From IMG/VR virus record IMGVR_UViG_3300027708_000025, positions 86,108 to 150,107 of that record: a stretch of 64,000 nucleotides of DNA; one strand, given 5' to 3'. A program made the position numbers and the translations under genes. The notes under the pieces were generated by a model that was not told the origin of the DNA, ran no database searches, and was given only the letters and a program-made list of their open reading frames with translations. The stretch's first letter is position 1. Each line of letters opens with the position of its first letter. Below are positions 1 to 64,000 of the stretch, in pieces. Source of the DNA: a virus.

Positions 1-725
1 GCGATAACAAGCAAGACTGCCATTGGGTCAAACACAAGAACCAAAAGAATAATAACGAATCGTACAGACTTATCTAGTAAACTGGAATCAACGCTGTCGC
101 CGTAGATTAGCGCCGCAATATATTTAATCGGACCAACTTCTGCTTCCACTTTACGAATTTCGGTGGCGATAGGTGCTCTTTCTTCATTAAGAGTCGAAAC
201 CCGCTTGTTATATGTTTCGATTTCTTTAAGTAAGCGACCACGTTCAGCCTGTTGGGCTTTGCGTAGACTTGCCGCTTTTTCTGCACCCTTTTCGTTTGTT
301 GAACGAACCATAACTTGGTCCACAGCTTCATCCATCTGTTTGAGAGTTTTGCGATTAACATCTATATTATCCTTTTCAACTTTAATCTTCTCATCGATAA
401 GTGCAATCTGTGCTTGTACATCACCACTTACTAAATTTTGATCGTTGTGTGCTTTAGAAAGATATCCAAAGATTCCCAATGATGTAATGAACATTAAAAT
501 TATAACTGCTATTGTAAAATAGTACTTCAAAAATCTTGGTGCAATTGTCCAATTCTTATATGCCCATGATGCGGCAATGAGTTTAGAAAATTCAAGCGCA
601 CCACCCATGATTGCAATTGGAATGGGGCTAGCCGCAAAGATAGCCATTAGACCAATAACAGAATAGTATGCGGCAATAGCAGAAAGAGATATTGCACTCA
701 ATAATGTAATCAAAGCAAATAGCAT
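1..725 (-). CDS. Hypothetical multi-pass membrane protein with central coiled coil (3' end runs off the window)
   Basis: Not in the ORF track because it has no stop in the window. Hand translation from ATG 725: MLFALITLLSAISLSAIAAYYSVIGLMAIF...GIFGYLSKAH, a coiled coil, then EAEVGPIKYIA...VIILLVLVFDPMAVLLVI. Open to the window edge; AGAGG Shine-Dalgarno upstream. Confidence 0.85.
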   Translation of the reverse strand, partial: MLFALITLLSAISLSAIAAYYSVIGLMAIFAASPIPIAIMGGALEFSKLIAASWAYKNWTIAPRFLKYYFTIAVIILMFITSLGIFGYLSKAHNDQNLVSGDVQAQIALIDEKIKVEKDNIDVNRKTLKQMDEAVDQVMVRSTNEKGAEKAASLRKAQQAERGRLLKEIETYNKRVSTLNEERAPIATEIRKVEAEVGPIKYIAALIYGDSVDSSLLDKSVRFVIILLVLVFDPMAVLLVI

Positions 726-727
726 AA

Positions 728-1135
728 TTATCCTCTAGTTAACAACAACACCTTATCAATCTGTTCTTGAATCTTTGCAGTACGATTCGGCCAATAGATA
801 TATTCTTTCTCTGGATTCTTCATCAGGTTAACAAGCAAAGGCATAATGAGTTGTTCTAATTCTTTTAGATTCTTTTTTACATCTACTATCATGTTCTGAC
901 GTTCTGCATCAAGTCCAAGTTTACCTTGATTGTATAGTGATAACATCGAATCTAATTTTTCTTCTACACGTTGTAGAGATTCTGAAGATTGTGCTACCGT
1001 TTGTTTAACAGTAACCGTATCTTCTAATGTATTTGGATCTGTGAGTCTAGTTAACGTTGATTCGTCAACTGCACTAAATCCAAAATCATCTTCTTTTCTA
1101 AACGCTAGGTACTCTGATGGTATTTTTGTACTCAT
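728..1135 (-). CDS. Hypothetical phage protein (DFGFSAVDE and EYIYWPNR motifs)
   Basis: ORF 728..1177; likely start ATG 1135 (MSTKIP), forming an ATGA overlap with the gp43 stop. Confidence 0.8.
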   Translation of the reverse strand: MSTKIPSEYLAFRKEDDFGFSAVDESTLTRLTDPNTLEDTVTVKQTVAQSSESLQRVEEKLDSMLSLYNQGKLGLDAERQNMIVDVKKNLKELEQLIMPLLVNLMKNPEKEYIYWPNRTAKIQEQIDKVLLLTRG

Positions 1136-3630
1136 GTGAAAAAGTTCTCCAATGAAGAAACACGTTCTGTCTTCCAACCAATTGTGTTTACGATTGTTTT
1201 TAATGGCTCAAGATATGCTTTATCAAACTGCGTATCGTAGTCGATATATTTTTCTACGCCAAACTCTTTTGGTAAGACTGTCAGAATAGAAAATACATTT
1301 TCTTGAACGGGATTTGGAACTTTCATGTAACAGAATTTAGTCTTATCGCCATCCTGAATAAGCTGATACTTCTTAGTCAGTTTATACTTTTTCAGAAACG
1401 TATTAAACATTATCGCACCACGCACATGCATAGGTGTGCCTTTTGAATATAGTTCCGAACTGCTCATGTATTTAGATAGATCACTAACACCACGTGGGAA
1501 TGCAATGTCTTCGAATGGAAGAGTTTTGAATTCTTGTTTGAATGCTTCAACGAAAGATTGAAAGTCTGTTTCATTACCATTCATCACAATCTTCAGAGAC
1601 TCTTTAATCTTATCTCTACATGACATTGGTGTGGAAGACTTGACAGCTTCGATGCCCATCATCTTTAGCTTTGGCTCTGCGAATCGAACACCTTCAGAAT
1701 CATACACGTTTAGAATGTAACGCTTCTTTGCAGTCCAGATGCCTTTGTTGGCAATCACTTCACGTTTCATCTGCATCTTCTGGTCGAATGCATTCATGTA
1801 GTCTGCTAGTTCTTGGTACGACTTGTCGATGAATGGTTCGAATTTTTCTGTACATGCTTTGTTGACGAAATCGACAATCGTTTCAACTTTCGTTTCACTC
1901 TTCGATCCATAGACCATATGTACCAGCGGACCAAGATTGACGTACACCGAGTCTGTATCTGACGCAATAACATAATCAATATCCTTAGTCTTCAATAGTT
2001 TGTTTAGATAACCATTCAACTTCATTTCAATCCATCGAATGGCTAGTTGACCAGACAGAGTAATTGCCTCTGCTTGGCGAATGTCAAAGAACCTAAAGTA
2101 TTGATTACCAAGTGCGCCATAAGCGGAGTTCAATTGTACTTTCTTTGCGAGTTGTAAGTTCTTGTACTTTGAAATCTGATTTGTTATTTCACGTTTACGT
2201 TCTTTGTCTGTTTCTTTTTCGTAAGCCTTTTGAGCCTCAATCATTTTCTTTTTGTACAATGACCGATCATCATACATGCGTTGCATCATAGCAGGCAGAA
2301 AGCCTTGCTTGTCACGCTTGAAGTAATGCCCATTGGCTGCCATGCAATATTCACCCTGTGCTTGATATTCGCTGTTCAGCAAATTATCAATAGAGATACT
2401 TGTGTGGCGACCTTCAATAATTGTTTCAGGTGAAACATTGTACTGCATAATCAAGTGTGGATACAATGAGTTCAAGTCAAACGACACAACCCATTCATGC
2501 ATACCAACAATTGGATCTTTTACATAAGCGCCAGCATACTGTTCATCTTTTGGTGTACGAACATTCTGCGGAACAACAATCTTCTGTTCAATCAATTCAT
2601 TATGAATCAAAGTATCCCACATGCGTACTTGCGTGAACACATCGGTGTAATTAACTTTAGCATCATATGCAAGTGCAAGTGCCATGTCAATCAATTGCAT
2701 CTTAGCATCAATACGATCCACAAGTTCAACGTCATGGATGTTATACTCAATAAACTTTTGAAAGTTTGTTCGGTACAACTGATGCAGACTTTCAACTTCA
2801 GAGTAGTCTAATTTCTTTTCACCAAGTTCAAGATACGCAATGTGATTAAGACTAAAACTTTCTTGTTGTGAGTATGTAAACTTCTTGTATAGTTCAATGT
2901 AATCAAGAATAGCAATACCCACCAAGTCAAATGCTACTTGCTGTTTGTTATGGATCGTAGTTGTACGTTCACCGATTCTACGAAATGGTGATAGACGTTT
3001 TGCAGTATTGTCGCCCATGAGTTTTGTGATACGATTGTTCAGATATGGAATATCAAAGAATTGAATGTTCCAACCAGTTACAATGTCTGGAGATGTTTCT
3101 TCCCACATGTCAAGGAAGCGCATGATAAGATTATTCTCATCACGACACTTCATGTACGTTACGTCATCACGATTGGTTTCAAAGTCACCACAGCCAAACA
3201 CATAGAAGTGTCCAGCTATCTTAAACGTGATTGCTGTAATTGGCTCAGTCGCAGACGCAGGTTCAGGAAAACCATTTTCAGAACCAACCTCAATGTCAAT
3301 ATTTGCAATCTTAATTTGTTCTGGATCATAATCTACTTTACCAGGATACGCCTCATTGATATAAACGTAAGGGAAATTTGTTGAGCCATACACTTTGAAG
3401 TTGTCAACGTCTTCATATCGTTTCATAAACTCAGTAGCATCACGCATGGTGCCTTGTGATACAGGCGCAACCGCTTGCCCGTCTAGTGTTTTATAATCAG
3501 AGTCTTTACCACTAGCAGATACGTACAATACTGGATTGTATTCTATCTTATCATTGAATCTCTTGCCATTGTTATAACCACGAACAAGAATATGATTTCC
3601 GAGTTTAGAGAAGTGTGTGTAAAATTTCAT
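1132..3630 (-). CDS. gp43: Family B DNA polymerase (T4 gp43-like)
   Basis: Exonuclease motifs DIEV, TGWNIQFFDIPY and YNIHDVELV; polymerase motifs SFDLNSLYPH, KVQLNSAYG, ASDTDS and KKRY. Confidence 0.98.
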   Translation of the reverse strand: MKFYTHFSKLGNHILVRGYNNGKRFNDKIEYNPVLYVSASGKDSDYKTLDGQAVAPVSQGTMRDATEFMKRYEDVDNFKVYGSTNFPYVYINEAYPGKVDYDPEQIKIANIDIEVGSENGFPEPASATEPITAITFKIAGHFYVFGCGDFETNRDDVTYMKCRDENNLIMRFLDMWEETSPDIVTGWNIQFFDIPYLNNRITKLMGDNTAKRLSPFRRIGERTTTIHNKQQVAFDLVGIAILDYIELYKKFTYSQQESFSLNHIAYLELGEKKLDYSEVESLHQLYRTNFQKFIEYNIHDVELVDRIDAKMQLIDMALALAYDAKVNYTDVFTQVRMWDTLIHNELIEQKIVVPQNVRTPKDEQYAGAYVKDPIVGMHEWVVSFDLNSLYPHLIMQYNVSPETIIEGRHTSISIDNLLNSEYQAQGEYCMAANGHYFKRDKQGFLPAMMQRMYDDRSLYKKKMIEAQKAYEKETDKERKREITNQISKYKNLQLAKKVQLNSAYGALGNQYFRFFDIRQAEAITLSGQLAIRWIEMKLNGYLNKLLKTKDIDYVIASDTDSVYVNLGPLVHMVYGSKSETKVETIVDFVNKACTEKFEPFIDKSYQELADYMNAFDQKMQMKREVIANKGIWTAKKRYILNVYDSEGVRFAEPKLKMMGIEAVKSSTPMSCRDKIKESLKIVMNGNETDFQSFVEAFKQEFKTLPFEDIAFPRGVSDLSKYMSSSELYSKGTPMHVRGAIMFNTFLKKYKLTKKYQLIQDGDKTKFCYMKVPNPVQENVFSILTVLPKEFGVEKYIDYDTQFDKAYLEPLKTIVNTIGWKTERVSSLENFFT

Positions 3631-3935
3631 TAAATAATAATAGATTGTGTCTTAGGCATAACTATACCTGAGCCGTATATCTCATTATACTTGTTTTCAA
3701 TCTCGGGCGCAACTGTTACATCATAGATTACGTTGGCACGATTGATATCTACCTTCTTTTGTTCAGAGAAGATAAGCATAGGTTGCATTTGAAGACTTGC
3801 TTTGCCATTTGGTCCCATTGCAATTGCAAGTAAGCATGGGTTTTCAATTGAAAATATAGCACCATTACGTTCTGTAATGTTACCAACAATTTCTTCACCA
3901 GTGCTTAATTTTAAAATTCTAAGTTCATTTTGCAT
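3630..3935 (-). CDS. Hypothetical protein, probable Sm-like beta-barrel
   Basis: ILKLSTGEEIVG N-terminus; GGAG SD; TAATG coupling to gp43. Confidence 0.75.
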   Translation of the reverse strand: MQNELRILKLSTGEEIVGNITERNGAIFSIENPCLLAIAMGPNGKASLQMQPMLIFSEQKKVDINRANVIYDVTVAPEIENKYNEIYGSGIVMPKTQSIII

Positions 3936-3952
3936 AATATATCTCCATAATT

Positions 3953-3979
3953 AAAAATGGGTGCCATTGCGGCACCCAT
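3953..3979 (-). terminator. Intrinsic terminator after the hsp20/micro-ORF unit
   Basis: Minus strand ATGGGTGCC-GCAAT-GGCACCCAT followed by TTTT. Confidence 0.8.
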
Positions 3980-3983
3980 GGTG

Positions 3984-4049
3984 TTATTTAAAACGCTCTG
4001 GGAAGTTTAAACGTTCCCACTCTTCATCGGATACTGGCCACCAGTTCAT
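3984..4049 (-). CDS. 21-aa micro-protein MNWWPVSDEEWERLNFPERFK
   Basis: Hand translation; ATGA overlap with the upstream micro-ORF stop; ends just before the terminator. Confidence 0.5.
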   Translation of the reverse strand: MNWWPVSDEEWERLNFPERFK

Positions 4050-4132
4050 ATCCAACCTTTTAGATCAATAATTGGATGTACTTCCCAACCATCTCTCTTC
4101 CATCTTAGAAGCATTAGTAGCGCATCAATCAT
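4046..4132 (-). CDS. 28-aa micro-protein MIDALLMLLRWKRDGWEVHPIIDLKGWI
   Basis: Hand translation; ATGA overlaps at both ends; AAGG upstream. Confidence 0.5.
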   Translation of the reverse strand: MIDALLMLLRWKRDGWEVHPIIDLKGWI

Positions 4133-4290
4133 AGCATACCTTTGCGTACTAATTCTTGCTGTTTGTTTTCCAAATCTTTATGGTCTACAGATTGCGATAG
4201 ATAGTATTCAGCAAAACCTTTTGCTTTATAAGATTTTGCTTCTTGAATACCTTCAAGAATTGCCATGAAGAATTTTTTTACTGATTTCAT
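4129..4290 (-). CDS. 53-aa small protein, DUF3563-like
   Basis: MKSVKKFFMAILEGIQEAKSYKAKGFAEYYLSQSVDHKDLENKQQELVRKGML; the YLSQSVDxxDLE motif recalls DUF3563; ATGA overlap with the hsp20 stop. Confidence 0.7.
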   Translation of the reverse strand: MKSVKKFFMAILEGIQEAKSYKAKGFAEYYLSQSVDHKDLENKQQELVRKGML

Positions 4291-4790
4291 AATACATCAT
4301 CCTCAGTTAAATATTCTTTAGAAGTTTTTTTAGTTTTAGATTCAGCATCCTTAACTTCAATCTTCTTTGGCTTCTTGTGTTCTGGAATGATTCGTTCCAA
4401 AGCAATCTTCAACATGCCATTAATCAAAGCGGCATCTTGAATTTCGATTTGGTCATCAAGTGCAAATGTGCGAGTGAATGCACGATTGGCGATTCCTTTG
4501 AACAAGAAATTATCGTTATCGTCTTGTGTATTACCAGAAACAATAAGTTTATTGGCTTCTAATGTGATATCGATTTCTTGTTTACCAAAACCAGCAACAG
4601 CAATTTCAATGACATAAGTGTTGTCACCAGTCTTGCGAATGTTGTAAGGTGGGTAGTTTGGAATGTTTTTAGTTAAATCGTCATGCATCTTTGCCATGCG
4701 ATTAAATTGGTCATCAAAGCCGACAAAGAATTTGTCAAAATCTTTAAAACCTGTTCCACCAAAGATAGTGGGTAATGGTGTGTGTCCCAT
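4287..4790 (-). CDS. hsp20: Small heat-shock protein (Hsp20/IbpA family)
   Basis: NYPPYNI, IEIAVAGF, KGIANRAFTRTF, A-x-L-x-NGMLKI and IPEHKKPKKIEV motifs. Confidence 0.96.
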   Translation of the reverse strand: MGHTPLPTIFGGTGFKDFDKFFVGFDDQFNRMAKMHDDLTKNIPNYPPYNIRKTGDNTYVIEIAVAGFGKQEIDITLEANKLIVSGNTQDDNDNFLFKGIANRAFTRTFALDDQIEIQDAALINGMLKIALERIIPEHKKPKKIEVKDAESKTKKTSKEYLTEDDVL

Positions 4791-4797
4791 AGTTTTT

Positions 4798-4812
4798 CTC
4801 CTATTAAGCGAG
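4798..4812 (-). promoter_or_regulatory. ROSE-like RNA thermometer hairpin sequestering the hsp20 Shine-Dalgarno
   Basis: Minus strand CUCGCU-UAAU-AGGAG: a UCGCU motif with a bulged G pairs with AGGAG, 7 nt before the hsp20 AUG. Confidence 0.7.
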
Positions 4813-4819
4813 TTTAAAA

Positions 4820-4947
4820 AATTTGATACCCCGAAGGCATATCATTAAAATCCTGCTTACTGAATACAGGGGTACCATAACGTTGTACCAGCGTTAGACG
4901 CTCCTAAGGTAGAAGAGCCATTAACGTTCCCATCCCTGAGATACGTT
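4820..4947 (-). ncRNA. Candidate structured RNA / hsp20 leader
   Basis: GC-richer non-coding stretch with at least five hairpins (GGGA loop, CUACCUU loop, GGUAC/GUACC, CCUG/CAGG, C-UUCG-G) directly after a TATAAATA promoter. Confidence 0.5.
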
Positions 4948-4955
4948 TATTTATA
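4948..4955 (-). promoter_or_regulatory. T4-type late promoter (TATAAATA)
   Basis: Exact consensus in intergenic DNA upstream of the hsp20 leader. Confidence 0.75.
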
Positions 4956-4960
4956 ACAGA

Positions 4961-5188
4961 TTAAGCCTGTCCAACCATTCTGCGTGAAACAAAATATGTT
5001 GTGTTACCTTCTGTGTTCATATCTTTACGAACCTTGTAGCCGCTTTGGCGCAAGTCGCTGATACGGGCACGAAGGTTTTTAATGCCAAACAAAGACCTTG
5101 CTTGGGGTGCAGAGATTCCACGACCTGTACCACGCAAGTACGATACCAAGAGTTCTGTCTGTGTTTTGCTAGAATTTACAAATGCCAT
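4961..5188 (-). CDS. Small winged helix-turn-helix DNA-binding protein
   Basis: LVSYLRGTGRGISAPQARSLFGIKNLRARISDLRQSGYKV pattern; GAGG SD. Confidence 0.8.
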   Translation of the reverse strand: MAFVNSSKTQTELLVSYLRGTGRGISAPQARSLFGIKNLRARISDLRQSGYKVRKDMNTEGNTTYFVSRRMVGQA

Positions 5189-5231
5189 TTTAAATACCTC
5201 ATCAATTAATGATAAAAAAGAATGCTAAGAA

Positions 5232-5456
5232 TTATTTCTTAGCAGGTGTTTCAGCCTCTGTTTTTTTTGCGGCTTTCTCTTTTGGAGTAATCACTTTAGG
5301 ATGTGGTTTCTCTTTAGAGTCTGCTTTAGCGGCAGGTGCTGATGCTGTTGTTGCAGGTTTGTCAGCAGGTTTTGTTTCTGCTGGTTTGTCTGCCGCAACG
5401 GCAACTAGGGAGAGAGTAGTAAGTGCTACTGCTGTCAATACTTTAATGGATTTCAT
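5232..5456 (-). CDS. Secreted/periplasmic Lys/Ala/Pro-rich low-complexity protein
   Basis: Start ATG 5456 with AGGAG SD; signal peptide MKSIKVLTAVALTTLSLVAVA followed by ADKPA repeats. Confidence 0.8.
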   Translation of the reverse strand: MKSIKVLTAVALTTLSLVAVAADKPAETKPADKPATTASAPAAKADSKEKPHPKVITPKEKAAKKTEAETPAKK

Positions 5457-5484
5457 AGAATCTCCTAATTTGTTTTGAGATAAC

Positions 5485-5513
5485 ATTATCTCATAATATA
5501 TAACGTTTGTCAA
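5485..5513 (-). promoter_or_regulatory. Sigma70-type promoter
   Basis: TTGACA-17 bp-GATAAT with TGn extension; the -35 overlaps the dps stop codon. Confidence 0.65.
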
Positions 5514-5947
5514 GCCTTTAAGGTTGACCTAATCATCCATGCGTGTTTACCAAATGCATCTTGGCGATCAGCCATAAAATTACTTATGTTGTGTGCATGA
5601 TTTTGTTCGGCAAGTTCGTATGCACGTTCAATGCTTGCTAACATTACTGGAATGTCTTCTGATAATCTTTGTAACATTACTTCTGCTGGTGACACAGTTT
5701 CATCACCTTGAATTTGTGATAACTGAATAAATCGATTAAAACTTCCTGGTGCATATGAATCCAATGAACGAATTTCTTCTGCAATTTTATCCACAACGCC
5801 GTAAACTTCAGTATAAATGTTTTCTAAGAATTCGTGATACTGAGGAAAGTTAGGACCAGTTATGTTCCAATGATAGTAATGTGCCTTCAAATAAAATGCG
5901 TAATGATTTGCCAAAACTACTTTTAATGATTGTACTAGTTCTTCCAT
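5510..5947 (-). CDS. dps: Dps-family ferritin-like DNA protection protein
   Basis: YLKAHYYHWNITGPNFPQYHEFLE, DKIAEEIR and KHAWMIRS ferroxidase/Dps motifs. Confidence 0.93.
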   Translation of the reverse strand: MEELVQSLKVVLANHYAFYLKAHYYHWNITGPNFPQYHEFLENIYTEVYGVVDKIAEEIRSLDSYAPGSFNRFIQLSQIQGDETVSPAEVMLQRLSEDIPVMLASIERAYELAEQNHAHNISNFMADRQDAFGKHAWMIRSTLKA

Positions 5948-6361
5948 TTAATTTTCTTCCCTCTTTTTGCTTCCGATGTTATACTTTGCTGTTAATAACC
6001 ATTCATCTTTTTCTTTATATGAAATAATTTTAATCTGTGATAAAGGTGCAATTGGTTGTTCGGTATCTGTTGCTTTAGGAACAATTTCAATCAGTCCCCA
6101 TTCAGCTAATAGTTTACCTATCGTATTACGTCTTGCTAAATCGTTTTCTTCAAAGTCAGTTGGTTTGCCATCTAATGCAAATAACTCTTTAAAATGTACA
6201 ATATAATATTTTCCTTTTTTATGTAAAATATGACACGATTGATATAGAGTTTTATCTTTTCTAGATGCTACACCTATTCTTGTCAATGTTTCTTTTACCT
6301 TAAGAAAATCATCATCTTGCTTTAATCTTACTTCAAGTAAGTCTTCAATGTTCACCGCCAT
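5948..6361 (-). CDS. regA: Translational repressor RegA
   Basis: DDFLKVKETLTRIGVASRK..LYQSCHILHKKGKYYIVHFKELFALDG. Confidence 0.97.
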   Translation of the reverse strand: MAVNIEDLLEVRLKQDDDFLKVKETLTRIGVASRKDKTLYQSCHILHKKGKYYIVHFKELFALDGKPTDFEENDLARRNTIGKLLAEWGLIEIVPKATDTEQPIAPLSQIKIISYKEKDEWLLTAKYNIGSKKREEN

Positions 6362-6764
6362 TCTTTTTCTCCTTAGACTTCAATCCACCTTTTTCTAGTT
6401 TTTGTCGCATGATTTTAAGTTGATCGGAGGTTATGAGATTCTGTACTTGTTTAGCTTTAGCATAACTATAGCCAAAATATTCTGAAATCACATTAATGTC
6501 CTCAACTATTTCATTCTTAAACCATTTGCTGAACCTTTTTCGTGGTCTGATGGTATTTAGTAAATAGAGAAACTGAGGTTTGTTGTCTAAGAGATGACGG
6601 CTGTTCATCTCATTTGCATATAAGATTGTGTCTGAAAAGTAAGATAGTCCTTTATTAACGATGTACGCATTGTACGATTTTTCGGATAAGTCATCATTGT
6701 CAGTACCAACCATCATGTTTTCTTTTGATTGGTTGATAGCGTTTAAATAGTCAAATGGTGTCAT
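6345..6764 (-). CDS. gp62: Clamp loader small subunit
   Basis: PFDYLNAIN, YANEMN, RPRKRFSKW and YFGYS motifs; synteny gp44-gp62-regA. Confidence 0.93.
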   Translation of the reverse strand: MTPFDYLNAINQSKENMMVGTDNDDLSEKSYNAYIVNKGLSYFSDTILYANEMNSRHLLDNKPQFLYLLNTIRPRKRFSKWFKNEIVEDINVISEYFGYSYAKAKQVQNLITSDQLKIMRQKLEKGGLKSKEKKNGGEH

Positions 6765-7699
6765 TTGAATTCACAGTCAACCATTACTTCGGTTAAGAAA
6801 GCGACAAAGTTGATTTCTTGGTCAACGACAAATGCAGACTTGTATTGATAGTCAGCAAGCAATAGAACCATACGTGGAATAGAATCGGGTTTCAAACATT
6901 CGTTGCTATTGTCAAAGATTCGTTTGAATAATACTGATGGTTCATTGTCTAGATTTTCTGCAACCCACTTACGCATACCCGTGAAGTCTTTTGCTTTCAA
7001 TCTTTCAACCAATGTCTTGAAATTGTCACTTGAGATATTTGCAAGAATTCCAGTATCAATCTTACCCGTAGCAGAGTAACGTTGCAGTTCATTGAGAACA
7101 CGCCTCCAATCAGGAAAGTGTTTCATAATAAGTTCAGCAACAACTTTTTCTTCAAACTCTACATTTTCTTTTTGCAGAATGCCAGTCATGCGTTTCATAA
7201 AACGACCAGCAAGTTTTGGCTTGTCTGCGGCGTTTATCTTAAATTGTACAACAGAGCACCGGCTATGAAGTGGGGCGATGATACGATTAAGAAAGTTGCA
7301 AGTAAGGATAAAACCACAGTTAGCAGAAAACTCTTCCATGAAGTTCCTGAGTGCGGGTTGAGTAGATTGAGGGTTAAGGTAATCAGCCTCATCAAGTATG
7401 ACATATTTTCTTCCACCAGAGAATGATACAGTTGATGCAAAGTTTTTAATTTCATTGCGTAGCGTATCAATGTTGCCGTTCATTGATCCATTGATAACAA
7501 TATAATTACATCCAAGTTCTTCAAGCATAGCCTTTGCGATAGTAGTTTTACCTACACCAGGACCGCCTGTAAGAATTAGATTGGGTACGTTCTTTTGCTC
7601 AACGAATTGTTGGAACGTAGCCTTTAAGTCTGCTGGAAGAATTGTGTCTTCAACAGTTTTTGGTCGATACTTCTCGACCCACAAAAAATCTTGTAGCAT
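6761..7699 (-). CDS. gp44: Clamp loader ATPase subunit
   Basis: LWVEKYRP, Walker A GGPGVGKT, ILDEAD and SRC motifs. Confidence 0.97.
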   Translation of the reverse strand: MLQDFLWVEKYRPKTVEDTILPADLKATFQQFVEQKNVPNLILTGGPGVGKTTIAKAMLEELGCNYIVINGSMNGNIDTLRNEIKNFASTVSFSGGRKYVILDEADYLNPQSTQPALRNFMEEFSANCGFILTCNFLNRIIAPLHSRCSVVQFKINAADKPKLAGRFMKRMTGILQKENVEFEEKVVAELIMKHFPDWRRVLNELQRYSATGKIDTGILANISSDNFKTLVERLKAKDFTGMRKWVAENLDNEPSVLFKRIFDNSNECLKPDSIPRMVLLLADYQYKSAFVVDQEINFVAFLTEVMVDCEFK

Positions 7700-7728
7700 G
7701 TGTTCACCTTATCATAACATAAAAATAT

Positions 7729-7757
7729 ATTCTAACACATTGCATGTTAGAATGCAA
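7729..7757 (-). promoter_or_regulatory. Sigma70-type promoter for gp44 overlapped by a 9-bp inverted repeat
   Basis: TTGCAT-17 bp-TAGAAT; inverted repeat ATTCTAACA-N7-TGTTAGAAT. Confidence 0.55.
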
Positions 7758-7764
7758 GCGAGTG

Positions 7765-8028
7765 TTACTTAGCCACACTCTCATAGAGGGTCTCAACATC
7801 ATCTTGTTCTTGTTGGACCTCGGTGAAGTTTTGTTTGTGATAAATCTTTGCAAGTTTGCGAGTATACTTTTTAGGCAACTCAAATTTATCTTCCACGCTA
7901 GTAAGAATGTCTTTAATCAAATCACGTTCTGCTTCAATGCGAGTAAGTGAGTTTGAAATTTCAACAAGTGCATCCAGAATCTTTTTACGATCCTCTGGAG
8001 AAGACGGAACAATTACGTTACTACTCAT
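7765..8028 (-). CDS. dsbA: T4 DsbA-like double-stranded DNA-binding protein
   Basis: Likely start 8028 (MSSNVIV); EISNSLTRIEAERDLIKDI...KLAKIYHKQNF helical pattern. Confidence 0.75.
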   Translation of the reverse strand: MSSNVIVPSSPEDRKKILDALVEISNSLTRIEAERDLIKDILTSVEDKFELPKKYTRKLAKIYHKQNFTEVQQEQDDVETLYESVAK

Positions 8029-8032
8029 TATA

Positions 8033-8704
8033 TTAACCTTCGTACTTAGAGCCAGCTTCAGTAGCAATCCAATATTCAATTTGGTCAGTCGCATGTTTGA
8101 AATGCGAAATGCCTTTAGATGAAATAGATACATCATATGTACCTGGAACCATCTTAAGATTTTCTGTATTGAAAATCATTTTGAAATTAGATGTAGTCTC
8201 ACCAACTTTAATTGAGAAGTTGTCAGACTCATCATTCTTAACATCTAGTGCAGAGATAGAGATTTCAGTACCATCACCAACAACAGCAATGTTTGGAAGA
8301 CCCAAGATACCAGACAACTTCAATACTTGATTCATATCGTCTTTTGTCAGTTTGAAATTCACTTCGGAGTTTTCAACCTTGATCTCTTTTGCTGGTGGTG
8401 CAACAATCATAGATTCATCAGCAAGTCCGTATGTAGTTTTAGATGTGCCAGATTTAACTGTAAGATTATTTGCATCAGTATTGATAACAATTTCTGGATC
8501 AGTTAAAGAACTGCAAAGAGAAAGGAATCGATTCAAGTCATAAATGACAAAATCTTTTTCAAATGTTTCTGTTACAGTTGCTTTGCCTAGTACGTTCTGT
8601 CCTTTGGAGATAGTTCGCACTACAGAGCCTTCTTTGAATTGCATACCAGCATTAATGGTTGCAAAGTTTTTGAGAACGTTAATTGTTGATTCGCTTAATT
8701 TCAT
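8033..8704 (-). CDS. gp45: Sliding clamp
   Basis: MKLSESTINVLKNFATIN, IYDLNRFL and YWIATE motifs; synteny with gp44. Confidence 0.96.
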   Translation of the reverse strand: MKLSESTINVLKNFATINAGMQFKEGSVVRTISKGQNVLGKATVTETFEKDFVIYDLNRFLSLCSSLTDPEIVINTDANNLTVKSGTSKTTYGLADESMIVAPPAKEIKVENSEVNFKLTKDDMNQVLKLSGILGLPNIAVVGDGTEISISALDVKNDESDNFSIKVGETTSNFKMIFNTENLKMVPGTYDVSISSKGISHFKHATDQIEYWIATEAGSKYEG

Positions 8705-8978
8705 TTTGTTTTCCTTCATTCAAGTCGTGTACGTGTAGCATGATTATAGCATAGTGTAAAATTTTTAGCAAGTCTTTACGATTTCGTCCGTCTTTCTTGC
8801 CATATCTTTGTGCATATTTCAGCACATTCCCAATACAGAATCCTTCACCATGTCCACCATCAATGATGAATTCTGTTGCTTGAAATTTGTCACGGGAATA
8901 ATGTTGCCCGTATGTTGAGTCAATGTAAGACTTCAATTCTGTTAAAGTCTTATCTTCATTGTATCGATAATCCGTCAT
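8679..8978 (-). CDS. DUF3310-family protein
   Basis: TYGQHY...GFCIGNVLKYAQRYGKKDG...DLLKILHY. Confidence 0.8.
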   Translation of the reverse strand: MTDYRYNEDKTLTELKSYIDSTYGQHYSRDKFQATEFIIDGGHGEGFCIGNVLKYAQRYGKKDGRNRKDLLKILHYAIIMLHVHDLNEGKQNEIKRINN

Positions 8979-9832
8979 TTTAAATCCGAATCACCACGCT
9001 TCATAACATCATCACCAGCAGTAGGTGAAACATTAATAGATGCAAGTGCTTGCAAAGAACCACCAAAGATATAACTACCAGCGTGTTTCAAACGCAACCA
9101 TGGAAGCAACCATACCTTACCACCAGCCTTACGCATCCATTGGCAGAACATGTAATCTTCTGATAGATAGCGTTTTGTGTCTGGACAAATAACGCAATCA
9201 AAGTAAGCCATGATTTCTCTGCTACCATCAAAGTTTGCGGTACGCACATGATCTGGTTTATAACTTTGTGCTGGAAACGCTTTGTCGTATTTTTCAAGTC
9301 CGTCACGGGTAATGAGCATGAAGCCAGTACCGCTTTCTTTCACTTCAACTGGTTCGTCAACTCTGAATTTAGTTACACCATCTGCTGGATTGAAAACAAA
9401 GTCGCCAACAAATTCTTCCAAATTATTTGGATTCTGATCTGCATAGCCTTTGTCAACTGCAACTTTAATCTTCTCCCAAGAAATTGCTTTCTTTGGATAT
9501 GGACCACAAACAACATCCATGTCATCACGGGTTGCCGCAAAGTGCATCATAACCAAAACATCCTGCGCCTCAAAATGAATATCACTATCAATAAAAATCA
9601 TGTAGTCCATACCACTTCGGACAAATTCATCTGTTAGATAATTTCTAGCACGTTGCACTAGTGATTCATTAAAGATAAAAAATAGTTTTGCTTCAATACC
9701 ATATTTGGTACAAAGAATCATAAGGTCTGTGATTGCCTTAGTATACGAACCATGACATTGCCCACCATACATTGGGGTTGCGACAAAAAGTTTTTTGGTT
9801 CTTAGTTTTTGAATATCAATTTCAAATTGCAT
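8975..9832 (-). CDS. GT-A fold glycosyltransferase-like protein
   Basis: LFVATPMYGG, RARN, FIDSDI (DxD), GTGFMLI, YLSEDYMFC and LKHAG motifs. Confidence 0.8.
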   Translation of the reverse strand: MQFEIDIQKLRTKKLFVATPMYGGQCHGSYTKAITDLMILCTKYGIEAKLFFIFNESLVQRARNYLTDEFVRSGMDYMIFIDSDIHFEAQDVLVMMHFAATRDDMDVVCGPYPKKAISWEKIKVAVDKGYADQNPNNLEEFVGDFVFNPADGVTKFRVDEPVEVKESGTGFMLITRDGLEKYDKAFPAQSYKPDHVRTANFDGSREIMAYFDCVICPDTKRYLSEDYMFCQWMRKAGGKVWLLPWLRLKHAGSYIFGGSLQALASINVSPTAGDDVMKRGDSDLK

Positions 9833-9864
9833 AATCTCTCCATGTTTAATAAAATTATCTCACT

Positions 9865-9893
9865 ATTATATATAAAAAAAGAGGCTACGTCAA
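9865..9893 (-). promoter_or_regulatory. Sigma70-type promoter embedded in a terminator
   Basis: TTGACG-17 bp-TATAAT. Confidence 0.75.
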
Positions 9894-9902
9894 GTAGCCT
9901 CT
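9874..9902 (-). terminator. Intrinsic terminator after the AAA ATPase gene
   Basis: AGAGGCTAC-TTGAC-GTAGCCTCT followed by TTTTTT. Confidence 0.85.
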
Positions 9903-9924
9903 AAGGCATTACTGCCAAGGAGAT

Positions 9925-11112
9925 TTAGAAAGGAACTTCATCCTTATTTGATTCAGACTTCACTTCCGCAGTTGGATCAATACCAGCATCAATTTTGCTG
10001 TACAAGTCAAGAAATGCAGTCTTTGTTTCGCCATCAAAACGATTGATACAATATTTGATTGCATCCATTTTATCATTGAAGATAGTGTATGCCTCGGCAA
10101 TGTGAGACAAACGGCGAGTGGAAATCAATTCATCAATTGCACCTTCTTCAAATGTCTTACGAATGATATCAGCCCACTTCACAAGATTTTCTGCGAATGC
10201 TTTATCGTTGATACCAAGACTGTCAAACAGTTTAGTCAAAATCTTAGTTTCAACTTTAGTGTCAGGATATTCCTGTTCAACTGTAATTGGGAAACGCTCA
10301 AGGAACGCATCATCAAGAATTGTTGCCGCCATGTAGCGACCAGTCTCATCACCTTTACCTTTGGTGTTTGCAGTAGCGATAATATTGAAACCTGTAATTG
10401 GTTCAACAAATTCACCAGTTTTCTTAACGAACAAACCTTTGCCTTCAAGTACACCTTGCAAGCACATTAGTTTATTTGAACCACGATCAATTTCATCAAG
10501 AATCAAAACGGCACCAGACTTCATTGCTTGAACAACTGGACCATCAAACCACTTTGTCTCTCCGTCAATCAAACGGAAGCCACCAATCAAATCATCTTCA
10601 TCAGTCTCAGGTGAAATATTTACACGGAGACATTCAACTTTCAATTGGGCACATGCTTGTTCAACCATGAAAGTCTTGCCGTTGCCAGAGAGACCAGAAA
10701 CGAATACTGGATAAAATTTCTTTGATGCAACAATACGTTTCATGTTGTCAAAGAATCCAAAAGGAACATATAATGAATTCACTTTGGGAATAATTGCGCC
10801 TTCTTGCATACGTGCAACGGAAGACATTTTTGCTACCGCTTTTGCAACAGGAGCCATAATGGGTTCAGAGATTGGCATGGAAGAAACTGGATTGGATTTG
10901 ACTAGTGCAAGACCAGCCATGTTAACATTAAATTCTTGGAGAGGCAATTGATACTTGCCACGTCCAACTCGGTACTGATCGGCTTCAAGCCAGAACTGGC
11001 GTTTGGTGCCAGTTTCTTCAGAAAGTGTTACCAATTGCTGACGGGTTACAACTTCACCAAAACGTTTTGCGGCTTCGGTAACAAATGCAACTTTTTCACT
11101 TTGCGTAATCAT
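9925..11112 (-). CDS. MoxR/CobS-like AAA+ ATPase
   Basis: Walker A GLSGNGKT, TDEDDLIGG, ILDEID, ATANTKGKG and AFLERF motifs. Confidence 0.92.
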   Translation of the reverse strand: MITQSEKVAFVTEAAKRFGEVVTRQQLVTLSEETGTKRQFWLEADQYRVGRGKYQLPLQEFNVNMAGLALVKSNPVSSMPISEPIMAPVAKAVAKMSSVARMQEGAIIPKVNSLYVPFGFFDNMKRIVASKKFYPVFVSGLSGNGKTFMVEQACAQLKVECLRVNISPETDEDDLIGGFRLIDGETKWFDGPVVQAMKSGAVLILDEIDRGSNKLMCLQGVLEGKGLFVKKTGEFVEPITGFNIIATANTKGKGDETGRYMAATILDDAFLERFPITVEQEYPDTKVETKILTKLFDSLGINDKAFAENLVKWADIIRKTFEEGAIDELISTRRLSHIAEAYTIFNDKMDAIKYCINRFDGETKTAFLDLYSKIDAGIDPTAEVKSESNKDEVPF

Positions 11113-11155
11113 AATATAATTTGCCTTTCAGTTAAAAATCAATTTCAATACTAGT

Positions 11156-11215
11156 AGTATAACAGAATATTTATGGCAAGTCAAGGGTTACTTTGACTGT
11201 TGTTTTTATACAACA
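11156..11215 (-). promoter_or_regulatory. Sigma70-type early promoter with upstream palindrome
   Basis: TTGACT-17 bp-(TGT)TATACT; TGTTGT-N6-ACAACA at 11198-11215. Confidence 0.75.
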
Positions 11216-13408
11216 TCAAGCAATTTCCTTGATTACCTTAGAGAGAAGAACACGATTAGTCAAACGGTTTTGGTTCATCTTTAAGAATGCACCTTTCAAC
11301 TTACGTGCAGAAACATCTTTGGTATCACCAAGAATATCATCTAACGAATCATCATCGGTAGTCAAATCATTACCACCAGGGATTAAGAAGTACTCAGAGT
11401 ATCCATATCCGTTGACAGAGAAAAACTTTTCGTTACGGAATTGCTTGTATCCATCATCCGTCATTATCATGTTGAAACGTGACATTGCATTTTGAAAATA
11501 ACGTTTGCTTTTTGGCAGGATGTAGAATCCAATCAAATTGCAACCAGTACGATCTTTTAGAATTTGCAATAACGTTGGCGTCACACCTTTGTCACTCACA
11601 CGATAAGTTTTTGCAGAATCTTTATCTTCAACATAAGATACTGAACGGAAGTCAGAAGGTCCGATTCTAGTACCACGGCAATCGGCGGATGAAGTCCACA
11701 ATGTAGTACTGTCTTCTCCGTCTGTCAAAAAGATAACATTCACAATTTCAGAGCGAGTACGTTTACGGAAATCATTCACAACATTAGATGCTACTTGAAT
11801 TGTCGCATTCAACGGAGTGCCACCAAGACCCATATCATTACGGATATAATTGGACTTGTAATTTCTGCGGTGCTGTACATAAGGTTGATATGCCTCAGCC
11901 ACTTGCAACAAATCATTTGCAAATTTACGATATGTTTGGTTTTTCATACTGCTGGACAAAATGTTCAACAAAGAAAAATAGTCAATGTCTAATTGATTTT
12001 CTTCAATATCTACAGGAGAATCAACTGGCATATCTTTTAGTTTCTTTGGATACTGAGTACTGAAAGCATAAACATCAAACGGAATATTCACTTTGCGGCA
12101 GAACGTTGACATTGTAATTAACTGTTCAATCGTACCAGACATATTGTCAGCCATTGAACCAGACCAATCAATGAACATTACAATACCATGATTCTTACCA
12201 TCAGCAACGGCACCAATCTTACGGAAGATATCGTCATTGAATTTGTAAGTATGCAATTTGTTAGTGTCAAGTGTACCAGTATCGGAGACTGTTACACGGC
12301 GCAACTCAGCCGCTTTCTTTTTCATTTCAAATTCTTTTATAAGATATGCAATAGCATTCTTATTCTTGGATTCAAATTTAGTCAATAGAGTAGCATCATA
12401 ACGCTCATGCACTTCCAACTCAGGATCATCGTAAAAGTTATCTTCAAAGAACTTCAATTCTTTAAAAGGAACAATATAATTTTTCAAATCAATTTTCTTT
12501 TGACTTGCAATCTTGCCAACATAAATTTCTTTTGTTTCTGCAAGACCTTTCAATGCTTGTTGAAATTTTTCATCTGTTACAGATTTAACTTCATCACCAT
12601 ACACCTTTAACTCATTAGGCATAGTATTTTCAAACGTGGGTTCGTTAGAATACCCATTGTCAAAGCGGTCTTCGGATTCATAATCGTCATCATCTTCACC
12701 GTCATCGGAGCCAGAACTGTTTGGATTTTTGTCTTCATAGTCTTCGGTATCATCACCAAAGCCATCTTCAGTATCAAACTCTTCATCATCAAATTCGCCA
12801 TTTTCTTTGCGTTTTTGAAATTCTTCTTTAGCCTCTTGACGTTTTTGTTCTAACTCTGCTTTGCAAAATTCATACAAACGTTCGGTGATATCTTTCACTT
12901 GCTCAAACGAATCTGCCGTTTCAACTTCTTTAACATACAGCATTTCTTCAGCATTGAATTTAATGCCTGCAATAGCACCAAGTTTAAAATGTAAATTGAT
13001 TCTATCAATCAACATCATTGCGTTTACATCTTGACCTTTGATGCCAAAGAAGTCACGTTCAGTAAATTGACGATAAGCAATAGCCATTGGTTTACGCAAA
13101 CCTGGATATCTGTCTTTCATTCTACGTTCAATACGTGCATCTTCAATCACATTCAAGAATGTAGAAAATGCAGAACCACCAGCCTTAGCGGCATCAACAT
13201 ATGATTGTGGTGTGTCTAATGCGTGACCCACTTCATGCCCGACCAAAAGGTCTGTCATTTCAGGTGTGGTGTCGTTCATAATGGGAAGAGTAAGACGGCG
13301 ATTGACGATATCAAATGATGCAGTTTGCACCTTGCGATATTCTACCGAAATATTTTCTGTAGCAAGTAACTTTGCTAGAGTGGATTTTGAAAGTTGTGTA
13401 TTAAGCAT
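11216..13408 (-). CDS. CobT-like protein: N-terminal HEXXH metallopeptidase-like domain, acidic linker, C-terminal VWA domain
   Basis: HEVGHAL...NVIEDARIE; D/E-rich linker; MIDAS motifs DWSGSM, GGTPL and FLTDGE. Confidence 0.9.
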   Translation of the reverse strand: MLNTQLSKSTLAKLLATENISVEYRKVQTASFDIVNRRLTLPIMNDTTPEMTDLLVGHEVGHALDTPQSYVDAAKAGGSAFSTFLNVIEDARIERRMKDRYPGLRKPMAIAYRQFTERDFFGIKGQDVNAMMLIDRINLHFKLGAIAGIKFNAEEMLYVKEVETADSFEQVKDITERLYEFCKAELEQKRQEAKEEFQKRKENGEFDDEEFDTEDGFGDDTEDYEDKNPNSSGSDDGEDDDDYESEDRFDNGYSNEPTFENTMPNELKVYGDEVKSVTDEKFQQALKGLAETKEIYVGKIASQKKIDLKNYIVPFKELKFFEDNFYDDPELEVHERYDATLLTKFESKNKNAIAYLIKEFEMKKKAAELRRVTVSDTGTLDTNKLHTYKFNDDIFRKIGAVADGKNHGIVMFIDWSGSMADNMSGTIEQLITMSTFCRKVNIPFDVYAFSTQYPKKLKDMPVDSPVDIEENQLDIDYFSLLNILSSSMKNQTYRKFANDLLQVAEAYQPYVQHRRNYKSNYIRNDMGLGGTPLNATIQVASNVVNDFRKRTRSEIVNVIFLTDGEDSTTLWTSSADCRGTRIGPSDFRSVSYVEDKDSAKTYRVSDKGVTPTLLQILKDRTGCNLIGFYILPKSKRYFQNAMSRFNMIMTDDGYKQFRNEKFFSVNGYGYSEYFLIPGGNDLTTDDDSLDDILGDTKDVSARKLKGAFLKMNQNRLTNRVLLSKVIKEIA

Positions 13409-13439
13409 GTATGTATCTTAACTCAAGTGGATTGAAATG

Positions 13440-14042
13440 TCAAGCTGTTTCTGCCACAGGTTGTTGTATTATTGCAACAATCTTTGGACGGATGATAACT
13501 GTCTGTGGAACTTCAATGTCGTTTTGTTTATAGTAGCGGTGCATTTTTACAGTAGCGGTAATTGTTGCAGTTTCACCTTCGGCAGGGAAATCTGCATTGC
13601 CGCTGAAGACAAGTACATTGCCATCGGTATCTTCACAGATACGGAGAAGACTTCTGCCAGAATCAGCCCAGTAGAATTTGGGGCGGTCAACTACAATTGC
13701 TTTTTTAACTGTTAGAGTAACAGTAATCTTTTTCTTTTCGGTGCCAATGAATGTACGGGTTGCGTTTTTGGTAGCCGCTTGTGCAGTCCATTGTGCTTTG
13801 CGTTCGGCAAAGGTTGCGATAGACTTACGTACAGCAAGGACTTGTTTTTCTGTCAACTTGCCATAACTGTTCAACGAACCAAGAAGGTTTGAGTAGAACG
13901 AATTCTTCTCAGAATTAGAAATAAGGAACTGGACGATATCGCCAGCATCGGAATACGTTTTATAGAACGTTTTGGTGGCATTGTTTATGATGTTCCGCTT
14001 GATGGCGGCATTATAAGCGCAAGGGTGTTCAATGTGTGACAT
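13440..14042 (-). CDS. Hypothetical early protein with probable C-terminal OB-fold
   Basis: 200-aa ORF with GAGG SD and its own promoter; KLTEKQ helix followed by a beta-rich C-terminus. Confidence 0.75.
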   Translation of the reverse strand: MSHIEHPCAYNAAIKRNIINNATKTFYKTYSDAGDIVQFLISNSEKNSFYSNLLGSLNSYGKLTEKQVLAVRKSIATFAERKAQWTAQAATKNATRTFIGTEKKKITVTLTVKKAIVVDRPKFYWADSGRSLLRICEDTDGNVLVFSGNADFPAEGETATITATVKMHRYYKQNDIEVPQTVIIRPKIVAIIQQPVAETA

Positions 14043-14073
14043 AAATTCCTCTGTAATCTCAATCTATATATAG

Positions 14074-14135
14074 AGTATAGCACAGTAGGAACAGAAGTCA
14101 ACAACTATTTTACGTAGTGTAGCACTAAAACAACA
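14074..14135 (-). promoter_or_regulatory. Sigma70-type early promoter with upstream degenerate palindrome
   Basis: TTGACT-16 bp-TATACT with TGn extension; TGTTGT-N6-GCTACA at 14118-14135. Confidence 0.7.
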
Positions 14136-14144
14136 CATTTGTGT

Positions 14145-14188
14145 AAAATAAAGGGCTTTTCCTTAAAAGAACAGGAAAAAACCCTTTA
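14145..14188 (-). terminator. Possible terminator hairpin after the methyltransferase gene
   Basis: TAAAGGG..TTTTCCT / AGGAAAA.CCCTTTA imperfect stem followed by TTTT. Confidence 0.5.
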
Positions 14189-14199
14189 GAATCAACAAG

Positions 14200-15774
14200 T
14201 TACGGCTTGTAAAAAACAAAAATCGGTTCATACTTCAACCACATCCCGTTCACCTTGCAAAAATTCTTTGCTTTCGGCAAACCAGTGTCAGGATCAATAC
14301 GATTGCCACCTGGCATTTGTGCTAGTGCCATTTTGACTACACCTTTGAATTGCATACCGAGTGATTCCAAAATGTCTTTGCTATCTTTTTCAAGTGGCAA
14401 CATGTCAGCACCAAATTTAGCGTCAGCAATATTCCAAAGTAAGTATCTGTCATTACGCAAATACTCAACAGCAGTTTCTAACGTTGGTCGCAAGAAACCT
14501 TCACGCCATGCATCATAGCCAGTAAACTTTTTATACGATTGCGTTGGGTCTTCGCTATACGCTTCCTTAGCAAAGTAAGGAGGGCTAGTGAACACCATGT
14601 CTAATTCGCCCTTGTACTTTTGGAACGAACTATCATCTCGGACAACTTCAGAACCAAGTTGAAAAATTTCATAAGTATTGGACTGTTCGAACAAAACTCC
14701 TTCGTTCTTTGCGGAGTTATAGAACTCAGCCAAATCGGCATATTTAGTACTAGGAGTGACGCCATCCCCACCAATAGTGTGATCGGTATTAGGATCAGTA
14801 CCCACATAGTGTAAAGGAATAGAAGTGCGAGAAGCCATAGCACCCAAGATACGCCCACCCCAACCAGAAGAGGGATCGTAAACAACAATTCTATCTTGGT
14901 TCTTAACGTGTCTAGTAAATTTTTCATAAAGAAGTTTTGCAGTCAATGGTGGAAAGTTAACAGCATATTGGCACCACGATACTCGGAATGCTTTCAAGCC
15001 GACAGGAAAAATCTTTTGTCCATACTTGTACATACGCAGACGATACTTCTTTTGGTCATGTGACTTTATGTTCATTGTAGACTTAGTTGGAATTGTCTCT
15101 AGAATATCTTGCGTCACTTCAAGATACTTTACGCCTTTGAGTTGTTCATTGTAACCACTATACTCTTCGTCATCATCACGACTCTCTACCCAATAGTCAT
15201 AACCATATTGACGAATGTTATTGTCTTCAAACCAACGAACAAAGTCATTGCCATTCTTAAATTTTACATTATAAGAACCAACAGAAATAATCTCATTGAC
15301 TTTAACTGTATTTGAATATGCATAGAATGAATCACGCTTGAAGTGTCGTTTGGAATACTTCAATGTCTTCTCAAGTAATTCATCTTTTAGAAAGTGGTCA
15401 TAGATTGAAAGCCCATCGTCATTCTTAGAGTAGTTAATGCGTGTTTTCATCATGGTTGGGAACCATTGATTAGCCGCATTGCCGACTACGCTAGTATTTC
15501 TGATTACATCTTTTTCACCAGTCAATTCATCAACATGTTCAAATTCATGCACAGAGAATCCATACATCTCTTTGAATTGTTTTTTGATCGCACCTTCATC
15601 CCAACCAACTCTAGGGGGTTGACCCATAGTGTCCCATGAGTGTACAACTGCTTTACGCAAATCAATGAACCATTGACGAAATTCGTCTTCAGTCATCCAT
15701 TGCACTTCTTCAAATGTCTTGTTTGTTTCGTGGTTCAATAACCAATCGTTACGTTCATAAAAATGTTTTGTCAT
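14200..15774 (-). CDS. SAM-dependent amino-methyltransferase (N4-C/N6-A DNA MTase-like) with large N-terminal region
   Basis: Motif I YDPSSGWGGR and motif IV FTSPPYF; start ATG 15774 overlaps the dCMP deaminase stop (ATGA). Confidence 0.85.
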   Translation of the reverse strand: MTKHFYERNDWLLNHETNKTFEEVQWMTEDEFRQWFIDLRKAVVHSWDTMGQPPRVGWDEGAIKKQFKEMYGFSVHEFEHVDELTGEKDVIRNTSVVGNAANQWFPTMMKTRINYSKNDDGLSIYDHFLKDELLEKTLKYSKRHFKRDSFYAYSNTVKVNEIISVGSYNVKFKNGNDFVRWFEDNNIRQYGYDYWVESRDDDEEYSGYNEQLKGVKYLEVTQDILETIPTKSTMNIKSHDQKKYRLRMYKYGQKIFPVGLKAFRVSWCQYAVNFPPLTAKLLYEKFTRHVKNQDRIVVYDPSSGWGGRILGAMASRTSIPLHYVGTDPNTDHTIGGDGVTPSTKYADLAEFYNSAKNEGVLFEQSNTYEIFQLGSEVVRDDSSFQKYKGELDMVFTSPPYFAKEAYSEDPTQSYKKFTGYDAWREGFLRPTLETAVEYLRNDRYLLWNIADAKFGADMLPLEKDSKDILESLGMQFKGVVKMALAQMPGGNRIDPDTGLPKAKNFCKVNGMWLKYEPIFVFYKP

Positions 15775-16235
15775 ATTATTTGTTTTACTGTTATTCCGCA
15801 TTTATTTAGGAAACTGATTCCTGTGTCATCACGATAATCTTCACCATAGAAGACTTCTTTAATTCCGCTTTGAAATATCATTTTAGCACAGTCCATGCAT
15901 GGGGCGCAAGTGATAAACATACTTGCACCATCACCACTCTCGGTAGACTTAGCAAGTTTTGCGATTGCGTTAGACTCTGCATGGAGAACTTCGGATTTTG
16001 TTTTGAGTTCTGTTTTTTTTGTCAAAGAAAAAACACCAGGAGAAATTTCTTCTTGGGTAATAAACATGTCCTCACAATTATTATCCCATCCGCTTGGCAT
16101 ACCATTGTAGCCGATTGAAATGATCCTGTCATCTTTTACAATGACAGCACCAACATGTTTTCTTTTTGCGCTACTCAATTCGGCAAAGACTTTTGCAGTC
16201 TTCATGTATGCGCCTAGATATTTTTCTTTAATCAT
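15771..16235 (-). CDS. cd: dCMP deaminase
   Basis: VGAVIVK, GYNG, HAESNA and PCMDC zinc motifs; likely start 16235 (MIKEKY). Confidence 0.95.
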   Translation of the reverse strand: MIKEKYLGAYMKTAKVFAELSSAKRKHVGAVIVKDDRIISIGYNGMPSGWDNNCEDMFITQEEISPGVFSLTKKTELKTKSEVLHAESNAIAKLAKSTESGDGASMFITCAPCMDCAKMIFQSGIKEVFYGEDYRDDTGISFLNKCGITVKQII

Positions 16236-16482
16236 TGTCTTCGTATTTTTCAGTTTGTTCAAAACGTCTTTCTTGAATTGTTTTTTCTTTCCAGACTTTT
16301 CTAGGATTTGCACACATCACACAATTTGGATTTCCGCAATCTAGTACATGATGTTTAGCTAATTGATGAGGAGACTCAACTGATATATTATATGCTTTAG
16401 CAATTTTTAATTGTTTTCGTATTGCATTTTCGTCTTTAAGGATTCGTTTAGATTTTTTGAATTTATCTTCTTCGTTACTCAT
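16228..16482 (-). CDS. Small basic putative Zn-binding protein
   Basis: KHHVLDCGNPNCVMCANPRK motif; AAGGA SD. Confidence 0.75.
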   Translation of the reverse strand: MSNEEDKFKKSKRILKDENAIRKQLKIAKAYNISVESPHQLAKHHVLDCGNPNCVMCANPRKVWKEKTIQERRFEQTEKYEDND

Positions 16483-16504
16483 GTTCGTTTCCTTTGAATA
16501 TTTG

Positions 16505-17269
16505 TTACGCTACATTCCAGATTAGTGCGCCTGGTTTCCCACTACTCACTACGAACTGCCAAAGTTTAGCATCGTAGTACTTCTCAGATGGATATGGAGG
16601 TGCTTGATCCTCTTCTATTGCTTGGTCATACTTATATGGTGAACGCATAGTAATAGCACGACCTTTTTCATAGTCACTCATCTTATGTCCAATCTCTACT
16701 GCATATGCAGGCACATCAGGAAATGCTAATTGCAATCCACGATTCAATGTTCCACTTGATGCAACAGTCCAAATCTCTGTTGGTTTAATTTTCAAATCTG
16801 TTGCGACTTTAACAATTGATGCAAGCACAGACGGATGTTCTAATCCTAAAGGCAAGCATTGTCTGCGTTTTGTATCTTCTTCTTGATATCGTCTTGCTCT
16901 TGCTTTTGTCACAGTAAGCATACCATTGTCAACCCAATGAATAGTGCCGCCAAGGTCCAACACTCTTTGTTGATGCCATGTAGGCTCTTTGCGTTTAGCC
17001 ATGAAGAACGTTGCTTTTTTTCCATACAGATTGCACACATATGTTAAAGATATAGGACCCCAACCAACTTTGTTTGCACCACCAAAGACCCATTCATCAC
17101 ATTGAGTAGTTTTCACAAGATGGTCAATGAATCTACTTTTGCTTCCATACTCTAACAAGTCATCACGCACAACATGAAAGCCATGGTGCATTTCAACTAT
17201 TGGTGCAGGGTTTGGGTCTTTCCATCCTTGTATTATATCATAAGATTCTTCAGGATACAAGCGACTCAT
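16505..17269 (-). CDS. PLP-dependent enzyme, fold type II (ACC deaminase/D-cysteine desulfhydrase/Thr dehydratase-like)
   Basis: VVRDDLLEYGSKSR (PLP lysine), WTVASSGTL phosphate loop, YYDAKLW; AGGAG SD before ATG 17269. Confidence 0.85.
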   Translation of the reverse strand: MSRLYPEESYDIIQGWKDPNPAPIVEMHHGFHVVRDDLLEYGSKSRFIDHLVKTTQCDEWVFGGANKVGWGPISLTYVCNLYGKKATFFMAKRKEPTWHQQRVLDLGGTIHWVDNGMLTVTKARARRYQEEDTKRRQCLPLGLEHPSVLASIVKVATDLKIKPTEIWTVASSGTLNRGLQLAFPDVPAYAVEIGHKMSDYEKGRAITMRSPYKYDQAIEEDQAPPYPSEKYYDAKLWQFVVSSGKPGALIWNVA

Positions 17270-18362
17270 ACAGGTCTCCTTCCGAGATTGCATCTATGAC
17301 TAAGTGAATTCTATTTTCAGTTCCATTGTTGATAGCTTGATGTGGCTTACGTGTATCTAGAAACCACAAGTCTCCAACATCCATATGTACCTTTTGTGGA
17401 TTGCCTTTTGGATCCCACACAGTAAAAATCATGTTTGGATTAGTAATGATTGGTATGTGTAGTCTTGCAAGTTTGCCTTTAGAACCACCAGAGTCTTTAT
17501 CTACTTGATCGGTATGTCGTTCAAGTTCTCCACCGCCAGGTTTCAATTGCATGAAACGAACACGATGCACTTGTTTATATTTACTCAACAACTCACGCAC
17601 TTCAGGAAACATATCATAGAGTGGTGTGTCTTGCAATTCAAATTTTATGTCTTTGTTTTTTTCTTTCCAGTCATCACTCATCTCTGAAGGCTTTGTAATG
17701 AAGTCTGATTCTGGACGATAGCCACGTAGTGACAATGCAGACCATGCTTTATCTTTGTTGTAGTTACTATAATGATTTGTGAATGCTGGTAACGTTGCTA
17801 ACTTAGCAGAAACAGATTCAATAAATTCTGATGTGATTGCACCAATCTTTTTGATGCTTAGATATTCTGTTGATTCAACTTTAGGAAATGAACGTGGAAT
17901 AGGACTGTTACTCTTAAAGTAAATTGCATGTACTTCTCCGTATGTTGTAATCTTAGGACCAACATAACAGAAACCCAACTCTTCAGCTAAGTCACAATGT
18001 GCTTTGTTTTCTGCCCATACAGTTAACCAAAAATTGTTTCCTGACAATAAAGAAATTTGATGCTTAATCGTATTAATATTGCCTGAAAGTTTTCCGATTG
18101 AAACATCACCTTTTACTTTTGTTGCAATAACTGTGTCTCCATGCATTGTAATATCTGATGCAACTTTACTATTCGTAACTTCAAACATTGAAGGTTCAAG
18201 ACCAAATTCACTAAAAATAAGATTACCTTTTTTCAAAGACTCTGCAATGTTGTTCTTCTTATACTTTGCGAAAGGAGATAATGTATATGCATTGTAGTCT
18301 GCATACTGTGCCTCAAGCCCTTTGAGATAATCTATGTCATATCCATGTTGCCAAGGTTTCAT
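17250..18362 (-). CDS. Fusion protein: N-terminal GNAT-like domain plus C-terminal 2OG-Fe(II) dioxygenase (Asp/Asn beta-hydroxylase-like)
   Basis: C-terminal RVRFMQLKPGG..HTD, RLHIPIITN, KPHQAINNG..RIHLVID (HxD...H...R); N-terminal WLTVWAENKAHCDLAEELGFCYVG resembles GNAT motif B. Confidence 0.8.
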   Translation of the reverse strand: MKPWQHGYDIDYLKGLEAQYADYNAYTLSPFAKYKKNNIAESLKKGNLIFSEFGLEPSMFEVTNSKVASDITMHGDTVIATKVKGDVSIGKLSGNINTIKHQISLLSGNNFWLTVWAENKAHCDLAEELGFCYVGPKITTYGEVHAIYFKSNSPIPRSFPKVESTEYLSIKKIGAITSEFIESVSAKLATLPAFTNHYSNYNKDKAWSALSLRGYRPESDFITKPSEMSDDWKEKNKDIKFELQDTPLYDMFPEVRELLSKYKQVHRVRFMQLKPGGGELERHTDQVDKDSGGSKGKLARLHIPIITNPNMIFTVWDPKGNPQKVHMDVGDLWFLDTRKPHQAINNGTENRIHLVIDAISEGDLYESLVS

Positions 18363-18865
18363 TTTTTTACCTTACGTTTTAAAATCATGCGTTTGCGTAT
18401 AGCACGTTGTGTTTCAAATGATGATGCCTTTTGAGTATATACTTTTCCAAGCATATGGTCAAATTCGTGCAATGCAATTCGTGCAGTCATGCCAATAAAC
18501 TTTTCAGTTCTTGTTTCACCTGTCTCATCTTGAAAACGAATACGTATTGAGTCTGGACGTTTAACGTTTAGATACAATAGAGGAAAACTTAAACATCCTT
18601 CTTTCATTGTCAGTTCTTTATCTGATACATCAACTATTTTTGGATTAAATACTGCATATGGTTTCTCACTAGTTCTCATAACAAAAACACGATATGGTTG
18701 CCCAACTTGATTAGCTGACAATCCAAGTCCATCATTCTTAATCATCTTATCATGCAATGCTTGTGCAAACTCTTTTGGATCAAATGGTGGGTTATTAAAA
18801 TCAAACTCTTTACATTCTTGCAAAAGAACGGGTGATGTTTCCGAAACTAAATTCAATTCAATCAT
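18359..18865 (-). CDS. def: Peptide deformylase
   Basis: GLGLSANQVG, EGCLSF and HEFDHM motifs. Confidence 0.96.
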   Translation of the reverse strand: MIELNLVSETSPVLLQECKEFDFNNPPFDPKEFAQALHDKMIKNDGLGLSANQVGQPYRVFVMRTSEKPYAVFNPKIVDVSDKELTMKEGCLSFPLLYLNVKRPDSIRIRFQDETGETRTEKFIGMTARIALHEFDHMLGKVYTQKASSFETQRAIRKRMILKRKVKK

Positions 18866-20574
18866 TTTGTTATCCTTGAGAAATTATTTACTTTTTCAAA
18901 TCTAATCACGTTGGCAAACTTGTCTTGCAGAATATCACCTTTGTGTGATATGACAAACAGGTTTGATCCTTCAAGCATGTTTAGAATTTTCATCAAATCT
19001 TCTGTACCATTTGTATCTAATGATGAATCAAAGATTTCGTCAAGTATCAATATGTTTGTACTTGCTGAATTCTTCAACTTGGCAACAGCACGCCAAGTCA
19101 ACATCAATGCCATATCAATACGTTGCTTTTCACCTTCGCTGAATGATGCATATGTGAAATCATCACGATGGCGAGACTTGATTGTTTCTTTGAATGACTC
19201 ATCTAAATTAAAGTTCACAAAGAAATCTAATGATGCAAGATACTTGTTAACTAACTTGTTGATGACTGGTATGTATTGACGAATAATTTTCGTTTTGATA
19301 CCGGTATCTTTTAATAAGTTCGTTGCAATCTCATAATACAAACGTTCTTCAGAAATAACTTTAATCTCAGATTCCAATTCAGCAAGTTCTTGATTCAATG
19401 TTTCAAGTTTTGTTTGTTCAGTTTGCAGGTCATCTTTGACTAACGACAATCGTTCAATTTCTTTTTCAAGACTTTCAATGTATCTACGATTGGCTTTAAT
19501 CTCGCTCTGTTCAAATGTCAATTGTGAATTCAACGTTTGAATTTGTCCTACAATCTTTTCAATCTCATCACATCTAACATTAAGTGTATCAATCTCTTCA
19601 TCAACTTTTTTCAATGCGATATCAACTTCTTCAAGTTTTTTAGATCGCTCTTCAATGATGTGTGATTTGTATTCATCACCGATTGTCTGCTTACATGTTG
19701 GGCAATCATTGTTGTCGTGATAGAATGAAATGTCAGTATTAACTTTCTTAAGTGTTTTACCTAGATTGAGTTTGATGCCTGAGAATTTTGTTATCTTTCC
19801 ATCAACTTTATCTTTGTCTGAAATCTGTGTACACAAATCAGACAAACTTTGACGTAACGTTGTACAGTTAGTTTCACTCTCTATAACTAAATGTTGAGTG
19901 TTAGCAATGTCTTGTTGCTTAGATGAAAGTTGTGCGGCATTACTTTTGTTTAACGAATCAATAAATTGAATTTGATATTGTATCTTTTCACTCTTCAAAT
20001 CAACTGCGTATTTTGTTTGAGAATGTTTTTCTTTCAACAACAAAAACTTATCTTTAAGTGCGCTATTCATGCGAGAGAAGATTTGAATGTCTAACAAGTC
20101 TTCAATGATAGAACGTCTATCGCTTGCAGACAATTGCATGAATGGAGTAAATGATGCTGAACCCAATAGAACGATTTGAGTAAATGATTTATAGTTGAGT
20201 TTGAGAATGAATTTCTCTAGATGTTCCTGATAGTCTTTGACTGCGGCATCTTGATTGACTAGATGCCCATTACAATAAATCTCAAAGATATTTGGTTTGA
20301 TACCACGAACAATTTTGTATGTCTTGTTGCCTGTGTCAAATTCAATTTCGGCAACGCAATCTTTTTGATTGATCGTATTAACAAGTTGCCCTTTGTTAAT
20401 ATTGCGAAATGGTTTACCAAACAGCACAAAGCACAATGCGTCAAGCATCGTAGACTTACCTGAACCATTAGCGCCAACAATCAATGTAGTATTGTTGCTA
20501 TCTAAGTTCAGTTCAGTAAAAAAGTTACCTGTAGATAGAAGGTTCTTCCATCTTAAATTACGAAAAATTATCAT
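18862..20574 (-). CDS. gp46: Recombination endonuclease ATPase subunit (Rad50/SbcC-like)
   Basis: GANGSGKS, CPTC zinc hook, FSEGEK, LDEIFD and VISH motifs. Confidence 0.97.
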   Translation of the reverse strand: MIIFRNLRWKNLLSTGNFFTELNLDSNNTTLIVGANGSGKSTMLDALCFVLFGKPFRNINKGQLVNTINQKDCVAEIEFDTGNKTYKIVRGIKPNIFEIYCNGHLVNQDAAVKDYQEHLEKFILKLNYKSFTQIVLLGSASFTPFMQLSASDRRSIIEDLLDIQIFSRMNSALKDKFLLLKEKHSQTKYAVDLKSEKIQYQIQFIDSLNKSNAAQLSSKQQDIANTQHLVIESETNCTTLRQSLSDLCTQISDKDKVDGKITKFSGIKLNLGKTLKKVNTDISFYHDNNDCPTCKQTIGDEYKSHIIEERSKKLEEVDIALKKVDEEIDTLNVRCDEIEKIVGQIQTLNSQLTFEQSEIKANRRYIESLEKEIERLSLVKDDLQTEQTKLETLNQELAELESEIKVISEERLYYEIATNLLKDTGIKTKIIRQYIPVINKLVNKYLASLDFFVNFNLDESFKETIKSRHRDDFTYASFSEGEKQRIDMALMLTWRAVAKLKNSASTNILILDEIFDSSLDTNGTEDLMKILNMLEGSNLFVISHKGDILQDKFANVIRFEKVNNFSRITK

Positions 20575-21659
20575 TCAATGTTTTCTGTGGATAGTGCCTC
20601 AACATAAAGTTCACGCATCAATGTTTTAAGTTTATTTGTATCAGAAATATTTAGGCTTTGTGCATCAATGAATGTAGAAAGAATTGTCATAGTATCTTGC
20701 GCTTGGTCAATAATATCTTTTTCAGTTGTCTCTTCATTCAATTCTGTAAAGTCTTCAACAATTGTCACATCAACTGGACCAACTTTATAAATTTCATCTA
20801 TAAGTTTCTCAAACAAATATGGGTCTTGTTTATTAGCAACAATGACTTTCACATAAGCATTTGCATATTTACTGAAATCAAGTTTCTTTAAGTCTTCAAT
20901 TTTTAATTTGTCTGTGCTATTGTTATCGTCATAATTTACTTTGTAAAACATTCTGTGAGGATTCTCTAAGAATGTTGTCTTCATTGTTTCAGTATCTAAG
21001 ATGCCAAATTGTTTTTTATCTTTGTAGTCATTCCAAAACAATTCATATGGTGCACCAACATATGTGATGTTGTCGTGCTGTGATGGCGTATGATAGTGTC
21101 CGCTGTATACATGATTATAATTGTTTAGAAACTTATAGTCAAGTCCTTCATGGCTATCTACACCACGGAACAATGGAAAACCAGCGAGTTCAAAGTGTCC
21201 CATGCACAATGGAGAAGATGTGTTCTTTACAAACTCAAAAACTTCTGCTTCATTGCTTTTGCAAATCCATGGTATCATATCAATTTTGATTCCATCAACT
21301 TCAAGTGTTCCTGGTTTCTGCCATAGAACAATATTGTGATAGTCTCTCAACAACAAGTCTGGTGAATTAACTTCTAAACTTTCTTTCCAGAAGATATCGT
21401 GATTGCCAATCAATGCGTGAACAGTAATGCCTTCTTCAACGCATCTATCAAAAAAGTATCTACGACTTTCCATCAGCGAAAGAAAGTTAATATACTTTCG
21501 TCTGTCAAACAAATCACCAAGTTGAATGATTGTTCTTACGCCATGCTCTTCTAATTTTGGAAAGAATGTTTCATCATAAAATTTTTCATAGTAAGCATGA
21601 AACGCTTTGGAGTCATTTCTAACACCAAAGTGCGTATCACCTAATAGACATATTCTCAT
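20571..21659 (-). CDS. gp47: Recombination endonuclease nuclease subunit (Mre11/SbcD-like)
   Basis: GDTHFG, GDLFD, GNHD and SGHYH motifs. Confidence 0.97.
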   Translation of the reverse strand: MRICLLGDTHFGVRNDSKAFHAYYEKFYDETFFPKLEEHGVRTIIQLGDLFDRRKYINFLSLMESRRYFFDRCVEEGITVHALIGNHDIFWKESLEVNSPDLLLRDYHNIVLWQKPGTLEVDGIKIDMIPWICKSNEAEVFEFVKNTSSPLCMGHFELAGFPLFRGVDSHEGLDYKFLNNYNHVYSGHYHTPSQHDNITYVGAPYELFWNDYKDKKQFGILDTETMKTTFLENPHRMFYKVNYDDNNSTDKLKIEDLKKLDFSKYANAYVKVIVANKQDPYLFEKLIDEIYKVGPVDVTIVEDFTELNEETTEKDIIDQAQDTMTILSTFIDAQSLNISDTNKLKTLMRELYVEALSTENIE

Positions 21660-21825
21660 ACTTCCGTTGCCCTTGCTTCTTCATTGTTGTACCTAAAGAT
21701 TTATCAATTATAGCACGAATTGCAGTCAAATGCAAGATAGCGGCATCTCTTAAATCTTGCGGCGATCTTTTATTATTCACAATCTTTAGCCAGTTTTCAA
21801 GTTGGACTGGAATGGGTGTCTGCAT
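21637..21825 (-). CDS. Hypothetical 62-aa protein
   Basis: Start MQTPIPVQLENW at 21825 with GGAG SD; fills the gap between gp55 and gp47. Confidence 0.6.
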   Translation of the reverse strand: MQTPIPVQLENWLKIVNNKRSPQDLRDAAILHLTAIRAIIDKSLGTTMKKQGQRKYENMSIR

Positions 21826-22423
21826 TATCTTTCTCCAGAAATTCATCAAATATAGTTTCTTTCTTTTTCTTTCTAGGCTTTGCATTGGCAATCTTTTTTT
21901 CTTTGTTTGCTTCAAATGCATTAATGAAATCACTAATGAATTCTTCGCTGTATGCGTCATGTAATACTCCATTGAGTCCTGAAGTCACATAGTCTTCTCC
22001 ATTGTTTTCGATGAGTGAAGTAATGATAAGATTGTCCATGCTCTTGTATTTTATATATAAATGTTTTTTCTCTTTTTGAATTCTTCGCAAGAATGCATAG
22101 TAAATGATTTGAGTAAAGTATGCAAATGGATTTTTAGACTTCTCAGGATCAAAGTTATCAATGTACAGTAGACAGTTTTCAATACCATCAGATACCATAT
22201 CTTCTTTGAATGTATAGTTTGCAAAGTTTGGTTTACGTGCCAAGTGCGTTGCAATTTTAAACAAGCATTCGCCAATGTACTCAGGTACTCTTGGACGTTC
22301 TCCATTTATTTCTTTTGCTTCTTTAACAGCCGCACGAAAAACAACCATCTCTTGTAGGAAATGTTCGTTGTTTACGTAATGCTTCACTTTTGTTGTTTTC
22401 ACGGTAGTGGTAGTAATAGTCAT
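21797..22423 (-). CDS. gp55: Late-transcription sigma factor
   Basis: HYVNN, YIGECL.KIA, PNFANYT, NFDPEKS.NPFAYFTQI..AFLRRIQKEKK. Confidence 0.97.
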   Translation of the reverse strand: MTITTTTVKTTKVKHYVNNEHFLQEMVVFRAAVKEAKEINGERPRVPEYIGECLFKIATHLARKPNFANYTFKEDMVSDGIENCLLYIDNFDPEKSKNPFAYFTQIIYYAFLRRIQKEKKHLYIKYKSMDNLIITSLIENNGEDYVTSGLNGVLHDAYSEEFISDFINAFEANKEKKIANAKPRKKKKETIFDEFLEKDNADTHSSPT

Positions 22424-22439
22424 GTTTCACCTCAGTTAG

Positions 22440-22468
22440 TTGACAAACACTTGACAATGAGTTATTAT
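22440..22468 (+). promoter_or_regulatory. Candidate antisense sigma70-type promoter
   Basis: Plus strand TTGACA-17 bp-TATTAT with a second TTGACA 11 bp downstream of the first. Confidence 0.45.
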
Positions 22469-22492
22469 TGCTGTGTCCTGTTTGATAAAGAC

Positions 22493-22891
22493 TTAATGTA
22501 ATATATGATTGTTAGATGAAGTCATTGCCATTCTCATCCTATCAATCTCTTCCTTAATTTCAGACATCCTGTCTTCCGATTGATTTTCATCATCAATCTC
22601 AATATCAGGTTCATTGTCCGAATCAAATTCGTTATACGCTTCCCCATAAACTCTAACAATTTCTGTAGTAGCTTCTGATACGGAAACAATACTTTGCTTA
22701 AAGATTCTAGCGGGAATGCTAAAATTCATAAGTGGATCCCATTTTGTAAGAGATAAACTATACATGTGTTCATCTCTAGGAACAACAACAACTCTCATAG
22801 GGCGATGCACTTCAATGAAGCCTCTACTTTCTTCAACAACATTTCCGATGAGAGTATCACCGTTTGTTAATTTTAGTACTTTGCACAGCAT
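22493..22891 (-). CDS. Hypothetical protein, probable Sm-like fold
   Basis: VLKLTNGDTLIG N-terminus similar to ORF 3630..3935; coupled to the uvsW stop. Confidence 0.75.
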   Translation of the reverse strand: MLCKVLKLTNGDTLIGNVVEESRGFIEVHRPMRVVVVPRDEHMYSLSLTKWDPLMNFSIPARIFKQSIVSVSEATTEIVRVYGEAYNEFDSDNEPDIEIDDENQSEDRMSEIKEEIDRMRMAMTSSNNHILH

Positions 22892-24351
22892 TATTCTTCC
22901 TTTAAATTTAACGTATAGATTTTATATTCAAACTTTTCATCGTTGTAGATTTTCATCCGTTCAATAAAATGTTCTAACGTAAAATTCTTTCTACTTTTAT
23001 AAGTCATGTCATCAGATATGTCATATAGAATAGCTTCTTTTTTATTGTCACCCAAACGCAATCCTCGCCCAATAGACTGTAGTGTTCTAATCTTACTCTT
23101 GCTTGGTGAAGCAAAAATAACATTGTGTAGATTACGAATATTGATACCAGTAGAGAATGTTCCATACGATGCTACGATGATTGCATTCTCTTCTTCTTCA
23201 GTAATTCTACGAACTTCTTCTCGTTCATCTACTCCAACAGCACCATGAATAAAAAATACAGGTCTATTTTCTTCTACTGCGTCCTTAATCATATTATACA
23301 GTATTCTGCCGTGCTTTTCAACGAATTGATACAGCAACAGAGTGTTACCTTCTAAACCCATAGTTAGATTTCTAATGAATCTATTACGTGACGGCTTACC
23401 TATAATATAATTTATCTCATCTTGATATTTAAAATTCTTACCTAGCTTACATGATTCTTCGTTATGCTTAAGCACCAATGCTTTGATTCTAAACTTAGCT
23501 AATCGTCCAGAGTCAATCAATTCTTTTGTTGTTGTAATCTGTTTGACTTTACCAAACAATCCTTCTAAAACTAATCTATGTGTCTGTGTGCCATCTAGTG
23601 TGCCTGTCAATCCAAATCTATATTTGCACTCTGTTAGTTTTGTTAGAATTGATATCAACGACTTTGCTTTAAACAAATGCGCTTCATCTCCAACAACTAA
23701 TTCAAATTCTTCAAACCATTCTTTTGGCATCTTGTAAATTGATTGCCATGTAGATATGACAATGGGGCAATCAGTTTCTTTGCTTGCACCTGACATAATC
23801 TGGTGTATGTATTTATCACTCTCGAATCCATAGTCTGCAAAGTCTTTGTATAACTGTGCAACAAGTGATATCGTAGGAACAATGATAAGAGTTTTGCAAT
23901 TTAAATATCTCGCAATGAGATATATGATAAGCGACTTGCCAGATGCTGTTGGTGATACTAATAAGTTTCTTCTACTACGTACTGCATGAATGAATGCATC
24001 TATTTGATAGTCTCTAACTTCAAATGGTACACCTAGCGTATCAATAAAGTCTTTTGCTTCTGTTACAGAAAATTCGTCATACGTTTCTACTGATTCATCA
24101 AATTCAATTACGTAGTCACGTTCTTTAGCAAACTTTTCTAAGTATGGAATCAAACCATAATAAATTTGTCTGTTCTGAGAATTGAATAGACGTATCTTTC
24201 CATCCCACACTTTGTTTCTGAATGCGGGCATGAATTTGTAACCGGGAACGTAGAACGTGAAGTATTCATTCAACTCCATTGCATCGGAGTTCTCACACTT
24301 GATGTGTGCGTAGACTTCATCTACTTTTGAGATATAGAGTTTATTGTACAC
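22891..24351 (-). CDS. uvsW: RNA-DNA/DNA-DNA helicase UvsW
   Basis: WDGKIRLF, RDYQ, SPTASGKS, DEAH, TGT and QSIGRGLR motifs. Confidence 0.97.
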   Translation of the reverse strand: MYNKLYISKVDEVYAHIKCENSDAMELNEYFTFYVPGYKFMPAFRNKVWDGKIRLFNSQNRQIYYGLIPYLEKFAKERDYVIEFDESVETYDEFSVTEAKDFIDTLGVPFEVRDYQIDAFIHAVRSRRNLLVSPTASGKSLIIYLIARYLNCKTLIIVPTISLVAQLYKDFADYGFESDKYIHQIMSGASKETDCPIVISTWQSIYKMPKEWFEEFELVVGDEAHLFKAKSLISILTKLTECKYRFGLTGTLDGTQTHRLVLEGLFGKVKQITTTKELIDSGRLAKFRIKALVLKHNEESCKLGKNFKYQDEINYIIGKPSRNRFIRNLTMGLEGNTLLLYQFVEKHGRILYNMIKDAVEENRPVFFIHGAVGVDEREEVRRITEEEENAIIVASYGTFSTGINIRNLHNVIFASPSKSKIRTLQSIGRGLRLGDNKKEAILYDISDDMTYKSRKNFTLEHFIERMKIYNDEKFEYKIYTLNLKEE

Positions 24352-24778
24352 CTTGCGTAAACTTCTTCCATTCTATAGCATTCTTAATCTGAAAATTGCG
24401 TTGGTTGACGTTCTTAAGTACTTCTTCCAGAAACGCTAATTTTTCTTTTTGATTGATTATGCGAACATTGTTGTGTATAATATCTTTATCAGAGTCAAGA
24501 TACATATCAACTTCATTCTTCATCAAACGTTTAACGAAAGGCTCCCAATTGAGTTCGTCAAGTTCTTCTTGTGAAAGTTTTCCATTGTAATACTCATACT
24601 TCTTCAAAGATAAATCTTTGCTTTGAAACTCAAGTGCTTTGAGTTTGCGTCTTTCATCAAAATAAATTTTGAGATATTTGCTGTGCAGTTCTGGTATCTT
24701 CAAAGATGCGATACCTAACTCTGTGGAGTCAACTGTAGCGTCAAGTCTCCACTCTTCCATCATTTGATCTAACGTCAT
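24341..24778 (-). CDS. uvsY: Recombination mediator UvsY
   Basis: IPELHSKYL, EYYNGK and RNFQIKNAIEWKKF motifs. Confidence 0.94.
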   Translation of the reverse strand: MTLDQMMEEWRLDATVDSTELGIASLKIPELHSKYLKIYFDERRKLKALEFQSKDLSLKKYEYYNGKLSQEELDELNWEPFVKRLMKNEVDMYLDSDKDIIHNNVRIINQKEKLAFLEEVLKNVNQRNFQIKNAIEWKKFTQGVQ

Positions 24779-24813
24779 AATAATCCTTCAATTCAATATT
24801 CGTATTCATCATT

Positions 24814-24842
24814 ATAATAACACATTCCAAGGCAAATGTCAA
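24814..24842 (-). promoter_or_regulatory. Sigma70-type promoter for uvsY-uvsW
   Basis: TTGACA-17 bp-TATTAT with TGn extension; the -35 overlaps the gp3 stop. Confidence 0.7.
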
Positions 24843-25354
24843 ATGTTTGTTGCTTCGTAGTAGGTGTAGTTAAACGTTACTGTAGAGGTAATAAACTCTT
24901 GATTGTCCACGGCTGAAAATTGCATGTCTCCCAATTCGGTAGGATATGCACCATAGAAATCAATTTTAAAGTTTGGATTGTTTGCGTTTGTTTTAATGAA
25001 TAGTGTTGCATCAGAAGTTACGCTGTCAAGCAATTCATCATTATCTTTTAGCCCACCTCTTTTATCATAGCCTTTTGGATTACCTAGTTTAAATATCCAA
25101 TTATATAATTCATACCATGATTGCATATCTTCATCGACTATAAACGTCAATGTTAATGTGCCAAAGCTGATTTGATTTCCTGGTACACTCAATGCAGAAA
25201 ATGGTGTGTTAATGCTAGTTGATTGTAGCGACATGCTTGGTAAATTTACAGCTTGCACAAAATATGTGAAGTTGGGAATTCGTCTAAGAACAAAATCAAA
25301 TTTATTATTAGAAAGAAAACTTCTATTTGCTGGTGTTGTTGATAGTGTAGCCAT
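24839..25354 (-). CDS. gp3: Tail tube terminator / tail completion protein
   Basis: FLSNNKF.F, VNLP, FIVDEDM..W.E.Y.W and SDATL motifs; position after gp23. Confidence 0.88.
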   Translation of the reverse strand: MATLSTTPANRSFLSNNKFDFVLRRIPNFTYFVQAVNLPSMSLQSTSINTPFSALSVPGNQISFGTLTLTFIVDEDMQSWYELYNWIFKLGNPKGYDKRGGLKDNDELLDSVTSDATLFIKTNANNPNFKIDFYGAYPTELGDMQFSAVDNQEFITSTVTFNYTYYEATNI

Positions 25355-25386
25355 GTTATCTCCTCTTGTCTTCTATTTATGCAGAC

Positions 25387-25413
25387 AAAAAAAGAGGACC
25401 CTAAGGTCCTCTT
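25387..25413 (-). terminator. Intrinsic terminator after major capsid gene
   Basis: AAGAGGACC-TTAG-GGTCCTCTT followed by TTTTT. Confidence 0.88.
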
Positions 25414-25444
25414 CTTAATACCGATGTGTTCTCGGTTTAATCAA

Positions 25445-26797
25445 TTACATCAAGTTCGTAATTGAAAATCTACGATAGTAGATGTTCTTGTTAGCGAAAG
25501 TCAATGTACCATCAGCAGCCGATGTTGCGAATGGGTTTGCGACCATACCGTAACGTGTTTTGAAACCAATCTTTGGTTGGAATGTGTCTTGACCAACTGC
25601 ACGAACCATTTGCAATGGAACGTATGGGCAATAGAACAAGCCAGCATCAAAAGCTGAAGTGCCTTTGTAGCCGATTGTTGCATAGTGTGTACCAGATGTT
25701 GCGGCAAAATATGGATCAATATAAACTTTGATACGACCATTCAATACACCAGCGAATGTGTTACCTGTGTCATCAACTTGTAAGTTGTTAGATGCAAGTG
25801 CTGGAGTGTAATCAAGAACACCAGCCATTTGCAATGCAGATGCTACGTCTGAAGAACAGATAAGCACGTTACCTTTACCTCTACGAGTTGCTTTAGCAAT
25901 TGCATTGGCTTCACGCTCTAATTGGAACATCAAACCTTTGAACTTCTCAACAGACCAACGACCGTTAGAGTCAACATCAAGGTTGAATGTGCCAGCAGTT
26001 GTAACGTTCTCTTGTGCGCCAATAGTAGCTGTCAAGTTGATAGTACGAACAACTTCACGGTTAATTTCAGCTAAGATTTCTGTAGAAAGAATGTTTGCTA
26101 ATTCTTGTTCAGCATCCAAACCATGGACTGCTTTCAAGTCTTGTGCAAGTTCCATTGTGTATTCTGCTTTCAAAGCACGGCTCTTTGCAGTAACAGCAAT
26201 CTTTTCAATGGAGAATGCCATCTCTTGGAATTGATTACCAGAACCATCACCTAATGCTTCAGCATTGGCTGTTGTCATACCTGTACCACGTGTGTACTCT
26301 GTACCACCTGACAAGTCAGCTGGAGATGCACCTGTGTGGGCTGCGGCAACTGGAGATGTTCCACCTGCAACAGAAGAGAATGAAGTGTTTGCTTCGTTGA
26401 ACAATGCTTCAGTTCCACCTTGTGTGGTGTAACGGCTACGCATTGCAAAGATCAAGCCTGTTGGACCTGTCATTGGTTGAACACCGCAAATGTCGTATGC
26501 GATTAAGTTAGGTGCAGAACGGCGAACCAAGCTAATTAAAACTGGATCATAAATGTCGATTGCACCATCGGCCGCTGTAGATGAAGATGCGCCCATTGCG
26601 TTAGCAGGTGCAGTTTCAGACAACAACGATGTTTGATTGCGATAACCACCAGAACCCTGTGCATCTTCACGGCAAGCACGTTCTTGGTTCTCAAGAAGTT
26701 GTGCTGTTACGGCACGCTTATGGGAATCCTTGATTGAGGCTAAAGCGCCATGGTCAAGAACTGGTGCCCATTTTTTTAAAAGATTTTCTACGCTCAT
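25445..26797 (-). CDS. gp23: Major capsid protein
   Basis: KWAPVL, LLENQ, GVQPMTGPTGLIFAMR, SRALKAEYT.ELAQDLKAVHGLDAE and QPKIGFKTRYG motifs. Confidence 0.99.
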   Translation of the reverse strand: MSVENLLKKWAPVLDHGALASIKDSHKRAVTAQLLENQERACREDAQGSGGYRNQTSLLSETAPANAMGASSSTAADGAIDIYDPVLISLVRRSAPNLIAYDICGVQPMTGPTGLIFAMRSRYTTQGGTEALFNEANTSFSSVAGGTSPVAAAHTGASPADLSGGTEYTRGTGMTTANAEALGDGSGNQFQEMAFSIEKIAVTAKSRALKAEYTMELAQDLKAVHGLDAEQELANILSTEILAEINREVVRTINLTATIGAQENVTTAGTFNLDVDSNGRWSVEKFKGLMFQLEREANAIAKATRRGKGNVLICSSDVASALQMAGVLDYTPALASNNLQVDDTGNTFAGVLNGRIKVYIDPYFAATSGTHYATIGYKGTSAFDAGLFYCPYVPLQMVRAVGQDTFQPKIGFKTRYGMVANPFATSAADGTLTFANKNIYYRRFSITNLM

Positions 26798-26825
26798 GTT
26801 TTTCTCCTTTGAGTATTGTTTAATT

Positions 26826-26833
26826 TATTTATA
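26826..26833 (-). promoter_or_regulatory. T4-type late promoter
   Basis: TATAAATA upstream of gp23. Confidence 0.85.
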
Positions 26834-26838
26834 AAAAC

Positions 26839-27747
26839 TTATTTCTTGAGTGTTCTAGAAATATTTTGTACATAGTGGTTCATTACTGGAGTGAATGATT
26901 CTTCAATAGTAGAAACATCATCGTCCATTGGAGCCGCTTTTTTAACTGTATCTTGTGAAGATTCATCAAAATATTTCTTTTTTGTTAAAAGAAGTTTTTC
27001 TTTGTAGTCTTGTTCTGAAACGAATTCAATTCCTTCTGCAAGAGATTTTAATTTTGCAAATTGAACTTCGCTAAGGCCTTCTGAAACTTCGCTAACAATG
27101 TGTTCTTTTTTGAAGATATTGATTTGTGAATTCAAGTTTGCAACTTCAGTAACTGCTTTGTCTAGTTCAGATTCAAGTGTTTCAACTTGTTCTGCAAATT
27201 CCTCAACAACATTTACTTTGTCTTCTGGAATGTCAACATAATGCTCTGTGAATAGGTTCTTTAAACCAATCATAAAATCTTCAGCTAATTCAGCCTTGAT
27301 ACCCTTTTCGATAGCAAGTTTGTTTTCTTCCATCCACTCAGTAACGACATACTCAAGGTATTCGTCAACTTTTGTAACCAAATTTTCGTTGATAGATGCA
27401 ACTTCTGTTTCTAATTTTTCTGCATATTCTTCTTCTAATGCAGTTGTTGCTTCTTCTACTTTAGCAAAAATAGCCGCTTCAAAAATAGCTTTAGCATTAT
27501 TTTTAAATTCTTCAGAAAGAGATTCACCAGAGAAAATAGCATCAATGTCTTCTTTTACTTTTGCTTGTTTTTTCTCTTTCATCATTTTTTCTTTTTCGTC
27601 TTCTTTTTCATCCGCCGCTTTTCCTTTTGGTTCATCGGCATCATCATCTTTCATTTCTTTAGCTTTTTTCTTTTCGATGGCCGCTTTTAACGCAGGTGGA
27701 AGTTCTCCTTCCAACAATTCATCATCCTTGTTATTTACATCAGTCAT
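26839..27747 (-). CDS. gp22: Prohead core scaffold protein
   Basis: LSEEFK..A..IFEAA, VD.YL.YV..EW..EN and LF.EHY motifs. Confidence 0.94.
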   Translation of the reverse strand: MTDVNNKDDELLEGELPPALKAAIEKKKAKEMKDDDADEPKGKAADEKEDEKEKMMKEKKQAKVKEDIDAIFSGESLSEEFKNNAKAIFEAAIFAKVEEATTALEEEYAEKLETEVASINENLVTKVDEYLEYVVTEWMEENKLAIEKGIKAELAEDFMIGLKNLFTEHYVDIPEDKVNVVEEFAEQVETLESELDKAVTEVANLNSQINIFKKEHIVSEVSEGLSEVQFAKLKSLAEGIEFVSEQDYKEKLLLTKKKYFDESSQDTVKKAAPMDDDVSTIEESFTPVMNHYVQNISRTLKK

Positions 27748-27789
27748 AATAGGTCTCCTTTATACGATATTTAAAATTATTAGTATATG

Positions 27790-27797
27790 TATTTATA
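27790..27797 (-). promoter_or_regulatory. T4-type late promoter
   Basis: TATAAATA upstream of gp22. Confidence 0.82.
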
Positions 27798-27802
27798 CAA
27801 AA

Positions 27803-28453
27803 TTATAGCTTGGAGAGGAAATCTTTAAACACTTTTATCATGTTTTCTTCCAAGTCTTTCTTAGAAGACTTCTGAATGACTTGTCTCTGTGTTGAAATGT
27901 CGGCTTCTCTAATGATTCCGTTATCCCAAACCCATGCTTTATTTTCCATAATACCACGTACATATGCATCTGGTGCTGAAGGATCGGCTACGATATCTGC
28001 ACATGTTGCGAGATAAAAATCGTTACCAACAACTTTAGTTCCATCTTTTCCTTCTACGAGACTACCTAAGCCTCTTGTAGATACGCCTAGCGTTGCGCCT
28101 TCAGTCATTAAATTCTTTACGATGTTACCGTATGGTGTTTCCATAATCTTTGCTTTACCGATGAAGTTGTTTCCATCTTGACGCAAACTCTTAGTAATGT
28201 GTGACACACGTTCTAAATTGATAGTTGGACCATCTGGATGCCCTAACTCACCATAAGCACGATTCTTCATTACACTTTCAGTAACATATCGATCTGTTTC
28301 TTTTTGCAAAACTGCTAATGGATACATTCTTCCATTACGATTCTTTTGTTCTGCTTGCATGAAGATACCTTCAATGTAGAAACTTCTACCGCCAGCTTCG
28401 TTTGCTTCAGTAATGATATTTACTTGCTCATTAATTTCTGTGATTAGTTTCAT
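27803..28453 (-). CDS. gp21: Prohead protease
   Basis: NRNGRMY, GELGHP, GVSTRGLGS and DIVADPSAPDA motifs. Confidence 0.97.
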   Translation of the reverse strand: MKLITEINEQVNIITEANEAGGRSFYIEGIFMQAEQKNRNGRMYPLAVLQKETDRYVTESVMKNRAYGELGHPDGPTINLERVSHITKSLRQDGNNFIGKAKIMETPYGNIVKNLMTEGATLGVSTRGLGSLVEGKDGTKVVGNDFYLATCADIVADPSAPDAYVRGIMENKAWVWDNGIIREADISTQRQVIQKSSKKDLEENMIKVFKDFLSKL

Positions 28454-28740
28454 TTTAGTCCTGCCGATGTTCTTTTTCTAAGTGACCTTGTTCTTTTGCG
28501 TAGAATCAAAGCAAGTTTTGGTGCACGTTTTCTAGCCGCTTTGCGTTGTGCCATTTTACGATGCATTTTTTCTTGTGAAGACATTCTTACAAGTTTGCCT
28601 CCTAAGACTTTATATCCAGGTGTTGCTGATACAATTTTTCTGCGCTGAACAATTCCAGCACGTACTCTATTGACTTTAACAAGCCTAGCTTCGTCTACCT
28701 GTTCGTCAGACAAAGATATAAAATCTTTAAATTTTAACAT
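28450..28740 (-). CDS. gp68: Basic prohead core protein (gp68-like)
   Basis: Very Arg/Lys-rich; immediately upstream of gp21. Confidence 0.65.
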   Translation of the reverse strand: MLKFKDFISLSDEQVDEARLVKVNRVRAGIVQRRKIVSATPGYKVLGGKLVRMSSQEKMHRKMAQRKAARKRAPKLALILRKRTRSLRKRTSAGLK

Positions 28741-29207
28741 TACGTCTGACCGTCATCCGTAGTTTCACGACTAGAATATCCAGCAGTTTTCTTACCTTCA
28801 AGAACTAATGTATATGCGGCATTAGCAGTAAATCCAGTAGTAGATAATAGAATGCTACCTGCTGTGTTTGGCGCATTGTTTGTGAATGGTGCTTGCAAGT
28901 TTACTGTTAAATCTACAATACCAGAACCACTTAAAGTTGCAATAGTTGTATTTGCGCCACCATTAATTGAGTTAGCCCAAAATAAAGTAACTCTAGGATC
29001 CATAGTGGATGACGTTCCTTTTGATACATTCCAAAATAATTTTGTGATTGATAACCGTGTGCTACCATCACCATTAGATGCAATTAAAGTATTTGCATTA
29101 ACTTTAGTTATGTTAGTTTCACCAGTGCCATCAGAAATGTTTGTTAACTTAACCGCCCATGCTGATGCATGATCTTTTAGCGTTTGTGAGGTTACGGTAT
29201 CTGCCAT
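28740..29207 (-). CDS. Hypothetical virion structural protein
   Basis: Beta-rich 155-aa ORF within the head operon, coupled to its neighbours. Confidence 0.7.
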   Translation of the reverse strand: MADTVTSQTLKDHASAWAVKLTNISDGTGETNITKVNANTLIASNGDGSTRLSITKLFWNVSKGTSSTMDPRVTLFWANSINGGANTTIATLSGSGIVDLTVNLQAPFTNNAPNTAGSILLSTTGFTANAAYTLVLEGKKTAGYSSRETTDDGQT

Positions 29208-29208
29208 T

Positions 29209-29715
29209 TTATTCTTTCGCTATAGTTTTTGCAAATGCTAAAAGTACTTCAGCATCTTCTTCCAACTGATTCAAAAAGATTTCTTGATTGCTTTCGTCTA
29301 ACTGATCGTAAAGATTAGAGAGTAAATCAACATCTTCGTTTTTCAAAGCACCACGTGCCTGTGCGGCTTTAAGCATTGCAACTCTATCTTTGTATCCAGC
29401 AACACCAGGTTTGATATCTTTAGCGGCTTTCTTTTCAGCGGCATTTGGATTACTAATGTGTTTCATTGTAGTCTTAGACTGATGACTATCAACTTCACCA
29501 AATGGTTGCTTGTTGTCGAGTCTATCAGCAGGACGTTTGCCAGAACCTTTTTTAGTGTCGTGTGGTCCGATTTCTTCAGGTCCGACTTTTTCTAAATCTC
29601 CAGGGTCTTTAGTTTGAGCAAGATATGACACGGCTGCCATTTTATTGGCAATAGCATCTTTGTACTTTACTCTTTCTATTTCATCCAACTGGATAAAACT
29701 TTTAAAGTTCTTCAT
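29209..29715 (-). CDS. Hypothetical prohead/internal head protein
   Basis: MKNFKSFI start, charged composition, L-x-E sites resembling gp21 cleavage sites. Confidence 0.65.
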   Translation of the reverse strand: MKNFKSFIQLDEIERVKYKDAIANKMAAVSYLAQTKDPGDLEKVGPEEIGPHDTKKGSGKRPADRLDNKQPFGEVDSHQSKTTMKHISNPNAAEKKAAKDIKPGVAGYKDRVAMLKAAQARGALKNEDVDLLSNLYDQLDESNQEIFLNQLEEDAEVLLAFAKTIAKE

Positions 29716-29923
29716 CTACATTTCCTTCTGAACTGGATTGAAATTCCTCTTCACCAGATGCGACTTCTTCTTCGCTATCTTTAAAAATAGACCCTGCCAA
29801 TTCCATTCTTTTAACTTCAATATGATCCTGTATCTTGTCGTTTAGTGCGTCAAGAATTGAGTTTTTAAACTCGGCCGGTTTTGCATCATATGCGTGTTGA
29901 ATTGCTGTCTGTACATTTTCCAT
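29702..29923 (-). CDS. gp67: Acidic prohead core protein (gp67-like)
   Basis: Small acidic protein in the head cluster with its own late promoter. Confidence 0.6.
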   Translation of the reverse strand: MENVQTAIQHAYDAKPAEFKNSILDALNDKIQDHIEVKRMELAGSIFKDSEEEVASGEEEFQSSSEGNVDEEL

Positions 29924-29950
29924 ATTATATTTCCTTTTTGTCTGTTAACT

Positions 29951-29958
29951 TATTTATA
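29951..29958 (-). promoter_or_regulatory. T4-type late promoter
   Basis: TATAAATA upstream of the gp67-like gene. Confidence 0.8.
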
Positions 29959-29969
29959 CAATACCGTTT

Positions 29970-30932
29970 TTAAGCATTGTAATATGGCATCAAGTAATCT
30001 CTTCCATCTATATTTATGGACATAAATCCTGCCGGATTATTTGGTAAAGTTGCGCTTCCTGATGTTGCAGTTTCTGAAAGGGTACTTGATGGATTAACCC
30101 TAATACCTCCAGCAATAACTGTAGCATCGTTTCCGCCAATCTTAGAAATATTATCATCTTTAAAGACAAGCAACCTATGAATATTGTCTATGAATCCAGC
30201 AGTACCAAAGTTAACAGTTGTTGCTATACTCAACGGCTTGATAATAAATTTAACGCTTGGATTTGGTATTACTAAAGTAGATGTAATTGATGGGAATGGA
30301 ACATCTTTAATTCCCATATTAATCTTTGACGTACCAAATGCAAGCGCAGATTCATATGAATTAGGATATAATATATAATTTAATTTTGATGTTCCAAAAC
30401 TATTCTGTATTGTAACAGACTGTGGTGCAATCAATGGCACAATAGAAGGGGTGCCAAAACTTAATGCAGAATTTACAGAATTTACAGTTACAGTAAAGTT
30501 TAAATTCTCAGAACCAAATGCTAATGTAGATACTACACTTTGTGCATAAATTATTGTATTTAATTGTGATGAACCAAATGCAAGTGTAGATTCGCCTGAA
30601 TTTGGATGTATCTGAACAAATAGATTGTTTACGCCAAAAGAAAGTCCACTTGCAATAGAACGGTCAAAGGCATCAGTTAATTGCTGAATTGTATTTGACT
30701 GATATACTTGAATTTCTGCGTTTTCAATACCAAATAAAGTATCAGAAAGATATAAATTCTGTCTAACATTTACATATACATAATGCGTGTCTGGAAACAC
30801 CACCGTAGAGTCAATTGCTCTATCGTTGGTGTCTATGAATTGTATTATCGGTGTGTCTTGAAGTGCTGATAAAAATGTACTAGCAAATTCTGATAATGCA
30901 ACATCTAAGACAATCACTTGATCCATAATCAA
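29970..30932 (-). CDS. Hypothetical structural protein with ~22-aa S-x-L-A-F-G repeats
   Basis: ESTLAFGSSQLN, VSTLAFGSENLN, NSALSFGTP, NSFGTSKLN, ESALAFGTSKIN. Confidence 0.7.
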   Translation of the reverse strand: MIMDQVIVLDVALSEFASTFLSALQDTPIIQFIDTNDRAIDSTVVFPDTHYVYVNVRQNLYLSDTLFGIENAEIQVYQSNTIQQLTDAFDRSIASGLSFGVNNLFVQIHPNSGESTLAFGSSQLNTIIYAQSVVSTLAFGSENLNFTVTVNSVNSALSFGTPSIVPLIAPQSVTIQNSFGTSKLNYILYPNSYESALAFGTSKINMGIKDVPFPSITSTLVIPNPSVKFIIKPLSIATTVNFGTAGFIDNIHRLLVFKDDNISKIGGNDATVIAGGIRVNPSSTLSETATSGSATLPNNPAGFMSINIDGRDYLMPYYNA

Positions 30933-30959
30933 GGTTTCTTTATTTTTTAATTAATTATT

Positions 30960-31361
30960 TTAAAGTGCAAATATTCTACTTGCGCCAGAAGAGAATACAA
31001 CTGTAATATCACCGCCGTTAGGAAGAATTGGCAAACCAGTTGCGCTATCAATATAAGCAATCAATCTGGAAGTAGATTGTACTCCAGTATCTTGAAATAT
31101 CAATAATGCTTCACAATTTGCACCAGTAACGGATGTGAATGTTGCGTCATCTGCGTCAAAAACTCCGTTGGTAACAGTTTTATTAGCTAATGTTGTACTT
31201 GATATTACAGCACTATTTGAAACATCACTACGATATTGATGTGATGTGCTATAAGTGTATACTCCAGTGTCAACAAGCGCAATAGTAATTGTATTTGCAC
31301 TCATGTTGATATGAGCATTAATGAATGATTCTTTTGCTTTTGGGTACAATGCGTTTGCCAT
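30960..31361 (-). CDS. Hypothetical structural protein (fibre/tail-associated)
   Basis: MANALY..., VFDADD.TF and PNGGDITV motifs; AGGAG SD; late promoter upstream. Confidence 0.75.
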   Translation of the reverse strand: MANALYPKAKESFINAHINMSANTITIALVDTGVYTYSTSHQYRSDVSNSAVISSTTLANKTVTNGVFDADDATFTSVTGANCEALLIFQDTGVQSTSRLIAYIDSATGLPILPNGGDITVVFSSGASRIFAL

Positions 31362-31383
31362 AAAATTCTCCTTAATTTTTACT

Positions 31384-31391
31384 TATTTATA
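31384..31391 (-). promoter_or_regulatory. T4-type late promoter
   Basis: TATAAATA overlapping the stop of the collagen-like gene. Confidence 0.75.
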
Positions 31392-33303
31392 ATACGATTG
31401 GTGTTCCGATTTTTATAAATGCTTTTGTTGCCGATATAGCGTATCCAAGTTTCAATGAAAATGATGCACCATTGATTGTTGATGTTGCCACAATATTACC
31501 ATTACTTCCAAGATATAAAGATTGTTCTGCTGTCCAAGTCCACGATGGATTAGTTATTGAACCAAAAGTTACTGTCTCTCCTGAAACGTCCAAAACTCCT
31601 AAAACTTTATCTACTTGTGCTATATCTAATGCTGAAGCCAAAACAGTATTGGCTGTAGAATTCAAAGCAACAACTTTATACGCATCACCGGTACTATTGC
31701 TAAATTTAACATTTAATGATTCTGTTGCACCTCCAGCTGTAACTGCTGTATTAGACGAATTGCTAATCGCATTTGCAGTTAAGGTGCCACCGGTGGTAGA
31801 TACCGTACCTATAGTTCCTGTAGGCGACACAACAACACCTGTTGGGTTTGGATTTTCTACAGTTGGCTGCGGAATTATTGCAATTGCTCCGGTAACAACA
31901 TCTGCTTTAATTGAAGCACCACCTAAATTAATACTGCTTCCACTTAAATATAAATCTCTGAATCTAGAAGTTGGCGCTCCTAAATCATATGTGATGTTTG
32001 CTGAAGGAATAACATGTTGAACTATTGTATTTCCTGCTACAGTTAATCCAACAAAAGAAACTGTGTTTGATGTATTAAGATTTTGGTCATATCCAACTCC
32101 TCCACCTCCAGTATTTGCTTGTGCAAACGCAGATTGTGCAATGCTAAGTGCTGAGTTTGCTGTAGAAAATGAACTATTTGCAATAGAACGTGCAAGATTA
32201 TCTGTGCCAGCGGCACCACCAGTATTGGCTTTTGCAAATGCTGACTGTGCAATACTTAATGCAGAATTTGATTGTGTGTATGAATTATTTGAGGTAGAGA
32301 ATGCGCTGTTGGCTTGTGAATATGCTAAGTTTGCTGTGTACCAAGCGGATGTTGATCTTGTTCTTGCTACGGTATCTACGGTACCTCCACCGCCACCAGA
32401 TTGTTCTACGAATACAAACTTCTGTGATGCTTGATTGTAAGATAAAACATAACCATCTGTGATACTATCTCTATCAACGTCATCCAAGTATCTTAAATTG
32501 ACTTCACCAGAACCAGTTGAACCTCCGTGCTGTCCACCAGATTTAATAATTACTGCATTGACTCTTGTTTTAAATGCGTTAACATCTCTCTGAACATTAT
32601 CAATAAACTTTTGAAACTTCTCTTCAACAGGTTTTATGTCTCCGTCTTTACCATCCTTACCTGCAATGCCTTGAACGCCCTGTGGTCCAATTTCACCTTG
32701 TGATCCTGTTGGTCCTGCGAGTCCTTGTTGTCCGTCTTTTCCTCGTTCGCCTTTGTCGCCCTTAAGTCCTCGTTCACCTTGAATTCCTTGCGGACCAACT
32801 GGTCCAATCGGACCAACTGCGCCTGTTTGTCCATCTCTTCCGTCCAGACCATTTTTTCCATCTGCGCCCCTATCACCTTTCTCGCCTTTGTCGCCACGAT
32901 CACCAGTAATACCTTGTATGCCTTGTTCACCTTGAAGACCAACATCACCTTGTTCGCCCTTGTCTCCCTTATCACCTTTTAATCCACGTGGTCCATCATG
33001 CCCCATGTTTCCTTGGGGTCCAACTTCGCCTTTATCACCACGCTCACCCGCATCTCCCTTATCTCCTTTGTCACCCTTAGAACCTTGTGCGCCAGTTGCG
33101 CCAAGAGATCCACGTGGACCAACAGGACCAGGAACTTGTTCAACGATTACTTCTGTTGTTTTCTTTTCTAAAAGAGATACTAACTCTGTTTTAAGTTTTT
33201 GTATCTCTTGTCTTGTATATGCTACAGACGTTGCAACAGAAACCGCTTCGCTGAGAGTAGTGCTAAGATTAGTTTCCTTCTTTGTCACCTTTAGCCTCTT
33301 CAA
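31387..33303 (-). CDS. Collagen-like fibre protein (start uncertain, possibly GTG 33288)
   Basis: About 55 uninterrupted Gly-X-Y triplets, heptad-like A/S/N repeats, beta-rich C-terminal domain. Confidence 0.9.
   Translation of the reverse strand: MKRLKVTKKETNLSTTLSEAVSVATSVAYTRQEIQKLKTELVSLLEKKTTEVIVEQVPGPVGPRGSLGATGAQGSKGDKGDKGDAGERGDKGEVGPQGNMGHDGPRGLKGDKGDKGEQGDVGLQGEQGIQGITGDRGDKGEKGDRGADGKNGLDGRDGQTGAVGPIGPVGPQGIQGERGLKGDKGERGKDGQQGLAGPTGSQGEIGPQGVQGIAGKDGKDGDIKPVEEKFQKFIDNVQRDVNAFKTRVNAVIIKSGGQHGGSTGSGEVNLRYLDDVDRDSITDGYVLSYNQASQKFVFVEQSGGGGGTVDTVARTRSTSAWYTANLAYSQANSAFSTSNNSYTQSNSALSIAQSAFAKANTGGAAGTDNLARSIANSSFSTANSALSIAQSAFAQANTGGGGVGYDQNLNTSNTVSFVGLTVAGNTIVQHVIPSANITYDLGAPTSRFRDLYLSGSSINLGGASIKADVVTGAIAIIPQPTVENPNPTGVVVSPTGTIGTVSTTGGTLTANAISNSSNTAVTAGGATESLNVKFSNSTGDAYKVVALNSTANTVLASALDIAQVDKVLGVLDVSGETVTFGSITNPSWTWTAEQSLYLGSNGNIVATSTINGASFSLKLGYAISATKAFIKIGTPIVL
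32635..33129 (-). repeat. Gly-X-Y collagen repeat tract
   Basis: GPVGPR...GKDGKDGDI, 55 triplets counted by hand. Confidence 0.92.
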
Positions 33304-34930
33304 CTAATGTGCCAAAAAATGCAGTCATAGATTTAGCTAATTCTTTTTGATCCGCATCATCAATTTCTCTTGCGGCTTCTTCTTTTTTTACGCTAACAAC
33401 AAGTTGTTGTGGTGGCGGCGCAGGTGGTGGAGAAGGTGGCAATTCTTCTGAAGACATACCATCTTCATCCATATTTGCCTTGTCTTCTTCCATCTCTTCA
33501 TCCATTTGCTTAATATCATCTTCACTCTGATGTAGAATGTTTGTTCTGATATATTTTACAGAGAAGTATTTACCAACATATCCATCAATGTCAGAAAGAA
33601 TGCCTAAACGTTCTTTCATAATTTCAACGTTCTTTAGTTCTGCAAAATGTGCGTCTGATTGATAGTCATAACTAATTTCTTCTTTCATTTGATCCCATTC
33701 TTTACGGGTACAAACGCCTTTAAGAAGAAGCTGTGTCTCAAGCATTTTATCAAATAGGATAGAGAATCTTAAACGCAAACGTGAAATGAATTTACCAAAT
33801 TTCAATTCATCTCTAGTAATTTCTGAAGCACGTCCTAAAGAGAATCCTGTGTCGGCCTCTAAACGTGAAACTGGAACATTCAATGACTTAAACATTTTCT
33901 TTTGAAAGTACAATACGTCATCAATCTCTCCAAGATTCTGGCCACCTGATAGTGTAGTAATCTCTGTACCTTTACCACCTTCTCTACGTGGCAACCAAAA
34001 GTCTTCAAGCATTGTCTGATAGCGTCTATCGTCACGAATCTCACCAGTGTTTGCATCATACACTAGTTTGTTTTTATACTTCTGCATGATTTCACGTAAG
34101 TATTGCTCTGCCTTCATCTTAGGCAAGTTACCTACGTCAATGTAAAAGATTCTACGTTCTGGTGCTCTTGAAATACGATAGATAACTGTCGCATCTTCAA
34201 GCATACGTAATTGATTGAGTGGTTTGATTGCTTTGTGTAGATGTGAAACAATAATCTTACCATCTTTGTCTGAGATGCCAGAGTTTGCATAGCAAATTGC
34301 ATCTACTGCAATCTTAATGCCCTGTGCGCCATCTCTAGAAAAACCTTTATCTGAATAGATAAAATATTCATGGAATTTTTGTGTCGTGTTTGCTATTCCT
34401 GGATTATTAGGTTGTTTCTTATCTTCACGCACTTTACGAATTTTACGTGGGTCAATGTAACGAACTTCTTTTAATCCTGCTCTAGGATTTTTATCGTCAA
34501 TCAACATGTGATAGTACAAACGTCCATCAACATACCATCTACGGAAAATATCGTAGCCTTGATTGTTGAAGTCAAGTAGTTTCATTATGTAATAGAACTC
34601 ATCACGAATCTTTTTCTTGATTGATTCGGGTTGCTGGAGTTTATCTAAAATAATTTGAACTGGATAATCACCATCTTCAAAGACTAGTGCTTCGTTAACA
34701 ATGTCTTCAATTGCGGCATCGCATTCTGGTTGAAGTGCCATCTCACGATATTTTTTAATTAAATCGGCATCGCTTCTAATCTGACCTTCAAGGTCCATGT
34801 ATGTTCCATATACACCACCACCAGAAATTGATACTGCCGCATCATCATCGGTAGGTGTGACAAACGATTTTAACTGTTCTGATTCAACATCATCCTTACC
34901 AATTTTATATCCAAAAAGTTTTATCGCCAT
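33269..34930 (-). CDS. gp20: Portal vertex protein
   Basis: FRRWYVDGR, YIDPRKI, NQLRMLEDA.VIYRISRAPERRIFYIDVGN and EDFWLPRREGG motifs. Confidence 0.98.
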   Translation of the reverse strand: MAIKLFGYKIGKDDVESEQLKSFVTPTDDDAAVSISGGGVYGTYMDLEGQIRSDADLIKKYREMALQPECDAAIEDIVNEALVFEDGDYPVQIILDKLQQPESIKKKIRDEFYYIMKLLDFNNQGYDIFRRWYVDGRLYYHMLIDDKNPRAGLKEVRYIDPRKIRKVREDKKQPNNPGIANTTQKFHEYFIYSDKGFSRDGAQGIKIAVDAICYANSGISDKDGKIIVSHLHKAIKPLNQLRMLEDATVIYRISRAPERRIFYIDVGNLPKMKAEQYLREIMQKYKNKLVYDANTGEIRDDRRYQTMLEDFWLPRREGGKGTEITTLSGGQNLGEIDDVLYFQKKMFKSLNVPVSRLEADTGFSLGRASEITRDELKFGKFISRLRLRFSILFDKMLETQLLLKGVCTRKEWDQMKEEISYDYQSDAHFAELKNVEIMKERLGILSDIDGYVGKYFSVKYIRTNILHQSEDDIKQMDEEMEEDKANMDEDGMSSEELPPSPPPAPPPQQLVVSVKKEEAAREIDDADQKELAKSMTAFFGTLVEEAKGDKEGN

Positions 34931-34944
34931 ATTTGAGTCTCTCT

Positions 34945-34975
34945 AAAAAGAAATGGGGGCGTAATAGCCCCCATT
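34945..34975 (-). terminator. Intrinsic terminator between tail-tube genes and portal
   Basis: AATGGGGGC-TATTAC-GCCCCCATT followed by TCTTTTT. Confidence 0.8.
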
Positions 34976-34976
34976 A

Positions 34977-35005
34977 TTGACAACTATTACGCAATTATTT
35001 ATGTT
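34977..35005 (+). promoter_or_regulatory. Candidate antisense sigma70-type promoter
   Basis: Plus strand TTGACA-17 bp-TATGTT. Confidence 0.4.
34996..35003 (-). promoter_or_regulatory. Variant late promoter CATAAATA in the loop of an 8-bp inverted repeat
   Basis: TTACGCAA-CATAAATAA-TTGCGTAA; the same CATAAATA variant precedes gp3 (25374) and gp19 (36234). Confidence 0.6.
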
Positions 35006-35031
35006 GCGTAAAATTCATTATTTAAGTCTTT

Positions 35032-35670
35032 TTATACTTTGGCTGGCGTTTTGGCAGCCGTTGTGCCTTTTACATTACTCGCTGAAGCCGCACTAGAAAC
35101 ACCAGCACTAGGTTCGCTGGCATTAGTACCGGATTCAGAAGTGCCACCAACATCCAAATAGTGATATTGGAAAGTAACAGTAAACTCTTGAACTGCATCT
35201 GTAGTATCGTAAGACAAATCAATAGCAGAAACATCAGTTGGAAATGCATCGTACAATTCATACACTCTAGAAACTGTGCCGTCTGGTCTCAATTGCTGAA
35301 CGGTAATCTTGCAACGATATGAATTTGTTCCGTCTCTTAGTGAATTCTCACCATTAACATCGATGATGCTGTTTAACCAATTATCAAAAGATTTACGAAC
35401 GTTTTGTGCGTCATCGTTAACAATTGTTGCTGTCCAATCTGCATATGTTCTATCTCCAGGAACTTTAATTCGTCTTCCTCTAAATGGAACTTCAATCACA
35501 CCCAATGTAAATGCTGGAATTGCACCAGACTTACATAGGATGGAAAGATTGCTTAAGTCAACGCCAGCTATATTTTCTTCCGGTTCAATTTGAATTCGGA
35601 ATAAATTTGCTTTTGAACCGCCATTTAGTTTTGATCTAAATGTATTGATATTGAAAAATTCGTTTGCCAT
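35032..35670 (-). CDS. gp19: Tail tube protein, paralogue 2 (low-complexity C-terminal tail)
   Basis: IEVPFRGRRIKVPGDRTYADWT.TI.ND, FPT.VSAIDLSYD and EFTVTFQY motifs. Confidence 0.92.
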   Translation of the reverse strand: MANEFFNINTFRSKLNGGSKANLFRIQIEPEENIAGVDLSNLSILCKSGAIPAFTLGVIEVPFRGRRIKVPGDRTYADWTATIVNDDAQNVRKSFDNWLNSIIDVNGENSLRDGTNSYRCKITVQQLRPDGTVSRVYELYDAFPTDVSAIDLSYDTTDAVQEFTVTFQYHYLDVGGTSESGTNASEPSAGVSSAASASNVKGTTAAKTPAKV

Positions 35671-35680
35671 TTTTTATTCC

Positions 35681-36208
35681 TTATTCGAATGTAAAGTAGT
35701 CATAAGACCAAGTTACAGTAAACTCTTCAAGCGTATCTGTAGAGTCATACGATAAGTCAATTGTACTAACATCACTAGGCCAGCAGTTAACTAGCGTGTA
35801 TGAATAAACTACGTCACCTGCTTGATTAAGCTGTTCAACTAAAATAGATGAGAAATCTGTTGCATCTCCTCCAGTTAATGTTTTAGCTGTTTCTGAGTTG
35901 TAGTCTGTAGTACCATATTGTTTTTGTAAGTCTTCTAACGCTTCTCTGATTCTGTGATTAGAATCATTGATAACTGTTGTTGTCCAGTCAGCAAATGTTC
36001 TGTCTCCAGCCGCTTTGAATCGTCTACCGGCTGCAAATGGAACTTCAATAACACCTACTGTGGAGCCTGGAAGTTGAGCGGCTTTGCACAAGTAAGTGAA
36101 ATCTTCATTCAAATCATTAGATAGTCCAGATAGAGTAACTCTAAACAAATTTGAACGGGCGCCCGTTTTAAGAACGTCCTTCAAATTTTGAATTGTTGTA
36201 ATTGCCAT
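35681..36208 (-). CDS. gp19: Tail tube protein, paralogue 1
   Basis: GARSNLF, CKAAQLPGST, GDRTFADWTTTVIND and WPS.VS.IDLSYD..EEFTVTW.Y motifs. Confidence 0.92.
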   Translation of the reverse strand: MAITTIQNLKDVLKTGARSNLFRVTLSGLSNDLNEDFTYLCKAAQLPGSTVGVIEVPFAAGRRFKAAGDRTFADWTTTVINDSNHRIREALEDLQKQYGTTDYNSETAKTLTGGDATDFSSILVEQLNQAGDVVYSYTLVNCWPSDVSTIDLSYDSTDTLEEFTVTWSYDYFTFE

Positions 36209-36236
36209 ATAATTCTCCTTGTTTATTCTCTAGTAT

Positions 36237-38126
36237 TTATGCGGCAATTTCAGCAAATGTGGCGGTACCTCTTACAGAGACAAAGTTAAGTTGAATGAAG
36301 TTGACAGAACGAATTGGTTGTACGAAAATATCGCAAACAAATTCATTGGCATTTACTACATCTTCTGGATTATTTGTTTCATCACAAACAACTCTGAATG
36401 CTGTAATACCTCTTCTAGACTGAACGCTTCTCAAGTAAGGAACAACTAGACTTACAAAACCGCTTCTTGTTATTGCATCGTTTTGGTCAAACAATACATT
36501 GTCTGCGGCTTGTCCAATTGTTCTTTGCAATTCAATAAACAATCTACGAACATTAACACGATTCATTGATGTGTTCTTCAATGTGAATGTCTTGTCACCA
36601 AACAATACTGTGCCACGACCAATTTGTGTGATAATTGGATTGATGGCTGCCTTGTACAATGTGTCTCTGTCAGCTTGTGTTGGATTGTATGCTAAACGAA
36701 CTAAGTTTTGAATACGACCATTTTGGAAACCAGCTGGAGACAACCATGGTTCACGATTCAAATCGTTACGTGCCATACAACCTGCTGTGTCAGCATTCAA
36801 CGGAACATAAACATATACGTCATTGTATTTGTCGTACTGATATTTCCAACCGCTGTCCGCAACTGCGTATGTTGAGCGTGAAACTGTGTCTGCCCATGTG
36901 CTAATAGCAGATGCTTCAGAACCAGCATTGCTAACAACGTTTGCTCTCAATGGAGAGATACAAACAACAGCATCTTTTCTAGTTTCGGCAACATCAGCTA
37001 TAATTCTATTTACTACTGTAGCAGTTGCTTGACCAGCTACAATAATAGATGTTGGAACCTCTTGTTTGTTTGAAAGCAATACATAAGATGTTGATCTGTC
37101 GCCATCTGTCAATGCGTTACCATCAGAACCACCAGCTAAAGAATATGCTTTAGGTGTCGTTACTGCTGTGTAAGTTGTGGCAGACAATGTGTTACCCCAA
37201 TTAGAGCCAGCATTGTCATGTGCAGTCCACCAAACGTAGTTAGAACGATCATTAACTACATCTTTGTAGTAATTGCTACCACCACTATCCGCTTTAGCAT
37301 TAGAACCTTTAGAGAGATAACCAAATTTCTCTAAAACTGTATTTGCTGTACCAGTAATTTCACCTGTTCTGTCTTGAACAACAACGTGCAATTCATCGCC
37401 AGATGCGCCTGCGGCTGTTCCGGCTGTAGATGTTCCTGGTGCAGAATCAAATTCACCAAAGAATTCCCAACGGCGTGTTCCTGAAACAGCAGTAGCACCA
37501 GTTAAGTGTGCAGACTCTAATGTAAATGATGTTGCATTAGCAATCGCAACAACTTTAGTTGAACGACCAGACAATACAATAAAATCACCAACTTGCATTT
37601 GTGTATTTGCAAGACTTCCTGAACCGGTAACTGTTGTAGAACCTGCTGTTACAGTAAATGTTCCAGTTAATGTGTTAGAATAAGCCGCTGAACTTGGGCA
37701 AACAGAAACTTTAACTGCGTTTCCTAATGCACCAGAATAGCGAGCCGCCCATGGACCAACGTTCCAAGATGCTGTATTAATGTATGCATCATCATTCTTA
37801 ATAGCTGTACCAGTACCTGCTGTGCCTGAACCAGTTGTTGCTTCTGCTGTAGCATTCAACGCTGTGTTTGCACTACGAACAATATACAATGAACCAGAAT
37901 AACCTAAAAAGTTAGCGGCTGTTAAAAAGTCAACTACGTTAGTTGCATTTGGTTTACCAAATCTAGTAACTAAATCGGTTTCGTTTGTAACTTGTACTGC
38001 TTTATCGATAGGACCCCAACGGAATTGACCAGCAAATGCGCCAGATGTTGTAGATACCGACTGTGAGGAAGACACCAAATCTGTTTCGGTGATCTTGATT
38101 CCTGGTGAAATTAGACTTATAGCCAT
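36237..38126 (-). CDS. gp18: Tail sheath protein
   Basis: SPGI.I.E.D, F.WGP, YDKYND, PW.SPAG, R.NVRRLF and I.P.RS.NFI.LNF motifs. Confidence 0.97.
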   Translation of the reverse strand: MAISLISPGIKITETDLVSSSQSVSTTSGAFAGQFRWGPIDKAVQVTNETDLVTRFGKPNATNVVDFLTAANFLGYSGSLYIVRSANTALNATAEATTGSGTAGTGTAIKNDDAYINTASWNVGPWAARYSGALGNAVKVSVCPSSAAYSNTLTGTFTVTAGSTTVTGSGSLANTQMQVGDFIVLSGRSTKVVAIANATSFTLESAHLTGATAVSGTRRWEFFGEFDSAPGTSTAGTAAGASGDELHVVVQDRTGEITGTANTVLEKFGYLSKGSNAKADSGGSNYYKDVVNDRSNYVWWTAHDNAGSNWGNTLSATTYTAVTTPKAYSLAGGSDGNALTDGDRSTSYVLLSNKQEVPTSIIVAGQATATVVNRIIADVAETRKDAVVCISPLRANVVSNAGSEASAISTWADTVSRSTYAVADSGWKYQYDKYNDVYVYVPLNADTAGCMARNDLNREPWLSPAGFQNGRIQNLVRLAYNPTQADRDTLYKAAINPIITQIGRGTVLFGDKTFTLKNTSMNRVNVRRLFIELQRTIGQAADNVLFDQNDAITRSGFVSLVVPYLRSVQSRRGITAFRVVCDETNNPEDVVNANEFVCDIFVQPIRSVNFIQLNFVSVRGTATFAEIAA

Positions 38127-38174
38127 TGAATTCTCCTTGTTATAATGATGTTTTGTTGTTAGGTTTGTTTAATT

Positions 38175-38182
38175 TATTTATA
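38175..38182 (-). promoter_or_regulatory. T4-type late promoter
   Basis: TATAAATA upstream of gp18. Confidence 0.82.
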
Positions 38183-39806
38183 AAAAATCAGATTTGTGAT
38201 AATTCTCTACCTGCCAAACCTGTCCACTCACATCAACTAATTGATTCTCTTCTTCTCCATTATTTATGAAGCCAAAAGGAGTAATTTCCTCTTCAATCAT
38301 TTTGATTCTTGCTTCGTACAATTCTTTTCGTATATTAATGTTAGTTAACTCTTTGAAATAAGAGTTTGTTGTCAACCACGAAAATAACACTAAAGGCATA
38401 ACTAAGTCATCGTGATATCCCTCATCAGCAGAGTAACTGTTTCTTTTTTCAATGAACGTTGAAATTTCTGCTATAGTGTCAGCATCTGTAATGATAAGTT
38501 TTTTTTCTTCAACCATTGATTTAAAGTTAGAACATCCGATGCGTTTAACTTTCTTGTCTGTAATAACACCTAGTTGTGTCTTACCCCCACCAAATCCCCC
38601 ATTGACAACTTGCCCTTGAGGTGTTCTAGAAACGGATATGATATTCTCATATTCGTATTCCGCATAAAGAATCTCTGCAACTTGTTCTGAAGAATTGATT
38701 TCAATTAGAACGTATGCTTCATTGTATTCTTTACCTATTCTGTAAAGTACTGATGGATATAAAAGTGGGCTGATTTGATTGTTTCTGTATTTGCCTACAA
38801 TTTTATATGGCATCTGAGTTATGTCAATAATCTGAAATGCTGAATAGTCACCACCGACACCTTTAGCGGTGTCTGCAACAATACAATACGCATGATCTTT
38901 TTCTACCTTCTCATATATATCTAACCCATCTTTTTGATACATGATAGGTTTAGCAGACATTTGTGCAATAGAGTCTGAAGCAATGAGTGTCAAACTAGAA
39001 CCTAAGAAGTTACATAGCACTTCTTGATTGAACTTTAATTCACCAAGTAATCTTCGCTGTTCAGTCGCCCATGCTTCGTCACGTCCAGGAATCTCCCAAT
39101 AGGGAATAAACAAATTGACAAATCCATTTCTGTCGCTCTCTGCATCATTCCAAAACTTCCAGAAATGATTGTATCCTAGAGGGGTAGAACTTAGCAAAAT
39201 CTTTGTTGTTTCACCAGCAGAAATCGTAGGATAAACTGAGGTGAAGAATTGTTCTGCTACATTGTTCGGTATGATAGCGGCTTCGTCAACATACAATAAG
39301 TTAACTGATTTACCACGAATACCTGATGCGCTTGTTGCGGCTGTGAATACGATTGACCCATTCTCTAAAGCAATGTCACCTTTGTTCCATGTGGTGACAC
39401 CTTGCTGAAGCCACGTAGGAAGATTCTCATACATGATTTGATAACGATATAAAACCTCTCTAGCGGCAGTCGCTTTGTTTGCTAGAATTGCTACAGTCTT
39501 GCTTCCTTGAAACAATGTGTACCAAAGAATATATGCGGCTGAAGTTGTTGTTTTGCCTTGTTGGCGCCCTTCCATAAGAATAACTTTACGATTCTCATGG
39601 ATGATTTTTACTTTATTCTTTTGACAATCATAAAGTTTGAATGGCTGAAGCCCGTGATCTAGCGTGACAATCTTACAATAACTTTCTATGAAGTATATCG
39701 GATCGTCAGCGCATTTCAAGTATTCTTCAATTTCGTCTTTTGTGAAATTTAATGGAACACCAGATGCTTTTAAAAGAGAATTTCCTAGATAGGATTTTGC
39801 TGTCAT
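38178..39806 (-). CDS. gp17: Terminase large subunit
   Basis: RQQGKT, LANK, YVDEAA, SSTPLG, D.A.G.G.DYS and HDDLVM motifs. Confidence 0.98.
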   Translation of the reverse strand: MTAKSYLGNSLLKASGVPLNFTKDEIEEYLKCADDPIYFIESYCKIVTLDHGLQPFKLYDCQKNKVKIIHENRKVILMEGRQQGKTTTSAAYILWYTLFQGSKTVAILANKATAAREVLYRYQIMYENLPTWLQQGVTTWNKGDIALENGSIVFTAATSASGIRGKSVNLLYVDEAAIIPNNVAEQFFTSVYPTISAGETTKILLSSTPLGYNHFWKFWNDAESDRNGFVNLFIPYWEIPGRDEAWATEQRRLLGELKFNQEVLCNFLGSSLTLIASDSIAQMSAKPIMYQKDGLDIYEKVEKDHAYCIVADTAKGVGGDYSAFQIIDITQMPYKIVGKYRNNQISPLLYPSVLYRIGKEYNEAYVLIEINSSEQVAEILYAEYEYENIISVSRTPQGQVVNGGFGGGKTQLGVITDKKVKRIGCSNFKSMVEEKKLIITDADTIAEISTFIEKRNSYSADEGYHDDLVMPLVLFSWLTTNSYFKELTNINIRKELYEARIKMIEEEITPFGFINNGEEENQLVDVSGQVWQVENYHKSDFL

Positions 39807-40228
39807 CTCTTACCAATTAGTTTTTGTAATTCTGCTGTGCTACCAACAAACAATGCATTAGTGACATGCTGTGGTTGTTGTGTGTCATCTTTTTTAGATT
39901 TCAAGTCTTTTACTTTTTTACCTAAGTCTAACAAATCTTTGTTAGTGTCTGACAATGTTTTAATCAATTGTCCAACAACTTCATATGCTCTTGGTGATTC
40001 GCCTTCTTTAGCTAAAAAGATAATGTTTTCCATAGCAACTTTGCCTTGCTCAATGAATAGCTTTAGATTCTCTCTCGCATATTCATAGTCAGCATCAATA
40101 GATTCATCATTTGGTGCGCCAGTAGTTTCTTTTGGTTGTTCTACTACTACAGGTACCGATGCTTGTTCAACAATCTTACCTTGCACATCAAAAATGTCAT
40201 TCAATTTATCATTAACAGATTTTTTCAT
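39803..40228 (-). CDS. gp16: Terminase small subunit
   Basis: DYEYARENL, PRAYEV and FVGSTAELQK motifs. Confidence 0.94.
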   Translation of the reverse strand: MKKSVNDKLNDIFDVQGKIVEQASVPVVVEQPKETTGAPNDESIDADYEYARENLKLFIEQGKVAMENIIFLAKEGESPRAYEVVGQLIKTLSDTNKDLLDLGKKVKDLKSKKDDTQQPQHVTNALFVGSTAELQKLIGKR

Positions 40229-40965
40229 GTATTATTTGTAATTGTTTCACTAACGTTAAATTCGGAATCACCACTAAATGACTGTATATTTATGATGTTA
40301 GAATTAATCCCATTTGTTACTGAAGTGTTAACATCTGCATTCGAAATATATTTGAACTTTATGCTAGGTCCAAATAGATATCCTTTGACAGTAAAGTCCA
40401 TCTGCCACGAAAGGACTCTACGTCCATCAAAATCGCCTTCATATGAATCATCGACACTTACGTTGGTTAATTCAATTGGTACGTCCATGTTAATTCCTAA
40501 TTCAGGAATAAGTTTCATTGTAACAATCCAATCTGGTGTAAAAAATGGAATAATTTGTTCTACAATTTGCGTACCATCTTCTGCATATCGAACCAATGCA
40601 TATAAAGAAAAGTTGATATCATATGGAACTGGTGTGTAAGTATAACTAAAATCATTACCTCCAGTATTGAGTCCTTTTACGGTCTTATGTGCGCTATTTA
40701 ATTTTCTTTGTGGTGCATATGTGATGCTGGTAAACTCAAACCCCATTCTAGGAAGAGTAACAGCAAGTGGACGATTCAATGTTGGATCGGCTAAAACACG
40801 TTGAACAAATTTTTGTTTAGGCGAATATTCAATAGGAACGCTGATTGTTTGTTGTTTATTTCCATCGCTATCATATCTTTCGACTTGAATTTCATTAAAC
40901 AAGTTTCCAAACATAACGACATAGCGCCTTAAAGTGCCGTGATAAAAATCGTGACCGAACATCAT
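40225..40965 (-). CDS. gp15: Tail sheath stabilizer / completion protein
   Basis: FG.LFN.I, LPRMGFE, PVPY and QI.EQI.P.F.P motifs. Confidence 0.94.
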   Translation of the reverse strand: MMFGHDFYHGTLRRYVVMFGNLFNEIQVERYDSDGNKQQTISVPIEYSPKQKFVQRVLADPTLNRPLAVTLPRMGFEFTSITYAPQRKLNSAHKTVKGLNTGGNDFSYTYTPVPYDINFSLYALVRYAEDGTQIVEQIIPFFTPDWIVTMKLIPELGINMDVPIELTNVSVDDSYEGDFDGRRVLSWQMDFTVKGYLFGPSIKFKYISNADVNTSVTNGINSNIINIQSFSGDSEFNVSETITNNT

Positions 40966-40967
40966 AG

Positions 40968-41783
40968 TTAATAAGTCCTTGTAAGTGCAAATGGATTTTG
41001 TTCAGAGAAGTCGAGAATATCACCGTCAATGATTTTCTGTCCAATTATTTCGTTGTCCGCAGCCACCTCAAATGGTATGATTGTATCTCCTTCTGCAAGG
41101 AGTCTAGTGCCATCTTCTAAAGCAAAAATACTGTTATCTACTTCATCTAATAGTTTTTCAATATTATCAGTAGAAAGACTGTATTGATCTTCGATTGCAT
41201 CGATCTCTGCAACACCAGTATCAAGTTTTTCGCTAGAGTATTCAAATCTATCACAACGCATTTCGAATGTGTATACGTCACCTAACTGATAAAAATTTTC
41301 AATGTTCTCTGCAAATTTAATTTCGTACATATAACCAAGCAAAGGAATCCAAATTAAGTCTCCCTCTCTTGGTCTTAAAATATCTGTGTAGTCATATGTT
41401 TGCATATCTATGAGATATCCATCATCTTCAAGTCGAATATTGTATCCATACTCAGTATTGATTAGTGGCTTGAGTGATTCAATGAATCTGTGCTGTGCAA
41501 CAAGAAACGTAATCGATTCATCAATCTGAAGACCAAATTTAGATAAGAAATCTTCTTGTCCTTGAAAGCCATCATAACTCTTGACATACATTTCCATAGA
41601 CAATGCATCTTCATATTTTACTAATCCATCTTCACCATAAATTTTATCCAAGTTAACTTGTGTTCTTGGGATGTAATATCCATCTATACCATAAATTTTT
41701 ATAGCTTCAGAGACTAAACTGTGGATTAGATTCTGCTCTTGTTTTACAAAAGCATACTGATTAAAATAACGATTACGTGCCAT
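40968..41783 (-). CDS. gp14: Neck protein
   Basis: EQ.L...LV.E.I.IYG, SKFGL, P.EGDLI, FYQLG and FEYS.E motifs. Confidence 0.94.
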   Translation of the reverse strand: MARNRYFNQYAFVKQEQNLIHSLVSEAIKIYGIDGYYIPRTQVNLDKIYGEDGLVKYEDALSMEMYVKSYDGFQGQEDFLSKFGLQIDESITFLVAQHRFIESLKPLINTEYGYNIRLEDDGYLIDMQTYDYTDILRPREGDLIWIPLLGYMYEIKFAENIENFYQLGDVYTFEMRCDRFEYSSEKLDTGVAEIDAIEDQYSLSTDNIEKLLDEVDNSIFALEDGTRLLAEGDTIIPFEVAADNEIIGQKIIDGDILDFSEQNPFALTRTY

Positions 41784-41785
41784 GA

Positions 41786-42535
41786 TTACCCTAGCATGTC
41801 AGTAACAGGTAAAGAATACGAACTAATCATTTCAGCTTCTATAGCTTGAATTTCGTCTGTAGCTTCATCCCATATCTTCTGCCCATTGAACGTAATACCA
41901 CCTGGCATAGAGAGTCCTTCAAACTTTTTCAAGTTTTCGCCCCATTGCTTTTTGATTTGTGCGGTGCAATATTTTTGCAACCATCTGTCGTTATAAACAT
42001 CTGTGTATGTGTCAGGGTTTATCTTTTGATATGCTTCAATAATAATATATTCGCCAAGCAAAACTTTTTCACCCCAAGCAATGTCTATATTTAATCTATT
42101 TGCGTGTCTTTGAAAACGAATGGCTTGTTTGCCAACGAACAATTCTTCAGCTAAAGCAACGTTTTGCAATGCCATGTAGTATGGTGCAAATGGACCAGTA
42201 TTGAAAGCAAACAAGTCATTCAATGCAATCTGATATCTCAAATTGAATAGATTGTTTGTGGAATAACTATTACCTAATGGAAGAATATTGATTACACCAA
42301 TGACAGAATCATCTATTGAAAGATACTTATTATCAATGTCTGTTTGTGTGACTGCGTGTGCTAGATAGACTTTTTCTGTTGCATCGTAGTGATAGTCGTA
42401 GTAGTATGAGAATGACATTTCAATACAATCTTCAACTTGATCGTCATCTACGTTTATCTCTAAGAGAGGTGCACCTAGTCTTCTAAGACAGAATTGTTTT
42501 AATTCTTCTCTTGATGCTGGTTTGCTAGTACTCAT
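41786..42535 (-). CDS. gp13: Neck protein
   Basis: CLRRLGAP..EINVDDDQ.ED, K.QWG.NL.KF and LSMPGG.T.NG motifs. Confidence 0.95.
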   Translation of the reverse strand: MSTSKPASREELKQFCLRRLGAPLLEINVDDDQVEDCIEMSFSYYYDYHYDATEKVYLAHAVTQTDIDNKYLSIDDSVIGVINILPLGNSYSTNNLFNLRYQIALNDLFAFNTGPFAPYYMALQNVALAEELFVGKQAIRFQRHANRLNIDIAWGEKVLLGEYIIIEAYQKINPDTYTDVYNDRWLQKYCTAQIKKQWGENLKKFEGLSMPGGITFNGQKIWDEATDEIQAIEAEMISSYSLPVTDMLG

Positions 42536-42559
42536 TTTTTCCCCTTATATATCATCTTC

Positions 42560-42567
42560 TATTTATA
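42560..42567 (-). promoter_or_regulatory. T4-type late promoter
   Basis: TATAAATA upstream of gp13. Confidence 0.82.
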
Positions 42568-42581
42568 ATATCTAAAGAAAC

Positions 42582-42608
42582 AAAAAACCCGCTGATGAGG
42601 CGGGTTTT
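42582..42608 (-). terminator. Intrinsic terminator (possibly bidirectional) ending the baseplate/adhesin operon
   Basis: AAAACCCGC-N7-GCGGGTTTT with T runs on both strands. Confidence 0.85.
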
Positions 42609-42632
42609 GTTGAGTATACTATTAGAGTGGCA

Positions 42633-43205
42633 TTAAGTCCAATTAGCAGATTTAACTGCTGTAATGAATGCTGGCATGTCAGCGGCCGCTGTCACAGCCG
42701 CAATTAATCTATCGCATTCGGTAAGAATGGCCGCACGTTTAGTTGCTACATCAGTAGGAATTGCTATATTGCGTTCTGCTTTGCGAATCACCATCCAATC
42801 AGTCTGAGCAAGCATTGAATTAGCTGTTTGCTTAAACTGAGTCTTGTATTGTGATTTCAATCCTTTAGTGACTAGTTGTTCAGTTGAATCTACCATTGCG
42901 CCGTGTTCACCAGCCGTAGCATCCCAGACTTTAACATACATGGGTGTGTTATCTTCATTGACTTCTAATCTATCTTCTAAAATCTTAGGTGTGCTGACAT
43001 ATGTTCGTGTGACAGAATCTGCGCCCACTTCATATTTGTCAAATGTGACGAAATAGAATTGTTGATCTTCTTGATGCCCGTCAACAATTGGTCTAGCACC
43101 ATGTTGAATACCATAGAGATGGCTAGGTGCAGGTTCATTTGGAAACAGAGTTCGTAATTCACCAATTTCTGAGATTTCGTTGTTTTGTGTTATTAATGCG
43201 TACAT
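42633..43205 (-). CDS. Tail fibre assembly chaperone-like protein
   Basis: C-terminal LAQTDWMVIRKAE...R helical motif; directly after the fibre genes. Confidence 0.65.
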   Translation of the reverse strand: MYALITQNNEISEIGELRTLFPNEPAPSHLYGIQHGARPIVDGHQEDQQFYFVTFDKYEVGADSVTRTYVSTPKILEDRLEVNEDNTPMYVKVWDATAGEHGAMVDSTEQLVTKGLKSQYKTQFKQTANSMLAQTDWMVIRKAERNIAIPTDVATKRAAILTECDRLIAAVTAAADMPAFITAVKSANWT

Positions 43206-43216
43206 ATTTTTTTTCC

Positions 43217-46200
43217 TTATCGTGCGAGTGAATATTTAAAAGGTGTAGAAGCAAATGCGGCATAAATATAAGTTACGCCAGATTGATTAGGCGAACCAGT
43301 ATCATTTGAATATTTAAATCCATTAGACAAAATAAGTTGTCCAACATCACTTACTTGTGTTTCATTGGTATCTGCTCTTATTCCATAATTTGTAATATTT
43401 GATGGGTTTCTTGAAGTATCGGTTATCCACCAATCAGATGAGTACCCACTCGATGATTTAATCATCACAAATGCGGGTTTAAATCCTGTGTGTACAAAAG
43501 GACCATCAGCAGAACCATTGCCTGTGTAAGTACCAAACGCAGAATATCCTGCTACTGGTGCAAAGCAGTAAGCAAGCATTGTGTTGGTACTAAAGAATGA
43601 ACCTGTCGTAAATACAGAAGATGTTGGTGCTGTATCATTCCACGCTCCGCTTGATGTTGTTGCCGCATCTGTTGACATTGTTGTGTATTTGGTAGCGCCC
43701 GTACCTATATGGTAAATAAACCAATTTTGAACGCCTGCTCTACTTTTAACAATAATCATACTAGGTGCAACACCAAGACCGTGGCCAACTGTTCCATTTG
43801 TAACACCCGTATAAGTCACCACACTAAACCCACTTGTAGGGTTAGCACTTACTGTAGAAGTAATAGAGCCTGATGTGTTTGTTACTGCTGTGCCGCCAGC
43901 TTTCCATTGCCAGCCTACATAAGTGTAAGGACTTTGATTTAAAGAACCAGAACTAGTAGTAAACGTAAATCCATTAGTGGTTCCTGCGATGCCAAAGTTG
44001 TAGGCGCTTTCAGCGGCTGTAGAGTTTATTGCGATATAATTTGTGTATCCTCTAACCGAATCAACAAGAAAATGAGCTACTGCAAGATCACGACCTTTTA
44101 CCCATATTAAACCACCACCATTAGCTAAGTCTACATTGCTTGTGATGGGTCGAGGATTAACATTGTCACCATTTGCAGCCCATGTACTAGCATCAAAAAA
44201 CTCACTAGCCAAAGTTGCGGCCGTTGCCCCAATCGTAGGCGTTGGTAAGTTCTGTGTGCAAAGTGCTTTGAAGCCACTTGGTGCTGTGTAGGCAAATGGG
44301 CGTTGACCGAAGTTATGTGTGCAACTGTCTGTTGTATCAAAACCGCTTGTAGCTGGATTTAATGTGTAGCCTGACAAATTGGTATATGCGGCATTTGTTC
44401 CCGCTACTGGGTCACCACTTGCAAACCAAGTACCGTTTTTACCCCACCAAATTTTGCCTGAATCCATATCCATAGCAACAATCATCACATCATTTTGGGC
44501 AAACGCAGAACCATACGCAGTTCCTGATCCTGTGTTGTTTCTTTTATTCCCATCTGAAGCGTATACGCCCCAAGAATTATTGTATGCACCGACATAACTG
44601 GTACTTGGATTGGTGGTTACGTTGTATGTATTGTCATCAACGCCATGCATAACAAGTTGAGATGTACCTGTTATTGTTACCTCCCAATACCATTTTCCAC
44701 TTGCTACAGCAATAGATGCCCGTGCAGAATTCCAACCACCAGAAGCAGTTACTTGGTCTAAGTTGCCATTTGTCAGCGTTACTGTTGAACCTTTATTGAG
44801 GGGGTTCATTGTTGAGTAATTTCCTCGCACCTCACCACCCACACCAGTATCAGTTCCATACGATGTTGGTGTATCAACAAGAGAGTCATTACCCGCACCA
44901 GCAGACACAGAGAAGTTATTAGGTGTCCAGTTGTTGCCGTTACCTGATGAGTCTGCGCCTAATGTAGCCGCTGTTGTGTTGCTGTTGTCTGAGAAGTTCA
45001 AATAGTAACCATTAGTTCCGTATGTACCAATATACTTGAGTGGTGCCCATACTCCTGTATTTGGATTTGTCCAACCAAATGATGAAGGGGTTAATGCTTG
45101 ACCATCAATAAAATTTATTTCTGCCAAATATGCATTAAGTTGATAGCCTTGTCCACTAGAACTATAAGCGCCTATTCTATGTGTAAATGAAGTATAATTC
45201 ATATATGAGTCTTTATTACGTGTAGGTAAAGCTGAACCAGTAGTCAATGCTTGCCTAACACCGTTTACATATATTTTTACTCTATCAGTTGAAGTTAATT
45301 GCGTTGAATCATGTGCCAGTACTATATGATACCATGCAGATAAATCTTTAAAAACGGCAGATGTTTCAACGGTATCAGTCGATACAGACGAGTCAGACCA
45401 AACAAGAGTGTCTACATTTGAATTATATGAACCAAATGTTAATTGGCCAGTTCCTGTTGATAAGTCTGATGCTCCAAAAATAGCAGGAGTTTCAAGATTA
45501 GAAGTGTTTATAGATGTTCTTTTTACCCATCCACTCCATGTCCATGTTTTACGATTTCCACTAGCACCAACAGTACGATTAAAAAACGCAAGATCAGGTT
45601 TGTTTAATCTTATGCTACGTGAAATCTGATAATCAGGATTTGTGTACAACGTTGGTGTTTTTGGAGCCAAGACACCATTTGCGTAGAATGTGTGGATGAT
45701 GTATCCATTAGCGTAGCTTAATGTACCACCAGTGAAGAACTGAGTTGTACCTGGATAACGAATGATGACAATGCCTGAACCGCCTGCGGCTCCCGAAAGA
45801 TTACCAGGATCTTGGCGATAACCGCCTCCACCACCTCCGCTATTAACTGCGCCAGCATATCCAGCATCACCGCCACCACCTACTCCACCTACACCAATAC
45901 TTTGATAACCACCACCAGCACCGCCTCCAGCATAAGTAGTGGCTGTGCCAGATATAGCAGATGCAATGCCTGCACCACCATTAGCACCTACATAATTTGC
46001 CGGCGATTGAAGTCCTACTGTTCCAGCACCGCCACCACCACCTGTTGTAGATGTTGCGCCGTTACTAGCATTACCGCCTGCATTTCCTTGACCAGATGTG
46101 CCGTTACCGCCTGCAGAAGTCTGATAAGCACCTCCACCTGATCCACCTGAGTATGCACCACCCGACACATCTGATGGATAGTTATTAACACCTTGACTAC

Positions 46201-46516
46201 CTCTACCGCCTCCAAAAGCAACAATGTTTCCTGTAGTTGCGCCTGAAGATGATGCAATCAATACAGAATTCCCCCCATTTGTAGCATTAGAAACACCAGT
46301 GCCTCCAGCACCAACTGTCACAAAGTAAGATGCACCAGGAATGATGCCTACATGCCCTGCAAGTAAACCACCAGCGCCACCTCCACCGTTTTCACCTCCA
46401 CCACCACCAGCAACAACCAAATATTCAACAACAGACGGAGGCAGACCCGTCCAAGTCTGGTTTTTAACCGCTTGACTGACCTGACTTAACGTCCACATTC
46501 CACTATATTGAGCCAT
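43217..46516 (-). CDS. Adhesin/tail-fibre-like protein: glycine-rich domain, LamG/ConA, SPRY, C-terminal beta domain
   Basis: VEYLVVAGGGGG...GGSGIVIIRYP; TWTWSGWVKR..AWYHIV..KIYVNG (LamG); SGKWYWEV..DMDSGKIWWGKNG (SPRY). Confidence 0.85.
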   Translation of the reverse strand: MAQYSGMWTLSQVSQAVKNQTWTGLPPSVVEYLVVAGGGGGENGGGGAGGLLAGHVGIIPGASYFVTVGAGGTGVSNATNGGNSVLIASSSGATTGNIVAFGGGRGSQGVNNYPSDVSGGAYSGGSGGGAYQTSAGGNGTSGQGNAGGNASNGATSTTGGGGGAGTVGLQSPANYVGANGGAGIASAISGTATTYAGGGAGGGYQSIGVGGVGGGGDAGYAGAVNSGGGGGGYRQDPGNLSGAAGGSGIVIIRYPGTTQFFTGGTLSYANGYIIHTFYANGVLAPKTPTLYTNPDYQISRSIRLNKPDLAFFNRTVGASGNRKTWTWSGWVKRTSINTSNLETPAIFGASDLSTGTGQLTFGSYNSNVDTLVWSDSSVSTDTVETSAVFKDLSAWYHIVLAHDSTQLTSTDRVKIYVNGVRQALTTGSALPTRNKDSYMNYTSFTHRIGAYSSSGQGYQLNAYLAEINFIDGQALTPSSFGWTNPNTGVWAPLKYIGTYGTNGYYLNFSDNSNTTAATLGADSSGNGNNWTPNNFSVSAGAGNDSLVDTPTSYGTDTGVGGEVRGNYSTMNPLNKGSTVTLTNGNLDQVTASGGWNSARASIAVASGKWYWEVTITGTSQLVMHGVDDNTYNVTTNPSTSYVGAYNNSWGVYASDGNKRNNTGSGTAYGSAFAQNDVMIVAMDMDSGKIWWGKNGTWFASGDPVAGTNAAYTNLSGYTLNPATSGFDTTDSCTHNFGQRPFAYTAPSGFKALCTQNLPTPTIGATAATLASEFFDASTWAANGDNVNPRPITSNVDLANGGGLIWVKGRDLAVAHFLVDSVRGYTNYIAINSTAAESAYNFGIAGTTNGFTFTTSSGSLNQSPYTYVGWQWKAGGTAVTNTSGSITSTVSANPTSGFSVVTYTGVTNGTVGHGLGVAPSMIIVKSRAGVQNWFIYHIGTGATKYTTMSTDAATTSSGAWNDTAPTSSVFTTGSFFSTNTMLAYCFAPVAGYSAFGTYTGNGSADGPFVHTGFKPAFVMIKSSSGYSSDWWITDTSRNPSNITNYGIRADTNETQVSDVGQLILSNGFKYSNDTGSPNQSGVTYIYAAFASTPFKYSLAR
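45943..45980. repeat. 38-nt exact repeat, copy 1 (copy 2 at 48847-48884)
   Basis: ctgtgccagatatagcagatgcaatgcctgcaccacca. Confidence 0.9.
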
Positions 46517-46527
46517 GATTATTCCTA

Positions 46528-46941
46528 TTAGGCTGGTGGGTAAATATAAGGCGTATTAGCAGAGGGTGTTTCAGTAACAGATGGTGTTGTTGGTATTACA
46601 TACTCAACCCAAGATGTTGTAGGTTCATTCCAAATAAATGTCTTACCTTCTTCAACAGGCATAGGTGTTGGTGCATCCCACAAACAAGTTGTTTCATTTA
46701 TCACCCAAGAAGCAAAAGGTTTAGGAGGAATAAATGCATCTCTTTGCACATCATAGGTGTATCCAATACCTGCATAATTTTTACGCAATGGACGCCCTTC
46801 AGGATGTTGTCCGCCCGAAGTGTTGTAAGATGTTTGAACCCACAATGATGGGTCACCCCAATGACCTGTGTTTAATGTTTCTTGATCGATCACAATGACT
46901 GAAGTCACTACACCGTTTTCTACTTTAGCAAAATGTGCCAT
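46528..46941 (-). CDS. Hypothetical fibre-associated protein
   Basis: MAHFAK..., WVQTSYN, LRKNYAGIGYTYD..RDAFIPPKPF.SW motifs; GGAG SD. Confidence 0.8.
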   Translation of the reverse strand: MAHFAKVENGVVTSVIVIDQETLNTGHWGDPSLWVQTSYNTSGGQHPEGRPLRKNYAGIGYTYDVQRDAFIPPKPFASWVINETTCLWDAPTPMPVEEGKTFIWNEPTTSWVEYVIPTTPSVTETPSANTPYIYPPA

Positions 46942-46954
46942 ATTTTATCTCCGT

Positions 46955-47851
46955 TTAAAAAGTAATTGTTCCACTACTTGTGAATATATATATCTGATAC
47001 CCATCAGCGTAGTTTATCTGAGGGTTTCCTGTTGTAGAAGTGGGTGCTAATTGTGATACAGGGTAACGAATGATGACAATGCCAGAACCACCAGTTCCGC
47101 CAGAGTGTGCGTCATCTCCACCACCGCCTCCACCACCGCCTCCAGTGCCTGCTGTTCCAGGAAATCCGTTGGAGTTACGACCACCGCCTCCACCACCTCC
47201 ACCAGTAGGCAAAGAAGCAAGATATGCACTATTGTACATATTGATGCCGCCACCGCCACCGCCAGCGTAAAACACCCGTGTGCCAGTGATAGACGAACAC
47301 AAACCAGTACCGCCTTGGCCGCCAAATCTATTTCCTGGACCAGATTCACCTACGGAACCTGCACCGCCACCACCTGCACCGGGATAGTTTTGACCAGATG
47401 TACTACCATTTCCACCAGCGTTTCCTTGACCTGGCGTACCAGCCAAACCCGTTTGATTAGAACCACCGCCACCTCCGCCACCACCACCACCTGATCCACC
47501 AGTAGTACCAGCTACGCTTCCATCTCTACCTGATGCGCCCGCACCGCCTCCAACAGCACCAATAGAACTAAAAATAGAATCAGTTCCATTTGAACCTTTA
47601 TTTGATCCAGATGCACCACCTGCACCACCTGCACCTACAGTAATGGTTAAAGCAGATCCTGCGGCAACAGCAAAATTAGCGGCAGTTAAAAGACCACCCG
47701 CACCACCACCTCCAGCAATACCTTGTGAAGAACCATTACCACCGCCACCACCTCCACCTGCGACAACTAGATATTCAACTGTGGTCGGTTTATCACCTGC
47801 TAGTGGATTAAAAGTTGCGGAAATAAATCCACCTAATAAAGTTTGACTCAT
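46955..47851 (-). CDS. Glycine-rich (polyglycine) adhesin-like protein
   Basis: VEYLVVAGGG...GGSGIVIIRYP...FTSSGTITF. Confidence 0.85.
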   Translation of the reverse strand: MSQTLLGGFISATFNPLAGDKPTTVEYLVVAGGGGGGGNGSSQGIAGGGGAGGLLTAANFAVAAGSALTITVGAGGAGGASGSNKGSNGTDSIFSSIGAVGGGAGASGRDGSVAGTTGGSGGGGGGGGGGSNQTGLAGTPGQGNAGGNGSTSGQNYPGAGGGGAGSVGESGPGNRFGGQGGTGLCSSITGTRVFYAGGGGGGINMYNSAYLASLPTGGGGGGGGRNSNGFPGTAGTGGGGGGGGGDDAHSGGTGGSGIVIIRYPVSQLAPTSTTGNPQINYADGYQIYIFTSSGTITF

Positions 47852-47860
47852 GCTTTGTCC

Positions 47861-50062
47861 TTAAAATGTGACTGTTCCAGATGCTTTCCAACTGTACACA
47901 CGATTTTTGTATCCCATACCAGTAGGAAATGGAGATATAGAACTCCACTCCGCTGGTCCTGCCGATCGCATTAAACATTGATTTGAAGAAGAGTCAGTCA
48001 AATACGCATTTGAATTACAAGTCAACAACAAAACCGTTCCCGATATATTGGTTAAAGGTGCTGTTGGTGCAGTAAAGTTACTTGTGTAAACAGCAGTTGT
48101 GTTATTAACCCTGACATTTGTCATAGCGCCAGCAAGATAGTTATTTCCAACGCTAAATGAACTTGATGCAAGAAACGGGTATGAGTTTAAATATGTATTT
48201 GTATCTGTGTATGTAGAACCAACTTGAGTTCCATTAATAAACATTTTAGTGCTTGATCCAGAACGAGCCACAGCAACGTGATACCAAGTATTTAAACTTA
48301 ATGTAGATCCAACAATTGGTGCGCTAGTATTGACATACCAATAGATCACACCACTCACATCGACATAAATGCACGGATAAGCGCCTTGCGTAGCAGAAGG
48401 GCGGCTGTCATAAAGAACAGGTGAAGACGAAAAAGAAGTGGTGTAGAACCAAAGTTCAATAGTGAAATTGCTTGTACCAAAAGCAAAACTAGAATTATTT
48501 GAATTGGGGTACACAATCATGTTACCGCCAAGCCCGCCTGCCCCAACTAAACTACCCGATCCGCTTGTAGAACTAAAAGCAAGTTCACCCTGTTGATAAC
48601 CATAAGTTAATGCTGTGGGTATATTGTAAATATCTGGATATGAAATGATGACGATGCCTGAACCGCCATTGTACGCAGTAATACCTTGCCCGCTTGCACC
48701 ACCACCTCCGCCACCAGTATTTGTAGTGCCCGCCGTTCCAACAACAGTTGCAGAACCACCTGTTCCGCCACCACCTACACCACCCGTCCCTCCAATTCCA
48801 CCAGAATTAGGCGTACCGCCACCACCACCACCCGCATAAGTAGTTACTGTGCCAGATATAGCAGATGCAATGCCTGCACCACCAAAACCAGCAACATTAC
48901 TTGATCCTATTGGTGATTCACCTTGTGTTCCTGCTCCTCCACCACCACCCGCAAGATAGTTACTTCCTGTTCCGGGTCTTCCATTTCCACCATTGTTACC
49001 TTGCCCAAAGATTCTTTGACCGCCTACTGAAGTTGCAGAAAAATCTGTTGCACAGCCTCCACCGCCCGAGCCGCCTGCAACACCTTGTATATCACTTGTA
49101 TATCTATAGGGTGCGCCACCACCACCACCACTTGAAGTAATACTACTAAAAACTGAATTTTGACCACTTCCACCAACAAGACCCGCTTGACTAGATGTTC
49201 CTGCTGACCCTGTTCCACCGCCACCAACTGTAACTGTTAAAGGTGTACCAATTGTTATAGGTAAAATTCCTTGAAGTAATCCACCAGCACCGCCTCCACC
49301 ACCATGTTGAGTTGCGCCACCACCACCACCAGCAACAACTAAATATTGGACTGAGGAAGGTTTTACAGTTGACGTAAATGGATTTACAGTATCTGAGCGT
49401 GAGCCACCGTTTATTGCTATAGCATTGGATGAATTATCAATAATGACTTGATTCTGACAAGTTAATAATTGTGTTCCGGATATTGCTGTTAATGGTGATG
49501 TTGGCGGAGTAAACGTGGTTGTATAAAGAGCAGTTCCAACAACCAATCTAAAATTGGACATATTTCCTGAAACATTGGAATTGCCGCCAAAGCCATAGCA
49601 ACCAATAAAACAAGCACCTGCCATTGTTACGGTTCCACTAACAGTTCCACTAGCAACGTTAACACCGTTGTAAAATAACTTAACAGATGTGCCGCTTCTA
49701 GTAACAGCCCAATGTCTCCAAGCACCTAAACTAAGAATACTAGATGATGAAGTAAAAGTTTGACCGTTAATATCTGTTCTAATTGCTCCATCCACTTGAG
49801 AAACTACAGCAAAATTACTTGCACCAAAATTAAAATATCTTGGTTGACCTGAAAAGTTTTGAGTAACTGAATTTTCATTAACAAAACCTTCAATTGTAAA
49901 ATCGCCTGTTGCGTTAAAACTTGATGGTCCAGTTAATCCTAATCCAGAATCTATAGATGCCTTTAAATTAACAGAATATCCATTAGACAAAACAGAAGAA
50001 GGCCATGCGGTTTGACGAATAGCTTGGTTAACTTGTTTGAGTGTAAAAATACCTTGTGCCAT
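47861..50062 (-). CDS. Adhesin-like protein: LamG, glycine-rich domain, LamG
   Basis: DFTIEGF..WRHWAVTRSG; VQYLVVAGGG..GGSGIVIISYP; NFTIELW..WYHVAVARSG. Confidence 0.85.
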   Translation of the reverse strand: MAQGIFTLKQVNQAIRQTAWPSSVLSNGYSVNLKASIDSGLGLTGPSSFNATGDFTIEGFVNENSVTQNFSGQPRYFNFGASNFAVVSQVDGAIRTDINGQTFTSSSSILSLGAWRHWAVTRSGTSVKLFYNGVNVASGTVSGTVTMAGACFIGCYGFGGNSNVSGNMSNFRLVVGTALYTTTFTPPTSPLTAISGTQLLTCQNQVIIDNSSNAIAINGGSRSDTVNPFTSTVKPSSVQYLVVAGGGGGATQHGGGGGAGGLLQGILPITIGTPLTVTVGGGGTGSAGTSSQAGLVGGSGQNSVFSSITSSGGGGGAPYRYTSDIQGVAGGSGGGGCATDFSATSVGGQRIFGQGNNGGNGRPGTGSNYLAGGGGGAGTQGESPIGSSNVAGFGGAGIASAISGTVTTYAGGGGGGTPNSGGIGGTGGVGGGGTGGSATVVGTAGTTNTGGGGGGASGQGITAYNGGSGIVIISYPDIYNIPTALTYGYQQGELAFSSTSGSGSLVGAGGLGGNMIVYPNSNNSSFAFGTSNFTIELWFYTTSFSSSPVLYDSRPSATQGAYPCIYVDVSGVIYWYVNTSAPIVGSTLSLNTWYHVAVARSGSSTKMFINGTQVGSTYTDTNTYLNSYPFLASSSFSVGNNYLAGAMTNVRVNNTTAVYTSNFTAPTAPLTNISGTVLLLTCNSNAYLTDSSSNQCLMRSAGPAEWSSISPFPTGMGYKNRVYSWKASGTVTF
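48847..48884. repeat. 38-nt exact repeat, copy 2
   Basis: Identical to 45943-45980. Confidence 0.9.
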
Positions 50063-50068
50063 ATATCC

Positions 50069-50974
50069 TCAGAATGTAATTGTGCCAGATGCAACGAATT
50101 TATACACCCGATACTGACCGGTAATGTATGTTTCTGGTGATCCAGTTGTTGATGTGGCTTGGGCTAAGTATGAAGGATAACGGATGATGACTATGCCAGA
50201 ACCACCATTAGTTCCAGCGGCGTATAACCATGTGCTATTAGCATACACACTACCCACGCCGCCACCGCCACCGCCTGTATTATTTAAACCTGATGTTGCT
50301 CGAACAGAATATCCACCACCATTACCACCACCTGCAACACCAAATCCAAAAGAATAATCACCATTATAACAACCTCCGCCGCCACCGCCTGCATATTGAA
50401 TTGATGTACCAGAAATGGATGATGTAATACCTGCTCCTCCACTAGACCCAGAGCAGTTTTGGGGAGAACCAGCTATTGCTGCCACACCGATTGCTCCTGC
50501 GCCACCACCGCCACCGCCACTATTCTGTGGTACACCGCCGGCGTTGCCTTGCCCGTATATTCCACCATTAGCACTTTGACCGCCAAAACCACCACCGCCA
50601 CTACCAGAACCTGCTGTAGAAGCGCCAGTTGGAGTGCCAGATGTACTATGTCCCGCTGATCCACCACCGCCATTAGCGGTGACTGTGCCAAATACAGAAT
50701 TATCACCATTCACACCTTGAGCACCACTTGCACCACCAGCACCACCAGCACCAACAGTTACAGTAATAGATGAACCCACAGTTATTGGATAATTTATGCC
50801 GCTGATTAAACCACCAGCACCTCCACCACCAGAACCACCAGAACCAGCATTTGGATTAGCTGTTGCTCCAGTACCACCACCACCTGCAACGACAAGGTAC
50901 TCCACCGCTGTGACAGGATAGTTGATGCCGTTCAAACCGGCTGAAACAATATTGCCAGTATATCGCAATGACAT
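50069..50974 (-). CDS. Glycine-rich (polyglycine) adhesin-like protein
   Basis: VEYLVVAGGG...GGSGIVIIRYP...FVASGTITF. Confidence 0.85.
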   Translation of the reverse strand: MSLRYTGNIVSAGLNGINYPVTAVEYLVVAGGGGTGATANPNAGSGGSGGGGAGGLISGINYPITVGSSITVTVGAGGAGGASGAQGVNGDNSVFGTVTANGGGGSAGHSTSGTPTGASTAGSGSGGGGFGGQSANGGIYGQGNAGGVPQNSGGGGGGAGAIGVAAIAGSPQNCSGSSGGAGITSSISGTSIQYAGGGGGGCYNGDYSFGFGVAGGGNGGGYSVRATSGLNNTGGGGGGVGSVYANSTWLYAAGTNGGSGIVIIRYPSYLAQATSTTGSPETYITGQYRVYKFVASGTITF

Positions 50975-50987
50975 GTTAAATTACTTT

Positions 50988-51383
50988 TTAAGAGATTAAT
51001 TCGTATGACAACGAGTATGTGATTCCATTTGCAGTACCCGAAGAAACTACAATTGATGTTCCTTCTTCTAAATAAATTGCTGTTGTCTTATCAACAAGAA
51101 TCAAAGAAGCATTAACAGGAACAGAAATAGCATTTGCTACACAATGAGAAACACCACTTGTTGGAGCACTATTCTGCGCTTGTGCGCCATTAGTGTATAT
51201 CCACAATGATGCATTTACTGCACTTGATGAACTTATGTTTGAAGCGACAATCTGATTGATTTTACAAGTGTTTGCAGACCCGGCCGCATTCGCTAGTAAA
51301 ACAACAGGAGTTGCTACTTGAGGTGTTAAATATGTAGTTTTGCCATAAATGGCTGTTACTGCTGTGATATTTGTGTTTGCCAT
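50988..51383 (-). CDS. Hypothetical fibre-associated structural protein
   Basis: 131-aa beta-rich ORF with AAGGA SD inside the tail operon. Confidence 0.75.
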   Translation of the reverse strand: MANTNITAVTAIYGKTTYLTPQVATPVVLLANAAGSANTCKINQIVASNISSSSAVNASLWIYTNGAQAQNSAPTSGVSHCVANAISVPVNASLILVDKTTAIYLEEGTSIVVSSGTANGITYSLSYELIS

Positions 51384-51395
51384 AATAGTTTTTCC

Positions 51396-52298
51396 TTAAA
51401 ATCCCATGACTATTGCGAATGCGATAGCTTTACCTGCTGTTACACCAGTACTTGCCGCTGGTGCAGACGATATCCAATTAGTGCCGTTGGACGTTAAAAT
51501 GTTGCCATTAGAACTGGGTGCTACAAAAGTTGGATTAGATGTGCCGTTACCAATAATAACGCTGTTTGCTGTTAAGGTTGATAAACCTGTACCACCATAT
51601 GTAGGAGTAATTACTGTACCTTGCCAAACACCAGAACCAATTGTTCCAACAGTTGTGAGTGACGAGGTTACTACAGTACTACCTAGAACTGTGCTAGACA
51701 ATACATTTGCACCATTAATCTGATATGCTTGCCCTGTTCCTATGGTAATATTATTAGCCGCTGAAAGAGCGCCAATACCCACATTTGCATAAGAGAATCC
51801 ATTGCCTGATATATTAATTGTTGAGTCAGGTTCTACATTATAATCTTTAAAGAATTTCCAAATACCATCTGAAGCATCTCTGAAAAGTCCCGAATGAACA
51901 TTTCCAGAACCAGAATTATACTGCCCAAACAAACCAATGTCAACAGTATTTGATGTATTGTTATTTGCTAATTGAAGTAATGAATCATTAATATTAATTT
52001 GTGTGGTGCTAATTTCAGAATTTGAACCTAAGAAGGTTACATTTCCTGTGAAAGTTGCATTTCCAGCAACAGACAAATCAGTTCCAACATATAATTTCTT
52101 AGCAACACCAACACCACCAGCAACAATCAAAGTTCCTGTAGTGGTTGAAGATGCGTCTGTAGTACCACCCAAACTTAATGTATTTGCGGAAATTGCATTC
52201 GCACTAGGAACTAAAGTGTTTACTGTATTAGCCGCATCATTGAACGTGCTTCTAAATTCGTTAAACGTGTTTGATAACGCTACTTGTGATATTGCCAT
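51396..52298 (-). CDS. Tail fibre/baseplate-attached fibre protein
   Basis: N-terminal NTFNEFR..FN anchor-like motif, STTTGTLIVAGGVGVAK, YGGTG and G.ILTSNG fibre motifs. Confidence 0.75.
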   Translation of the reverse strand: MAISQVALSNTFNEFRSTFNDAANTVNTLVPSANAISANTLSLGGTTDASSTTTGTLIVAGGVGVAKKLYVGTDLSVAGNATFTGNVTFLGSNSEISTTQININDSLLQLANNNTSNTVDIGLFGQYNSGSGNVHSGLFRDASDGIWKFFKDYNVEPDSTINISGNGFSYANVGIGALSAANNITIGTGQAYQINGANVLSSTVLGSTVVTSSLTTVGTIGSGVWQGTVITPTYGGTGLSTLTANSVIIGNGTSNPTFVAPSSNGNILTSNGTNWISSAPAASTGVTAGKAIAFAIVMGF

Positions 52299-52549
52299 TA
52301 TTCTTTTCTCTCTTTAGTAATTTTTAACAATAATTGTTTGATTTCGCTGAGGTCTGATTTAATACTGTCCACTTCGTCACGAATCAAAGCAATATCATTT
52401 CTACTCTTATTTATATCAGAAATTTTTCTTTTCTGAATTTTGTATTTCAATAATGAATCCATGTCTGTATTTAGTATAGCTTTAGAGTTCCTATCTCTTT
52501 CGGTAAACCCACGAACAGGTTCTGCAATTTTAATCTTTTCAACTATCAT
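52298..52549 (-). CDS. Small coiled-coil hypothetical protein
   Basis: RD..SKAILNTD followed by a coiled coil ending LSEIKQLL. Confidence 0.75.
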   Translation of the reverse strand: MIVEKIKIAEPVRGFTERDRNSKAILNTDMDSLLKYKIQKRKISDINKSRNDIALIRDEVDSIKSDLSEIKQLLLKITKERKE

Positions 52550-55500
52550 GCTAATGCTATCCCTCTCAAATCTTTAACTTTTGCCGCATAGCTTGGATTA
52601 CCAGATAAGAAAACAATCTTAATAGCAAAATACTTGTATCCTTGGAATGTTCTTCCATCGGGTGTTGTATATGCGACTGTGTTATTTAGAACACGGAAAA
52701 CGTTTTCTCCAGAAGAAATTGTAGAATATACAGATTCAACTGTCAATGATGTGTTATTTGCAATCGTAGAAACTACACGCTCTGTTCTAGCCAAGCCAAC
52801 AGCAATTGTGTCACCAATCTTCAAGTCTTCAATGAAGCGAGTAGATGTGCCAGTAACTGTAGTTGACGTATTAGAGGTTGCAACTGTACCAGAAAGCAAT
52901 TCAGAACCACCAGTTTTTGTTGCAGACGGAACAATGAATTTCTCTTCTTTGTATTCATTTTGATTGAGTGTGAACGTTTCTGTTCCAACCAATTCCATAG
53001 GAGTATAGAATTTATCATCAAACGCATCTGTATCGTTTTCATTCAATAATTTAGCATAGACTTTAATTGAAGTTCCTGGTGGGCGATTGATTCTCAAGTA
53101 CGTAACCAAATCGGTTGCTTCAAATCCGTCATTCAACGTCACAACTTTAGTAATGTATCTAGACTCTGAAGAATATGGTCCTGTTGGATTTTCTTCATTG
53201 CGAATAGTCATTGCTTGACTAACAGCATTAGCTGTAGTAAAGTTATTTGTAACAGTCAAGTATGTATTATTTGATACTGAAGCAATTCTACGATACTCAT
53301 CACCGAAATATGCATATTCACCAGGAAATACTTCAGTTGTAAAACTTGTGCCAGAACCAACAACAATATTGTTGCTTGATCCATATCTGACTGTACCAGT
53401 TATTGCTGTTTCATAAGAATTGTTGATAACATTCTTATCAAAGTGAAAGATGATATTCTCATCATCAATATATGGGCTGATAAACTTATTCGTTGTAGAC
53501 AATGTTGCTCTTACTTGCAGAGACTTGAATGCATTTGCTGTCTCTGCCGTAGTTGTTGAGATTTGTTTTCTGGAACGTAATATCAATCTTTCATAATTCT
53601 TGAGTGTCGTATAATCAGAATCAACTGCATATGTGCTGTCTGCTGTCTTAATGTCGTAACTGATACTTGTTCCAGGAAGAATCTGATCGCTAATAGCAGG
53701 AGTCAATGCATCGTATGTGAATGCAGTTGGTACTGAAATATTGGTCCAATATGCAAGTTTAGCAGAAGTGCTGAATTCTGCAACTCTCATTGTAAATTTC
53801 ATATCAATATTTTGTTTTGCAGTCCACGTCCTATCGGTAGAAGATGTGAATAACAATCCGCTATTGTATGCTTGTTCAATTCTTGTTTGCTTGTCTGGAT
53901 TAGTGATATCAATTGCGCCCAATTCAGCAACCCAAATTGCATAGTCTGGATCGTTGTTCTCAGGTTTAACAGCAAAACAATAATCATTACCAGCATTTAA
54001 GTAAATAGGATTCTTGAATGTGAATTTTGTTGCTGACGTTGCATCATCACTAATGGCAATATTTCTATTGTTAACAAGCGCAATGTCTCCATCACTAACA
54101 AATTGTGGTGATGGATATCCATTTTCAAGTTCACGAATTTCCATAGTAACGTTTCTATTATTGTCTTGAGATTTTGATTTGAAGAACAAATCAATAGAAG
54201 TCAAATAGAATCCTTTTGGATACGTATCTGGATCAACATAAAAACTCTGAGACAATGGGTCGGTACTTCTAACTGGTGGTGGCGGAATTGGCACACTTGC
54301 AGTTTCAACACGCTGTTGAGAAACAACTTTTCTACCTAAGTTTGTGATGTTATTTGTATTGTTAAATGATACGTTAAACGGGCGAGAGTTAATTGTAACT
54401 GTGCCAGTTCTCTGTATAATACCTTGTGCATAGATGTTGTTTCTTGCGCTAGTTAATGTTGTGCTTTCAGAATTTGTTGGGCTGTCGGTGATTTTAAATT
54501 CACGTTGACCAGTGTAGAATTTCGTTGAAGGAACTTGAAACAACAAATAAATTTGATTATTCTTAACAATTAATGGTTGTGATGTGTTTGCACCATCAGC
54601 AATTGTACGCCAAGAAACGTTTTCATCTCCCAATTCAATAAGACCAGTTGCAGTATTAACAGCAAATTTAGAATTTAATGTTTGTAGCGTAGTAGATGCA
54701 CCAATCAATTCAATTTGATAGCAGTTTGCAGTAACGTTAATACCATCAAAGAATGCATAAACTCTAGCCGAGTTTTTCAAGCCTCTAGCTTGAATAACGA
54801 ATTCACGTTGACGCATCCAAAGTGCGGCTTCAACTTGAACAACCCTATCAAACTTAACATCTTGTGTAGATGCAGTTGATTGATTACCAGATGCTAATTG
54901 ATTGTATGCAACTTGAGTTGTTTGTTGTAATGCTGTGGTAACCATGTTGGTTCCCACTTGAGTTGTTTGATTTGTACCAGCAACAATTCCAGTTTGTTGA
55001 GTGCCACCAAGCCATTTTTGATTTAATGGAGCAACTTCTGTATTCCATGCGTTTTGTAAAGCCTTCCAGTTGTCTGCGCCGTTGTCATCATTATACACAA
55101 CTGCTTTATCTATATCATTTTGAGTTTCAAAGAAGTTGTCCGTAAATGGCATGACAGATAATTCACCAGTCCAAACAAAATTTAATTCTTCTGCAAGTCT
55201 TAGTTGCTTAGACGCATATGCTTGTTTTAGTCCTGGCGCTTCAACTTCACTATATGGTAACATAACTTTGTTACCAGAATTTATTGTTGTTGTTGATGTA
55301 GTAGTAGAATAGCGAAGTCCAGCCGTATTTGAATTATTTTGCAAACACGTTAAGAATTTATTTTTCTTGTCAATAGAACAATTTTTACCATCATCAGATG
55401 TAGATGCTATAGCCCAACCTGTAAATGGATCAACAAGAATACCATTCTTGAATCTGTCTAAACCATCAGCATCCAATTCTGTCGTATCTGTTGCTTGTTT

Positions 55501-58500
55501 CTCTAAGAAACTCAATGCAGTAAAGTACTCAAGTCTTTCAAGTCTTTCATTCATCTTAGCAACATCACGCATTGTGAAGCGTTTGTTTTTCAGTAATTTA
55601 ATTTTAACTTCAGATGGCAATGATGGATATGCTGGAATGGTTAATTCTGCAATCTCTAACGTATCAGGTTTAGTTGGTGGTGTTTCTGCTCTTTGATTAC
55701 CAGCTTGTGCAGGAACACCATCATTGATACCAAACACGCCACGATTGTTGATGTATACTTTAGAAACTCTACCTTTGTAGTAAATTAAATCTGCATTAAA
55801 ATCTGAACCAGATTCGGGAATACGAAGTCCAAAAGTTGGAACTTGATATGTGCCAACATCAATTGGATTTAAAGATGTGTTTGCAGTTTTAATTGGTCTA
55901 AAATCAATACTGTCACGAAGTTTAAAAATGTTCTTAGTCGTAGGACTTGTGAATATAGGAATGTCGCCAGTTGTGATTGTAGTATTTGATGTTGCGTTGT
56001 CGTCAACTGGATATGAATTGACTGATGTATATCCAACACCTTGAGATGTATCGTGTGTGAAGTTATTAAAGACTGCTAACAATCTACCTGTTGGAACGTA
56101 ACCAGTACTTGGTTTAATTGTTCCATGTTCGTATGCATAGTCACGTTGTCCATTATCTAATGTGTAGTATGCAGTAACGTTTGTGTTTGCTGTAGATGCC
56201 GCAACTGCAAATGATGATGATTGATAAACAGCAGATAGCTGATAGATATCACCATAACCTAAACCAAATGGTCCAGACAATCCATTAATGTGTGTATTTG
56301 GATTAATATTTGCTTGAGTTTGAAAACTTAATGTTTTAATTTTTTCTTTTGCACTTGCTCTGTCCATAGACACAATAACGTCAGCAGTAAATGTTGCGTT
56401 TTCTTTAACATCAATTGCTACTGTTCCAGGAGACGTAACATTAACTGTTCGTGTGGCTCCTGAACCACCATTGCCAGAAAGCGATAAAATTGTTCCTGTT
56501 GGAATAATCTTGGTGAACGTGTTAGCAGTAGAACCAGTTGTATGTGCAGATGTAAGAATCAACGATGTTGCATTTGTGATAGAAGAGACTTGTCTAGTCA
56601 AACTATTGACTTTAATTAGGTCTCCAACATTCAATTGTGTAGTGAATGCTGTTCCACTTCCAGTAACAATAGTATTTGCGGCCGCAATAGTAAGAGTACC
56701 AGTCAATGCAGATGTTTCTACATTTGCGCCTGCATTGTTAACGACAACCATGTAGTAATCGTTTTTCTGTGTAGCATTTAATACATCCGTACCAACAAAT
56801 GTTTCTGTAACAACGTCAGTTGCGACAGTAGCAACACCAGAAGAGAATGAAACTGCAAATTTCTTTTTAAATCTAAATGCAGTTTCAACATTTTGTGCAG
56901 AGTCACGTACTGTTTTAATTGCATCATATGGCAACGGAAAAATCATTGTGCTGAATGATGTTTCTAGTAAAACAGCACCAGCGGCAGTTGTTACAATATC
57001 AGCAAAACGTTTTGGTGTTGCAGAATCATAAATGGAACGAACGTCTTTGAAATCTTTTCCCGAATTCATCACAATATCGTACAAGTAAAAATAGTATCTT
57101 GCATCGGCAGTACCTTTAGTACCACTCACGTATTCAATAGAACGTACTCTTGCAGTACCAATTGCACTACCGGCTACGGTTGCAGTTGAGTGCGCTAAGT
57201 TTGTAATAACTTGCTGTGCTGTATTGTACAGATCAACAGTAGTTGATTCCATAATGTCCCAACCACCAACAACTTCTTTAACTTCAATATATTGTCCATA
57301 ATTGATTTGTGTATTAGTTTGTTGCACGTAAGCTGTGCTAAGACCTTTTTCAATTTCTATTGGAGTTTTTGCAATAATTTGATTTCTATAACCAGAGACA
57401 TAAGATGTAAATGGATCAACTTCAACCAAAAGTAAATCTGTATTACCGCCTTCAGCCGAAGTGTATCTACCACCATTGTTACCATTTTGTAAATGCTCAC
57501 GAACAAAAACAATTGGATCGGACAACGTATAGTTACCAGATTCTTCTTGTGTTCGTTTTGCTAAAACATCTTCCAGTTTACTATCTACAGTAATTGTTTT
57601 TCTTTTTCTTGCAACGCCAGTATCAATTTCTGTAACTGTGATGAATTCATTTTCATCGGTAGTTGCATCTAACGCAATTTTTGTTAGAGTTGTATCAATT
57701 TTTAATCTGTCAGCACCAGGCGCTTGATAGTTTGGTGTGCCCTGTGCATTGTCAACAAGACTTTGATCTTCAATGTAATCAACAAAAGATTTGTTTGGAA
57801 CTAATCCAATTTTATAAGAAGGTTCGTTCGTGTACTTGTCAAGAATAATTGTTTGTGTGGTATGTTTAACAAAATGGTCTGCAACATATACAACACCCTC
57901 AGAGACGGTAATCTTAGAACCGTAGTTATATACTTGTTCTGTAGCAAGTCCCTCATCAACGACATTTCTTACTGCATTTGTTAATGCACCAGCCGCATAG
58001 TATCTACCTGTCGTGTTTGCTGTAAAAATAGTTTCTGAGTTTGCAAATGAAGTATTTGCTCTTTGATCCGAAATGACTGTTATGTTAAGCACTTGATTTA
58101 CACCAGTGCTTAATGTTGTGTTTGCTGTTGTTACGCTTAATGTTCCACTTGTATTTGATACAAAGATTTTATTTACACCCGTAATTGGATCTGTGTAATA
58201 TGCTTCAATTGTTGCAGTATTACCTGTTGAAAAGGTAATTGTATTTCCTGATACAAGTGTAGTTGGTGCAGTATTTACTGTAAGAACTTGTGTTCCATTT
58301 GTCGCATAACTAACAAACAATGTTTTTGGATCATCTCCGTCAATATCGGTAACTAGTCCACAATATGCTTTGATACCGCTGTTTGCACCATAAACTATAC
58401 TACCATTAAAGTCTTCAACATCAACTGCGCTACCATTGTAGTTTGTTTGAAGTTTAACAAAACTTAAATTTAAGTCTAGATTTTGTTCACACCCGTCAAC

Positions 58501-58698
58501 TAATGCGCCTTGCTTGAAAAAATATTCAGCAAAGCGTCTAGTTTGCACTTGTTGAAGAGTTTGTGCTTGTGTAAGTTCTCTAGCCTGAACAGCACGTCCA
58601 GGACGATAAAGAACCCTTACAAACTTTTTATCTTCATCATAATCATCAAAGTATGGGCTTGTGTTTAAGTCCACTCCACCAGGATTTGTATTTGCCAT
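52546..58698 (-). CDS. Large baseplate/tail structural protein (DUF4815-like)
   Basis: LNTSPYFDDY, PGRAVQARELTQ, APGADR, RLEYFTAL..LE, RFKNG..VD.F and DPLSQSF motifs; 2050 aa. Confidence 0.85.
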   Translation of the reverse strand: MANTNPGGVDLNTSPYFDDYDEDKKFVRVLYRPGRAVQARELTQAQTLQQVQTRRFAEYFFKQGALVDGCEQNLDLNLSFVKLQTNYNGSAVDVEDFNGSIVYGANSGIKAYCGLVTDIDGDDPKTLFVSYATNGTQVLTVNTAPTTLVSGNTITFSTGNTATIEAYYTDPITGVNKIFVSNTSGTLSVTTANTTLSTGVNQVLNITVISDQRANTSFANSETIFTANTTGRYYAAGALTNAVRNVVDEGLATEQVYNYGSKITVSEGVVYVADHFVKHTTQTIILDKYTNEPSYKIGLVPNKSFVDYIEDQSLVDNAQGTPNYQAPGADRLKIDTTLTKIALDATTDENEFITVTEIDTGVARKRKTITVDSKLEDVLAKRTQEESGNYTLSDPIVFVREHLQNGNNGGRYTSAEGGNTDLLLVEVDPFTSYVSGYRNQIIAKTPIEIEKGLSTAYVQQTNTQINYGQYIEVKEVVGGWDIMESTTVDLYNTAQQVITNLAHSTATVAGSAIGTARVRSIEYVSGTKGTADARYYFYLYDIVMNSGKDFKDVRSIYDSATPKRFADIVTTAAGAVLLETSFSTMIFPLPYDAIKTVRDSAQNVETAFRFKKKFAVSFSSGVATVATDVVTETFVGTDVLNATQKNDYYMVVVNNAGANVETSALTGTLTIAAANTIVTGSGTAFTTQLNVGDLIKVNSLTRQVSSITNATSLILTSAHTTGSTANTFTKIIPTGTILSLSGNGGSGATRTVNVTSPGTVAIDVKENATFTADVIVSMDRASAKEKIKTLSFQTQANINPNTHINGLSGPFGLGYGDIYQLSAVYQSSSFAVAASTANTNVTAYYTLDNGQRDYAYEHGTIKPSTGYVPTGRLLAVFNNFTHDTSQGVGYTSVNSYPVDDNATSNTTITTGDIPIFTSPTTKNIFKLRDSIDFRPIKTANTSLNPIDVGTYQVPTFGLRIPESGSDFNADLIYYKGRVSKVYINNRGVFGINDGVPAQAGNQRAETPPTKPDTLEIAELTIPAYPSLPSEVKIKLLKNKRFTMRDVAKMNERLERLEYFTALSFLEKQATDTTELDADGLDRFKNGILVDPFTGWAIASTSDDGKNCSIDKKNKFLTCLQNNSNTAGLRYSTTTSTTTINSGNKVMLPYSEVEAPGLKQAYASKQLRLAEELNFVWTGELSVMPFTDNFFETQNDIDKAVVYNDDNGADNWKALQNAWNTEVAPLNQKWLGGTQQTGIVAGTNQTTQVGTNMVTTALQQTTQVAYNQLASGNQSTASTQDVKFDRVVQVEAALWMRQREFVIQARGLKNSARVYAFFDGINVTANCYQIELIGASTTLQTLNSKFAVNTATGLIELGDENVSWRTIADGANTSQPLIVKNNQIYLLFQVPSTKFYTGQREFKITDSPTNSESTTLTSARNNIYAQGIIQRTGTVTINSRPFNVSFNNTNNITNLGRKVVSQQRVETASVPIPPPPVRSTDPLSQSFYVDPDTYPKGFYLTSIDLFFKSKSQDNNRNVTMEIRELENGYPSPQFVSDGDIALVNNRNIAISDDATSATKFTFKNPIYLNAGNDYCFAVKPENNDPDYAIWVAELGAIDITNPDKQTRIEQAYNSGLLFTSSTDRTWTAKQNIDMKFTMRVAEFSTSAKLAYWTNISVPTAFTYDALTPAISDQILPGTSISYDIKTADSTYAVDSDYTTLKNYERLILRSRKQISTTTAETANAFKSLQVRATLSTTNKFISPYIDDENIIFHFDKNVINNSYETAITGTVRYGSSNNIVVGSGTSFTTEVFPGEYAYFGDEYRRIASVSNNTYLTVTNNFTTANAVSQAMTIRNEENPTGPYSSESRYITKVVTLNDGFEATDLVTYLRINRPPGTSIKVYAKLLNENDTDAFDDKFYTPMELVGTETFTLNQNEYKEEKFIVPSATKTGGSELLSGTVATSNTSTTVTGTSTRFIEDLKIGDTIAVGLARTERVVSTIANNTSLTVESVYSTISSGENVFRVLNNTVAYTTPDGRTFQGYKYFAIKIVFLSGNPSYAAKVKDLRGIALA

Positions 58699-58727
58699 TT
58701 ATTTTTCAAGCCTACGTTTTTTTAAAA

Positions 58728-60008
58728 TTAGAATTGAATAACTAGTTTAACGTCTTCAATTTGGTCAGATGCTCTTGCAATTGGCACACGATTTTCAACA
58801 TATATAATGTCGCCAGTATAAGGTTGTAAACCTGGAGTTGTAATAACTGCAATTGTTCCTGTTGCACCAGATGTTCCACCAGTTACGCTTGTTGAGTTAG
58901 CAAACGCTCTGTGTACTGGCAATGTTGTGAACAAGTTTGGTGTTGTGAATTCAATGAGAGATGCTGTGTTAGAACCGCTAGTGATAGTTTCGTCTACTGT
59001 GAATGTACCAGAGATTCCAGACAATTGATATTTGTATGATTGTCTGAAAGAAGAAGCAACTGCTCTAGTTGTTGTGCCATACAAATATGGATCACGAACG
59101 ATACCAACTTGACGGAATTCGTTAGCTACAGAGAATGTATTAGATTCAGTACCATCTAAACGAACGTTCAACATAATATACTTACCACCGAGTTCTTCAA
59201 CTGCATCAGCACCATGCCCACCTTTTGGTGAAATGATTGCTGTTGCGGCAGCCGCACCAGATGCAAATGTGACAGATGCTCTTGTGTATCCTGTACCAGC
59301 CGCTGTAATTGTAACTGCTGTAACCACGTTAGCAGTAATTGTAGAATTAGCTGTTGCGCCAGTACCATCACCAGTAATCGTAACTGCTGGCGCACTAGCA
59401 TATCCAGTACCACCTGCTGTTACTTTAACAACGTGAATACCACCATCAACTGCGGCCGTTTGAACATCCCATTGATCTTCACCACCGTCAGAAGCTAATG
59501 TCTGAACCGGAATATAATCGTTAGTTAAGAATTTCAATGCTTTGGCAGTCGTAACTGTATACATGTATTTCCAAATGTATCCGTCTGCGGCTGTAAATGG
59601 TGATGTGCTTACGCCTGTTGGTTTTGTTGTTGATGCCGCACCGCTTGCATTCCACAAACATTTGTAAACGTTATAGTCTTCAGTCATAACATAGAAGTTG
59701 TCAGATTCAATTAAATTTGTATCTGTATCGTCATAGTACACATATACTGTGCCAGAAGTCCAATCATATCTTGGAGCCGCATGTGTTACGTCTGATGAGG
59801 TAATTCGTTTTGCGGCATACATATCACGCCATGGAGCATATTCAACGTTAGCTGTTGAATTTACTGGAGTTGGAGGACTATTGTCATTTGTCCATGCATT
59901 ATTTTTGCCAACAAACAAATACATGACAGTATTTGATGTTTCAGTAAATGCTTCGGCAAATTGCTGTGCATTATGTACTCTAAATTTGCTTGTTACGAGA
60001 GAAGCCAT
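58728..60008 (-). CDS. gp8: Baseplate wedge subunit
   Basis: VYKCL.N, DGYIWKYMYT, P.GGHG, FRQ.G...DP and EDVKLVIQF motifs. Confidence 0.92.
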   Translation of the reverse strand: MASLVTSKFRVHNAQQFAEAFTETSNTVMYLFVGKNNAWTNDNSPPTPVNSTANVEYAPWRDMYAAKRITSSDVTHAAPRYDWTSGTVYVYYDDTDTNLIESDNFYVMTEDYNVYKCLWNASGAASTTKPTGVSTSPFTAADGYIWKYMYTVTTAKALKFLTNDYIPVQTLASDGGEDQWDVQTAAVDGGIHVVKVTAGGTGYASAPAVTITGDGTGATANSTITANVVTAVTITAAGTGYTRASVTFASGAAAATAIISPKGGHGADAVEELGGKYIMLNVRLDGTESNTFSVANEFRQVGIVRDPYLYGTTTRAVASSFRQSYKYQLSGISGTFTVDETITSGSNTASLIEFTTPNLFTTLPVHRAFANSTSVTGGTSGATGTIAVITTPGLQPYTGDIIYVENRVPIARASDQIEDVKLVIQF

Positions 60009-60048
60009 GTTGTTTGTCCTTTACTGTGATAGTAGTATTTTATCTACT

Positions 60049-60056
60049 TATTTATA
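60049..60056 (-). promoter_or_regulatory. T4-type late promoter
   Basis: TATAAATA upstream of gp8. Confidence 0.8.
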
Positions 60057-60072
60057 CAATGCTTTATTGATT

Positions 60073-62742
60073 TTATGGTCCAGCTATAATTTTATATGCA
60101 GGAACATTGGTATACGGGCTTGATGGAGGAACATAAATGTCCATCTCAGTATTACTCAAAAGAAGACTTACTTTACCGAATTCATTATTTGCCAAAAATG
60201 TATCATTGACAGCAAAATCTAATAAAAGATTAGTACCTGTTCCAATGACATGATTCACGCTAGATGAGAATGTAGCCAATTGAAGAGCCGATATTTGAGT
60301 ATTTGCATAGGTAGATATTTGTGCCAATGAATATGCATACGATGAAAAACTAATTGTTCCGTTAATTAATTTCCAAACAGGAATATATGTCTTAGTAGGT
60401 AATATAGTAGTATCAAAATTTAAAGTTGAATAGCCTTCTATTTGTTCTGCCGAAAGCCAAAAAATTGGAAGATCACCAATTTTATATGATGTTATGATGT
60501 TACTTACTATAGTTTTTACATTACCTATGTAGGAATATATTGTTCCAGTTAAATCTAACGCATCAACTTCTACATGGAAATCAAGTTTACTAGAAACACC
60601 AAAATCTGTAGAAATCAAACTACGATTTGGAGATATTGTCAACTTCTCATTAGTCCCAATAGCAGTATTGGCATTCAAACTAAATATTCGATTTGCTTTA
60701 CTTTGAGAATTTACAATTGAATGTTGAACGTCTATTTCAGAAAGTATATCTACTATATATTCATTAATATTTTCAATTGTAGTTATTGTGCTACTCATCA
60801 ACATTGACACATCAATTTGATTGTACAGTAGAATTTCACCAAAAGATTGCAATCCAGCAGGATGAATAACTGCCTTTAATGTATCAGAATATGTTCTAAA
60901 TGCTAATCCACTCTTAATAACGTAAGAGTAGTCTTGATAGTAATAAGAGTCTTGAATAATTTTGTAATTAACTTTACCATCATCATTTAGAAAAACACCT
61001 TCTCTAATTCCAAGGCCAGCAACAACTGAAACAAGATTTGCATTGCCATCACCAATAGCAGATGCAGATACATTGGCCGCACTATAGTTAATGCCAAAAT
61101 TTGTAATTTGAACAGCACGAATAGAACCAATACCTGTGACATTGTTTGCTGTGTCTATACTAACATTTGCACTCTTACCTTGAATGTTTGTTGCAATTAA
61201 ATTTGCACTAGAACCAGTTGTTGTAGATATAGTAATTGAAGGTAAATTTGCTGAAGTGTATCCAGTACCAAAGTTGGTTAACTCAATACGTTTGATTGGA
61301 CCTTTTACTGCCCAATCTTGATTTTTAATAATATCGTAGTAACTACCATCAGCTAACATTCGTTGCCCATCTTCAAAAAGAAGATCGTATGTAGTAGTTT
61401 CTGTGACAGATGCAATTTGTCCGGCTGCGTTTGTACCAGCGCCGCCAGTAAATATGAGTGTATTCCCAACGCCATAGTTAGAACCAGCATTGACAATTGT
61501 AATTAGATTGTTGGACAACAATCCCAAAGAAGAAATTGTTGTGTCTTGTAATGTGACGGTTGGTTTTTTGAAATATCCCTCACCTCTATTGATAATAGAT
61601 ATTCCAGAAATTTCACCAACAGTATATGTATTTGCGCCAGAAGTTACTGTGTATGTGTTTGCAAGTTCAGAAACTTTAAAAAGAAAACCACTACCACCAG
61701 TTCCGCTGTTGTTGATTACTGCTTCAGTATTTAATCTATAACCATGCCCAATTGTATTTACTTTTAATGCACTAATTGGAGATTCTTTGATTGATGAGAC
61801 TATGGCTTGGGCTTCGGATCCATCACCAGTAATGGTAATAATATTACCTTCTTGATATCCAGAACCACCATCAACAACTGTAATACCCGATACAATACCA
61901 TAGATTGTTGTAGATAAATCTTCATCATCAATATTAACAATATCTTCACCGGCAGTAAACGTACCGCTGACGAGTTTGAGTGTCATCTCAGCAATTTCTA
62001 ACGAACCAATAAAGAACTTTTTAATGTCAACTACGTTTGCAAGAACACCAGAAGTCTGCCCACGAATAGTTTTATTTAAGAATAAAAATATATCTCTAGT
62101 GTCGGCTGATATTGCAACCGTTCTGATAATTTGAGTCTTTTCAAAATTACCATCCGATATACGAAGAAGGTCAGTTCCTGGATAATAAAATTCAATGTCT
62201 TCATCGTATAGAAGTTTGAATAAAAATCTATAGGATTGTTCATTACTCTTTGACTGATAAAAGTCTTTAAAGTATTGTGCTATAAGTCTTTTATCACCAT
62301 AATATGATGCAGGTATACTAGGATACAATTCCTCTCTAAGATATTCAACATATTTGTCAACAGATGTTTCAAGCGTTTTATAATTTAATAAGTTACCAGT
62401 TGCACGCCCAACATTATCTTTAAGTGAATTGATGGTTGCAGTTGCACTTGATGTTTGCCCATTGATAATTTCTTTATAATTAAATATTGTTCTTGATACT
62501 AATTGAACAACAATAGAACTGGTTTTAACTTCTACAATTGTAGCTGATGCACCAGAAGACGCACCAACAACAGTTTCACCAACTACAAATGTTCCAGTTG
62601 TACTGGTTAGTGTTAGAGTTGTAGATTGCATCCACTCATAGTATGCTTTTATAAACAGCAAGAATCGTTCCGTATCAACGGAAGAATTCTCACCTATAAA
62701 TGAGCCTACATTTAATGAGGGCTTGAAAAATGCATCATTCAT
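60073..62742 (-). CDS. gp7: Baseplate wedge initiator (gp7-like)
   Basis: F..FIKAYYEW, DFYQSK...S..FLF..LY, IQDSYYYQDYSYVIKS and HPAG motifs; between gp6 and gp8. Confidence 0.8.
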   Translation of the reverse strand: MNDAFFKPSLNVGSFIGENSSVDTERFLLFIKAYYEWMQSTTLTLTSTTGTFVVGETVVGASSGASATIVEVKTSSIVVQLVSRTIFNYKEIINGQTSSATATINSLKDNVGRATGNLLNYKTLETSVDKYVEYLREELYPSIPASYYGDKRLIAQYFKDFYQSKSNEQSYRFLFKLLYDEDIEFYYPGTDLLRISDGNFEKTQIIRTVAISADTRDIFLFLNKTIRGQTSGVLANVVDIKKFFIGSLEIAEMTLKLVSGTFTAGEDIVNIDDEDLSTTIYGIVSGITVVDGGSGYQEGNIITITGDGSEAQAIVSSIKESPISALKVNTIGHGYRLNTEAVINNSGTGGSGFLFKVSELANTYTVTSGANTYTVGEISGISIINRGEGYFKKPTVTLQDTTISSLGLLSNNLITIVNAGSNYGVGNTLIFTGGAGTNAAGQIASVTETTTYDLLFEDGQRMLADGSYYDIIKNQDWAVKGPIKRIELTNFGTGYTSANLPSITISTTTGSSANLIATNIQGKSANVSIDTANNVTGIGSIRAVQITNFGINYSAANVSASAIGDGNANLVSVVAGLGIREGVFLNDDGKVNYKIIQDSYYYQDYSYVIKSGLAFRTYSDTLKAVIHPAGLQSFGEILLYNQIDVSMLMSSTITTIENINEYIVDILSEIDVQHSIVNSQSKANRIFSLNANTAIGTNEKLTISPNRSLISTDFGVSSKLDFHVEVDALDLTGTIYSYIGNVKTIVSNIITSYKIGDLPIFWLSAEQIEGYSTLNFDTTILPTKTYIPVWKLINGTISFSSYAYSLAQISTYANTQISALQLATFSSSVNHVIGTGTNLLLDFAVNDTFLANNEFGKVSLLLSNTEMDIYVPPSSPYTNVPAYKIIAGP

Positions 62743-62744
62743 TT

Positions 62745-64000
62745 TTATCTGCTAACTAAACTAATTGATTTATCATCAACCATTGTGACTGTAATATCTG
62801 CATCTCTAATTGAAATAATCTGACCTCTTAATGGAAGAATGTCTTTGTCTTGAGGTGTTGCAGTTATTTTTAATGTTGTGCCACCATCATTGAACGCAGT
62901 TGGTGCAAAGTTAGTTAATATAATTTTACCTGTAACGTAATTAATTGTACCCGCATTAACAGATACCGCAACGTTTTCAATGCCTAGTACTCTGTAGATA
63001 CGAATTAAACCATTGTTATCTTCTAAAAAACAGTTTGAAAACCCACCCAAAGTAAATGCATTGGATGTGATTTTATTACCAACACCAAATGATTGAGTTG
63101 TTGGTCTTCCATCTGTTGCATTGTCAATTGCATTTGAGAAATTAATCTCATATCGTGTACCTACACCTAATTGAACGTCAATTTCTTTTCGCATTTGTGC
63201 TGTAGTAACACTACTTAAGATTGATCTTTCTGAAACGTCAATCAGCCTAGATAATTTTGAATATCTAAAATATTTTGAGAATTGATTGATTTCATCTGTA
63301 TTGTACGTTTTAATTGTGTCAATTACAAGTTGTTCAATTTCAGCCGCAGTTGATATTGTTGCATCAGACTGATACTTCACAGTCGCACCAACAATAATAT
63401 ATGTATATTCGGGATCAACAATTTCTGTAGATATAGTTAAAACTTTTTTCGGGTTGATTACAGAATTAATCAAATTGAGTTTTTCTGTTGCCGTCAATAC
63501 ATCACCAACGGTAGGTTTAACTGCAATGAATACTTTACCATATGTTGGTGGATCATTGTCTTCACCACCCCAAACAATGCAAGAATCTACAGTAGATTGT
63601 TGTAGCATCAATGTTGTATAATCATCGGCTGTTACAGCACGATTTTGCGCTTCATATGATTTTGACGCATTAAATTTAATTTTACTAATTGTTTCTCTGT
63701 CTGCGCCACCAACGGCTGGATCAGATGAAACAAAGGTAATTGTTGTTACGCCAGCAATAGCATCTGCATATGTCAATGTCTCAATGTCGTTTGCCGAAGA
63801 ACCATTAGACACAAGATACTCAAGAACAACAATATTGCCTGCATCTAACGCTACACCAAAAACACCATCACCAAATTTAATTTCAAATTGTCCATCTTCA
63901 ACTTCTTCAATGTAATAAACTTTAGTCGTGGCTGTAACTTCAACTAAATTGGCAACTTTTGAAAATGTTCGTGTTGTGCTGTCTGTAGAAGAATTTAAAA
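62745..64000 (-). CDS. gp6: Baseplate wedge subunit (5' end outside the window)
   Basis: Frame open to the window edge (..FEIKFGDGVFG..EYLVSNG); QNRAVTADDY, WGGEDNDPP.YGKVFI and GTINY.TG motifs. Confidence 0.94.
   Translation of the reverse strand, partial: LNSSTDSTTRTFSKVANLVEVTATTKVYYIEEVEDGQFEIKFGDGVFGVALDAGNIVVLEYLVSNGSSANDIETLTYADAIAGVTTITFVSSDPAVGGADRETISKIKFNASKSYEAQNRAVTADDYTTLMLQQSTVDSCIVWGGEDNDPPTYGKVFIAVKPTVGDVLTATEKLNLINSVINPKKVLTISTEIVDPEYTYIIVGATVKYQSDATISTAAEIEQLVIDTIKTYNTDEINQFSKYFRYSKLSRLIDVSERSILSSVTTAQMRKEIDVQLGVGTRYEINFSNAIDNATDGRPTTQSFGVGNKITSNAFTLGGFSNCFLEDNNGLIRIYRVLGIENVAVSVNAGTINYVTGKIILTNFAPTAFNDGGTTLKITATPQDKDILPLRGQIISIRDADITVTMVDDKSISLVSR

Follow-up and report, generated by a model that had tools for sequence, protein, structure and literature searches.

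A candidate modular base-modification system downstream of gp46 in a T4-like freshwater phage, linking a methyltransferase-like protein, a PLP enzyme and an oxygenase

The gene block downstream of gp47 and gp46

The window, which is the whole stretch of 64,000 nucleotides analysed here, belongs to a complete 150-kb T4-like freshwater phage genome. The recombination nuclease genes gp47 (20571-21659, minus strand, Metallophos domain) and gp46 (18862-20574, minus strand, SMC_N/AAA_23 domains; 48% identical to its Melnitz and cyanophage counterparts) form the head of an operon (18862..21659, minus strand). The six co-directional and tightly packed genes reported from the letters alone were found again downstream of them, at 14200-18865 and all on the minus strand. 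These are peptide deformylase (def, 18359..18865; Pfam 4.9e-37, EGCLS and HEFDH motifs, TIGR00079 above cut-off), oxy370 (17250..18362; Asp_Arg_Hydrox 9.4e-13, residues 175-358), p262 (16505..17293, likely start Met9 at 17269), the small Cys/His protein zn84 (16228..16482), dCMP deaminase (ORF 15771..16313, likely start ATG 16235) and mt533 (14200..15801, likely start Met10 at 15774). Overlaps of 4 bp were observed at gp47/gp46, gp46/def and def/oxy370, and the remaining junctions are overlaps or a 22 bp gap, so that the arrangement suggests a single operon with translational coupling.

Nevertheless, the six genes, though one block by direction of transcription, are not one functional unit, and the single operon-level pathway of the sequence-only reading has to be given up. 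In phage Melnitz (Methylophilales) the deformylase follows gp46 while oxy370, p262 and mt533 are absent. Judged by gene order, peptide deformylase is therefore best regarded as an ancestral gp46 neighbour, in the operon and outside the module of these three genes. Its spacing to the trio is variable, with insertions between. The identity of dCMP deaminase, as called earlier, was corroborated (PF00383 6.6e-22; phrog_174 1e-50; HAE and PCxxC motifs), and the gene, which lies between p262 and mt533, is missing where divergent relatives have the trio in uninterrupted succession. zn84 was found only in loci that also have dCMP deaminase and is missing from L026, L033-35, L040-43 and L045; its Cys/His pattern, HH-x3-C-x4-C-x2-C, is present as described, and the name zinc protein derives solely from this pattern and an unnamed PHROG (phrog_4499). 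On this distribution, zn84 and dCMP deaminase are to be read as a variable insert, the deaminase probably serving ordinary nucleotide metabolism. The slot between gp46 and cobT is plastic in general, as the deformylase, dcd, zn84, small ORFs and a GIY-YIG homing endonuclease are gained and lost there.

Features of mt533, p262 and oxy370

The N-domain of mt533 (residues 1-269; 14995-15801, minus strand) is conserved, rich in invariant residues and of no assigned fold family, and its profile search of the PDB gave no match. Motifs and structure assign the remainder (residues 270-533; 14200-14994, minus strand) as a class I SAM-dependent amino-methyltransferase domain, in keeping with the SPPY methyltransferase named earlier. 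Motif I, DPSSGWGGR (14851-14877, minus strand), and motif IV, SPPY (residues 406-409; 14575-14586, minus strand), are invariant among homologs, and the region from motif IV to VI is typical of PF01555. The PF01555 match of mt533 itself is weak and under the Pfam cut-off, but many family members do carry PF01555; Eco57I and, in PADLOC, Type II MTase and mad2 are also matched within the family, mt533 itself matching Type II MTase at 1.4e-6. The AlphaFold model has a pLDDT of 84, and the top structural matches of the methyltransferase domain are Trm11, TrmN and Trm14, followed by lmo1582, METTL5 and PrmC (Z 12-14), that is, tRNA m2G enzymes (Trm11, TrmN) and PrmC rather than DNA methyltransferases.

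With the ParB-fused or orphan phage DNA amino-methyltransferases (PF01555, N6_N4_Mtase), mt533 shares the class I SAM fold, motif I of the DPxxGxGG type and motif IV, (S/C/D)PPY, followed by a Y..D region; relatives of its type are likewise fused to ParB_N and lie among replication genes. Motif I precedes motif IV, so that the order is permuted compared with the beta class. Unlike those enzymes, the T4-like mt533 carries the conserved 270-aa N-domain, and its type regularly has a PLP domain and an AspH-type oxygenase joined to it or inserted into it.

For p262, the fold-type II PLP assignment made earlier is weak by Pfam (E 0.009, PF00291 below cut-off) and clear by fold. Foldseek against the PDB returned D-cysteine desulfhydrase (4d8t, E 4e-10) and an ACC-deaminase homologue (1j0a, TMq 0.78) for a model with pLDDT 91. 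The modelled fold thus clearly predicts a compact fold-type II PLP-dependent enzyme of the ACC deaminase/D-cysteine desulfhydrase type. The putative Schiff-base lysine, Lys52 (17138-17140, minus strand; motif VVRDDL..YGSK), is invariant across 70 distant homologs, and the phosphate loop, SSGT, is at residues 179-182 on the same strand. While p262 shares with that family the fold, the GG(N/T/S)K lysine motif and a Gly-rich phosphate loop, it is 70-80 residues shorter, only 11-14% identical, marked by signature motifs of its own (PPFPS..YDAK.W and GALFWNVA), phage-borne and tied to a methyltransferase. No other protein of the region is as conserved: p262 has 72-81% identity where gp46 has only 55-60%.

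The fusion of a GNAT-like and a 2OG-Fe(II) part proposed for oxy370 stands in its second half, whereas the first is weakly indicated. The oxygenase domain (residues 181-370, minus strand) matches PF05118 with 48.7 bits (cut-off 22.6), aligns with proline cis-4-hydroxylase 4p7w and is of the Asp/Asn-beta-hydroxylase Fe(II)/2OG type; H283, D285, H341 and R351 are invariant in 9 diverse homologs. The profile of the N-domain (residues 1-180; 17823-18362, minus strand) reached GNAT motif B in the PDB at E about 0.2, and 71% of the members of a related Atlas cluster carry PF00583. The characterised AspH-family matches obtained here are free-amino-acid enzymes or beta-hydroxylases. The best cultured-phage homolog of the oxygenase, gp4 of Mycobacterium phage LilMcDreamy, comes after a ParB-like gene, a gene annotated as queuine tRNA-ribosyltransferase and a PF18724 amino acid:DNA transferase. 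In Pseudomonas phage PfAn1 the AspH-like gene adjoins an acetyltransferase and internal virion proteins, an arrangement suggestive of a protein target in the case of that pair.

Adjacency, fusion and modularity of the trio

Where p262-bearing T4-like loci extended far enough downstream, the order oxy370, p262, mt533 was observed in 39 of 40. In relatives whose gp46 is 55-60% identical the trio is contiguous and oxy370 and p262 overlap. Natural fusions are found in several orders, in unrelated phages and one bacterial mobile element: MTase+AspH+PALP (P0241, 1081 aa; P0254, 1138 aa), MTase+PALP (P0242, P0244, P0255), PALP+MTase (P0284), PALP+ParB_N+MTase (P0348) and AspH+PALP (P0060). The mt533-type domain is present in 17 of the 35 multi-domain p262 representatives, and in 6 of those 17 the PLP domain is nested between methyltransferase motifs I and IV. 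The pairing recurs in independent lineages: gp1 of Erythrobacter phage R6L combines ParB, MTase motif I, PALP and a motif IV, CPPY, that shares homology with the mt533 one, while in Microcystis phage Mae-JY30 the same methyltransferase type lies immediately upstream of a PALP gene. Of the non-T4 viral contigs sampled, 5/8 have an mt533-type methyltransferase within 1.5 kb, one of the five (L148) having the full trio, and the same pairing was found in sipho- and podo-like contigs. Moreover, the neighbourhoods of the family are replication and recombination modules, adjoined by beta-clamp, UvrD and PolA genes, and ParB_N fusions like those of phage DNA methylases occur with this methyltransferase type too.

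The partners are not obligatory. The 60 mt533 loci hold both accessories (17), p262 only (13), the oxygenase only (7) or neither (23); all four combinations occur, and therefore the accessories are independent of each other and mt533 works alone. Independent assortment among relatives, which the sequence-only reading named as evidence against itself, was thus found in part, even within the trio, p262 and oxy370 being optional to mt533. Taken together, comparison of gene arrangements finds mt533, p262 and oxy370 linked by fusions and conserved adjacency, in what is apparently a widespread and previously undescribed module; our literature search found no publication describing it.

A possible base-modification module and its alternatives

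We propose, at roughly even odds (about 0.5), that mt533, p262 and oxy370 form a modular base-modification system acting most likely on the phage's own DNA. The core would be mt533, whose PF01555-type domain would bind SAM and whose SPPY motif would present the exocyclic amine of a flipped-out base (adenine N6 or cytosine N4) for alkylation. p262 and oxy370 would be optional accessories that share with mt533 the substrate, product or cofactor they work on, and phages that have them would therefore make more than a methylated base. The accessories may tailor an amino-acid-like substituent, because the substrate of a PLP enzyme has to be a free alpha-amino acid, and the beta-carbon of amino acids is where AspH-type enzymes hydroxylate. 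DNA is the probable target because of the DNA-methyltransferase profile matches, the ParB_N fusions, the replication and recombination context and the LilMcDreamy cluster; the purpose may be shielding from host nucleases. Catalytic competence is suggested by the invariance of p262 K52, oxy370 H283/D285/H341/R351 and motifs I and IV of mt533, and the exceptional conservation of p262, which points to selection, counts in favour of the module. A nucleic-acid modification that matches no described pathway, as suggested earlier, is the best reading for these three genes and not for all six.

Some observations sit uneasily with the module. mt533 by itself is most simply taken for a source of plain methylation, and it is hard to see what a PLP enzyme would do with a methylated base. 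The tRNA m2G and PrmC matches of the methyltransferase domain and the PfAn1 pair belong here too, as do the PF01555 and PF00291 scores of the window's own proteins, which lie under the Pfam cut-offs, and locus L044, where oxy370 and p262 are present with no mt533 within 8 kb.

The 23 loci in which mt533 stands alone could mean a self-sufficient enzyme, an ordinary anti-restriction N6-adenine/N4-cytosine DNA methyltransferase, as its typical PF01555 region would also allow, with p262 acting on the cofactor and not on DNA. Close to the methionine moiety of the bound cofactor (SAM or SAH), the PLP enzyme could eliminate the thioether by gamma chemistry of the ACC-synthase/deaminase type. This would lift SAH product inhibition or, in the manner of the SAM lyases of phages, deplete the host's SAM; the oxygenase would be an addition of its own. 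The nearest folds of p262, ACC deaminase and D-cysteine desulfhydrase, belong to enzymes that perform C-beta/C-gamma eliminations on small amino acids, and SAM is the source of ACC; the nesting between motifs I and IV also puts the PLP domain near the cofactor site. We consider this unlikely, as the three-domain fusions that include the AspH oxygenase are left unexplained, attack on SAM would destroy the methyltransferase's own cofactor, and no fold-type II enzyme is known to use SAM or SAH. It is rather improbable that the targets of the block are proteins or RNA, in the translation apparatus or the virion, with the deformylase processing N-termini, the GNAT-like/AspH fusion acetylating and hydroxylating proteins and mt533 methylating amino groups of RNA or protein in the manner of Trm11, METTL5 or PrmC. 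The structural matches of mt533, the substrates of characterised AspH enzymes and the PfAn1 neighbourhood agree with such a role, and deformylase and AspH were reported as pelagimyophage core genes (PMC7029224); yet the methyltransferase type has ParB_N fusions and DNA-methyltransferase profile matches, the deformylase assorts independently of the trio, the LilMcDreamy homolog lies within a DNA-modification cluster, and a PLP enzyme nested in the methyltransferase would have no role.

Adjacency could also reflect an insertion hot spot that collects unrelated auxiliary genes, and the plasticity of the gp46-cobT slot and the four p262/oxy370 combinations would fit. We regard this as distinctly improbable, however, given fusions in several orders in unrelated phages and a bacterial mobile element, the same pairing in sipho- and podo-like contigs, and the constant overlap of oxy370 and p262. 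A thymidine- or uracil-derived hypermodification made by the whole set of six, the deaminase inside the operon supplying dUMP, is highly improbable and already contradicted by gene content. PLP enzymes do figure in known thymidine hypermodification (PMC8989533); yet the complete genome holds no ThyA-type hydroxymethylase, ThyX, ADDT, TET/JBP, TGT, DpdA or aGPT-Pplase, against the proposed analogy with ViI, M6 and PaMx11, and dcd and zn84 are absent from relatives keeping the trio.

The pathways of ViI, M6 and PaMx11 proceed through 5-hmdU, a kinase, an amino acid:DNA transferase and PLP or radical-SAM tailoring. The proposed module resembles them as post-replicative base tailoring by several enzymes including a PLP enzyme, with the LilMcDreamy AspH homolog beside an ADDT gene as a further point in common; it differs in the missing hydroxymethylase, ADDT and aGPT-Pplase and in an amino-methyltransferase as entry enzyme. 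Mu Mom and CmoX-type phage systems put non-methyl groups on bases in anti-restriction (PMC12783734, PMC3299994). The trio is like these in concept, relatives of common transferases installing unusual groups, with other folds and other partners; neither a carboxy-SAM synthase nor a Mom homolog was seen in the genome. By enzyme type only, the trio recalls tRNA wybutosine synthesis in its MTase-fold SAM transferase, cupin 2OG oxygenase for hydroxylation of an amino-acid side chain and alpha-amine capping (GNAT-like here), whereas the target is probably DNA instead of tRNA and that pathway is not known to include a PLP enzyme. The wybutosine side chain is made by the acp transferase TYW2 (MTase fold), the 2OG hydroxylase TYW5 and amine capping by TYW4; by analogy, acp-group transfer by mt533 is conceivable, only as a hypothesis.

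The gene block and its neighbourhood

The source record is a complete virus of 150,107 bp with direct terminal repeats, of which bases 86108-150107 form the window. The virus is a T4-like myovirus, and its gp46 is 48% identical to gp46 of Methylophilales phage Melnitz and of cyanomyoviruses. Assembled contigs from 22 sequencing runs contain the phage DNA again, most of these runs being labelled as freshwater or lake water. The block has no megablast match among cultured phages, and none of the cultured T4-like phages in the collection carries the PLP enzyme p262, the oxygenase oxy370 or full-length mt533, the amino-methyltransferase.

The six head-to-tail ORFs that the sequence-only reading had placed downstream of gp47 and gp46 were recovered by ORF and domain calls. 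All lie on the minus strand, where gp47 (20571-21659) precedes gp46 (18862-20574), which is directly followed by peptide deformylase (18359-18865; Pfam 4.9e-37, TIGR00079 above cut-off), oxy370 (17250-18362; Asp_Arg_Hydrox 9.4e-13 over residues 175-358), p262 (16505-17293; weak PALP match, E 0.009, and phrog_7093 'threonine dehydratase', 4.9e-30), zn84 (16228-16482; an unnamed PHROG), dCMP deaminase (15771-16313, probable start 16235) and mt533 (14200-15801; SPPY motif and weak PF01555). The junctions are overlaps of 4 to about 30 bp or a 22-bp gap, and GC around the block is 33-39%. The block is followed, as in cyanophages and pelagiphages, by a CobS-like AAA ATPase (phrog_249) and a 730-aa CobT-like 'peptidase' (phrog_459) at 9925-13408, and a 200-aa protein matching several unnamed PHROGs (13440-14042) lies between these genes and mt533. 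A promoter and terminator scan returned 35 sites against 32.8 expected and is therefore uninformative on transcription units. The 200-aa protein has its own sigma-70-like promoter match at 14101-14074.

Forty-six IMG/VR loci with p262 relatives were fetched and all neighbour genes were mapped onto them. Close relatives keep the gene order of the window, with extra DNA at the deformylase/oxy370, p262/zn84 and zn84/dCMP deaminase junctions. In divergent relatives (gp46 55-60% identical: L026, L033-35, L040-43 and L045) zn84 and the deaminase are missing, while oxy370, p262 and mt533 are directly contiguous, so that the deaminase and zn84 are a mobile pair. The overlap of oxy370 with p262 was seen in every locus mapped from the p262 side, and p262 is the best-conserved protein of the region (72-81% identity, against 31-40% for deformylase and 36-46% for CobS). 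Melnitz lacks the trio: after gp47 and gp46 it has a small gene with a 'nucleotide modification associated domain', and deformylase comes next. A study of pelagimyophages counts deformylase among the core genes and places it 'inside a DNA metabolism operon' (PMC7029224). Deformylase is therefore an old neighbour of gp46. Taken together, the proposal that all six genes form one unit fails, as deformylase occurs without the trio in Melnitz and the deaminase and zn84 are missing in divergent relatives. In a more distant T4-like relative (L049, 5299-11219; p262 51% identical), two genes of 139 and 365 aa with no Pfam match stand between the oxygenase and p262, and between p262 and the mt533 ortholog a GIY-YIG homing-endonuclease-like gene is encoded on the other strand.

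Predicted activities of the three enzymes

The AlphaFold model of mt533 (pLDDT 84) has a class I Rossmann-like SAM methyltransferase fold at residues 270-533. The best structural matches are Trm11, TrmN and Trm14, then lmo1582, METTL5 and PrmC, all with Z of 12-14 (Trm11: VIA Z 14.2, rmsd 3.2, 179 aligned; lmo1582: Z 13.4). Motif I, DPSSGWGGR (309-317), comes before motif IV, SPPY (406-409), and both are invariant in 32 homologs. The window protein is under the PF01555 gathering cut-off (19.2 bits vs 26.7), whereas precomputed PF01555 matches exist for many family members that are 54-73% identical; mt533 is also the sole PF01555 match in the whole phage genome. The region after SPPY is homologous to ParB-fused phage methylases and matches PADLOC Type II MTase models. 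Residues 270-533 are thus predicted to be a PF01555-type amino-methyltransferase, with adenine N6 or cytosine N4 as the probable target atom. Residues 1-269 are strongly conserved and confined to the T4-like versions. A sequence profile of this N-domain found no match in the PDB, and hhalign found no relation to the fused relatives or to gp1 of the cultured Erythrobacter phage R6L; shorter stand-alone versions were sought, and the hits were mostly contig-end fragments. We do not claim a new fold for it, whole-model structure searches being dominated by the MTase domain. At the 90% identity level, the mt533 family counts over 2,280 clusters.

For p262, the model built from a 35-sequence alignment (pLDDT 91) shows a two-domain fold-type II architecture, with D-cysteine desulfhydrase 4d8t (E 4e-10), the ACC-deaminase homologue 1j0a (TMq 0.78) and threonine deaminases as best Foldseek matches. 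Lys52, in the motif VVRDDL..(Y/G)G(S/T)K.R (YGSK/GGTK), does not vary among 70 homologs with identities as low as 29% and is probably the counterpart of the catalytic lysine of ACC deaminase, matched by motif and not by residue-level superposition. The phosphate loop SSGT/GSGT is kept in the same 70 sequences, W..(A/S)GSGTL.R is well conserved, and PPFPS..YDAK.W and GALFWNVA are family-specific. From the fold and the conserved Lys52 and loop, p262 looks like a competent PLP enzyme, and the fold-type II assignment of the sequence-only reading is borne out by the model. The sequence itself is distant: the window protein scores 15.8 bits against a PALP cut-off of 35, homologs such as R6L gp1 (40.6) and that of Microcystis phage Mae-JY30 (46.3) are above it, and a sequence-profile search of the PDB gave no match. 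The protein is 70-80 residues shorter than its cellular cousins, and a profile search with its alignment gave 1,488 representative proteins, or clusters at 50% identity.

The C-domain of oxy370 exceeds the PF05118 cut-off (48.7 bits vs 22.6). The iron triad H283-x-D285 and H341 and the 2OG-binding R351 are invariant in nine diverse homologs, and the domain motifs align with proline cis-4-hydroxylase. The 2OG-Fe(II) half of the fusion proposed for this protein is therefore confirmed, while the GNAT half finds weak support: the N-domain has no Pfam match, its profile against the PDB weakly matches the motif-B region of two GNATs (E 0.19-0.23) and nothing else, and GNAT motif A (Q/R-x-x-G-x-G/A) was not seen in the alignment. 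PF00583 is present in 71% of the members of a related Atlas cluster. We describe the N-domain as weakly resembling GNAT motif B, a likeness read from the sequence. PADLOC has no match for p262, oxy370, zn84 or p200. In Pseudomonas phage PfAn1 (L141, PV364321.1, 3743-4807) the gene directly after an AspH-like gene encodes a putative acetyltransferase, and genes for internal virion proteins come next; the pairing fused in oxy370 is thus seen again in a structural module, split over two genes. A second AspH-type oxygenase gene, a short 179-aa ORF, is found in the same phage genome outside the window (G000:C1:38708-38998) and may be the 'core' AspH reported for pelagimyophages.

Fusions and co-occurrence

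Fusions were surveyed in the best 150 of the 1,488 p262-profile matches, proteins of at least 340 aa being counted as multi-domain. Thirty-five proteins reach this length, 17 of them with an mt533-type MTase domain and three with an AspH domain. The Pfam architectures are MTase+AspH+PALP (P0241, 1081 aa; P0254, 1138 aa), MTase+PALP (P0242, P0244, P0255), PALP+MTase (P0284), AspH+YunG+PALP (P0249) and PALP+ParB_N+MTase (P0348). The order of domains in these proteins is not that of the genes in the window, which means that simple read-through does not account for the fusions. Six proteins carry their PLP domain between MTase motifs I and IV, and so does R6L gp1 (ParB, DPFAGG at ~340, PALP at 386-620, CPPY at ~660), which we take, from protein length and 35% identity, to be the 810-aa viral protein that is the best BFVD structural match of p262 (TMq 0.83). 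In Mae-JY30 the MTase gene is directly upstream of the PALP gene. Among eight non-T4 viral contigs with distant p262 homologs, five have an mt533-type MTase within 1.5 kb, and one of these five, L148, carries the whole trio.

The triple fusion P0241 lies in a metagenomic bacterial island (L055, 6520-11570) with two resolvases and a PemK toxin, and behind it come genes for a 397-aa WG-repeat protein and a 140-aa protein without assigned function. The module is thus also carried on a bacterial mobile element, with this one island as the basis for its bacterial distribution. The PLP domain is also repeatedly fused to a second partner, the YunG domain (PF24585), found among P0246, P0250, P0257, P0262, P0269, P0275, P0249 and P0332. 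In P0257 Cys, His and Asp positions recall a papain-like triad, of which the Cys is not kept in P0246. DUF3102 is a further partner (P0340 and P0341).

From the MTase side, 60 loci showing gp46 and mt533, the latter by construction, were classified: 17 carry both oxy370 and p262, 13 p262 only, seven the oxygenase only and 23 neither. In L108 and L111, which have neither accessory, mt533 starts 17-24 bp after gp46. From the p262 side, mt533 is present in 39 of 40 loci with enough downstream DNA, L044 being the exception. mt533 is therefore the core, and p262 and oxy370 are optional.

Target, proposed chemistry and alternatives

DNA is suggested as the target by the company of mt533-type MTases, which belong to the PF01555/Eco57I sequence neighbourhood, are fused to ParB_N and stand among replication genes (beta-clamp in R6L and L056, also UvrD and PolA). 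In two unrelated phages a beta-clamp-like gene (DNA polymerase III) is next to or between the MTase and PLP genes (L056, 5554-9901; R6L, ORF1-ORF2), a hint that the clamp may carry the modification enzymes along during replication. We consider that the trio is a DNA-modification module with tailoring enzymes, with a probability of about 0.5. An RNA or protein target is improbable, though the structures closest to the MTase domain include Trm11, TrmN, Trm14, METTL5 and PrmC, and the AspH-like gene of PfAn1 adjoins acetyltransferase and internal virion protein genes. That unrelated genes were merely gathered in a hot spot is quite improbable, as the trio domains are fused in differing orders (P0241, P0254, P0284, P0348). 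The thymidine-derived pathway of six genes originally envisaged is scarcely credible, the complete genome being without ThyA-type hydroxymethylase (PF00303) and ThyX. TET/JBP (PF12851) was likewise not found there, a weaker negative since control genomes are silent too, and ADDT (PF18724) matched neither this genome nor any control genome. TGT/DpdA (PF01702) is absent from the complete genome, with controls positive in 14/14. A sulfur (Dnd-like) modification was considered on account of a PAPS reductase near R6L gp1, and was dropped because PAPS reductase (PF01507) was not found in the complete genome of the window phage.

PLP enzymes require a primary alpha-amino acid as substrate, and the AspH type hydroxylates side chains of amino acids; what either would do with a bare N-methyl base is not obvious. 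Two readings of the module fit, an amino-acid-bearing group on the exocyclic amine or plain methylation with cofactor chemistry. In the latter, which is unlikely, mt533 would do no more than methylate, and the methionine end of SAM or SAH would be where the PLP domain acts. The former is a rather unlikely, specific proposal, in which the DNA-modification module would write an N-linked amino-acid-bearing adduct by transfer, then beta-hydroxylation, then amine capping. The SAM 3-amino-3-carboxypropyl group, or another amino-acid unit, would be transferred onto adenine N6 or cytosine N4, the nearest source being SAM's own aminocarboxypropyl moiety, either by the MTase-fold enzyme alone or with help from the PLP domain nested beside the SAM site. 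The AspH-type oxygenase would then beta-hydroxylate the adduct and the GNAT-like domain would cap its amine. Transfer followed by accessory tailoring has a parallel in tRNA wybutosine chemistry, and the adduct would bring chemistry like that of acp3U and wybutosine to DNA.

Full-text literature searches found no description of the MTase, PLP and AspH-type oxygenase combination, which agrees with the earlier remark that the gene block did not match a recognised pathway. If the adduct were real, it would represent a hitherto undescribed class of DNA hypermodification, widespread among T4-like phages of aquatic habitats and entered via an amino-methyltransferase, not via 5-hydroxymethylpyrimidines. 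It would bear on restriction and CRISPR evasion and on virome sequencing bias, account for some of the noise in 'methylase' annotations of phage genomes and offer possible enzymes for site-directed DNA labelling. Members of the p262 and mt533 families are abundant on 100-170-kb phage contigs from lakes and oceans, and four natural genotypes (MTase alone, with PLP, with oxygenase, with both) provide a ready-made comparison. The MTase-PLP pair is present in two phages in culture, Erythrobacter R6L and Microcystis Mae-JY30, which makes the question open to direct testing. In the R6L paper gp1 was treated as a CcrM-like methylase and DNA chemistry was not reported (PMC5463345).

Among cultured phages, the oxygenase domain is closest to gp4 of Mycobacterium phage LilMcDreamy (30% identity), whose gene neighbourhood also speaks for a DNA target. 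At the genome end (L054, NC_051582.1, 1-3759) this phage has a ParB-like gene, an annotated queuine tRNA-ribosyltransferase (DpdA-like), a protein matching PF18724 (amino acid:DNA transferase) at 2.7e-12 and the 367-aa AspH-type oxygenase gp4. The four genes look like a separate, uncharacterised DNA hypermodification cluster.
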